This document shows, one piece after another, positions 1-40,874 of a DNA stretch of 40,874 nucleotides (its first letter is position 1; every line of letters begins with the position of its first letter). The stretch comes from Bdellovibrionales bacterium (GTDB lineage: Bacteria; Bdellovibrionota; Bdellovibrionia; Bdellovibrionales; JAMPXM01), in assembly GCA_043739185.1 (NCBI GenBank), contig JAYUEN010000267.1, forward strand, positions 1-40,874, written 5' to 3'. The translations under genes were made by a program, and so were the position numbers. The notes beneath the pieces were generated by a model, which saw only the letters and a program-made list of their open reading frames with translations, ran no database searches and was not told the origin of the DNA.

Positions 1-13
1 AAGCACAAGATTT

Positions 14-1024
14 TTATGGCTTTTGTAAAAGTTCTGCGGCACGAATTGCAAAATAAGTCAGAATCATATCGGCGCCGGCCCGCTTGATCGAAACAAGAGA
101 TTCCATCATAACTTTATCGGCATCGATCCAGCTCTTTTCAGCGGCGGCCATAATCATAGCGTACTCACCGCTCACTTGATAGGCGGCAATTGGAATTTTT
201 ACCACCGCTCGAAGTTTCGAAATAATATCAAGATAAGGAAGCGCTGGCTTTACCATCACAATATCAGCCCCCTCTTTTATGTCTAAAAGTACCTCTCTTA
301 GTGCCTCCCGGCTGTTTGCCGGATCCATTTGGTAGGTCTTCTTATCCCCTGATTTTGGGGCTGAATTGAGTGCTTCGCGAAAGGGGCCGTAAAAGGCCGA
401 AGCATATTTTACCGTATAGGACAAAATTCCTACTTTTTGAAAAGAATTCTCATCTAAGGCAAGTCGAATAGCGCCCACCCGACCATCCATCATATCACTT
501 GGAGCGACCATATCGGCTCCAGCTTTTGCCTGCGCCACTGCCATATCACACAGTATTTCAAGACTTTCATCATTGAGAATTTCGCCGTCTTTTACCAGGC
601 CGTCATGGCCATCGCTTGAATATGGATCCATCGCAACGTCGGTTATTATGGTGAGTTCAGGAAGCCTCTTTTTCAGCTCCTTGATACATCTTTGCAATAA
701 TCCGTTTGGATTGAGACTCTCTTTTGCAAATTTGTCCTTTTTATCTTCCTCAATAACCGGAAATAGTGCGATCGCAGCGACTCCTAATTTGTGTGCCTTT
801 TGTGCTTCAGTGAGAACTTGATCAATTGAGAGTCGAAATTGTCCGGGCATCGAGGCAATTGGTTTTTTTAAGTTTTTCCCTTCAGTAACAAATACCGGAT
901 AAATCAAATCGCCAGGCGTGAGATGAGTCTCACGCACCAATTTTCGAATACTCTCAGTCGCACGATTTCTTCGTGGCCGGATTTTCGGAAATTTGACCGC
1001 TTTATTTTTGGACAAAGTCTTCAT
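14..1024 (-). CDS. hemB: Porphobilinogen synthase (delta-aminolevulinic acid dehydratase), Asp-rich Mg-type
   Basis: RPRRNR N-terminus, DVAMDPYSSDGHDG (no Zn-binding Cys), APSDMMDGRV, YASAFYGPFR, MVKPALPYLD, AYQVSGEY motifs. Confidence 0.97.
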   Translation of the reverse strand: MKTLSKNKAVKFPKIRPRRNRATESIRKLVRETHLTPGDLIYPVFVTEGKNLKKPIASMPGQFRLSIDQVLTEAQKAHKLGVAAIALFPVIEEDKKDKFAKESLNPNGLLQRCIKELKKRLPELTIITDVAMDPYSSDGHDGLVKDGEILNDESLEILCDMAVAQAKAGADMVAPSDMMDGRVGAIRLALDENSFQKVGILSYTVKYASAFYGPFREALNSAPKSGDKKTYQMDPANSREALREVLLDIKEGADIVMVKPALPYLDIISKLRAVVKIPIAAYQVSGEYAMIMAAAEKSWIDADKVMMESLVSIKRAGADMILTYFAIRAAELLQKP

Positions 1025-1126
1025 TTGATCCCCTAATTTCTCATCGAGCCTGTTGGTACTCGACTCTTAAATCATAAACTGACTCAATGTTTGCACATTT
1101 TTTATTTCTTTGCAAAACTAGCATCT

Positions 1127-1813
1127 ATGAATTATCTCGTCACAGGTGCTGGCCGCGGAATTGGATTTGAACTCACTTCACAACTGCTCACACTCGGCCA
1201 TCATGTGGTTGCCTGCGTTCGCAATCCCGAAAAAGCCAAGGAGCTTGGTATACTCGCAAAAGAATATGCCGAGCTTTGCCAGGTAGTCCAAATGGACGTC
1301 GCCTTTCAAAAAAGTATTCAGCAGGCAGTAAGCCTTATCAAAGTCGAGCAACTCGATGTTGTCATCAATTGTGCCGGCGTACTTTTGAACTATGATGCCA
1401 ATATCGAAAATCTGAATATGGTCGATCTCAACTCAAGTCTTCAGACCAATCTCTTTGGCCCCATTCATGTCACGCGCGCTTGCTTGAAGCATTTGAAAAA
1501 AGCCAAGGCTCCCAAGCTTGTTAATATTACAAGCGTTATGGGATCCCTCACTGATAACTCAAGCGGAATGGCTTATTCTTACCGAATATCAAAAGCGGCC
1601 TTGAATATGTTCTCTAAAAATCTTTCGCTTGATGAAAAGTGGCTTTGTGTTTTGATGATTCACCCAGGCTGGGTCAAAACTCAAATGGGTGGCGACAATG
1701 CTTTGATTGCTCCGCAAGAATCCGCCGGTGGAATCTTAAAACAAATTGAAACCCATGGACTTCAAGATTCTGGCAAATTCTTTAGTTTTCGCGGTGAAGA
1801 ACTACCCTGGTAA
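1127..1813 (+). CDS. Short-chain dehydrogenase/reductase, CsgA (C-factor)-like subfamily
   Basis: TGAGRGIG Rossmann motif, NCAG, YRISKAALNM (YxxxK), HPGWVKTQMGG, C-terminal GEELPW; ATG at 1127 preferred over TTG 1091. Confidence 0.88.
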   Translation: MNYLVTGAGRGIGFELTSQLLTLGHHVVACVRNPEKAKELGILAKEYAELCQVVQMDVAFQKSIQQAVSLIKVEQLDVVINCAGVLLNYDANIENLNMVDLNSSLQTNLFGPIHVTRACLKHLKKAKAPKLVNITSVMGSLTDNSSGMAYSYRISKAALNMFSKNLSLDEKWLCVLMIHPGWVKTQMGGDNALIAPQESAGGILKQIETHGLQDSGKFFSFRGEELPW

Positions 1814-1821
1814 GGCATGAA

Positions 1822-2568
1822 TTATTTCTTTGTTCCCTGCGCTTTTACCGCACCCACTGCTTTTGCAACTTCTTCGGCATTGCCAAGATAGTAATTTTTC
1901 GTTGGCATCAGCACGCGATCCAATTCATAAACCAGCGGAATACCTGTCGGGATATTCAAGCTCGCAATATCGGTATCTGAAATTTGATCAAGATACTTTA
2001 TGATCGCGCGAATGCTATTGCCATGGGCTGCAACCAAGATCTTTTTGCCCGCTTTAATTTGCGGAGCAATATTTGAATTCCAAAATGGCAAGACGCGCGC
2101 CACTGTATCTTTGAGGGATTCTCCGCTTGGCAAATCGCCAGGTAAAAGATCTTTGTATCTCGGATCAAAGGACGGATGCCTTGGGTCTTTTTCATCCATT
2201 TTCGGTGGAGGAATATCAAAACTTCTGCGCCAAATGTGAACTTGCTCTTCGCCATGCTTCGCAGCTGTTTCGGCTTTGTTAAGTCCAGTGAGTGCCCCGT
2301 AGTGACGTTCATTCAAACGCCACTGTTGCTCAATTGGGATCCACATCAAATCCATTTCTTCTAAGACGATAAAAAGTGTTTTCAGAGCCCGATTTAAAAC
2401 CGAAGTATAGGTCAGATCAAAATTATAACCTTCAGCCTTTAGCAACTGACCTGCAGCTTTTGCTTCCGCGAGGCCTTTTTCTGAGAGACCAATATTTTGC
2501 CAGCCGGTGAAGCGATTTTCTTGATTCCAGATGCTCTCGCCATGTCTTAAAAATACGATTTTATACAT
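1822..2568 (-). CDS. gpmA: 2,3-bisphosphoglycerate-dependent phosphoglycerate mutase
   Basis: [29 protein letters not shown] motifs. Confidence 0.97.
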
Positions 2569-2575
2569 GAGGCTC

Positions 2576-2983
2576 CTATTTCTTTTCGGGCTTAGGTGTT
2601 GGCGCCATCACATTTCCCATAACGGCATTCGATTGAATCGACTCTTCTCGTGAATTGCGGCTTCTGGGCTTCGGATTCTTCAGTTCATTTTCTTTTTCAA
2701 TTTGTTCGCTGAGATCGACCGTGATGTCGCCAAAACATTTCAACTGACATGATAGTCTCCTGCGATCGATAAAATACCCAGAACCAATCAAAGCCAATTC
2801 TGCACTTGATGGCTGCAGTACATTGTACTCACCTTCAGCCAGCACCACACGGCATTCTGCACAGGAGGGAACACCCCGACAAATTGATTTGATATAGATA
2901 TTGTTTTGCAATGCTACATCTAAAACACTCTGGCCAGTTTTGACTTCACACTCGATATTCTGCGGAACAAATTTAACTTTCAC
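2576..2983 (-). CDS. 2Fe-2S ferredoxin with basic C-terminal tail
   Basis: [10 protein letters not shown]...RLSCQ four-Cys pattern in beta-grasp context. Confidence 0.85.
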
Positions 2984-3008
2984 TCTTCACCATTTTTTGA
3001 TGTGGACA

Positions 3009-4238
3009 TTAAACAAATTTAACTTTCGCAAATTTCTTTTTCCCAAGCTTAAAAATCCATTCGTCCGAACTTTTGGCATTTAATTTATATTTGAGGTCTG
3101 AGATTTTCTCGGAGTTAATTTCAACAGCATTTGCAGCAATAAGTCTGCGCGCCTCACTGGTGGTTGGGACAAGACCCAATTGTTTTAAAATCCCGGGCAA
3201 ATCAAGACTGGCAATTTCACTTAAATTTACCGAAATTTTTTCGATATCATCTGGCACACCTTTGTCGACAAAAATGCGATTGAATTCAACTTCGGCATTT
3301 TCAGCCGCTTCATTTGAATGAAATCGTTTTACAAATTCTTTAGCGAGCCGAACTTTGACCTCTCGTGGATGTGCAGAGCCCGACTTCAAATCTGATTTTA
3401 TTTTCTCAAGTTCTGAAGAGGGTACTTCACTCAATAATTCATAGTACCTCAACATCAAGGTATCACTCACCCGCATGGTTTTTCCGAAAATATCTCGGGG
3501 CGAATCTTCAATGGCAATATAGTTATCAAGACTCTTCGACATTTTGTTTACACCATCAAGTCCCTCAAGTAGAGGCATGGTTAAAATACATTGGGGCTCT
3601 TGACCATAGGCTTTTTGCAGCTCTCGCCCGACGAGTAAATTAAATTTCTGATCAGTACCACCCAATTCAATATCAGATTTCAAAGCAACTGAATCATAGC
3701 CCTGCACCAGCGGATATAAAAACTCATGAATTGAAATTGGCGTATGACTCTTATAGCGCTTTTCAAAATCGTCGCGCTCAAGCATTCTGGCAACTGTGTA
3801 TTGAGCTGTGAGTTTAATGAAATCAGTCGCTGAAAATTTCTCCATCCAAGATGAATTCCAAGCGAGCTCACACTTTTTCATATCTAAGATTTTGGCGATT
3901 TGATTGACATAGGTCTTTGCAAAGTTGGCCACTTCTTCTTTGGTAAGCGGCGGCCTGGTTTCGTTTCGTCCCGTAGGATCACCTATCAAAGCTGTGAAAT
4001 CTCCCACCAAAAAGATAACCGTATGACCAAGCTCTTGAAATGTTCTTAGCTTATTAATTAAAACCGTATGTCCCAAATGCAAATCGGGCCGCGTGGGATC
4101 AAAGCCGGCCTTAACTCTTAAAGGTTTTGAATCTTTATGGGACTTTTCAAGCTTTTTTAAAAAATCGACTTCAGATACGAGATCGACACAGCCTCGCTTT
4201 ATTTCTTGAAGTTGAATTTTTGGCTCGAGAAACTTCAC
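3009..4238 (-). CDS. tyrS: Tyrosine--tRNA ligase
   Basis: [13 protein letters not shown] (HIGH), [14 protein letters not shown]-terminal S4 domain; GTG at 4238 chosen (GGGG upstream), ORF extends to TTG 4253. Confidence 0.96.
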
Positions 4239-4259
4239 TTTTTTAAACCCCAATCACTT

Positions 4260-5837
4260 TTATCTGGCGTGCTCAACCACACGAGTTTCGCGCACCACAT
4301 TGACCTTCACTTGTCCCGGATAATTCAGCTCGCGCTCAATCTTACGAGCTATATCATGCGAAAGCATTTGAGCCTGTTCATCTGTTACTCGACTGCTTTC
4401 AACCAATACTCTTAGCTCGCGACCGGTTTGCATTGCAAAAGTCCTTAAGACGCCATCAAAACTATTGCCAATTGATTCAAGATCTTCGACTCGCTTGATG
4501 AAACTATCCATAGCAGGACGCCTTGCTCCTGGGCGAGAATTTGACAGCGCATTTGCCGCAGCCACAATGATTGCAATCATAGATTCTGGTTTTTCTTCAT
4601 CGTGATGGGCGCGAATGGCATGACAAATTTCTTCGCTCTCACCGTGTCTCTTAGCAAAATCAGCACCGACCATTGAATGAGATCCCTCAAAGCTATGATC
4701 AAGTGCTTTGCCGATATCATGCAGCAAGCCAGCACGACGCGCACGTTTCACATCGACACCCATTTCACCAGCCATCATTCCGCTTAAGAATGCGACCTCC
4801 ATTGAGTGCGAATAAATATTTTGCGTGAGTGAATGTCGATATTTCAAAGATCCCAACAAACGAATGATCTCGGGATGCACGCCGTGAATGCCGAGATCAA
4901 AAAGGGCCTTATCGCCATCTTCTTTCATCGATTTAAATAAATCTTTTTTCACTTTATCGACGACTTCTTCAATCCGGGCTGGATGAACCCGGCCGTCCTC
5001 CATTAATTTTTCAAGTGCTCGTCTAGCCACTTCTCTTCTCACGGGATCAAAGCCTGAAATAACCACTGCTTCAGGGGTCTCGTCGACGATTAAGTCGACT
5101 CCACAACAGGCTTCAAGGGTGCGAATATTGCGCCCCTCCCGGCCAATGATCTTTCCCTTCATCTCATCACTTGGCAAAGTCATCACACTCACGGTTCTTT
5201 CGGATGAATATTCTCCCGCATAACGAGCCACGGCCATTGCGATGATTCTCTTCGCACGTTTTTCTGCATCCGCAATTGCTTCGGTTTCGATTTGCAATGA
5301 ACGCTTGGCCGCTTCAGCTCGTGCTTCTTCAGAAAGGGCTTCGGTCATTTCTTTTTTTGCTTCGGCAGCAGTCAAACCAGAAGCACGTTCTAAGCGAGCT
5401 TTGAGCTCCTCAATTTTACGTTGGCCTTCGTTCTCAAGTTCACCCAAGCGCTTCTCAGTGATTTTTACTTTTTCATCACGCGCTGAGATTTCTTGAAGTT
5501 TAACTTCAAGGTCCTGATCTTTATTTTGAAATTCTTTGGTCAGCTTAGATTCTTTTTCTAGCAATCCCTGCTCTTCTTTTTTAAGTAAAGATTTTTGCTT
5601 TTGAATATCTGCTTCAACATTTCGCCTGGCTCTCATCTCAAAGTCTTTGGCGCGCATTTTTGAATCGCGATCAATCTTTGCCGATTCGCCCTTGGCTCTA
5701 TTAATGATTTTCTCAGCCTCTGCTTCAGCCGATTTCTTGGTTTTCTCATCCAACTGTTTTTTATACATCATATGGGCAACCCCGCCCACAGCCAGACCCG
5801 CGAACGCTGCGATCACTAAGAACAAAACATCACTCAT
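4260..5837 (-). CDS. rny: Ribonuclease Y
   Basis: N-terminal TM, coiled coil, KH motif KGKIIGREGRNIR, HD domain LLHDIGKA, RPGARR. Confidence 0.96.
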   Translation of the reverse strand: MSDVLFLVIAAFAGLAVGGVAHMMYKKQLDEKTKKSAEAEAEKIINRAKGESAKIDRDSKMRAKDFEMRARRNVEADIQKQKSLLKKEEQGLLEKESKLTKEFQNKDQDLEVKLQEISARDEKVKITEKRLGELENEGQRKIEELKARLERASGLTAAEAKKEMTEALSEEARAEAAKRSLQIETEAIADAEKRAKRIIAMAVARYAGEYSSERTVSVMTLPSDEMKGKIIGREGRNIRTLEACCGVDLIVDETPEAVVISGFDPVRREVARRALEKLMEDGRVHPARIEEVVDKVKKDLFKSMKEDGDKALFDLGIHGVHPEIIRLLGSLKYRHSLTQNIYSHSMEVAFLSGMMAGEMGVDVKRARRAGLLHDIGKALDHSFEGSHSMVGADFAKRHGESEEICHAIRAHHDEEKPESMIAIIVAAANALSNSRPGARRPAMDSFIKRVEDLESIGNSFDGVLRTFAMQTGRELRVLVESSRVTDEQAQMLSHDIARKIERELNYPGQVKVNVVRETRVVEHAR

Positions 5838-6511
5838 AAATAGTTCCTTTCAGGAGTTCCTAACAAATCAAAACTCTCAGCAATATTCATCGCAGTTTCT
5901 TTTACCGCTGAAAAATTCAATGTGAAATTTTCGGTAATGAGACGATCCATTTTCTGGTCGTGCGACTGAGTGTTGAGAGCTTCATTTAAAAATTGAAGAC
6001 GAAAACAAATGCCGATTTTTTCGGCCGTACATTTCTTAAGAAAGCGATCATAAAAGCCTCTGCCTCGACCCAAACGAGAACCGCGCTGATCAAAGGCCAG
6101 ACCGGGCACCAATACGCCGGTGATTTCACTGGCCAAAATTCTTTGAGAGCTATCAAGTCGAGGCTCTAAAATCCCAAATGAATTGCGCTCAAAGCTTGAG
6201 TCCGGAGAGCTCAAAAAGAATTGGATTTCGTCGCCATATACTCGCGGAAAAACAAAATCAATTTGAGATGCAAGACCTTGATAGCTTGCTACAAGATTTG
6301 GCTCGTTTAATAGCGGCATAAACGCCGCCCAAATTCCGCGCCGTGCCTTTAGCTCGTTCTGAAGCCTGAGATTAATACTCAGGTTTTGAAATTCAAAACC
6401 CGTCAAAGCCCTTAGCCTTTTAAGTTTTGTTAAAATATTTTTGCGAACAATACTCTTTGACTGCAAATTCAATACTCCAAAAAGGCTTTCGTTAAATTTG
6501 ATTTCAATCAA
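5834..6511 (-). CDS. 5-formyltetrahydrofolate cyclo-ligase
   Basis: FGILEP, VPGLAFDQRGSRLGRGRGFYDRFL, HDQKMD; true start may be TTG 6472 or 6466 behind GGAG. Confidence 0.92.
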   Translation of the reverse strand: MIEIKFNESLFGVLNLQSKSIVRKNILTKLKRLRALTGFEFQNLSINLRLQNELKARRGIWAAFMPLLNEPNLVASYQGLASQIDFVFPRVYGDEIQFFLSSPDSSFERNSFGILEPRLDSSQRILASEITGVLVPGLAFDQRGSRLGRGRGFYDRFLKKCTAEKIGICFRLQFLNEALNTQSHDQKMDRLITENFTLNFSAVKETAMNIAESFDLLGTPERNYL

Positions 6512-6523
6512 TCAAATCTATGA

Positions 6524-6820
6524 CTATTTCTTTTGGAGCTCTGCCATTATCTTTTGAGTTTTATTTTCGAGTTGGCCTAAATCTTTGCCATATTGCTCTT
6601 TGAGTTTCAGAAACTCTTCAGCCAAATGCAAGGACGCTAGGATGGAAGCATTTTGAATAGAACCGGTTTTGGTAAGGGGTAAGGCCTCATTGATTTTTGA
6701 ATTCACGAGTGCAACCAGTTGCTCTACCATTTCATGGTTATGTGATGATTTTAAGCGCAGTGGGACTCCGGCGATTTCAACTTCATACAATTCTGGAGAT
6801 TTATCTTTTATTTCAAGCAT
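6524..6820 (-). CDS. zapA: Cell division protein ZapA
   Basis: VEIAGVPLRLKS...ILASLHLAEEF plus C-terminal coiled coil; conserved zapA-cyclo-ligase-rny synteny. Confidence 0.85.
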   Translation of the reverse strand: MLEIKDKSPELYEVEIAGVPLRLKSSHNHEMVEQLVALVNSKINEALPLTKTGSIQNASILASLHLAEEFLKLKEQYGKDLGQLENKTQKIMAELQKK

Positions 6821-7038
6821 TTCATCTTCTTTTTATATCAACTAGTGGGTTTTTTTCTCCAAGAGTTGAAATCGGTGCCGTACTGCTTACATCAAATACT
6901 TCTAAAAAAACTCGAATATACTTTAACTCAAAATATTATGAATCAGAGCTATCCACTCATTAATCTAAGCGAATTTCATTGAAAGTGCCAGCTAACATTT
7001 CGTAATACGACGTGTAACGCCGATTCGCGCGGCTGAAC

Positions 7039-8175
7039 CTAAATTATTGAATCTACAAATTCTTGTGAGTGAAAAGAACGCAGATCGCCTATGCCTTCTC
7101 CAATGCCAATTAATTTGATTGGCAATTTCATTTCGTAAGCTAGACCAAGGGCCACACCGCCCTTTGCGGTGCCATCAAGTTTTGTTAAAACCACACCGGT
7201 AATTCCCAAGGCAGCATGAAATTCTCTGGCTTGCTGCAAAGCATTCTGACCAGAGCTTGCATCTAAAACGAGCAAAACTTCGTGTGGGGCTTCCGGCATG
7301 ACTTTGGTTATAACGCGCTTCATTTTTTTTAGTTCTTCCATTAAGGATTTTTGGGTGTGAAGTCTGCCTGCGGTATCAACCACAACGACATCAAAGTTTT
7401 GCGCCTTAGCCATTGTTACCGCTCCAAATGCAACAGCACTCGGATCACTTACGCCTTCAGGAGAATAAATTTCAACTTGAGCGCGCTCCGTCCAAACTTT
7501 CAGTTGGCTCCCCGCAGCTGCTCTAAAAGTATCACTAGCGGCAACTAAAACACGCTTTCCTTGGCCTGCGAGTAAACTTGAAATTTTACCAATGCTTGTC
7601 GTTTTACCAGCGCCATTTACCCCAACAATCATAAGTACGCGAGGCTTTACTTCATTTGAAAAATCAAGGGCTGACAATATTCCTTCACCCTGAACAGCGT
7701 TTTGAGTTTGAGAGAAAATATCGAGCATTTCATTTTTTATTGCGGCCCGCACGGACTCAAAGCCCGAATCGCCCTCTGCTTTCAATTTCGTTTCTACGGC
7801 CTGCATAAGGCGCTGAACCGTTTGCGGACCCAAATCACTTGTATATAAGATTTCCTCTAGCTCCTCGAGTTCATTGGCAGACAGCCGGGGTTTATCTGAA
7901 AAAATATTTTTGATGCGCCCAAAAAAACCACTTCGTGTGAGTGAGAGCGAATCCGAAACCGAGGCAGCCTTCGGCTTTGGCGCGTCTTGCGAATCGGAAG
8001 TTTGAATTTGGACCGAACTATCAACGCCTGCAGGAACAGCTTCTGCTAATGGCTTCTTTTTGCGAAAACCAAAATAAAAAATAAGGAAAGCCCCTACTGT
8101 TAGCAGCAAGGGGACCGAAATAGCTAAGCACAAAATGAAGTTTTCATTTTGTAAAATACTTTGGAGTACGAGCAT
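7039..8175 (-). CDS. ftsY: SRP receptor FtsY with N-terminal transmembrane anchor
   Basis: GVNGAGKTT, DTFRAAA, DTAGR, TKLDGTAKGG. Confidence 0.97.
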   Translation of the reverse strand: MLVLQSILQNENFILCLAISVPLLLTVGAFLIFYFGFRKKKPLAEAVPAGVDSSVQIQTSDSQDAPKPKAASVSDSLSLTRSGFFGRIKNIFSDKPRLSANELEELEEILYTSDLGPQTVQRLMQAVETKLKAEGDSGFESVRAAIKNEMLDIFSQTQNAVQGEGILSALDFSNEVKPRVLMIVGVNGAGKTTSIGKISSLLAGQGKRVLVAASDTFRAAAGSQLKVWTERAQVEIYSPEGVSDPSAVAFGAVTMAKAQNFDVVVVDTAGRLHTQKSLMEELKKMKRVITKVMPEAPHEVLLVLDASSGQNALQQAREFHAALGITGVVLTKLDGTAKGGVALGLAYEMKLPIKLIGIGEGIGDLRSFHSQEFVDSII

Positions 8176-8195
8176 AAATGGTCCTTAAAGGCTCT

Positions 8196-11100
8196 TTATG
8201 AAACGACGACTTGGGCTTGGTCGAGATTCACACTCACCATTTTCGAAACCCCTTTTTCCTCCATGGTGACGCCAAAGAGCTTTTTAGCGACCTCCATAGT
8301 ATACTTATTGTGGGTAACGACAATGATCTGCGAGCGCTTGCTCATTTCGCGAACCAAATCATTGAATCGCGAAACATTGGCATCATCAAGTGGCGCATCG
8401 ACCTCATCGAGCAAACAATAAGGAGATGGTTTCACCAAGAAGATTGAGAAAATCAATGAGACCGCAGTCAAAGCTTTTTCTCCGCCTGAAAGAAGCGATA
8501 CGTTTTGCAGCTTCTTTCCCGGGGGCTTGGCTTCAATATCAATTCCCATTTCGCCTTTTTCAACGTCTTCGATCAGAATGAGTCTGGCTTCGCCGCCGCC
8601 AAAAAGAACCGGAAATACTTTTGTAAATCTCTCATTCACTTGTTCGAAAGTTTCTTTGAAACGCTTTGAACAAATGCGATTGATCTTATCGATCACCTTC
8701 TTCAAGAGCTCCTTGGCTTCGATCAAATCACTTTCTTGCTTACTCAAGAACTCGTAGCGTTTGGCCACGTCATCATACTCTTGGATGGCCGAAAGATTGA
8801 CATCTCCCATTCGAGAAAGCTTCTCTTTGAGTTCATGAATTTGCTTTTCAGCGGCTTCAAGATCACCGGTGCGCTCGGCATAACGTTCAGCGGTTTGCGA
8901 TAGCTCAAGTACATAGCGCTCGCGAATCTGATCGCAAAGATAATTTTCTTTCATGCGGTTTTGTTCAAGATTCAATTTTAAACTTGAAACTTCTGTTTGC
9001 AATCCATTGCGATTGTGCTGCAAGCCCGTCAATGACTTCTCAAAACCTCTCGATAGCTGTGAGATTTCTTCAAAATTATTTTTTGCCTGCCCCAGATTTC
9101 GCTCAACTTCTTCAATTTCACGAACAAGATTTTCAAATTCAATTTTCTTTTCTTCAAGCTCGAGTTGATGAAACGACATGCTCTCAGTGCTCTTGCTACT
9201 TTCTTCGGACATTCGACTGAGGAGCGACTCGACCTCAGAAAGAGATTTTGAAAGAATCGCATTTTGCTTTTCTAGCCCCTCGCACTCTTGGGTTTGAGTG
9301 GCCAATCGCACTTGCATATCGGTCACTTGAATTTGCATTGGGCCCAAAGTGTTTTGCAAAGAAAGATGTTCGACATCGAGTTCTTGCGTCGAAAGTTCAA
9401 GACCTTCGCGGCGCTCTTTTAGAGTCACCAATCTCGAGTCCAAATCTAGAACTTCGCTCTGCTTTGTTTGCATTTGCGAATCCAACTGCATCACTTCTTT
9501 TTCTTGACGAGTGATTGCCGTATTAACATTGGTCAATTCTTGCTCGGCTCTCTCGAGGTCTTTTTTGATTTCAGCCAATAAAATTTCTTTTTCAACCTTT
9601 AACTTTTGCGCATTTTCATACTCTGAATTTAAGGTATCCAGGCGCTCTTCAGATTTCTTAAGTGCCACTTGTGAAAGTGCTAATTTTCCGCCCCACTCAT
9701 CTTTTTTCTGAGTGAGCTCTTTGATCTCGCGACGGCGCTTTAAGACACCGCTATCTGCACTCTCGCTGGTACCGCCGGTCAGAACTCCGTCTGGAGAAAG
9801 CAAATCGCCATCTGTGGTCACGAAAGTCCACAGCGGAAATTGATTTCTTGTTTCGATGGCCTCAGTTAGAGAATCGACGATGGCGACGCGATCAAGTAAT
9901 TTCTCAACCATTGGTCTAAAGTTTTCATGAGCACGCACAACTTCTTTCAAGAGTTTTTTAGGTGGGACCTCAGAAGTCTCAAGCAATTGGCCTGAAAAAT
10001 CTGCCGCCATAAAACTCGAACGTCCCGCCTTTTTCTCTTTCAGAAAATGAACAGCATCAAGTGCGGAATTTGAATTTTGACTTAACAGCATTTGCAAGCG
10101 TGGGCCGAGTGCGGCCTCCATGGCGAGCTCATACTCTCCGGGAACTTCAACGACTTCAGCCATCGGCCTAAAGTCTTGCGCATTCTCGCGTTGTCCTTCT
10201 GGCAATGACTCAAGCTTTTGCTTTTGCCAGAACATGATTTGCTTTACACCTTCTTGAAAGCCTTCGAAATTCAGAGCGAGATTTTCTAAACCGTAAAGTC
10301 TGCTCGCCACACTATTGAGTGAATCCTTGAATTCATCTACTTCCGATCGCTTTTCAGAGATTTGTTTCTGCAACACTTGGCGGTTTTGCAAAATACTGTC
10401 AGCATCTTGCGCAAGATCGAGTTGCATCTGGCGCTCTTTTTCAAGACTGGTAAAAACTTTCGTTCTGCGAGTTTCGAATTCAGATTTTTTCTCTAATAAT
10501 TCTTGCTGAACAGAGCGCGCATCAGTCGTGCGATCTTCAAAAACACTTAAAGCTTCGCGGGTAGCTGAAATTTTTGCAGAAATATGCGCTTCGCCTTGTG
10601 AAACCGTCATCAATTCACGTCTTTGTGTGGTCAGCTCTTCATCTACTTCAAGACCGCGCATTTGTGCAGTTTCAAAAGTTTCTTTTTTTATCAGATAATC
10701 GGCTTGCAAAGTCTCAACTTGACCCCTAACCAACTTAAGGTTTTCAGAAATTCGCTCAAGATCTGCTTTGAAGAGTTCTTGGCGCGTGATGTTTTCTTGC
10801 AAGATTGAACCGGTCATCTCTTTGTTTCGACGGGCCTGCTCAATTTCAAATTTCAATTCTTGAATTTTACTCTCTTGTTTTTGTGAATATGTGCGCTTTT
10901 CAAATTGCTGAGTTTGCAAATCTGTGACTAAACGCTCTGCCTGCAATACTTCAGATCGCTTCATTTCGAGATCTGCTTCAAGGCTTGAAAGCTCAGCTGT
11001 CGCCTGCGCTTCTCCGCTTTCGGCTTCTAATAATTTGGCTTCAAATTCTTTGATCTTAATATTGAGATCTAAATAGTGGCGAGAAGAAACCCAAAGATCG

Positions 11101-11783
11101 AGATCCTCAACTTCATTTTTCACATTGCGATAGCGCTCAGCTTTTTGAGCTTGTCTTTGAAGACTATCAATCTGGCGTTTCAACTCAGCTACGATATCAT
11201 GTAAGCGCAAGAGATTTTGTTCAGTCGAAATTAATTTTCTTTGCGATTCACGTTTTCGAACTTTGAATTTTGTAATGCCGGCGGCTTCTTCAATGAGGAC
11301 TCTGCGCTCTTCAGGCTTAGCCGTGATAATACGGCCGATAGCACCTTGCTCGATAATACTAAAGCCTTTGGAGCCGGCTCCGGTATCCATGAAAATTTCT
11401 TGAACATCTTTAAGTCGAGCGGTTTCTTTATTGATGAGATATTCGGATTCTCCACCGCGATGCAAACGCCTGGTCACCATGATCTCTGAATTTTTCATAT
11501 ACTGAACCGGAAAGGGGCCGCCGTCATTTTCAAGAGTTAATGAAACTTCGGCCATTCCCATGGGAGCATAACCTTCGGCGCCTGCGAAAATGACGTCTTC
11601 CATACTCGAGCCGCGTAAATGCTTAGCACTCATTTCGCCCATGACCCAAACGAGGGCATCGACGATATTGGACTTTCCACAACCGTTAGGTCCTACGACA
11701 CCAGTAATACCGGCATCAAATTGAATGACAGTGCGATCTTTAAAAGATTTAAAGCCAACGAGTTCGAGTTTTTTAATTCTCAA
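8196..11783 (-). CDS. smc: Chromosome segregation protein SMC
   Basis: GFKSF, GPNGCGKSN Walker A, long coiled coils with hinge, LSGGEK signature, LDEVDAPLD Walker B. Confidence 0.98.
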   Translation of the reverse strand: MRIKKLELVGFKSFKDRTVIQFDAGITGVVGPNGCGKSNIVDALVWVMGEMSAKHLRGSSMEDVIFAGAEGYAPMGMAEVSLTLENDGGPFPVQYMKNSEIMVTRRLHRGGESEYLINKETARLKDVQEIFMDTGAGSKGFSIIEQGAIGRIITAKPEERRVLIEEAAGITKFKVRKRESQRKLISTEQNLLRLHDIVAELKRQIDSLQRQAQKAERYRNVKNEVEDLDLWVSSRHYLDLNIKIKEFEAKLLEAESGEAQATAELSSLEADLEMKRSEVLQAERLVTDLQTQQFEKRTYSQKQESKIQELKFEIEQARRNKEMTGSILQENITRQELFKADLERISENLKLVRGQVETLQADYLIKKETFETAQMRGLEVDEELTTQRRELMTVSQGEAHISAKISATREALSVFEDRTTDARSVQQELLEKKSEFETRRTKVFTSLEKERQMQLDLAQDADSILQNRQVLQKQISEKRSEVDEFKDSLNSVASRLYGLENLALNFEGFQEGVKQIMFWQKQKLESLPEGQRENAQDFRPMAEVVEVPGEYELAMEAALGPRLQMLLSQNSNSALDAVHFLKEKKAGRSSFMAADFSGQLLETSEVPPKKLLKEVVRAHENFRPMVEKLLDRVAIVDSLTEAIETRNQFPLWTFVTTDGDLLSPDGVLTGGTSESADSGVLKRRREIKELTQKKDEWGGKLALSQVALKKSEERLDTLNSEYENAQKLKVEKEILLAEIKKDLERAEQELTNVNTAITRQEKEVMQLDSQMQTKQSEVLDLDSRLVTLKERREGLELSTQELDVEHLSLQNTLGPMQIQVTDMQVRLATQTQECEGLEKQNAILSKSLSEVESLLSRMSEESSKSTESMSFHQLELEEKKIEFENLVREIEEVERNLGQAKNNFEEISQLSRGFEKSLTGLQHNRNGLQTEVSSLKLNLEQNRMKENYLCDQIRERYVLELSQTAERYAERTGDLEAAEKQIHELKEKLSRMGDVNLSAIQEYDDVAKRYEFLSKQESDLIEAKELLKKVIDKINRICSKRFKETFEQVNERFTKVFPVLFGGGEARLILIEDVEKGEMGIDIEAKPPGKKLQNVSLLSGGEKALTAVSLIFSIFLVKPSPYCLLDEVDAPLDDANVSRFNDLVREMSKRSQIIVVTHNKYTMEVAKKLFGVTMEEKGVSKMVSVNLDQAQVVVS

Positions 11784-11855
11784 TTTTGATTCCCCTCTGC
11801 ATTAAGTTCGTCGAGTTAATCGACATTAGCATCGTCAATATTTGCGGCTTCAATA

Positions 11856-14546
11856 TCAGTGCGCTGATTTCTTTTGTAAGATGGCAGCTTGTGCGGCCGC
11901 CAATCTCGCAATCGGAACACGATATGGACTGCAACTCACATAGTCTAAACCGGCACTCTGAAAGAAATGTATACTCTCAGGATCACCGCCATGCTCGCCG
12001 CAGACACCGATTTTTAAGTCTTGTCGAGTCTTACGCCCAAGGTCAACACCCAATTTCACAAGTTTTCCGACCCCTGATTGATCGATACTTACAAAGGGAT
12101 CGTGAGCGAAGATGCCCTCTTCTACGTAAGTACCTAGAAATCTTCCGGCATCGTCTCGTGAAAGCCCTAGTGTGGTTTGCGTCAAATCATTGGTTCCAAA
12201 GCTAAAAAAATCAGCGGCGCCTGCTATTTCATCAGCTACCAGAGCGGCTCTCGGCAGCTCAATCATTGTTCCTACGGTATAAGTAAATTTCAAATTGCTT
12301 TCTTTTTGTACACGCTCAACTTCTTCAACTGTAAGCTTGCGCAAAATATCGAGCTCTCTGCGAGTTGCAATGAGCGGGATCATGATTTCAGGAGACAGCT
12401 GCATACCCTCTTTGATTAAGTCGACAGCGGCCAGCGCAATGGCTCGCACTTGCATACGATAAATCTCGGGAAAGGTAATGGCCAAGCGGCAGCCCCGGTG
12501 TCCCAACATCGGATTGAATTCATGAAGTGATTTAATCTTGAGTCGCAATTTTTCAAAATCAACTTCAAGGCGAAGCGCAAGATCTTTTATTTCTGGATCG
12601 CTTTGCGGGACAAATTCGTGGAGTGGTGGATCAAGCAAGCGAATCGTGACCGGATAACCCTTCATGGTTTTAAAAAGCTGGTAAAAATCTGAGCGCTGCA
12701 TGGGCAATAGTTTTTCAAGCGCACGTTCGCGTTCAAATTTATTTTCGGCGATGATCATTTCTCTCACCGAATCGATACGGTCAGCTCCGAAAAACATATG
12801 TTCTGTTCGGCAAAGTCCGATGCCTTCGGCCCCAAAGTTTCTCGATGTGGTCGCATCCTTTGGAGTATCGGCATTGGCGCGCACTTTTAATTTGCGAAAT
12901 TGATCGGCAAGAGCCATCAGGCGTTCAAAATCTCCACCGAGTTGCGGCTCTAATGTTTTAACTTCGCCTAAAAAGACTTCACCCGTTGAGCCGTCTAAAG
13001 TTATAAAGTCACCTTTTTTCAAAAGGTATCCGTTGGCGCGCATTTCTTCTTTGAGGTAATCAATCTGAACATCTCCACAGCCAGCGACACAACATTTTCC
13101 CATGCCTCTTGCCACTACGGCAGCGTGTGAAGTCATGCCTCCTCTCGAAGTCAAAATGCCTTGCGCCGCTACCATTCCGAGAATGTCCTCAGGAGAAGTT
13201 TCAATGCGCACGAGAATCGTTTTAAGTCCCTTTTCCTTCCAGTGAACGGCATCTTCAGAGGTGAAAACAATTGCGCCGTAAGCGCCGCCAGGCGATGCTG
13301 GCAATGCTTTGGCAAGTTTTGTACGTTTCGCTTTCGGATCAAGTGTTGGATGCAGGAGTTGATCAAGACTCTTGGGTTCGACTCGCATAACAGCTTCTTC
13401 AGTGGAAATTAATTTTTCATCTAGCATATCACAGGCAATTTTAAGGGCTGCGGCGGCGGTGCGTTTACCGGTGCGGGTTTGCAGCATCCAAAGTCGATTT
13501 TGTTCAATGGTAAATTCCATATCCTGCATATCGCGATAATGCTTTTCGAGTTTGAGATAGGTGTCGACCAGCTCCTGGTAGAGCTTTGGCATTTTCTCTT
13601 CAAGTGAAGCAAAACCTGATCCGAGCGCAGCTTCTCGTGAAATGGGCTGGGGCGTGCGAATGCCCGCAACCACATCTTCGCCTTGTGCATTGATTAGGTA
13701 CTCGCCATAAAATTTATTTTCACCGGTCGAAGGATTACGGGTAAATGCAACACCTGTCGCCGAATCGTCGCCCATATTGCCGAACACCATCGATTGAACA
13801 TTCACCGCTGTTCCCCAAGAACTTGGGATATCATGCATTTGACGATAAACAATTGCCCGATGGGTATTCCATGATTGAAAAACTGCGGAGATCGCTCCCC
13901 ACAACTGCTCAATCGGATCATTGGGAAACTTTCGCCCGGTGCTTTCAAAGATGAGCTTTTTATATTTGCTCACCAACAATTTCAAATCATCTGTCTGAAG
14001 ATCCGTATCGTTTTTATAGTTCTTTTCACTTTTAAGATCCTCCATCATAACGTTTAAAAGTGAGTGATTCATTCCCATTACAACATCTGAATACATTTGC
14101 ACAAAACGGCGATAGGAATCCCAGGCAAATCTTGGGTTACCAGAATTCTTGGCGAGGCCTTCAACCGTATCGTCATTCAAGCCGAGATTCAAAATGGTAT
14201 CCATCATTCCTGGCATCGAAGCTCGGGCGCCCGATCGCACGCTCACCAGCAGTGGATTGGTTTTATCGCCAAACTTTTTACCAATAATTTTTTCAACTTT
14301 TTGAAGTGCTAAAAGTGAATTTTCTTTTACCGCCTCGGGGAGTTTTTCACCAGCCTCGTAAAAGGCCTGGCAAACATGGGTTGCAATTGTAAATCCTGGT
14401 GGAACAGAAATTCCGAGCGAAGTCATTTCTGCCAGATTGGCCCCTTTGCCGCCCAAAACATCTTTCATTTGGGCATTTCCCTCGGTCTGTCCGCTTGCGA
14501 AAAAGTAAACCAATTTACCATCGTTAGCCAAATTAGAATTCTTCAT
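11856..14546 (-). CDS. ppdK: Pyruvate, phosphate dikinase
   Basis: LGGKGANLAEM, SVRSGARASMPGMMDT, GGMTSHAAVVAR phospho-His, CGEHGG; ATG 14546 after GGGGGG. Confidence 0.97.
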   Translation of the reverse strand: MKNSNLANDGKLVYFFASGQTEGNAQMKDVLGGKGANLAEMTSLGISVPPGFTIATHVCQAFYEAGEKLPEAVKENSLLALQKVEKIIGKKFGDKTNPLLVSVRSGARASMPGMMDTILNLGLNDDTVEGLAKNSGNPRFAWDSYRRFVQMYSDVVMGMNHSLLNVMMEDLKSEKNYKNDTDLQTDDLKLLVSKYKKLIFESTGRKFPNDPIEQLWGAISAVFQSWNTHRAIVYRQMHDIPSSWGTAVNVQSMVFGNMGDDSATGVAFTRNPSTGENKFYGEYLINAQGEDVVAGIRTPQPISREAALGSGFASLEEKMPKLYQELVDTYLKLEKHYRDMQDMEFTIEQNRLWMLQTRTGKRTAAAALKIACDMLDEKLISTEEAVMRVEPKSLDQLLHPTLDPKAKRTKLAKALPASPGGAYGAIVFTSEDAVHWKEKGLKTILVRIETSPEDILGMVAAQGILTSRGGMTSHAAVVARGMGKCCVAGCGDVQIDYLKEEMRANGYLLKKGDFITLDGSTGEVFLGEVKTLEPQLGGDFERLMALADQFRKLKVRANADTPKDATTSRNFGAEGIGLCRTEHMFFGADRIDSVREMIIAENKFERERALEKLLPMQRSDFYQLFKTMKGYPVTIRLLDPPLHEFVPQSDPEIKDLALRLEVDFEKLRLKIKSLHEFNPMLGHRGCRLAITFPEIYRMQVRAIALAAVDLIKEGMQLSPEIMIPLIATRRELDILRKLTVEEVERVQKESNLKFTYTVGTMIELPRAALVADEIAGAADFFSFGTNDLTQTTLGLSRDDAGRFLGTYVEEGIFAHDPFVSIDQSGVGKLVKLGVDLGRKTRQDLKIGVCGEHGGDPESIHFFQSAGLDYVSCSPYRVPIARLAAAQAAILQKKSAH

Positions 14547-14584
14547 TTTGCCCCCCAAAGCTTCATTGATTTGCAAACCTAATA

Positions 14585-15982
14585 TTAAAAGTTTATCGCC
14601 CGTTCTTTAATTTGCATGCGAACATAATTTTCAACTTGATCAAGTGATATTCGCTCTTGCTTCATACTATCACGCTCACGGATGGTTACCTTTTGATCGG
14701 AATTTGAGTCAAAATCATAGGTAATACAAAAGGGTGTGCCAATCTCATCTTGTCTGCGATAGCGCTTTCCAATACTTGCCGTGTCATCATATTGAACTGC
14801 AAATTCACGCGCCAATGAGTCGCGTAGTTTCATCGCGGGCTCAATGAGTTCGGCTTTTTTCGAAAGTGGCAAAACAGCGGCCTTGATCGGCGCAATTTCT
14901 GGATGAAAACCCAAGACCACGCGGGTATCGGCGCGCTTGGTTTCTTCATCAAACGAATTCTCTTCTCGATAAGCATCGCAAAGTGCGGCTAAAATGAGTC
15001 GATCGCAACCAACTGCGGTTTCGATAACGAATGGCAGGTACTTTTCTTTTGCCGCCTCATCAAAATATTCTAATTTCTTGCCAGAAAATTTTTGATGCTG
15101 ACTCAAATCAAAATCGCCGCGATTGTGAATTCCTTCAAGCTCTTGCCAGCCAAAAGGAAATTCATATTGAACGTCGACAGCGGCGCGCGCATAGTGCGCA
15201 AGCTCATCTGGTCCGTGAGGTTTGAATCTCAATTTGGCTGGTTTGAGCCCGAGTTTGAGATAAAAATTCCAGCGGATTTCCTTCCACTTTTCAAAAAAGC
15301 CGGCATCGGTACCGGGTTTAACGAAATACTGCATCTCCATTTGTTCGAATTCACGAGTTCGGAAAGTGAAATTGCCGGGCGTGATTTCATTGCGAAAAGA
15401 TTTGCCGATTTGTGCAATCCCGAATGGAACTTTCTTTCTCGATGTGGTTTGCACATTTTCAAAATTTACAAAAATACCTTGAGCGGTTTCGGGCCGCAAA
15501 TAAACTACCGCACTTGCATCTTCAACCGGACCCATAAAGGTTTTGAACATTAAGTTGAAATTGCGAGGCTCAGTGAGATGAGCCCCCTTGCAATTCGGCT
15601 TTTCTTTGCACGAAGCTTCAAGCGCTTGTGGCAATTGGTCAGCCCGAAATCTTTGCTTACATTTTTTGCAATCAACCAATGGGTCACTGAAACCGTCGAC
15701 GTGGCCAGAAGCCTTCCAAACCATCGGAGCCATCAAGATCGCAGCATCGATTCCGACCACATCGTCTCTTCTGGTCATTGCATTCCACCAGGCCTGCTTT
15801 ACATTCATTTTTAAATTTGATCCCAGCGGACCATAATCCCAACACGAACCCAGACCACCGTAAATTTCGCTGCTCGGATAGACAAAACCACGACGTTTAC
15901 AGAGCGAAACCATCGTCGCGAGATCGGCCAAAGTTTTATCTGGAATTGAATTTGCGGGCTGACTGTTTTCAGAATTTGACAT
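14585..15982 (-). CDS. glyQS: Glycine--tRNA ligase, alpha2 homodimeric type
   Basis: [42 protein letters not shown] anticodon domain. Confidence 0.97.
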
Positions 15983-16144
15983 GATGATTACTCCTGGGCC
16001 GAATTTTCAAAAAAACTACTAGCCTTTTGGGTAGCATTTTGATCTTTCTTTAGTCAAGAAATCCGGACTTGTCCAAGCGCATTGCCAGGCTGAAAATAGA
16101 TTGATGGACGCCACGGGAGCGTTGAGGAAGACAAGGATGGACTT

Positions 16145-16498
16145 TTGAAATTTGGCCTGCAGAATTCGTATTTGAAGCTCTTATTTGTGGCCCTGCTGCT
16201 TTTCATTGCAGAAGGGAGGCTTGAGGCACTTCCTGAAGCGGATTCGGACCTCATTGTCCGCGAACAAATGCTTCAAATTAGCAAAGAGCTCGGTGTGACT
16301 TGCACCTTTTGTCACAATTCTGAAAACTTTAAGGATGCGAAAAACAAAAACTACAATATTGCCCGCGATCACTTTCGAGTATTGCGTATGCTCAATTCGG
16401 AACAGGGCCTCAACGATAAACCCAAAGTCAGTTGTTATGTTTGTCATCAAGGCAAAGCAAAATTCACTTTTGCCTTGAAAAGCAAATCCGAAAAATAA
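16145..16498 (+). CDS. Exported dihaem cytochrome c (reaction-centre cytochrome-like repeat)
   Basis: Signal-peptide-like N-terminus, AAGGA RBS before TTG, M..ISKELGVTCTFCH and VSCYVCHQG haem motifs. Confidence 0.78.
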   Translation: MKFGLQNSYLKLLFVALLLFIAEGRLEALPEADSDLIVREQMLQISKELGVTCTFCHNSENFKDAKNKNYNIARDHFRVLRMLNSEQGLNDKPKVSCYVCHQGKAKFTFALKSKSEK

Positions 16499-16537
16499 TT
16501 TGGAAGTGGCGCTTGAAGTCGGGCCTGATTTTACAAT

Positions 16538-16939
16538 TCAATCATTTTGTCTTTGAATGCGAATGGCCTCTAAGGCCGAAAGCATAAAAACCTTACTCTC
16601 CTCATCCATTGATTTTGTTAACTTTTCGAAAGCTAAAAAAGAGTTCTCGAAACTGCTGCCTGCAGGCACGCCTAATACTTCATAGGCATCCCATGAATGG
16701 CCATTATAATTGAACATGACGTTGAGTGATTTGGGAGCGTCGGGGCGCTTCAATCTTGGGTCATTTTCATCTAGCACAATGCGCTTCACTACGACTTCTT
16801 TATTCTTATAACTATCAGCCGATGGCCTTAAGCGCATCGATCTTTTTCCCGACGATCGGCGCATTCTTAAAAAGCTCACGACAAGAAGAGTGACAACGAT
16901 CGCGTTTAGAACTATAAAATGTCGCGACACAAAATCCAT
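16538..16939 (-). CDS. Membrane-anchored hypothetical protein with J-domain-like C-terminus
   Basis: N-terminal TM; DAYEVLGVPAGSS resembles DnaJ helix I, no HPD motif. Confidence 0.6.
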   Translation of the reverse strand: MDFVSRHFIVLNAIVVTLLVVSFLRMRRSSGKRSMRLRPSADSYKNKEVVVKRIVLDENDPRLKRPDAPKSLNVMFNYNGHSWDAYEVLGVPAGSSFENSFLAFEKLTKSMDEESKVFMLSALEAIRIQRQND

Positions 16940-16992
16940 ATTACTATTATTTTGTTTTCACTAGAACTTTGCAAGAAATGAGATGCTTTAAA

Positions 16993-17781
16993 ATGCAAAA
17001 TCCCTTCGATCAACAAAAACCCATCGCTGGAGTTAAAAAAATCATAGCCATTAGTTCAGGTAAAGGTGGCGTGGGAAAGAGTACTGTCTCTGCAAACTTG
17101 GCTTCTAGTCTGGCAAAACTTGGGAAAAAAGTCGGGCTTTTGGATTGCGATATCTATGGACCTAGCATTCCAAGAATGTATGGAGTTTTGAATCAGAAAC
17201 CCGAAGTTGGTCAGGATCAAAAAATTTTTCCGATCAAACGTCACGACGTTAGCCTCATGAGCATCGGCTTGCTAGTCGATGATGAGCTCGCAGTTGTGTG
17301 GCGTGGCCCCATGCTCTTCAAAGCAGTCGATCAATTTTTATTTGGAGTGAATTGGGGTGAGCTTGATTATTTGTTAGTTGATTTGCCACCCGGAACCGGT
17401 GACGTTCAATTGTCCCTTGCACAAAAGGTTCCGCTCCTTGGTGCAATTGCGATTTCAACTCCTCAGGATATTGCGTTAAGCGATGTGAAAAAAGCCATCG
17501 ATATGTGGGCTCGAGTGCATGTTCCAATTCTGGGCGTGGTTGAAAATATGTCTTATTTAATGGTTAAAGATTCAAACGGAACTGAAACCAAACATCAGCT
17601 CTTTCCAAAAGGCTCTTTGGATCAGTTTCTGGCCGAAAAAGGGATTCCAAAATTGGCTGAGATTCCATTTTATCAGAATGTCGCAAAATCTTCTGAGCTC
17701 GGCATTCCGGCAGCGAACTCAAAAGAAGGTCCAGAGTCTCAATGCTTTTTAGAGCTCGCCAAAAAAGTGTGCGAACTTTAG
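16993..17781 (+). CDS. mrp: Mrp/ApbC/NBP35-family P-loop ATPase
   Basis: SGKGGVGKST, DCDIYGPS, VVWRGPM, DLPPGTGD, STPQDIA, GVVENMS; ATG 16993. Confidence 0.93.
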   Translation: MQNPFDQQKPIAGVKKIIAISSGKGGVGKSTVSANLASSLAKLGKKVGLLDCDIYGPSIPRMYGVLNQKPEVGQDQKIFPIKRHDVSLMSIGLLVDDELAVVWRGPMLFKAVDQFLFGVNWGELDYLLVDLPPGTGDVQLSLAQKVPLLGAIAISTPQDIALSDVKKAIDMWARVHVPILGVVENMSYLMVKDSNGTETKHQLFPKGSLDQFLAEKGIPKLAEIPFYQNVAKSSELGIPAANSKEGPESQCFLELAKKVCEL

Positions 17782-17866
17782 AGCTCGTCTTAAAATTAAC
17801 TTTGGATGCCACACTTTCCGATGAGGATTGAACGATGAATCTGGCAAGCATCAAAGTCAGAATTTC

Positions 17867-17899
17867 TTGACATCGTTAAGTTCATTGCAGTCCAATGAA
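17867..17899 (+). promoter_or_regulatory. Putative sigma70 -35 (TTGACA) with inverted repeat TTCATTG-cagtc-CAATGAA over the -10 region
   Basis: TTGACA 17867-17872; 7-bp IR 17881-17899; TAGGAG RBS before ATG 17920. Confidence 0.45.
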
Positions 17900-17919
17900 A
17901 TCATCATAGGAGCTCACAA

Positions 17920-18189
17920 ATGAAAATTAAAAAACTCGCCTTCAGTGCCGCCGGAATAATTTTGGCCTCTGGCATTCTGACACCTGCTCATGCAGGAGAT
18001 GAAAAAAAACAAGTTCAGTGTATGGGCACTGCCTTAAAAGCTAAAAACGACTGCGCCGGAAACGGCCATGACTGTGCTGGCTTGGCAAAAAAAGACCGCG
18101 ACCCTAAAGAGTGGAAGTTTGCCGCTTCAAAACTAGAATGTGAAAAGGCCGGAGGACAGCTCCTTGAGGACACGCCCAAGAAAAAATAA
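17920..18189 (+). CDS. Bufferin-type (DUF2282/BufA1-like) secreted RiPP precursor
   Basis: Sec signal ending AHA; QCMG..KAKNDCA..GHDCAG..W..CEKAGG four-Cys pattern; directly upstream of DUF692. Confidence 0.85.
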   Translation: MKIKKLAFSAAGIILASGILTPAHAGDEKKQVQCMGTALKAKNDCAGNGHDCAGLAKKDRDPKEWKFAASKLECEKAGGQLLEDTPKKK

Positions 18190-19030
18190 TCACTCTGAAC
18201 TTGGCGCAAGTATCGGCTTAAGACCCGCTCTGAGCCAGCCTTTGCAGACGCTCAATTTGAAATGGGTCGAAGTCATAAGCGACGATTACATAGGAATTGA
18301 TCGCCGCAATTGGCTTGATTTAGAAAAGCATCGTGAAAAATCTGAAATTGTCTTTCACGGCGTCGGGCTTGATATCGGCGGGACTGATCCTCTTGATTTA
18401 AATTATCTCGCCTCACTTAAAAGTCTATTTGCTCATTTTGAACCTTCTTGGGTTTCTGATCATATTTGTTGGACAAATGTACTTGGTCATCCATCTTTCG
18501 ATCTTTTGCCTCTGCCTTACAACCAAGAATGCCTAGAGCATCTGTGCGGCCGAATTCATTTTGCACAAGACTACTGTGCTCGCACTTGGACATTTGAAAA
18601 TCCCAGTCTTTACCTATTGCCAGAAAATTCTGATATGAGTGAAGGTGATTTTTTCAGTGAGCTCCAGCAAAAAACGGGCTGCAATTTTTTGCTGGATCTC
18701 AATAATATTCACGTCAGTTCTCACAATTTGAAACTCGATACACAAAAGATTTTAAAAGGCTGGCCATTTCATGCGGTCGTTCAATTTCATCTTGCGGGAG
18801 CATTAAAAGATCATGATTATTTAATTGATACTCATAACCAAATTGTTTCCGAACCCGTTTGGAAATTGTTTCGCGAGGTTTTAAAAATAACCGGCCCCAA
18901 GCCATGTCTTATTGAATGGGATCGTGATTTTCCGGAGTTTCAAGTTCTATTCAATCAATACTCAAAAGCCCAAGGGATTTTAGATGAATTTGCGCGCGTA
19001 CCAGACTCGATTTTACCAGCAGCTCCGTAG
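18164..19030 (+). CDS. Multinuclear non-heme iron oxidative enzyme (DUF692/MNIO, BufB-like)
   Basis: IGLR, HGVGL, VSDHICW, DLLPLPY, ENPS, LLDLNNIHV, HLAG, IDTH, IEWD; TTG 18164 has GGAGGA 7 nt upstream and overlaps the precursor gene. Confidence 0.92.
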   Translation: MRTRPRKNNHSELGASIGLRPALSQPLQTLNLKWVEVISDDYIGIDRRNWLDLEKHREKSEIVFHGVGLDIGGTDPLDLNYLASLKSLFAHFEPSWVSDHICWTNVLGHPSFDLLPLPYNQECLEHLCGRIHFAQDYCARTWTFENPSLYLLPENSDMSEGDFFSELQQKTGCNFLLDLNNIHVSSHNLKLDTQKILKGWPFHAVVQFHLAGALKDHDYLIDTHNQIVSEPVWKLFREVLKITGPKPCLIEWDRDFPEFQVLFNQYSKAQGILDEFARVPDSILPAAP

Positions 19031-19676
19031 TGGAAGCTGTCCGGTTCATTCGAACAATTATTTCTCAAAAATTTATGAGAGCTTGTCTGAAATCTTTTTG
19101 CTTAGTAAAAAGCTTTTGGGTGAACATGAATTCACCTCAATAGTTGAAGCCTTCAGTTTTGAATTTTCATTTCAATCTTCTAGCCGCTATTTCATCGGAG
19201 ATCATTTCCCGAAATGGCTTGAAGAAAACAGAAAGCTTAAGCCAGAAATACTCGATTTGCTGCGTTTTGAGCTGTGCTTACATCAAATTGCTCTACATGG
19301 TAAGAGCCTTGAAGTTGACCACAGACTCATCGAAAGCTGGCTCGAGGGCGCCCCTGAACTGAGCGCCTCTCTAAATCCTACTTGTGTTTTTTTTCACTCT
19401 CATTTTGATATCGATTCTATCTTAGGCTCTGGTCCAAATTTAAAAGCCAATTGCATTTATCTCTTAGGCCTTACTTCAAAATATGAAGTAGATCGCATAA
19501 AGCTTGATGCTCATGAGCATCTCTTTTTAACAACTCTTAAGGACACCAAATATCTCATTTGGATCGAAACCCTGCCCAAACACTGCGCACTCAATCAAGC
19601 TCAGAACTTGGCCAGTTTTCTCAGTAAAATTATTAGCCTAGGCTGGCTCCAAATTGAAAGCGCCAGCGAGAATTGA
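18984..19676 (+). CDS. MNIO partner protein (DUF2063/BufC-like), divergent
   Basis: LRAYQTRFYQQL, YFSKIYESLSEIF..SKKLLGEHEF, GDHFPKWL, DLLRFELCL pattern; position after DUF692. Confidence 0.72.
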   Translation: MNLRAYQTRFYQQLRSGSCPVHSNNYFSKIYESLSEIFLLSKKLLGEHEFTSIVEAFSFEFSFQSSSRYFIGDHFPKWLEENRKLKPEILDLLRFELCLHQIALHGKSLEVDHRLIESWLEGAPELSASLNPTCVFFHSHFDIDSILGSGPNLKANCIYLLGLTSKYEVDRIKLDAHEHLFLTTLKDTKYLIWIETLPKHCALNQAQNLASFLSKIISLGWLQIESASEN

Positions 19677-19713
19677 TTCAGCGAATTACGGAATGTTAGC
19701 TGGCACCTAGATC

Positions 19714-21138
19714 CTAGATTTCGAGGCGCGCACCGACCGCAAGCTTTTGGTGTTTTACAATCTGATTTTTTCGAATGAGTTTGGCAACGGATACATTATA
19801 GCGTTGGGCAATCTGTGCAATAGACTCCCCGCGCTTAACAATATGAATATGCCGACTCACCTTTGAGGGCTTCGCGACGGCAACACTTCGCTCAGTGCGT
19901 TTACGACGATGTTTTGACATTTCAGAATGTGAAAGCCCGACCACTGAATCGCCTGGAACTTTAATTTTCTTGCCAGCAACGATGCGAGATTTGGATCCCA
20001 GATTATTGAGCGCTCGAAGGCGCCTTGCGCTTGTGTGAAATTTACGAGCGATGCCGCCAAGAGTTTCTCCGTTGCGAACTCGGTAGAAGCTGATTTCATC
20101 GTCATCAACAACTTTTATTTGTGTGCGATCTTTCACTAGCGCGACTGCCGCGGCTGCTTTCGCTTTATCAGCTGAATCTTTTGGTACGCGCAAACTCAAA
20201 TGTCCGGATTTATCAAGAGCGATACCTTTTTTATATGAAGGATTCAAATCTTTGAGTTCATCGTAATCAATATTTAATTCAGACGCTAATTTTTTTAAGT
20301 CTACCGAATGACCCAACTCAATTTCAGTAAATTCAATTGCGGGAAGATATTGAATGTCTTTGAATCCATATTTCGCGGGATCTTTGGCAATCATTCTGGC
20401 AGCTAAAAATTTAGGAATATAGTTTTTTGTTTCTTTTGGGAGCCTTCGCATTTGGGCAAGCTTCCAGAAATCGCGAGTGTGGTACTTCATCACTAAATTT
20501 TTGATTTTATTTTCACCGACATTGTAACTGGCAATTGCCAAATACCATGAGCCAAATAAATTATACAATCCTTTAAAATAATCTGCTGCCGCGACCGTCG
20601 CTTTTATGAAATCTCTACGTTCATCAACATAAGAGTCGCACTGAAGGCCATATCTCTTACCTGTTGCCCGCATGAATTGCCAAAATCCGACCGCATTGGC
20701 CGAACTTTTTGCAACTGAACTAAAACCTGATTCGATCAAAGCCACATAGACGAGGTCTTCAGGCAAACCTTCACGCTTAAAGATCTCTTTCATGAGAGGA
20801 ACATATTTGCTAGAGCGAGACAAATAGGTCTCCATATAGTCGCTTCCACGCCCTTGAAAATATTCAATCCAATCTTGAACCAATTCATTCTCTTCTAGCG
20901 GGATAGAACTTAAATCTTCTTTTAAATCATTATTAGTTGGAGTCTCGAGCTTCGTAATATCAGCCACAGGCTCAGCGGCTTGATGATCCGTTACCATCAC
21001 TTTATTATGTTCAGCAATTGCAGCTGCGGCTGCGATTTCATTGTCAGGAGTAGCATCTGAATGCGTACCCCGATGAATACAACCTGAGGTGAAAACCAGA
21101 CCCAAAATCAAAAGCTGTGATCTGAATAAATTCTGCAT
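19714..21138 (-). CDS. mltD: MltD-like lipoprotein lytic transglycosylase with two LysM domains
   Basis: Lipobox FTSGC; LIESGF, GFWQFM, ASYNVG, ETKNYIPK; YRVRNGETLGGIA and HIVKRGESIAQIA LysM repeats. Confidence 0.9.
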   Translation of the reverse strand: MQNLFRSQLLILGLVFTSGCIHRGTHSDATPDNEIAAAAAIAEHNKVMVTDHQAAEPVADITKLETPTNNDLKEDLSSIPLEENELVQDWIEYFQGRGSDYMETYLSRSSKYVPLMKEIFKREGLPEDLVYVALIESGFSSVAKSSANAVGFWQFMRATGKRYGLQCDSYVDERRDFIKATVAAADYFKGLYNLFGSWYLAIASYNVGENKIKNLVMKYHTRDFWKLAQMRRLPKETKNYIPKFLAARMIAKDPAKYGFKDIQYLPAIEFTEIELGHSVDLKKLASELNIDYDELKDLNPSYKKGIALDKSGHLSLRVPKDSADKAKAAAAVALVKDRTQIKVVDDDEISFYRVRNGETLGGIARKFHTSARRLRALNNLGSKSRIVAGKKIKVPGDSVVGLSHSEMSKHRRKRTERSVAVAKPSKVSRHIHIVKRGESIAQIAQRYNVSVAKLIRKNQIVKHQKLAVGARLEI

Positions 21139-21254
21139 TCTACCTCCGCTTTAACATTCGCTATGACTGAACTATGACTCAACATAGTGGCGCTGTTTTT
21201 ATTATATAGTAAAACCTAGAATAACGATGCCAAAATCAAACTGCAACCCTAGTC

Positions 21255-23624
21255 TCAAAGCTTTTCTTTGGTTTCGGTCCATATTGGATTTGAAATAGAA
21301 ACTCGACCTAAGTCAAAGCTTTGATAGAGAATAAAGTTTCGCAAAATAGCTTTGACATAAAAACTGGTTTCACTCCACGGAAGCTCATCAAACCAGATCT
21401 CGTCATCGGGATTCGAACTTGGATGCGCCATCAAATTGGCCAAACTTGGTCTGAGCTTTAAAAAACGCTCCATGCGCGCTGGGCCCGCATTGTATGATGC
21501 CAATGCCAACGGCACATGATTATTAAACTGCTTTAAAACTTTTGCCAAATAGTAAGTTCCCATTCGAATATTTTGTCCTGGGTTAAACATATCTTGTGGC
21601 AGCTCGAGATGCTCAATTTTTAAGTCACTGGCAATTTCTTTTGCCGTAGGAGGAATCATTTGCATAAGTCCATAAGCATTGCTTGAACTGATCGCCTTGA
21701 TTTGAAATGCACTTTCTTGCTTGATGAGACCACGAACGAGATTGGGGGAGAGTCCACGTAGCTTTGAATTTTCTTCAATGATCACTTGAAACTCTTTTGG
21801 AAAAGCAATTCCAAAAAACATTTCCTGCCGCAAGCCCGGCTCTTCTTCCCAAGCTTCATTGACAAGTTTTATGGCTGGACCGTAGTTCAATGCCGCAGCC
21901 AAAACTCGAGCTCTTAAAACCTTTTCTTCGGGTGAGGTCGGTGCTGGCAATTCTTTGATATCCGCCTGTGCCTCTTCGATCCAACCGGCCTGAATAAGTA
22001 TTTGTGCTCGTTCCCAATTCAATCTGGTTTTATTCGTAATCCAAATGCTGGCTTCAGTCTTCGCTGACTTCTCATATTTCATTTCAAAATAACCATTATT
22101 CAATTCGATACGTGCGCGAAGTCCGTAATAACTGAGTGGGAATTTTTCAACTAAAACCTGCGCCTGATCATGAGCTCGATCAGATTTGAGATTCTGTAAG
22201 CTCCGCCACAACCAATACCTTGCTTGCAATTCAAAATTTTCAGATTGCGGCACTGAAAGAAGTCTTTCAAGTCGATTCACACTTTGAGGAAAATCTCTTT
22301 GACGAAAGTAAATGAGCGCTGATTTAAAAAGGGCTTCACGAAATGCTGAGGTACCACTGTGTTTGAGAATGATTTCGTTATAAAATTTTAAGGCTTCATC
22401 GAATTGATCTTGAAGGTAAGCCGCATGCGCACCCAACTCCAAAAATTTCGTGGTACGTGCTGACGGCTCTAAATGCGAAAGGGCTTTTTTCATAAGCTCC
22501 AAAGCTTCGAAACTAAAGCCTCGGTAGTTTAAAGTTTTTGCCCAGTCGTACTGGCGTTCGGAATCGACCATAAACATTTGTAGTAAGATACTATGTTTTA
22601 AAACATCATACTTTGAATCATTGCGCTCAGAAATATTGAGGTATACCTCAATGATGCGCTCTTGAGCCCATTTAGCACGAACACTTCCCGGAAATCTTTG
22701 AATGAGCTTGACAGCCTCTGCTGTAGCGCCAAGATAATCGCCGCCTCTTATAAAAAACGCAATCCGAGAAGCAAGCTCCTGTTCTTCAGAACTTTGCTCA
22801 TTTAACACATTTACATCGTAAATTGACAAGGTCGACAAAGACTGTTTGGCCGCAATAACATCGACAGAATCGCCCCCGTGTGAGGTCGTTTCTTTTTCTG
22901 TCGGCAGTGCCTTGTCGATTTTCTTTGGCTTTTTCAAAATGAGTGCGGCATCGATTTGACCAAGACGTTTTCTCAATTCATCGGAATCCGTTTCCTTCAA
23001 ACTTCTCGAAAAATACTCTCGAGCGGCCTCTAATTTCTGATCCGAAAAACTTAGCTCTCCGATAAGTCTGTAAAATTTAGCTCGGGCCGCCTCATTAAAC
23101 CAAGAGCTTTTGGACTGCAGATTTTCGACGCCCTCCCAAGCAAGTTTACGATTCATCTTCGATTCGATTTCGATAATCAAGAGTCGGGCCTCAACAAGAC
23201 TGGTACGCAAACTCGAAGAATAGGGCCCGACCAATAACCATTCGGGATATTTCTCTAAGATACTCAAAGCGCCACTCAATTGACTCATCAATTTATTATT
23301 CTGCAAGGTTGAATGAATGGCGCAGTCTAAGCGAACCGTCATAAGCCACGGATCCAAACCTTTAAATTTTGACCAGGCTTTTTGAGCTTCGGTTACACAG
23401 TCCGAATACCTTGCCGTTGCCTGCGCACGCTTTATTTGCGCTAAACTTTGAATTGAACTCTTCAATCTTTTTATTTCAAGATCAGGATTGGACGCAAACA
23501 TCCAGCGTCCTGCGCTCAAATTGTCTTCGCTACTTATCGCCAAAGGCTCGATCGCTGCAAAAGCATTTGAAGCGGTGTAAAAGAGTGCGCAAATAAGTGC
23601 TTTGTGAATAAATTGTAGCCTCAT
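21255..23624 (-). CDS. Slt-like soluble lytic transglycosylase with TPR repeats
   Basis: Signal peptide; TPR-like helices; C-terminal IKQESAF, GLMQMIPPTA, ASYNAGP, ETSFYVK. Confidence 0.9.
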   Translation of the reverse strand: MRLQFIHKALICALFYTASNAFAAIEPLAISSEDNLSAGRWMFASNPDLEIKRLKSSIQSLAQIKRAQATARYSDCVTEAQKAWSKFKGLDPWLMTVRLDCAIHSTLQNNKLMSQLSGALSILEKYPEWLLVGPYSSSLRTSLVEARLLIIEIESKMNRKLAWEGVENLQSKSSWFNEAARAKFYRLIGELSFSDQKLEAAREYFSRSLKETDSDELRKRLGQIDAALILKKPKKIDKALPTEKETTSHGGDSVDVIAAKQSLSTLSIYDVNVLNEQSSEEQELASRIAFFIRGGDYLGATAEAVKLIQRFPGSVRAKWAQERIIEVYLNISERNDSKYDVLKHSILLQMFMVDSERQYDWAKTLNYRGFSFEALELMKKALSHLEPSARTTKFLELGAHAAYLQDQFDEALKFYNEIILKHSGTSAFREALFKSALIYFRQRDFPQSVNRLERLLSVPQSENFELQARYWLWRSLQNLKSDRAHDQAQVLVEKFPLSYYGLRARIELNNGYFEMKYEKSAKTEASIWITNKTRLNWERAQILIQAGWIEEAQADIKELPAPTSPEEKVLRARVLAAALNYGPAIKLVNEAWEEEPGLRQEMFFGIAFPKEFQVIIEENSKLRGLSPNLVRGLIKQESAFQIKAISSSNAYGLMQMIPPTAKEIASDLKIEHLELPQDMFNPGQNIRMGTYYLAKVLKQFNNHVPLALASYNAGPARMERFLKLRPSLANLMAHPSSNPDDEIWFDELPWSETSFYVKAILRNFILYQSFDLGRVSISNPIWTETKEKL

Positions 23625-23667
23625 TTTTTTACCTCGGCCAAAGAGTGTGCTTGAGTCGCATCATGCT

Positions 23668-25410
23668 CTAAGGAATTTCATAAATTTCGTAGTCTTTAAC
23701 TCTTGATACATTTTTCAAATTTAATTTCCAAGATGGAGCATTGGCAGAGCTTGCCGGAAATTCAAGCCGCTCACGAGGTCCCCAAAATATATAATTGGCT
23801 TTTAAATCGTGCGCAATTTCGAGCCAATGCTCTTCACCCGACATCAGAGCCAGCAACTTTTTCTTGGTATCGGCAAATGAAATGCCGTGCCCCCACAAAT
23901 GCCCTTCGTAACCCATGACTCGATTGCGTCCCAGTGCCGTTAGTTCATGATTGTAAGTCGTGCCCGAAGCAAATATTGCTCCTGGCGCCAACTCCCTTGT
24001 CGCAGCCCGCGCTTGAGCAAGATCTGACATATTATAAATGCTTACGTGTTCGCTCACTGAAAATTGTGATCCGTATAGTGCATAAGCGCCGCCGTAAGAT
24101 AAACTGACCAACAAAACGAACTGCGTCCAGGGAGCCCAATGCTTTCGTAAAACTTCGAAAGACAGAATCGACAAGCCCACATATGGCCAGACCAAAATTT
24201 TAATATTGTCCCAACTCCAAGGTGCTAACATCAAATTAAAAAACAAGAGAAATAAAAGGCTGTGAACTAAAAACTCATAATAAAGCGCTCTCATACGATG
24301 CCGAAATAAATAAGTTCCAACGCCAATAAACAACAATATATAGGAGCCAAAATTAATAGACAAATAAGATAAAATGTTTTGACCGGGCTCGAGCGTCCAA
24401 CCCCAACTCCAATGTAAAACCCGAGGAGCTTTGAAAAAATCAAGTGAGAAAAGCACGAAATAGGATCCAATAATCAGTGGCCACAGCCAGACAAAATAAT
24501 ATTTTTTAAGCTCCAATAACATTTGTTTCAAATTTCTAGAGTGAAGTGCAAATCGATAAACAGAAGAAATTGCAATCATGAGACTCAATATAAAAAAACT
24601 ATGCAAATGAAAAAAAGCGAGCCCTGCCCAAAGAATCCCCATAATCAATAGACTTCGTGGATGCACGGGCGAATCTTGATTTCGCCGGGCATTCAAAAAT
24701 AGGAAGTAAAGCAAGAGCGTACCTGCGGGCAAAGCCCAAATGAATCCACGCTGGGTGATAAACATTGAAAGAAACATATTTTTCCAGGCCAAAATATTTT
24801 GCATATCTTGAGGCCCGCCCTTTAAAACTGCGACAAAGCCCCCACTAAAGAAAAAGGCCAACATTGCCATCCAACTGCCAGCTAGTCTCAAACAAACCAA
24901 ACTCGCAAGAGTGCAGAACAATCCCACTAAAAAAAGATGACCGGACATAGCAACGCCCAAACATTCCCAAAGCGCGTTGTAAAGATCGATTCCGAATGGA
25001 TAGCGCAAATATTCGAGCGAAAAATTGGGATTTCGAGGAGGAAAATCAATCCCCGAAGCCAAGTTTCGAATATATTGAATATGCAGAGGCAAATCGCCCA
25101 AATTGAATTGGTGAAGGCTGCGAATTTCTCCGTCGACCTGATAAAAAAGAAAGATAAAGTGTCTTGCCCCAACAAACATCACAATAAAAAACACAAGTTT
25201 CTCTAAAATTCCCGTGGTTGCGTGGCGCCAAGCACCCAATTTCAAATTTTGAAAATCAATAGATTCAAAGTCGAGCAGATATAAGCTCAATAGGGCTGAG
25301 CCAATAAGACTCGAAACTGCGATCCATTGGTTGAGCTGACCAAAAATCAAACTCAATAGATATGCGAGCAAAGAACTAATTACAATATGAAGTAGTCCAA
25401 ATAATATCAT
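23668..25410 (-). CDS. Polytopic membrane protein, putative GT-C-fold glycosyltransferase
   Basis: Many TM segments; early loop GDLPLH..FPPRNP..YPF; soluble C-terminal domain (GRNRVMGYEGHLWGHG, YIFWGPRE). Confidence 0.6.
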   Translation of the reverse strand: MILFGLLHIVISSLLAYLLSLIFGQLNQWIAVSSLIGSALLSLYLLDFESIDFQNLKLGAWRHATTGILEKLVFFIVMFVGARHFIFLFYQVDGEIRSLHQFNLGDLPLHIQYIRNLASGIDFPPRNPNFSLEYLRYPFGIDLYNALWECLGVAMSGHLFLVGLFCTLASLVCLRLAGSWMAMLAFFFSGGFVAVLKGGPQDMQNILAWKNMFLSMFITQRGFIWALPAGTLLLYFLFLNARRNQDSPVHPRSLLIMGILWAGLAFFHLHSFFILSLMIAISSVYRFALHSRNLKQMLLELKKYYFVWLWPLIIGSYFVLFSLDFFKAPRVLHWSWGWTLEPGQNILSYLSINFGSYILLFIGVGTYLFRHRMRALYYEFLVHSLLFLLFFNLMLAPWSWDNIKILVWPYVGLSILSFEVLRKHWAPWTQFVLLVSLSYGGAYALYGSQFSVSEHVSIYNMSDLAQARAATRELAPGAIFASGTTYNHELTALGRNRVMGYEGHLWGHGISFADTKKKLLALMSGEEHWLEIAHDLKANYIFWGPRERLEFPASSANAPSWKLNLKNVSRVKDYEIYEIP

Positions 25411-27110
25411 TGAGTTAAATGATCCTTTGCTTCGACTAAAGTGAAATTCATACCACTAAGCTCCCCGCCGGTGGTTCTGGCTTGAGCAAAACTTAAATCT
25501 GATATTTGAAATTTGTCTGCATTTAAAAAGAGCGTACATAAATTATAAGAATCTCTCACTTTAAATTGAGATTTATAATATTTACGAGTTAATTGCTTTT
25601 CGATTTTGGACTCATCAACTAAATCGACCAATATGACATCTGAATTGCGAATTGATTTCTGTTGCTCTTCAAGTCCCGCCTGCTTAGCTGCTTCTGACGA
25701 ATCGCCAAATATTTCACGGTAAGTAATATGGGTAAAGTTAGTCAGCAGCCAAGGAAATGGCCACGTCGCCTTCAATCCAATTAAAATACTCATATTGAAG
25801 TCCTCAGGGAAACTCTCAACCCGGTGATTGAGAATCTCAGAAATCGAATTGATATCTCCGGAGCTCTGTACATAGACATAGGGTTCACTCGAATCATGAT
25901 AATGAAAAAAATTAAGCCGAATGGCCATCCCCAGAGATACTATACAGATTAGAAGCGCAAGAAGAGCGCTACCGCGTTTTGAACGATAGTGCCCATCAGC
26001 ATCCATTTTCACTTTTGAAATGCTAATCGCCTGAACAAATTTAAAAGATTGCATTTCAGACATCGCAAAACCGATCAGAAAATAAAATGGCCACGCGATG
26101 CCAAGTATGCACCACGGAGTTTTATAGGGAATAATCGCATATGCGATGAGATTCCCAAGTGCAAAGATTCCAAAAAATCTCGCAGGCTTTGAGCCGAGAA
26201 AAATCAGCAAGGGCGAAAGCAGTAGTCCAACAAAGGCCGGCCATTCATAGCGCACCAATAACTCAAACCAATAAATAAATGGTTTTTCATGTCCCGAAAT
26301 ATGCTGCGTACCAGTTTTCGTCCAAAAGAAATAGGCCTTGAAAAAATCTAAAATGCGATGTGCGTCCGTTCCCAAACCTGAAAAGATAAAGCAAATAAAA
26401 ATGACAAGTGAAATCAATGCGATCCAGAAATATCTGAGATTTGCATTTTGCGGACCCAGAAGATCTTGACCAATCTTGTGAATAAACTCAGACCTATCTT
26501 GCTTGGTTTCGTTCAAAAGTTTTACGAGAAAGCTTGCTCCTAAAAAGCAAAATAAAAAAATCACCGTGGTTTCTTTTGTGGCAAACATTAGAGCCGCATA
26601 AAGTCCCAACTTCCAGGCCGAATTCTTATTGGGCATCTCTAAAAAGTCAAAAAAGTGATACGCAAACAATATTTGGAATAGAACAAACATCGACTCATGC
26701 ATGGCATAGCGCGAATAAAAAACAGCGGCCGGGCTCACAGCAAGAGCCAAGGCCGCCCAAATTGCAACTTCACCAAAAAATTTATTGAGTCTCCAAGTAT
26801 AATAAACGCTTAGTATAGAAAACACGCCACTTATAAAGCGAAAAGCAAAAACTCCGCGCCCAAAAATTTGTTCTGACCACTGAAGAGCATAATAATAAAC
26901 TGGCCCGTGAAAATTAGTCGGATCATAAGGAAAAAAACCACGTCGCCATATTTCTTGAACAAAAAAACCATAAACGCCCTCATCAAAATGGGGCGCTTTG
27001 ATGTTCAAAAACAAAAATCTCAAAAGGCCAGCCACCAAAAGGACACTCACCAATCCTAAGTTTTCCCGTAGGCGTTTAAATGTTTGCAAATCTCGGACTA
27101 TATTCATCAA
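25407..27110 (-). CDS. GT-C / PMT-like membrane glycosyltransferase (Agl23/TIGR03663-like)
   Basis: LRF..L..KAPHFDEG, YDPTNFHGP, SPAAVFYSRY, ATKE, YKTPW motifs. Confidence 0.78.
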   Translation of the reverse strand: MMNIVRDLQTFKRLRENLGLVSVLLVAGLLRFLFLNIKAPHFDEGVYGFFVQEIWRRGFFPYDPTNFHGPVYYYALQWSEQIFGRGVFAFRFISGVFSILSVYYTWRLNKFFGEVAIWAALALAVSPAAVFYSRYAMHESMFVLFQILFAYHFFDFLEMPNKNSAWKLGLYAALMFATKETTVIFLFCFLGASFLVKLLNETKQDRSEFIHKIGQDLLGPQNANLRYFWIALISLVIFICFIFSGLGTDAHRILDFFKAYFFWTKTGTQHISGHEKPFIYWFELLVRYEWPAFVGLLLSPLLIFLGSKPARFFGIFALGNLIAYAIIPYKTPWCILGIAWPFYFLIGFAMSEMQSFKFVQAISISKVKMDADGHYRSKRGSALLALLICIVSLGMAIRLNFFHYHDSSEPYVYVQSSGDINSISEILNHRVESFPEDFNMSILIGLKATWPFPWLLTNFTHITYREIFGDSSEAAKQAGLEEQQKSIRNSDVILVDLVDESKIEKQLTRKYYKSQFKVRDSYNLCTLFLNADKFQISDLSFAQARTTGGELSGMNFTLVEAKDHLTQ

Positions 27111-27151
27111 CTTCCTTTTTAAAAATGCTAACTTAGATTAGGATTCTTGTC

Positions 27152-27826
27152 ATGAGCGAAAATTCATTGGATCTCAGCATTTTATTGACTGGTGCTAGCC
27201 AAGACAGCCTCATCAATATTGAGAGTTTTTTTAAAAAAATGCCCATCCGCTACGAGATCATACTTATCGGGCCGACACCATCTGAGGTCGAGTTTCCGTA
27301 TCTTAGGCTGGCCTCTTTTAAAGAGGCGGCAGCAAAACTTAATGGCAATCTCATTTTTTTTATGGATGCAAAACTCAGAATACCGCTTGCAGAAATCATC
27401 GCCTTTATGATGCATTTTCAGAGCAATCCCGAGCTGCAATTCCTAAATGGTGATCGCTTTTTGCCGAATAAGAATCGAAAGCGCATAGACCAAACCCAAG
27501 ATATAAAAACAGGCTTTTACTTCGAAATTTTTATTCAAAAATATTTTGGGCTTAGTCGATATGATTACTTTTGTCCGATGAAGGCCTTTCGAAAGGAAAT
27601 CGGCACAAGGCTCCTGAGCCAACTGAAATTTCGCAATTTAAACGAAATCGAATTGTTTATTCTAGCGCATCGCTTTGAAATTCAAATCGAATCTCTTTCG
27701 GTGATCTGGAATGAACGCCGCTCTCTCACCTCGGGCCCATCCAGGCACTGGTCTCAATTTATTAAATTGATTTTTGCACTTCTCTATTTTCGGCTGAGCC
27801 ATTGGCGCCGAGGTCCGATTGACTGA
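27152..27826 (+). CDS. Degenerate GT2 polyprenol-phosphate sugar synthase-like protein
   Basis: DLSILL, YEIIL, IFFMDAK (DxD altered), GDR, DYFCPMKAFR, EIELFILA..VIW pattern of Dol-P-Glc/Man synthases. Confidence 0.6.
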   Translation: MSENSLDLSILLTGASQDSLINIESFFKKMPIRYEIILIGPTPSEVEFPYLRLASFKEAAAKLNGNLIFFMDAKLRIPLAEIIAFMMHFQSNPELQFLNGDRFLPNKNRKRIDQTQDIKTGFYFEIFIQKYFGLSRYDYFCPMKAFRKEIGTRLLSQLKFRNLNEIELFILAHRFEIQIESLSVIWNERRSLTSGPSRHWSQFIKLIFALLYFRLSHWRRGPID

Positions 27827-29771
27827 GCGATAGATGAACTGCTTTTTCAAGAATTTTCTCTAGGTCAAAAATCAATTTCTTAACCTGCTCTGGCTCTTTC
27901 AAGTTTCCGACCACAGAGTCGGGAGCAAAGCTCAACATTTGCAATTTGTCGATTGACTTATGAAGTTCGCCACCTAATTCGGCCCTCACGCTGGGAGGAA
28001 TCAGCAATAATAGTTTTTCAATTTCTTGCGTGGCACCACCCTCATCAGAAAGTTGGCCTAAAATGAAGTAAACAGCATTTGTGGTTTCAACTGCTGCTTC
28101 GCGTGCACTCACCTTAGCAATTCGAGATCGAATGCGCTTAAAGCGCCATTGCATTTGCTTCAGTAAATTGCGCTTTTTCTCTCCCCATCCCAGCTCACTT
28201 CGCGCTTTCATCAAGAGCACAACTAAAACCGAGAGCAAAATAAAAATGCCAATGACCAGCTCCAGTTTTCGTCGATGCTGGGGCGCCGGACGCCAATTGG
28301 TTTCGAGAATTGGTTTGAATTCTTTTGGGGCCTGTGCTGCTGAATTATTTTGCCCTTGAAAGAGCGGAGAATTTTTAACATTTGGATCTTGAGAACCGAG
28401 ATTGACATGGATTTTAATTGGGTCGGTTTTTTTCGTCACATAGGTTTTTTTAACCGGATCAAACATACTCACGCTAATAGCAGGAATCACGAAATCGCCC
28501 TGACTCCTCGGCACCAAAAGAACATTAAAATCTTTATAGGAGGTGCCATTCTTAAAAAACTTTGCCTCTTTCTGGGTATCATAGAGCTCAATACCTTGAG
28601 GTGCTTCAAATGGCGGAAGATCAATGAGTTTCGCATTTCCTTTGCCTTCAAAACGAATGTGCAGTGAAAAAGGTTGATTGGTTGAAATATTATTCTCATC
28701 AATTTTTGTTGTGACTCGAAAATCACCCACCGCTCCTGAATAATCACTCGGTCGGCCCACGGCAGGAATCGGCCGAACATTGATTTTAACTTCTTTGCTT
28801 ACTTTTGTATAAGTATAGGCTTTGCCACTACCAAAGCCAAAAGTATCTGCCATCACAGAACATTTTGCTTTGTATGTATCAATCAAACTCTCACCTTCTT
28901 TAATAGGAAAGAGCGCGTAAGAAGCCAATAGAGCCTTTCGATAGGGAACACCATTGATGATTTCTTGGGTAAAATTTAGATTGGTCGATATTTCAATGTC
29001 TTCTTTCCAAAAACTTTTAAGATCGGGATACTTAAGAGTATCAAGATCTCGAATGATTCCCCTCGTATAAAGATACCAAGCGGCGGTAACTTGCTCTCCG
29101 GCAAAAACATCGGCTTTATCTACTTCGACCTGAATAAAAAAAGCATCTTGAGGATTAAAGGGCTGGGTACGAAATCCTCCGTTTGGATTTGGCATGAGGC
29201 CGTGACGCTTCAGCAGCTGATTAAACAGATCCTCAACATCGTCTTGTTGGTCGCCTTCCCATTGCTCAAGAGGATTTCCTCTTTTTGGTTTCGCTCCCCG
29301 GCCCCTTGCGTTTTGGTTTGCAGCGCCACTTGCGCCTTTTTCAACTCGCAATTCAATGCTCGAGGTGCGATAAGTTTTCCCGCCAAGTTTTACTTCGATG
29401 GGATCGATCTTAAACTTTCCGATTTTAAGAGCCTGGTAAAAATAACTATAGGTGGTTTGATTGGATCTTTGATACTCCGGCGCACCACCCGCACCCGCAA
29501 CCACACCGGCCCTCGCCGAACTGCTCGTCCCTTGGTTCACTAATTCAAAGCCTGCGATATCAGGAGCGCGATCAACTGATGGAGTTTGATCACCGTCACT
29601 ATTGACATCGACTCGAAGCTCAAAAGTATCACCGGGATCCATGGCATTGCGATCGACACTCGCCTGCACAGTAACTGTGGCCCGACTAGTACAAGAAAGC
29701 AAAATCACAAATAGGAAGGCACAGAAGCGTACAATTGGTTTTTGATAGAATGTGAATCTAAAGCTGTTCAT
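27762..29771 (-). CDS. batD: BatD-family protein
   Basis: Signal peptide, TVQASVDRN, EVDKADVFAGEQV, YSGAVGDF, EGKGN, C-terminal TM; ATG 29771; in MoxR/vWA operon. Confidence 0.85.
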   Translation of the reverse strand: MNSFRFTFYQKPIVRFCAFLFVILLSCTSRATVTVQASVDRNAMDPGDTFELRVDVNSDGDQTPSVDRAPDIAGFELVNQGTSSSARAGVVAGAGGAPEYQRSNQTTYSYFYQALKIGKFKIDPIEVKLGGKTYRTSSIELRVEKGASGAANQNARGRGAKPKRGNPLEQWEGDQQDDVEDLFNQLLKRHGLMPNPNGGFRTQPFNPQDAFFIQVEVDKADVFAGEQVTAAWYLYTRGIIRDLDTLKYPDLKSFWKEDIEISTNLNFTQEIINGVPYRKALLASYALFPIKEGESLIDTYKAKCSVMADTFGFGSGKAYTYTKVSKEVKINVRPIPAVGRPSDYSGAVGDFRVTTKIDENNISTNQPFSLHIRFEGKGNAKLIDLPPFEAPQGIELYDTQKEAKFFKNGTSYKDFNVLLVPRSQGDFVIPAISVSMFDPVKKTYVTKKTDPIKIHVNLGSQDPNVKNSPLFQGQNNSAAQAPKEFKPILETNWRPAPQHRRKLELVIGIFILLSVLVVLLMKARSELGWGEKKRNLLKQMQWRFKRIRSRIAKVSAREAAVETTNAVYFILGQLSDEGGATQEIEKLLLLIPPSVRAELGGELHKSIDKLQMLSFAPDSVVGNLKEPEQVKKLIFDLEKILEKAVHLSLSQSDLGANGSAENREVQKSI

Positions 29772-29784
29772 GATTAATTCCCTA

Positions 29785-30495
29785 CTACCAATCTTTTTCA
29801 TTTTTAGAATTGTGAACATTGCGATTCTCAAACTTTGCTCTGACATTTTGCTCTTGCTGTTTGAGCTCATCGAGGATTTTATTTACATTTTCTTTTGAAA
29901 TCTCTTTTCCCTTATAGGGCTGAGGTTGATTTTTAGGGGGCTCATTTTGAACTTTCTGATTGGGATCATTGCGATTGCCTTGTTTTCCTTTGTCATCCTT
30001 CTTGTCGTCTTTAGAGGAATCTGGGTCTCCAGCTCCGTCGCCCTTTCCACCTTGTTGCTGTACCAACAATTCGATATTGGTTTTGGCTTCAATTGAATCA
30101 GGCTTAACCTCTAAAGATTCCTGATAAAATGCGAGCGCAGGGTCGACTTTCTTCAATTGTGAGGCGGCCACGCCAGCATTGAAATAGGCATCAAACTTCA
30201 TTTCAAGATTGAGAAGAGCCAAGCGAGAGGCTGTGCCAAACTCTTTTTCAGCTCTTTCAAAATCTTTATTAAGTATGTAAAGGTCACCCAAATTAATATG
30301 CAATTCAGGCGCTAAGGGTAAAAATCGAAGTGCTTCGATATTCTCACTCAAAGCTTCATAATTCATTTTTTCAGAGATTTTTAAAATGCTTTGATTATTG
30401 TGATAAATCCCTGCGATAAAATTTTTATTCAAAAATGCATACCCTATTAGGACAATTATTAAAATTAGGATCAAAACTCTAAATGCTATTTTCAT
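29785..30495 (-). CDS. TPR protein (BatC-like)
   Basis: TPR motifs, EAKTNIEL followed by Q/K/D-rich low-complexity linker and EKDW terminus. Confidence 0.82.
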   Translation of the reverse strand: MKIAFRVLILILIIVLIGYAFLNKNFIAGIYHNNQSILKISEKMNYEALSENIEALRFLPLAPELHINLGDLYILNKDFERAEKEFGTASRLALLNLEMKFDAYFNAGVAASQLKKVDPALAFYQESLEVKPDSIEAKTNIELLVQQQGGKGDGAGDPDSSKDDKKDDKGKQGNRNDPNQKVQNEPPKNQPQPYKGKEISKENVNKILDELKQQEQNVRAKFENRNVHNSKNEKDW

Positions 30496-31559
30496 CCCAA
30501 CGCCTTTGTTTCAAAACGCCCGCGCCAAATTTTTTCTCCTGGCTTTTTCTCACCCAGCAATAAATCAAGAAGGGCAAAGAACAGGCCAATACAAAGAAAT
30601 ATTTGAAATCTCTCCTCGTAGGTTGCTGAAATCTGACTATCAAAGAGAGCTTTTTGAAGCTTATTTATGTCTTCTCTGACTAATTTGGTTTCATTACCGC
30701 CAAAGCTTGCATGATAAAAGCTGCCGCCACCAGCTTTCGCAATAGAACGTAAAACAGCGTCATCCACTTTAGTTATAACTTCGTGATTGCCTCTGTCTTT
30801 TCTGTAGCTCCTTAAATTTCCGAATTCATCGCGACTTGGTATTGGGGCTCCCCTCTCCGTACCAAAGGCAATGGTGAAAATCTTTATGCCCTTATCTGCC
30901 AATTTTTGTGCGGTATCAAGGGCGCCCGGCTCTTGATCCTCGCCGTCGCTCGCGATCACAATTACTTTTGTGACTTTAACGCCCTCATCTGGGTCAACCC
31001 CGCCTCGGTCAAATGCTTTTTCGGCCTCGAGCAATGCCTTACGAAATTCAGTTCCTTGGTTTTCGACCGAAGCTGGCGATAGTCCCTCAATATACATAGC
31101 CAGTGCCGATTTATCTGAAGTTAAGGGTGAAAGTAAAATAGCACTCCCTGCAAAAGCGATAAGTCCGACCTTATCACCGGTTAACATTTCACTTAGTTTG
31201 ATCATTTCTGATTTCGCAAATGACAATCGACTTGGCTTGACATCTTCTGCGAGCATACTATTGGAAACATCAAAGAGGATCATCATTTCAACACCCTCTG
31301 CTTTTATGGTTTGCGTTCCTCTGCCAGCCTGCGGTCTTGCCATCGCAATCATAAAAAAAGTGAGTGCTAGAAGCTTCAAAACAATTTTTAATTTTCGGCG
31401 CGGAAGCGAAACATTGTTTGTTAAAAACTGAGAAACTCGGTGCCCATAATATTTTTCAAACTTTTTGAAAGCCTGCTTTTCGATGGCATATAAAAAAACC
31501 AATAAGACCGGAATGACCCATAAAAATTTCAGCCAAATCGAATCTGCGAAGCGAAACAT
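30492..31559 (-). CDS. vWA domain membrane protein (BatB-like)
   Basis: MARPQ, DVSNSM MIDAS, KPSRL, GDKVGLIAFAG, PLTSD, SDGED. Confidence 0.9.
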   Translation of the reverse strand: MFRFADSIWLKFLWVIPVLLVFLYAIEKQAFKKFEKYYGHRVSQFLTNNVSLPRRKLKIVLKLLALTFFMIAMARPQAGRGTQTIKAEGVEMMILFDVSNSMLAEDVKPSRLSFAKSEMIKLSEMLTGDKVGLIAFAGSAILLSPLTSDKSALAMYIEGLSPASVENQGTEFRKALLEAEKAFDRGGVDPDEGVKVTKVIVIASDGEDQEPGALDTAQKLADKGIKIFTIAFGTERGAPIPSRDEFGNLRSYRKDRGNHEVITKVDDAVLRSIAKAGGGSFYHASFGGNETKLVREDINKLQKALFDSQISATYEERFQIFLCIGLFFALLDLLLGEKKPGEKIWRGRFETKALG

Positions 31560-31561
31560 CT

Positions 31562-32518
31562 TTAAACCTCTGCCTGTAATCTGACCTTTGAGTTGTGGGC
31601 CTCTGATTTTTGACTAGAATGCTTTTGTACCATCTCGGCGGCCCCACGAACCATTTCAATTAACTGGCCCGCATCTTCTAACTTAATTTGCGATGGGCGA
31701 TTTTGCCAGCGTTCGACTTCGATCAGTGCGAGCGACAAAGTATGACTTACTTTTTTAAATAAATTCTCGTCTTTTTCTTTGATTGCCCTCAAGATTTGAG
31801 ATGGACTCAAATCAAAACAAGAGAACATAAGCTTTCGCGACAAAAACCAACGAAAACTTTGATGCAAATCATCGATTAGCTTAAGCGAAACCTCGCTCGT
31901 AAAACTCGAAGGCCTTAAAGCTTCTTTTCCGAACTGTCTGAGATCTTTAGTAATGGCATGATAAGCTGACAAGGCTGGTGGATTACTAGCCAAGAGTTTA
32001 TAAAATCTTTTGCGCTTTATGATTTGAATGAGCTTTTCAATTCCAAAAGAAGTCATAAAAACAAATAAGATAACAAAACCCGCCCAAATCCAAACTGGAT
32101 AAGAGAAGCCAAATGGTCCCCACGGCGGATAGGCTTCATTTTTTGGATTATTCTCTTTTGTAATCACGCTTTTAACTTTGAATTTGATTCCATCAAGCGC
32201 GATACGCGATTTACCATCGGAGAGAAATAAATTCTGAAATTGATGTCCTCCCGGATTCACCGAATATGAAGTCGCCACAAAGCTCGCCTTATGTGAATCC
32301 ATACCAAGGTTTTTTAAAATTCGCAGCGCATATTGCTGCTCCTTCGGAAGTTCAATCGTACTTGCGCTTGCATTGATACCCGCCACCTCTGGCCCCTGAC
32401 AATCGAGAACAAATTTTTCACCAACCGTAAGGGAGTCGGCATCGGTCAAAGGGGCCTCAGTGAGTCCACTTGTCAGATTTAAATGATTGAGCTGACACTG
32501 CCAATGAACATCTGCCAT
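31562..32518 (-). CDS. Hypothetical single-TM protein of the Bat operon
   Basis: 318-aa ORF with central TM segment between DUF58 and vWA genes, tight spacing. Confidence 0.7.
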   Translation of the reverse strand: MADVHWQCQLNHLNLTSGLTEAPLTDADSLTVGEKFVLDCQGPEVAGINASASTIELPKEQQYALRILKNLGMDSHKASFVATSYSVNPGGHQFQNLFLSDGKSRIALDGIKFKVKSVITKENNPKNEAYPPWGPFGFSYPVWIWAGFVILFVFMTSFGIEKLIQIIKRKRFYKLLASNPPALSAYHAITKDLRQFGKEALRPSSFTSEVSLKLIDDLHQSFRWFLSRKLMFSCFDLSPSQILRAIKEKDENLFKKVSHTLSLALIEVERWQNRPSQIKLEDAGQLIEMVRGAAEMVQKHSSQKSEAHNSKVRLQAEV

Positions 32519-32526
32519 ATGATTCT

Positions 32527-33402
32527 CTATGCCCTCTGACTGCGTTTTCGAAAATAACTGATCAATGGATCTACAAAACTATCGCCCACCATAATTTGAA
32601 CGCTATCCACTCCGGACTTTTTGAGTTCATCGGTTCTTTGCTTCTCTTGCTCTCGCATTTGGCGTTCATACTCGGTTCGAAAGCCAGCCGACCCGGTATC
32701 AACAAGTAAGGCTTCACCAGTTTCAGGATCATGCATTTCAACCAAACCCAAATTAGGCATTTTCTTTTCGCTTGGATCTTGAACCACGCACGTGATGACA
32801 TCATGTTTGCGCGCCAAATTTCGAATACTGGCAGAATAATTTTGATCGATAAAATCGCTGAAAATAAAAATAGTGGCGCGTTTTTTCAATATTCCCTGCA
32901 GATAGTTTGCCGCCACTGAAATTTGCGTGCCACGATGTTTCGGTTTTACAAAATAAAGGTCTCGCAAAATTCTCTGAATATGAGCACGGCCTTTTTTTGG
33001 AGGTACGAAAAATTCGATTTGATCTGAAAAAAGCAAGAGTCCGACATGGTCATTATTTTTCAAAGCGCTAAATCCTAGAACTGCGGCGAGATGGGTCATC
33101 ACCTCACCCTTAAAGTACTTTTGACTTCCATAATCAACGGAACCGCTGATATCAACAGCAAAAATCAAAGTGAGCTCGCGGTCTTCGTCAAATTTTTTGA
33201 TGAAAGTTTTGCCGGTTCTTGCGGTGAGCGGCCAAGAAATTGCGCGCACATCATCGCCAGGTACATACTCGCGAAATTCGGCAAAGGTCATACCTTGGCC
33301 TTTGAAGGCAGAATGATACTGGCCAACCAAAACCGAATTCACCAGCTTTCGTGTGCTGATCTCAAGAAGTTTAATTTTCTTTCTAATTTCTGCCGGTAGC
33401 AT
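32527..33402 (-). CDS. DUF58 family protein (MoxR-associated)
   Basis: GQYHSAFKGQGMTFAEFREYVPGDDVRAISW, DISGS, SDF motifs. Confidence 0.93.
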   Translation of the reverse strand: MLPAEIRKKIKLLEISTRKLVNSVLVGQYHSAFKGQGMTFAEFREYVPGDDVRAISWPLTARTGKTFIKKFDEDRELTLIFAVDISGSVDYGSQKYFKGEVMTHLAAVLGFSALKNNDHVGLLLFSDQIEFFVPPKKGRAHIQRILRDLYFVKPKHRGTQISVAANYLQGILKKRATIFIFSDFIDQNYSASIRNLARKHDVITCVVQDPSEKKMPNLGLVEMHDPETGEALLVDTGSAGFRTEYERQMREQEKQRTDELKKSGVDSVQIMVGDSFVDPLISYFRKRSQRA

Positions 33403-33423
33403 CAAGGCTCCTAAGAAAATTTC

Positions 33424-34428
33424 CTACGGCACTTCAATTTTGGCGAGAATTTTTTTAATGATCTCATCACCTTTAATCTCTTCAGCCTCCGCTTCAAAAC
33501 TCAAAATCAAGCGATGGCGTAAAACATTATAGGCAATGGCTTTGACATCTTCTGCGGTCACATATCCACGCCCACGAATAAAGGCATTGGCTTTAGCAGA
33601 TCGTATGAGATTAATTGTCGCCCGCGGACTGGCGCCCACATTAATTAAGCCTTCAAGCTCATCTAAGCCATATTTTTTTGGTGTACGCGTCGCCATCACG
33701 AGCTCGACAATATAATTGCGAATTTTTTCGTCGACATATACTTGATCAACCCGCATACGTGCTCGAGTCAGTTCTTCGCGTGTGATCACAGCATCTATAT
33801 GAGGCTGACTGTCTTGTCCCATGCGATTCATAATTTCAAGCTCTTCAGCCTTGGTCGGATAGGTGACTAAGATTTTAAACATAAACCGATCGAGCTGGGC
33901 TTCAGGCAGCGGATAAGTTCCCTCTTGCTCGAGTGGATTCTGGGTAGCCAATACCAAAAAAGGTGCTTCTAAAACATAACTCGCATCTCCGATGGTCACC
34001 TGCTTCTCAGCCATCGCCTCAAGCAAAGCACTTTGCACTTTTGCTGGCGCGCGATTGATTTCATCAGCCAAAACGATATTGGTAAAAATCGGTCCTTTTT
34101 TAGGAGCGAATTCGCCTGATTTCGGATTGAAAATCATGGTGCCGATCAAATCACTCGGAAGCAGATCAGGAGTGAATTGAATGCGACCAAAATTAAGCGA
34201 AACAGATTTTGCAACAGATGAAATCGTGAGAGTCTTAGCCAATCCCGGAACGCCCTCAAGTAAAACATGGCCTCCGGTTAATAGGCCCATCAAAATGCCT
34301 TCAAGCATTTCTCGCTGCCCGACCACAACCTTGTTGATCTCTTTCATCATTTTTTCAACGAACTGACTTTCATTTTTGATGGCCGCATTGAGCGCTACTA
34401 CATCGACTTCCACACTTAAGTCCTCCAT
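33424..34428 (-). CDS. moxR: MoxR-family AAA+ ATPase
   Basis: EGVPGLAKT, RIQFTPDLLPSD, ADEINRAPAKVQSALLEAM, ATQNPLEQEGTYPLPEAQLDRF. Confidence 0.96.
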   Translation of the reverse strand: MEDLSVEVDVVALNAAIKNESQFVEKMMKEINKVVVGQREMLEGILMGLLTGGHVLLEGVPGLAKTLTISSVAKSVSLNFGRIQFTPDLLPSDLIGTMIFNPKSGEFAPKKGPIFTNIVLADEINRAPAKVQSALLEAMAEKQVTIGDASYVLEAPFLVLATQNPLEQEGTYPLPEAQLDRFMFKILVTYPTKAEELEIMNRMGQDSQPHIDAVITREELTRARMRVDQVYVDEKIRNYIVELVMATRTPKKYGLDELEGLINVGASPRATINLIRSAKANAFIRGRGYVTAEDVKAIAYNVLRHRLILSFEAEAEEIKGDEIIKKILAKIEVP

Positions 34429-34628
34429 TTAGGGTCCTAGAACTTTGTAAGCAATAAGTAGTCTGAACCAGACCATAAAAAAATGCCAGCTCGAAAATTT
34501 GGTTGAATTTTAACTGGTTGCGTAGAGGCTTTTTTGTAGCCTGCTCAAAGACTAACGCAGACCTGCCCTCGAATATGAAAATTGAGTTGGCGAATGCTCC
34601 GTAAAATCCTATTCTAGCCTTCTCAAAG

Positions 34629-35510
34629 TTGCTCAAAATTTCAAGGTGGGATCAGCGCTTGCTTAAAAAAACACTTGCTCAAAAAATTCTCAAAATTTGG
34701 GTTTTAATTGAAGGCTTAGGCTTGGGATCGATGATTCTGGTTCATATTTTATGGGGACGTTATGCGACCTTGGCTGCCTTTATTTTTATGATCTTCTTTA
34801 ATGTACTTATATTGTTCTTTTCAAGGTCGCATATCTTTCAATTCTTTGAAGTGATTCCAATTGAAGGAAACGATGCTTGGAACTTAGTAAATCGTGCCAA
34901 AAAATTTGCCATGCTTGCGGGCATCGAGCCCCCTGAAATTTATTTACTCAATATCGATGCCTCATTGAGCTATTCGTATTCTATTTCACCGCATTACTCG
35001 GCCCTATTTTTGGCCGAGACCTTAGTCGAGGACCTGTCGGCTGAAGAGCTTGATGGCCTTATTGCCTATGAAATCGCGCGCATTTCACTTGGACAGAGTT
35101 TTTCAGCAGTAATCGCCAGTAGCTTCGGCTATGTACTCAATCTCATTGCTGAACTTTTTGACAAAGTAATTTTTTTGCAAGCTTTTGTTACGCCTCCCAA
35201 GCGCAAACATTATGCTGAAAATTTAATGGCTCCATTGGTCATGCTGTTTGCCGCTCTACTGGTTCGAAAATCCCAAAATTTAGTTGCCGACGAGCTCGCG
35301 AGTGAGTGGCTGGGAAATAAGAAAGTTTTGGCGCAGAGCCTCTGGAAGCTAGACTCACTCGTTGCGACCCGTCCTCAACATATGCGGCTTTCAGACTCTT
35401 ACCTTTTTAGCATCAGCCCCTTGACGAACCAAAGCTGGAACCGATATTTCTTGCTCCAGGCTTCGGTCAAAAACCGAATCCTCAATTTGGTCGGACACTA
35501 TCCTATTTAA
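34629..35510 (+). CDS. HtpX/M48-like membrane protein with degenerate zinc motif
   Basis: TM segments, AGIEPPEIY, LSAEELDGLIAYEIARI in place of HExxH, LAQSLWKL, SVKNRI; start uncertain. Confidence 0.72.
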   Translation: MLKISRWDQRLLKKTLAQKILKIWVLIEGLGLGSMILVHILWGRYATLAAFIFMIFFNVLILFFSRSHIFQFFEVIPIEGNDAWNLVNRAKKFAMLAGIEPPEIYLLNIDASLSYSYSISPHYSALFLAETLVEDLSAEELDGLIAYEIARISLGQSFSAVIASSFGYVLNLIAELFDKVIFLQAFVTPPKRKHYAENLMAPLVMLFAALLVRKSQNLVADELASEWLGNKKVLAQSLWKLDSLVATRPQHMRLSDSYLFSISPLTNQSWNRYFLLQASVKNRILNLVGHYPI

Positions 35511-35546
35511 AGGTCTCGATTAAATGCAAAATACAAAGGCAAACTT

Positions 35547-35831
35547 ATGACGCAAACATCGCCCGATTCAAAATCTCAAAATCAAAATATGGAAGCCAAT
35601 TTTTCGACTCTCATTTTGTCGATCGGCTCGTCCGCGGCAATGTCCTTGGGTATTGCCCCAAATCCTGCGACCGGCAAAATCGAAAAGAATCTCGAGGTCG
35701 CAAGATTTAATATTGAACTTCTCAGAATGCTTAGGCAAAAAACTGCAAATAATCTGACTGGCGACGAGCAAAAATTTTTAGATTCTGTGACCTCTGATTT
35801 GCAATTAAAATTCGTTCAAATTTCAAAGTAA
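35547..35831 (+). CDS. DUF1844 family protein
   Basis: FSTLILSIGSSAAMSLG..PNP..ARFNIELL.ML..KT.NNLT.DE..L..LQLKFV. Confidence 0.85.
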   Translation: MTQTSPDSKSQNQNMEANFSTLILSIGSSAAMSLGIAPNPATGKIEKNLEVARFNIELLRMLRQKTANNLTGDEQKFLDSVTSDLQLKFVQISK

Positions 35832-35850
35832 ATTGACCAAGGAGTTTCAA

Positions 35851-37353
35851 ATGAAGAAATATTCAAAGCACCACTACGTTTTAATTTTGGCATTTGCATT
35901 AGCCATTGGAGTTGGCCATCAACTGAAGGCTCAAGGAAGCCTTGCCAAGGCTGAGCAAATTGATCTTTCAGAAACCAAAGCACCGCCCTTGGATCCTAAA
36001 AAGCTAGATGCACCTCTTCCAAAAAATTTATTCGTTGAACTTTCTAAATTGATCAATCCCGCTGTGGTTTTTATTTCAACCACGCAAAATGTGCATATGC
36101 GTGGTGGTCAAGGCCGCGATCCGATGCAGGACTTTTTAGAACAATTTATGGGTGGCGGCCGAGGCGGAGGATTTGCGCCACCACCTCAAACTATGCAAGC
36201 TCTTGGGACAGGCTTTATTATCAAATCAAATGGCCTGATTGTGACCAATAATCATGTGGTCGAACAAGCAGATATTATTAAAGTGCAACTCGATAATTCT
36301 TCAAATGTGTTTTATGAAGCTAAAATTATTGGCCGAGATAAGCGCACCGATGTGGCCCTCATTAAAATTGAGTCGAAAAAGCCCCTGCCGGTCGCGCCAC
36401 TCGGTTCGAGCAAAGATTTACAAGTAGGAGAGTGGGTGGCCGCTTTCGGAAATCCCTATGGTCACGCACATACTATGACCAAGGGAATTATATCTGCCAT
36501 TGGCCGAGAAATTGGCGAAATAAATAAAATTCCATTTATACAGACTGATGCCAGCATCAATCCGGGAAATTCGGGCGGCCCCTTGGTGAATACTCAAGGC
36601 TATGTCATTGGTGTTAATACCGCGATCGATGCCAGGGCTCAGGGCATTGGCTTTGCTATTCCAATCGATAACGTCAAAACAATCGTTCAGGAACTTGAAA
36701 CCAATGGGCGTGTCAAGCGCGGCTATGTGGGCGTAGGCTTAGGTATTTTGTCTCCCGAAATTGCAAGCAATTTGGGTCTTGAAGATGCCGAAGGAGTGGT
36801 GATCACGCAGGTCCTCCCCAATGGCCCGGCCGCTGCTGCTGGCCTGAAAACTTACGATATCATCGTCGAATTTGATGGTAAAAAAATTCAAACCCCAACT
36901 GATTTAATGAATGCCGTTTCAGACTCAGCCATTGGCAGCAGAGCCAAAGTTAAAATCATTCGCCTCAACAACGAACAAGCCACTAATAAGACACTCGAAG
37001 TTACTGTGAAAGAAAATCCCGGGGATATTAAAACCAAAAAAGAAGAGCCGAAGCATTATTTTGGTCAAAAGGCCCCCTTCGATTTGGGATTCCGAGTTGC
37101 TGACGATACCGCAAAACTTCGTGGGGATTTTGGAATAGAAACGAGTTCGGTTAAACATCCTATCATCATAGATGTCGAAGCAAATTCAATTGCCGAACAT
37201 TCCGGTCTTCGCTCTGGAGATATGATTGTTGACGTCAATCGCAAATCGGTCAGCCAAGCCACCGATGTTGTGAAGAGCTTAAAACAAGGTAAAAATATTC
37301 TTTCAATTGCCCGCGGCGATGGAATCTTATTGGTTCCGCTGAATTCAAAGTAG
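35851..37353 (+). CDS. degP: DegP/HtrA periplasmic serine endoprotease with two PDZ domains
   Basis: TNNHVV, DVAL, QTDASINPGNSGGPL triad motifs; ATG 35851 after GGAG. Confidence 0.93.
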   Translation: MKKYSKHHYVLILAFALAIGVGHQLKAQGSLAKAEQIDLSETKAPPLDPKKLDAPLPKNLFVELSKLINPAVVFISTTQNVHMRGGQGRDPMQDFLEQFMGGGRGGGFAPPPQTMQALGTGFIIKSNGLIVTNNHVVEQADIIKVQLDNSSNVFYEAKIIGRDKRTDVALIKIESKKPLPVAPLGSSKDLQVGEWVAAFGNPYGHAHTMTKGIISAIGREIGEINKIPFIQTDASINPGNSGGPLVNTQGYVIGVNTAIDARAQGIGFAIPIDNVKTIVQELETNGRVKRGYVGVGLGILSPEIASNLGLEDAEGVVITQVLPNGPAAAAGLKTYDIIVEFDGKKIQTPTDLMNAVSDSAIGSRAKVKIIRLNNEQATNKTLEVTVKENPGDIKTKKEEPKHYFGQKAPFDLGFRVADDTAKLRGDFGIETSSVKHPIIIDVEANSIAEHSGLRSGDMIVDVNRKSVSQATDVVKSLKQGKNILSIARGDGILLVPLNSK

Positions 37354-37366
37354 ATCCTCAGACCCT

Positions 37367-37401
37367 GGCAAGCCGTATTGCTGATCAATTGAGAGCTTGC
37401 C
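37367..37401 (+). terminator. Stem-loop after degP
   Basis: GGCAAGC/GCTTGCC arms with inner ATTG/CAAT pairing; no clear U-tract. Confidence 0.35.
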
Positions 37402-37587
37402 TCGACAAACTGACGCACGAAAAACTGAAACCCAAACTGCTAACAGTTTACAGCTGCGGCTGCCGTTAAAACCGACCCCCCAAGACGTGTCCCTCCGCCG
37501 CCAGTGGCGGCGCACTCACTTTGCCTCATTATGAAACAAATATTAGTCCACTTTATTAAGGCTGGGTTAAAAACTTAGCCCAAGGTC

Positions 37588-37615
37588 TAAAGTCACGCTG
37601 AAAATTAGCCGAAAG
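37588..37615 (+). promoter_or_regulatory. Candidate sigma28 (FliA) promoter upstream of spoVG
   Basis: TAAA-N16-GCCGAAAG vs consensus TAAA-N15/16-GCCGATAA. Confidence 0.4.
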
Positions 37616-37703
37616 TCTATGTAGGAACCCAATTCTATTGTCCGTTTTCATCAAGGGTTTTCTGAAATTATAAACAACATGAACTCAGCTCTTGGAGGCA
37701 AAA

Positions 37704-38015
37704 ATGGAAATTACAGAAGTCAAAGTATTCCCCGTAAATGAAGATCGTCTCAAAGCTTATGTATCGATCACCATCGATAATTGCTTTGTGATTCGTGATC
37801 TTAAGATAATTGAAGGCACTGGCGGCTTATTCGTGGCAATGCCCAGTAAAAAGCGCAAGGACGGTCAGTTTAAAGACATTGCGCACCCACTCAATCAAGA
37901 AACCAGGACTGAAATTGAAAACAAGATTTTTGAAGCCTATGAAAATGAAATTCGTTCGATGGGCGAATCGCTTAATAGTTTACAAAGACAAAAGACTTCT
38001 GACACAGACTATTAA
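37704..38015 (+). CDS. spoVG: SpoVG family nucleic-acid-binding regulator
   Basis: [59 protein letters not shown]. Confidence 0.95.
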
Positions 38016-38166
38016 AGGATTTGCGGGCATTTTGGTGCGAGGACGACTGAGCAGAGTGTTATCAAATAATGCATATGAAGATGTCGATTTAGAATTGCAA
38101 GCAGGGAAGATTCTAACTTAGAATTTTTCTTTAAAGAAACCTAAGGGGGCCCTAGGTGTCTTGGTG

Positions 38167-38200
38167 AGAGGTAGCTCAATTGAGCCTACCTCTTTTTTTT
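38167..38200 (+). terminator. Rho-independent terminator downstream of spoVG
   Basis: AGAGGTAGCTCA/TGAGCCTACCTCT stem followed by T-run. Confidence 0.8.
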
Positions 38201-38207
38201 GCTTAAT

Positions 38208-38861
38208 CTAAATTCGCTTCAGCAGCTCTGCTTTTTTCGCGAGATATTCGGCTTCTGTCAAAACACCTTCGGTGTATAATTTGTGGAGTTGGGAAAGAGC
38301 CTCAACCGCACTAGAGTCCTTTGCCTTTCCGGCCATTCCCGAAGGATTTGCTCCACCGGCTCGAGTTTGATTGCTTGAACCAAAAACATCAGTTCCGCGG
38401 CCAAAAACCGATCTCATTTCATTTAGCCAAATATCAAAATAATTCTCTTTTGGCATTTCTTGATTGATCACGATACTGCCAGCAAGAAGATCGTGAAGAG
38501 CCTGATGGCGCCCTGTAAACAGACTCATTAAGTAACCGAGACAAAGAAAGAGCATCGAAGCAAAGGACATCAAACAGCGAATGAGTGCCTGTTTGTAGGT
38601 CAACCTATTGCCCTGCTCGCTTACCACTACAATTCCCATTAAAGACTTTCCGGGAGTAGCAAGCAGCGGAGAGCTTTCAAAAATTGGTTTATAGAACAAG
38701 AAAACCACTACTGTGCCGAATAGAGGGGCAATATGGTTTATTATCATCATGGGAATCAAAAGAATCAAAATATCAATGAAAAGTGCCACAAATCTATTCC
38801 AAAAGCTTGCATATTGGAAGTCGACCTGCAAATGCTCTGGCGGCGGCTGAATTTCTGACAT
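38208..38861 (-). CDS. RDD family membrane protein with C-terminal SHOCT-like helix
   Basis: YASFWNRFVALFID, ATPGKSLMGI, QALHDLLAGSIV; ALSQLHKLYTEGVLTEAEY..KKAELL; GGAGG before ATG 38861. Confidence 0.88.
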   Translation of the reverse strand: MSEIQPPPEHLQVDFQYASFWNRFVALFIDILILLIPMMIINHIAPLFGTVVVFLFYKPIFESSPLLATPGKSLMGIVVVSEQGNRLTYKQALIRCLMSFASMLFLCLGYLMSLFTGRHQALHDLLAGSIVINQEMPKENYFDIWLNEMRSVFGRGTDVFGSSNQTRAGGANPSGMAGKAKDSSAVEALSQLHKLYTEGVLTEAEYLAKKAELLKRI

Positions 38862-38985
38862 ATTTCCTCCAGAGGGATTTATTAGCTCGGCGTTTAATTT
38901 AAGCAAGTATTTTATTTTACTTGCCTAAGCTCAGCATGTTTTTTATTTTGGGGATTCTGTTTCAAGTCCGAAGTTCGAGTCTTGT

Positions 38986-39061
38986 TGGGGTGTCGTCAAG
39001 TTGGTAAGACAACAGATTTTGATTCTGTCATTCGCAGGTTCGAGTCCTGCCACCCCATCCA
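38986..39061 (+). tRNA. tRNA-Gln(UUG) with encoded CCA
   Basis: Acceptor TGGGGTG/CACCCCA, D arm, anticodon arm ACAGA-TTTTGAT-TCTGT, T arm GCAGG-TTCGAGT-CCTGC, ends TCCA. Confidence 0.97.
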
Positions 39062-39101
39062 AAAAAAGCCGATGATCCCAAAGGGGTCAGCGGCTTTTTT
39101 T
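39061..39101 (+). terminator. Bidirectional intrinsic terminator after tRNA-Gln
   Basis: A7GCCG-A-TGATCCC / GGGGTCA-G-CGGCT7 long stem flanked by A and T tracts. Confidence 0.85.
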
Positions 39102-39104
39102 GTT

Positions 39105-39262
39105 TGGGCGTGGGCAGACGAGAACCTGTGCGCGAGCCAAAGGCTCGGCTTTCGCAGGTTCGACAAAAATAGCAGAACGCTATTTTTGCACTCATTCGTA
39201 ACCGAATGAGCCCGAAGGGTCGAGCACAGGAAGTGCGAGATGCGTCCTGCCACCCCATCCAA
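39105..39262 (+). repeat. tRNA-derived structured element: antisense plus split sense copy of tRNA-Gln 3' half
   Basis: 39151-39163 = tRNA 39031-39043; 39244-39262 = 39044-39062; 80-nt hairpin-rich insert between; 39105-39130 is an imperfect reverse complement of the tRNA 3' half. Confidence 0.85.
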
Positions 39263-39309
39263 TTGTCAATCTGGTCGAACCACCAGAATAAACTATTAAA
39301 AAGACTTGT

Positions 39310-39342
39310 TTATTCAATATTCCATATCGGAATATTGAATAA
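39310..39342. promoter_or_regulatory. Perfect 14-bp inverted repeat, probable operator
   Basis: TTATTCAATATTCC-atatc-GGAATATTGAATAA, 27 nt before the HTH gene start. Confidence 0.7.
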
Positions 39343-39369
39343 TTTACCCGTTTCGCCGATGATATATGT

Positions 39370-39885
39370 ATGCAACAACCACTTTCACTCAAACCACAGG
39401 ACATTGCTATTCTGATAAAGCTCCTCGTCAGTGAGCCTGGGATTTTGCAGGTTCAACTTGCGCAAGAGCTCGGTATTTCACAGGGCGAAATCGCTAAGGC
39501 TCTCTCTCGCCTCAACAAGGCAGGACTCGTCAATAACAGACTCGTCAACCGAAGTGCTGCGCTCGAATTTATTCTTCATGCAGTTAAATATATGTTTCCG
39601 GTAGAAGTCGGCGCCTTAGCCGTCGGCGTTCCAACTGGGATTTCATCACCAACGCATATTAAAATGGTCGTCCAAAATGGCGATGACATATACGTGTGGC
39701 CGCACTCTCAAGGAAAAAAGCGTGGCCAAATCATAAAGCCTTTTTATCCAAACCTGGCAGACGCGGCACTTAAAGATCCTGAGTTTTATGGGCTTATGTC
39801 AGCCATTGAAATTCTTCGTGTTGGTCGCGTTCGCGAGCGCAAACTCGCCGAACAATATTTAGAACGAAAAATTAAAAAGTCATGA
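39370..39885 (+). CDS. Winged-HTH protein, putative type IV antitoxin/regulator
   Basis: LKPQDIAILIKL..QVQLAQELGISQGEIAKALSRLNKAGLV HTH; ATGA overlap with downstream NTase. Confidence 0.75.
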   Translation: MQQPLSLKPQDIAILIKLLVSEPGILQVQLAQELGISQGEIAKALSRLNKAGLVNNRLVNRSAALEFILHAVKYMFPVEVGALAVGVPTGISSPTHIKMVVQNGDDIYVWPHSQGKKRGQIIKPFYPNLADAALKDPEFYGLMSAIEILRVGRVRERKLAEQYLERKIKKS

Positions 39886-40589
39886 ATGCTCACCTTGCCA
39901 GTATTGAAACAATAAAAGTAATTGCAAAGGCTCTTGCCGAACTCAATGAGCACGCTGTTTTCGTTGGCGGCGCGACACTTCCCTTCTATTTGCCAGAAGT
40001 ATATTCATCTCAAGCTCGCCCAACAGAAGATGTCGATGTTGTTATGGAAGTCATCGGTCGTAATAAGACATGGCTCAATGAAAAATCCTTACGTTCAAAG
40101 GGCTTCACACATGATACGAGCGCAGGGGCGCCTACTTGTCGCTGGCTCTATCAAAATTTTAAAGTTGATATCATGAGTTCGGATATCTCTGCTTTTGGAT
40201 TTACCAACAAGTGGTATGAGGAAGGAATTGCAAGGGCAATTGAGGTCATAACTAAGCCTTTCTCTATTCGAATTTTTAGCCTCCCCCATTTTTTGGCTTC
40301 AAAAATTGAAGCGTTCAAATCTCGAGGTGGATCTGACTTTATTGGATCCAAAGACATCGAAGATATTATTTCTGTACTTGAAGTCTCATCACCAGAAATG
40401 TTCGAAGGAGTTTTGTCGACATCTTCAAAAATCCTCCAAATATATCTGAAAGACGAATTTGCGAGCTTATTGAAAACTTCAGACTTCACCGACGCCATTC
40501 ACGGCGCTGTTTTTAATAGAACAAATACGAATGAAGCCGTTGCATTTATAAGAAGTCGTATGGAGAATATTGCAAAACCCACCCTTTAA
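39882..40589 (+). CDS. AbiEii/MenT (DUF1814)-like nucleotidyltransferase, putative toxin
   Basis: VFVGGA..RPTEDVD (GG..RxTxDxD), KVDIM, SKIEAF..RG..SKDIEDI motifs of the DNA pol beta-like NTase superfamily. Confidence 0.75.
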   Translation: MNAHLASIETIKVIAKALAELNEHAVFVGGATLPFYLPEVYSSQARPTEDVDVVMEVIGRNKTWLNEKSLRSKGFTHDTSAGAPTCRWLYQNFKVDIMSSDISAFGFTNKWYEEGIARAIEVITKPFSIRIFSLPHFLASKIEAFKSRGGSDFIGSKDIEDIISVLEVSSPEMFEGVLSTSSKILQIYLKDEFASLLKTSDFTDAIHGAVFNRTNTNEAVAFIRSRMENIAKPTL

Positions 40590-40704
40590 TCTACACGACA
40601 TGAAACTCTCGCGACATTCCAGTAGCAAAACTCATTGCAGGACTTGCTAACAATATCAAAATTAAAAATCTCAACTTTAATCCTTACTTCAATTTTTCGA
40701 AAAA

Positions 40705-40872
40705 CTATAATTCCTGCACGGTCACCGTTGCATCACTCGAGCTAGTAACCAACTCACGCTTCTCATTTTCTATTCGATATCCAAGCAAGGTGATATGAAG
40801 CTTCAACTGAGATGGTAAATTGAGCGGCGAGGCAAAGCCCACCCCACCGACCTGAATCGGACACCCAGCATT
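40705..40872 (-). CDS. Probable 3' end of a gene entering from the right edge (unknown product)
   Basis: Frame open from window edge for 55 codons (NAGCPIQVGGVGF...TVTVQEL) to TAG. Confidence 0.4.
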   Translation of the reverse strand, partial: NAGCPIQVGGVGFASPLNLPSQLKLHITLLGYRIENEKRELVTSSSDATVTVQEL

Positions 40873-40874
40873 TC

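Follow-up and report, generated by a model that had tools for sequence, protein, structure and literature searches.

The window, a 40,874-nt stretch of a Bdellovibrionales genome (G000), contains an intact tRNA-Gln gene that is followed first by a compact unit of tRNA copies and hairpins and then by a two-gene module (Table 1). A sequence-only reading of this region had described a duplicated tRNA 3' half, split in the T-loop by an 80-nt insert, and every coordinate that it gave holds: tRNA bases 39031-39043 have an exact second copy at 39151-39163 (13 nt), bases 39044-39062 have one at 39244-39262 (19 nt), and the insert at 39164-39243, here called the core, forms all four of the hairpins that had been named. 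The antisense resemblance at 39105-39130 is also present, as an imperfect copy that scores 32 with the cognate tRNA against a mean of 20 for other tRNAs. A terminator-like hairpin at about 39062-39101, absent from the earlier description, belongs to the unit as well and, when counted in, gives it a length of 200 nt. The inner 28 nt of this terminator match, at 27 of 28 positions, the terminator behind a tRNA-Arg in the relative genome G002, where that tRNA carries a different module.

Table 1. Features of the tRNA-Gln locus (P1 to P4, core hairpins; TLR, tRNA-linked repeat).
Feature	Position	Strand	Remark
Host tRNA-Gln(TTG) gene, intact	38986..39061	+	ARAGORN; Rfam RF00005, 63.3 bits
Intrinsic-terminator-like hairpin	39062..39101	+	Centre of the long palindrome (tRNA 3' end plus antisense arm), offset 0
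Antisense copy, imperfect, of the tRNA T-arm and acceptor 3' strand	39105..39130	+	
Small hairpin turning the antisense arm back into the sense copy	39131..39150	+	Second junction
Exact copy of the tRNA up to A58	39151..39163	+	T-arm 5' side and first five T-loop bases
80-nt core	39164..39243	+	Part that comes and goes in relatives
Core hairpin P1	39164-39188		
Core hairpin P2	39191-39210		
Core hairpin P3	39211-39219		GAA triloop
Core hairpin P4	39220-39241		
Exact 19-nt copy (tRNA positions 59-76 and one further base)	39244..39262	+	TLR hallmark repeat
att-like arm, then winged-HTH gene, then AbiEii-like nucleotidyltransferase gene	39263-40589		

The 19-mer has two matches in the window at up to three mismatches, a number reached in none of 100 shuffles. 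Consistent with the closed multibranch fold that had been proposed, the region 39100-39270 folds at -75.8 kcal/mol (z -6.5), and none of 200 shuffles did equally well; when 39104-39262 is folded alone, the last five bases, including the CCA, are unpaired, which agrees with the suggested free CCA-like 3' end. Depending on the fold, the antisense arm pairs either with the gene or with the downstream copy. One DNA contig of a public run, possibly from the source sample, spans 39033-39438 without any difference. Two other runs (X2 and X3) have holes over the unit, which, as these are contigs only, are no proof of absence, and one contig from a related strain shows 14 differences and carries other sequence after the tRNA.

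The HTH and AbiEii-like genes behind the unit form a type IV toxin-antitoxin-like pair, the AbiEii score lying just below the Pfam cut-off. A near-perfect 33-bp palindrome at 39310-39342, upstream of the HTH gene and kept in the relative genome G003, is likely an operator for autoregulation; elsewhere in G000, similar arms follow tRNA-Leu (C499) and tRNA-Gly (C496). The attL and attR fragments of tRNA-integrating islands carry a duplicated tRNA 3' end, as does the window unit, and one could read the unit as an att scar or capture mark of this module, which directly follows it in a genome with 16 tyrosine-integrase matches, or else as a one-off decayed duplication. The unit differs from att fragments, however, in having an antisense arm and a conserved core and in being without integrase or cargo. 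In addition, the arm from 39263 onward directly follows tRNA-Gln in G002, and the arm and HTH gene follow a 6-nt Gln remnant in G003, in both cases without the unit. Thus the module and its arm belong to a separate island, and gene capture at this site, as the earlier reading had envisaged, is unsupported. A decayed duplication is in turn at odds with a core that belongs to a conserved, covarying family, as described below. These findings largely refute both versions, which we regard as extremely unlikely.

The core is not a one-off, in line with the expectation that homologues would exist elsewhere. BLAST and profile searches located further cores in G000 within 3' fragments of tRNA-Ser, tRNA-Pro (two), tRNA-Met, tRNA-Glu and tRNA-Leu and in a tmRNA-type end, and the list of copies in this genome also includes tRNA-Gln. 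Scanning species genomes with a pattern gave 38 stretches, of which 37 are labelled as Bdellovibrionota groups and one as Deltaproteobacteria. A model (R1) of 38 sequences, all Bdellovibrionota-type copies with no E. coli sequence among them, matched 58 of 151 genomes of the order, with ten places in G000 and up to 18 in a single genome (25 candidates scored per genome); because the genomes are kin, these counts are overstated. The covariation check gave compensatory changes in the core hairpins, with two-sided changes at five of the six pairs of P4, and 93.5% of 719 cells preserve base pairing, compared with 83.6% in shuffles, the pairing of P1 being partly fixed by the search pattern. Among 17 tRNA-Gln loci of relatives, inspected by eye, none has the unit directly behind the gene. 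Four viral scans gave 0, 2, 0 and 0 stretches, one of the two being a proteobacterial-type core in a tRNA-Ser fragment; one plasmid search was without a match and another had a single weak match of 30 nt.

As the sequence-only reading had predicted, the inserts occupy T-loop fragments of different tRNAs, with flanks that co-vary with the host tRNA. An intact tRNA lies upstream of 22 of 40 hits, and in these 22 units the 5' side of the split copy matches the cognate tRNA over a mean of 3.9 nt and non-cognate tRNAs over 1.6 nt, the corresponding means for the 3' side being 10.8 and 3.5 nt. The antisense arm has a mean cognate score of 25.2 versus 18.7 for non-cognate tRNAs, but another tRNA outscores the host in six of the 22 units and ties with it in two. 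Nearly identical cores occur at different tRNAs: an Arg core and a Val core within one genome are 0.89 alike, and the window core is closer to the tmRNA-type core of its own genome (0.76, its closest) than to the other Gln core (0.67). The nearest core sits at the same tRNA type for 19 of 38 tRNA-linked cores, and cores and hosts are thus only partly congruent.

In genome G085, the orthologue of locus L124 aligns to L124 positions 1-812 and 880-1706 at 90-91% and is without exactly the 67-nt core. Several copies of the host repeat at L124 are empty, while others hold a core at one or another of two positions, and a head-to-tail core dimer occurs at one locus. Relatives thus either carry the core or lack it cleanly at corresponding positions, which makes a small mobile element the likely reading, although the empty sites could also represent precise losses. 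Cores that stand alone, without any tRNA, were seen at many of the loci around R1 matches in five core-rich genomes, where they lie within REP-like repeats and hairpin repeats of other kinds, ahead of terminators or at the ends of genes. The proposal that the element targets tRNAs is not supported in a strict form, since cores also sit in hairpins other than those of tRNAs.

P1 is preceded by A in 78 of 87 parsed cores, and by CGA in 48, in a set selected in part on TTCGA; nine cores are without the A, about three rows of the parsed set are parser errors, and the motif is looser than a tetranucleotide. Many core targets are hairpin loops ending in GA. At the core ends any repeat is limited to one base (A), and the ends are not complementary to each other, on which grounds we rejected a classical MITE. 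The window core ends in C, the usual last base being A. Non-autonomous derivatives of IS200/IS605 are rich in hairpins, insert after a short motif and make no real target duplication. In being short, non-coding, hairpin-rich and present in many copies, the core also resembles the REPINs that move with RAYT transposases, as far as PMC3116915 was available. A REPIN, however, is an inverted REP doublet, whereas the core is a body of four hairpins that start right at its ends; it inserts into REP-like repeats without being one itself, and among the Y1 matches of G000 it flanks no RAYT gene.

Genus g43 also has another, larger type of hairpin repeat (L122-L125, L141-L143, L173-L177), which often serves as core host and is flanked by long inverted repeats of varied sequence. 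At L157 and L155 (both about positions 810-900) cores lie at the extreme 3' end of protein genes; at L157, where the core falls between what we take to be groES-like and groEL-like genes, P1 appears to provide the stop codon.

We considered how the window unit relates to the tRNA-linked repeats (TLR/RtT) of E. coli, which have been known since 1978, mostly without function. In the available part of PMC8144298, these stand directly behind tRNA or rRNA genes, number 22 copies at 10 loci with an 18-19-bp 3' repeat, are stated to be without known function, and include one copy between the rrnB T1 and T2 terminators, common in plasmids. The window unit, like the E. coli repeats including RtT/rttR (RF00391) and rrA/rrB/rrF, bears their hallmark: it stands directly behind a tRNA gene and ends identically to the gene's 3' end. 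The resemblance extends to the order of parts, since the proK and serX repeats also consist of terminator, antisense arm, T-arm copy and hairpins (CCC-GNA-GGG among them), with the copy split in the T-loop between positions 58 and 59, and tyrT has the same order minus the terminator. R1 scored 34.5 bits on rrF, 22.9 on serX, 21.2 on proK and 20.8 on tyrT, against 9-12.6 for plain tRNA ends; other TLR copies were at the tRNA level (lysT 10.5, the tyrT-tyrV spacer 12.1), the E. coli loci having been picked by hand.

The E. coli repeats differ from Bdellovibrionota-type cores in the sequences of P1 and P2, and in the order studied here, unlike in the description of the E. coli repeats, the core is also found outside tRNA loci. 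An Rfam scan of the window matched tRNA alone, which places the unit outside RtT (RF00391): that model had no match in the window, none in the genome at E<=10 and none in 11 related loci at E<=0.1, as compared with 18 matches in the E. coli K-12 control, 13 of them above the cut-off of 45 bits. Nevertheless, the shared order of parts, the cross-hits of R1 and the hallmark repeat indicate that the unit is of a kind already known, and the claim of novelty is therefore not upheld; the window unit is a divergent TLR-type unit. The accessible part of PMC8144298 contains no description of mobility or of an antisense arm, and the literature covered, with most subscription papers outside its scope, held no paper on TLR mobility or on this Bdellovibrionota family. 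Our analysis adds the stand-alone cores, the empty sites, the A before the core, the GNA loops and the centre shared by arm and terminator.

If the unit were maintained for its RNA, it might be a small RNA processed from terminator read-through that binds CsrA or Hfq or mimics a tRNA end, like E. coli RrA/B/F or rtT. The genome does encode CsrA, and GGA is found in 65 of 87 P1 loops of the parsed cores, though not in that of the window; the loops of the family agree with the CsrA consensus, the P1 of the window excepted. The rrF repeat is the top E. coli match of R1. Transcription, processing and binding by CsrA and Hfq are described for RrA/B/F, but predictor scores for CsrA binding by the 19 tRNA-operon TLRs are below 0.01 (PMC8144298, in the part available).

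The loops themselves point to DNA. We took loop counts from 38 aligned sequences, chosen by P1 only, because the parser filter favours GNA loops and GGA in P4. Of the triloops after P1, 31 of 38 are GNA, with all four bases in the middle position (shuffles: mean 2.5, maximum 8), and the GNA triloop is present in 22 of the 38 sequences and in none on the bottom strand. Among 59 tetraloops, by contrast, there is one GNRA and no UNCG. G-T pairs make up 5 of 870 pairs in P1. Triloops of the GNA type have unusual stability in DNA and are a typical feature of ssDNA elements, a DNA rather than an RNA signature. Folding energies computed for DNA and for RNA did not discriminate, both giving z of about -5 to -11. 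Stand-alone cores also lack a preferred orientation to the upstream frame (12 of 26 sense and 14 antisense, by a rough longest-frame test), and presence is patchy among close relatives. A small-RNA function is in our view distinctly unlikely as the reason the unit is kept, and the tRNA-mimic RNA of the sequence-only reading gains no support from a unit whose terminator lies in front and whose loops are of DNA type. It is most likely that the unit is selfish or near-neutral DNA and that RNA roles were acquired secondarily in some lineages.

The frame around the core has a regular geometry. The centre of symmetry of the antisense arm lies no more than 2 nt from that of the terminator in 17 of 22 units (mean 7.8 and maximum 14 in 200 shuffles), and both E. 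coli units tested behave likewise. Because arm and terminator share a centre, the arm is half of one long palindrome, and the copies of the tRNA end run direct, inverted, direct, with two hairpin junctions. Inverted triplications, or tandem inversion duplications, have the same order and the same two junctions, to the extent that PMC4689423 was available; in the present case the triplicated stretch measures only about 30 nt, many tRNAs show the pattern, and the core lies within the third copy. At four further tRNA-linked loci (L022 912-1110, L032 1068 onward, L033 1021 onward, and L031) terminator, antisense arm and 3' copy enclose a different multi-hairpin body or none, and frame and core appear to be exchangeable modules.

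Another idea, close to that of the sequence-only reading, takes all 200 nt together as a mini integrative element that targets tRNAs, whose arm would act as a guide or a folded att site pairing with the tRNA 3' end and whose integration would duplicate the last 18-19 nt. At tRNA-Pro in one genus, examined by eye, 7 of 26 loci carry the complete unit, and the site in G159 is cleanly empty, giving a filled and an empty site bounded by an 18-nt repeat. This gain or loss, together with the terminator that recurs behind tRNA-Arg, keeps the idea alive. The nearest cores that share a tRNA type and the terminators common to different tRNAs fit movement of whole units too, as do the units arranged in tandem at L045, at L032 and at E. 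coli serX/tyrT and the host-matched arms, which can pair with the gene or the split copy. On the other hand, cores exist armless and in plain tRNA fragments; the arm is imperfect, whereas the 3' copy is often exact; the cases in which another tRNA fits the arm as well as or better than the host do not suit a guide; and as a rule no integrase adjoins the units. Moreover, the 3' copy is cut short in six of the seven filled tRNA-Pro sites, ending after the 4 bases used to find it. We thus consider integration of the whole unit unlikely. For the tRNA-Pro unit, the downstream position that adjoins its right end differs from genome to genome (L231, L233, L234, L240-L242) and falls inside the next gene in L240, a possible deletion hotspot.

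We favour, with moderate confidence, a reading of the TLR/RtT-type unit in which a mobile ssDNA hairpin core sits within a tRNA end that has undergone a small inverted triplication. The small non-autonomous, ssDNA- or REP-like element of the earlier reading is borne out here by homologues in the T-loop fragments of other tRNAs and by the compensatory changes in their hairpins. The core likely moves as folded single-stranded DNA by means of a trans-acting enzyme, and it may be cut and joined after an A in unpaired loops, in the manner of IS200/IS605 or REP-like elements. The frame of direct, inverted and direct copies would probably arise by fold-back copying at the terminator, a proposal for its origin that we infer from the present layout. 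We suggest that survival would be limited to places where an intact tRNA is kept upstream, and that palindrome-templated copying could keep the arms matched to the host.

More tentatively, TLRs may be the tRNA-resident form of unrecognised, gene-less ssDNA mobile modules that insert after A in the loops of almost any DNA hairpin (T-loops, REP-like repeats and their own kind) and reconstruct matching arms, sense and antisense, from whichever tRNA they enter. A trans-acting hairpin nuclease would then be the enzyme, possibly one of the GIY-YIG proteins of about 80 aa described below. By itself the window is one further copy of the family. Should the core prove to be a mobile ssDNA module that targets structure, TLRs would be explained as selfish DNA, which would point to a new enzyme that joins DNA at hairpin loops. 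The core-rich relatives with filled and empty sites make the origin of TLRs directly testable.

Clustering of neighbouring genes yielded no mobilising enzyme: no gene recurs as a neighbour among 512 ORFs in 118 loci, and no autonomous copy was found. Y1 (HUH) genes matched in 51 of 58 core-positive and 65 of 93 core-negative genomes (core status from 25 candidates scored per genome), leaving seven core-positive genomes without a match, two of them single-contig. The flanks of the 11 Y1 matches in G000, inspected by eye, contain no core. Contigs C31, C113, C156, C167, C356, C224 and C298 of G000 carry eight transposase-like Y1 (HUH) genes that are nearly identical, about 175 aa long and lacking evident terminal repeats. 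An IS110/IS1111 derivative was considered and rejected: there is no IS110 transposase in G000, and one is found in 2 of 37 genomes of family f11, where the core is present in 22 of 37 (25 candidates scored per genome).

The Ssn nucleases of the GIY-YIG superfamily cut ssDNA hairpin repeats, recognising NTS/SRM hairpins as single strands and cutting beside the hairpin foot (PMC11893778, as far as available). Those repeats are unrelated to the core in sequence, and the word 'tRNA' appears nowhere in the accessible part of that paper. Of 401 genomes of the phylum, 17 have a small GIY-YIG gene; none was found in the G000 assembly (97.65% complete, 540 contigs). The genes begin right behind a tRNA or tmRNA 3' end in 11 of 18 loci, and a core lies nearby in only one of the 18. 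Such stand-alone genes of about 80 aa, each with its own hairpin-rich leader, occur at L201, L202, L203 and L211-L228, and at the tmRNA site G085 carries a GIY-YIG element where G128 carries a TLR-type unit.
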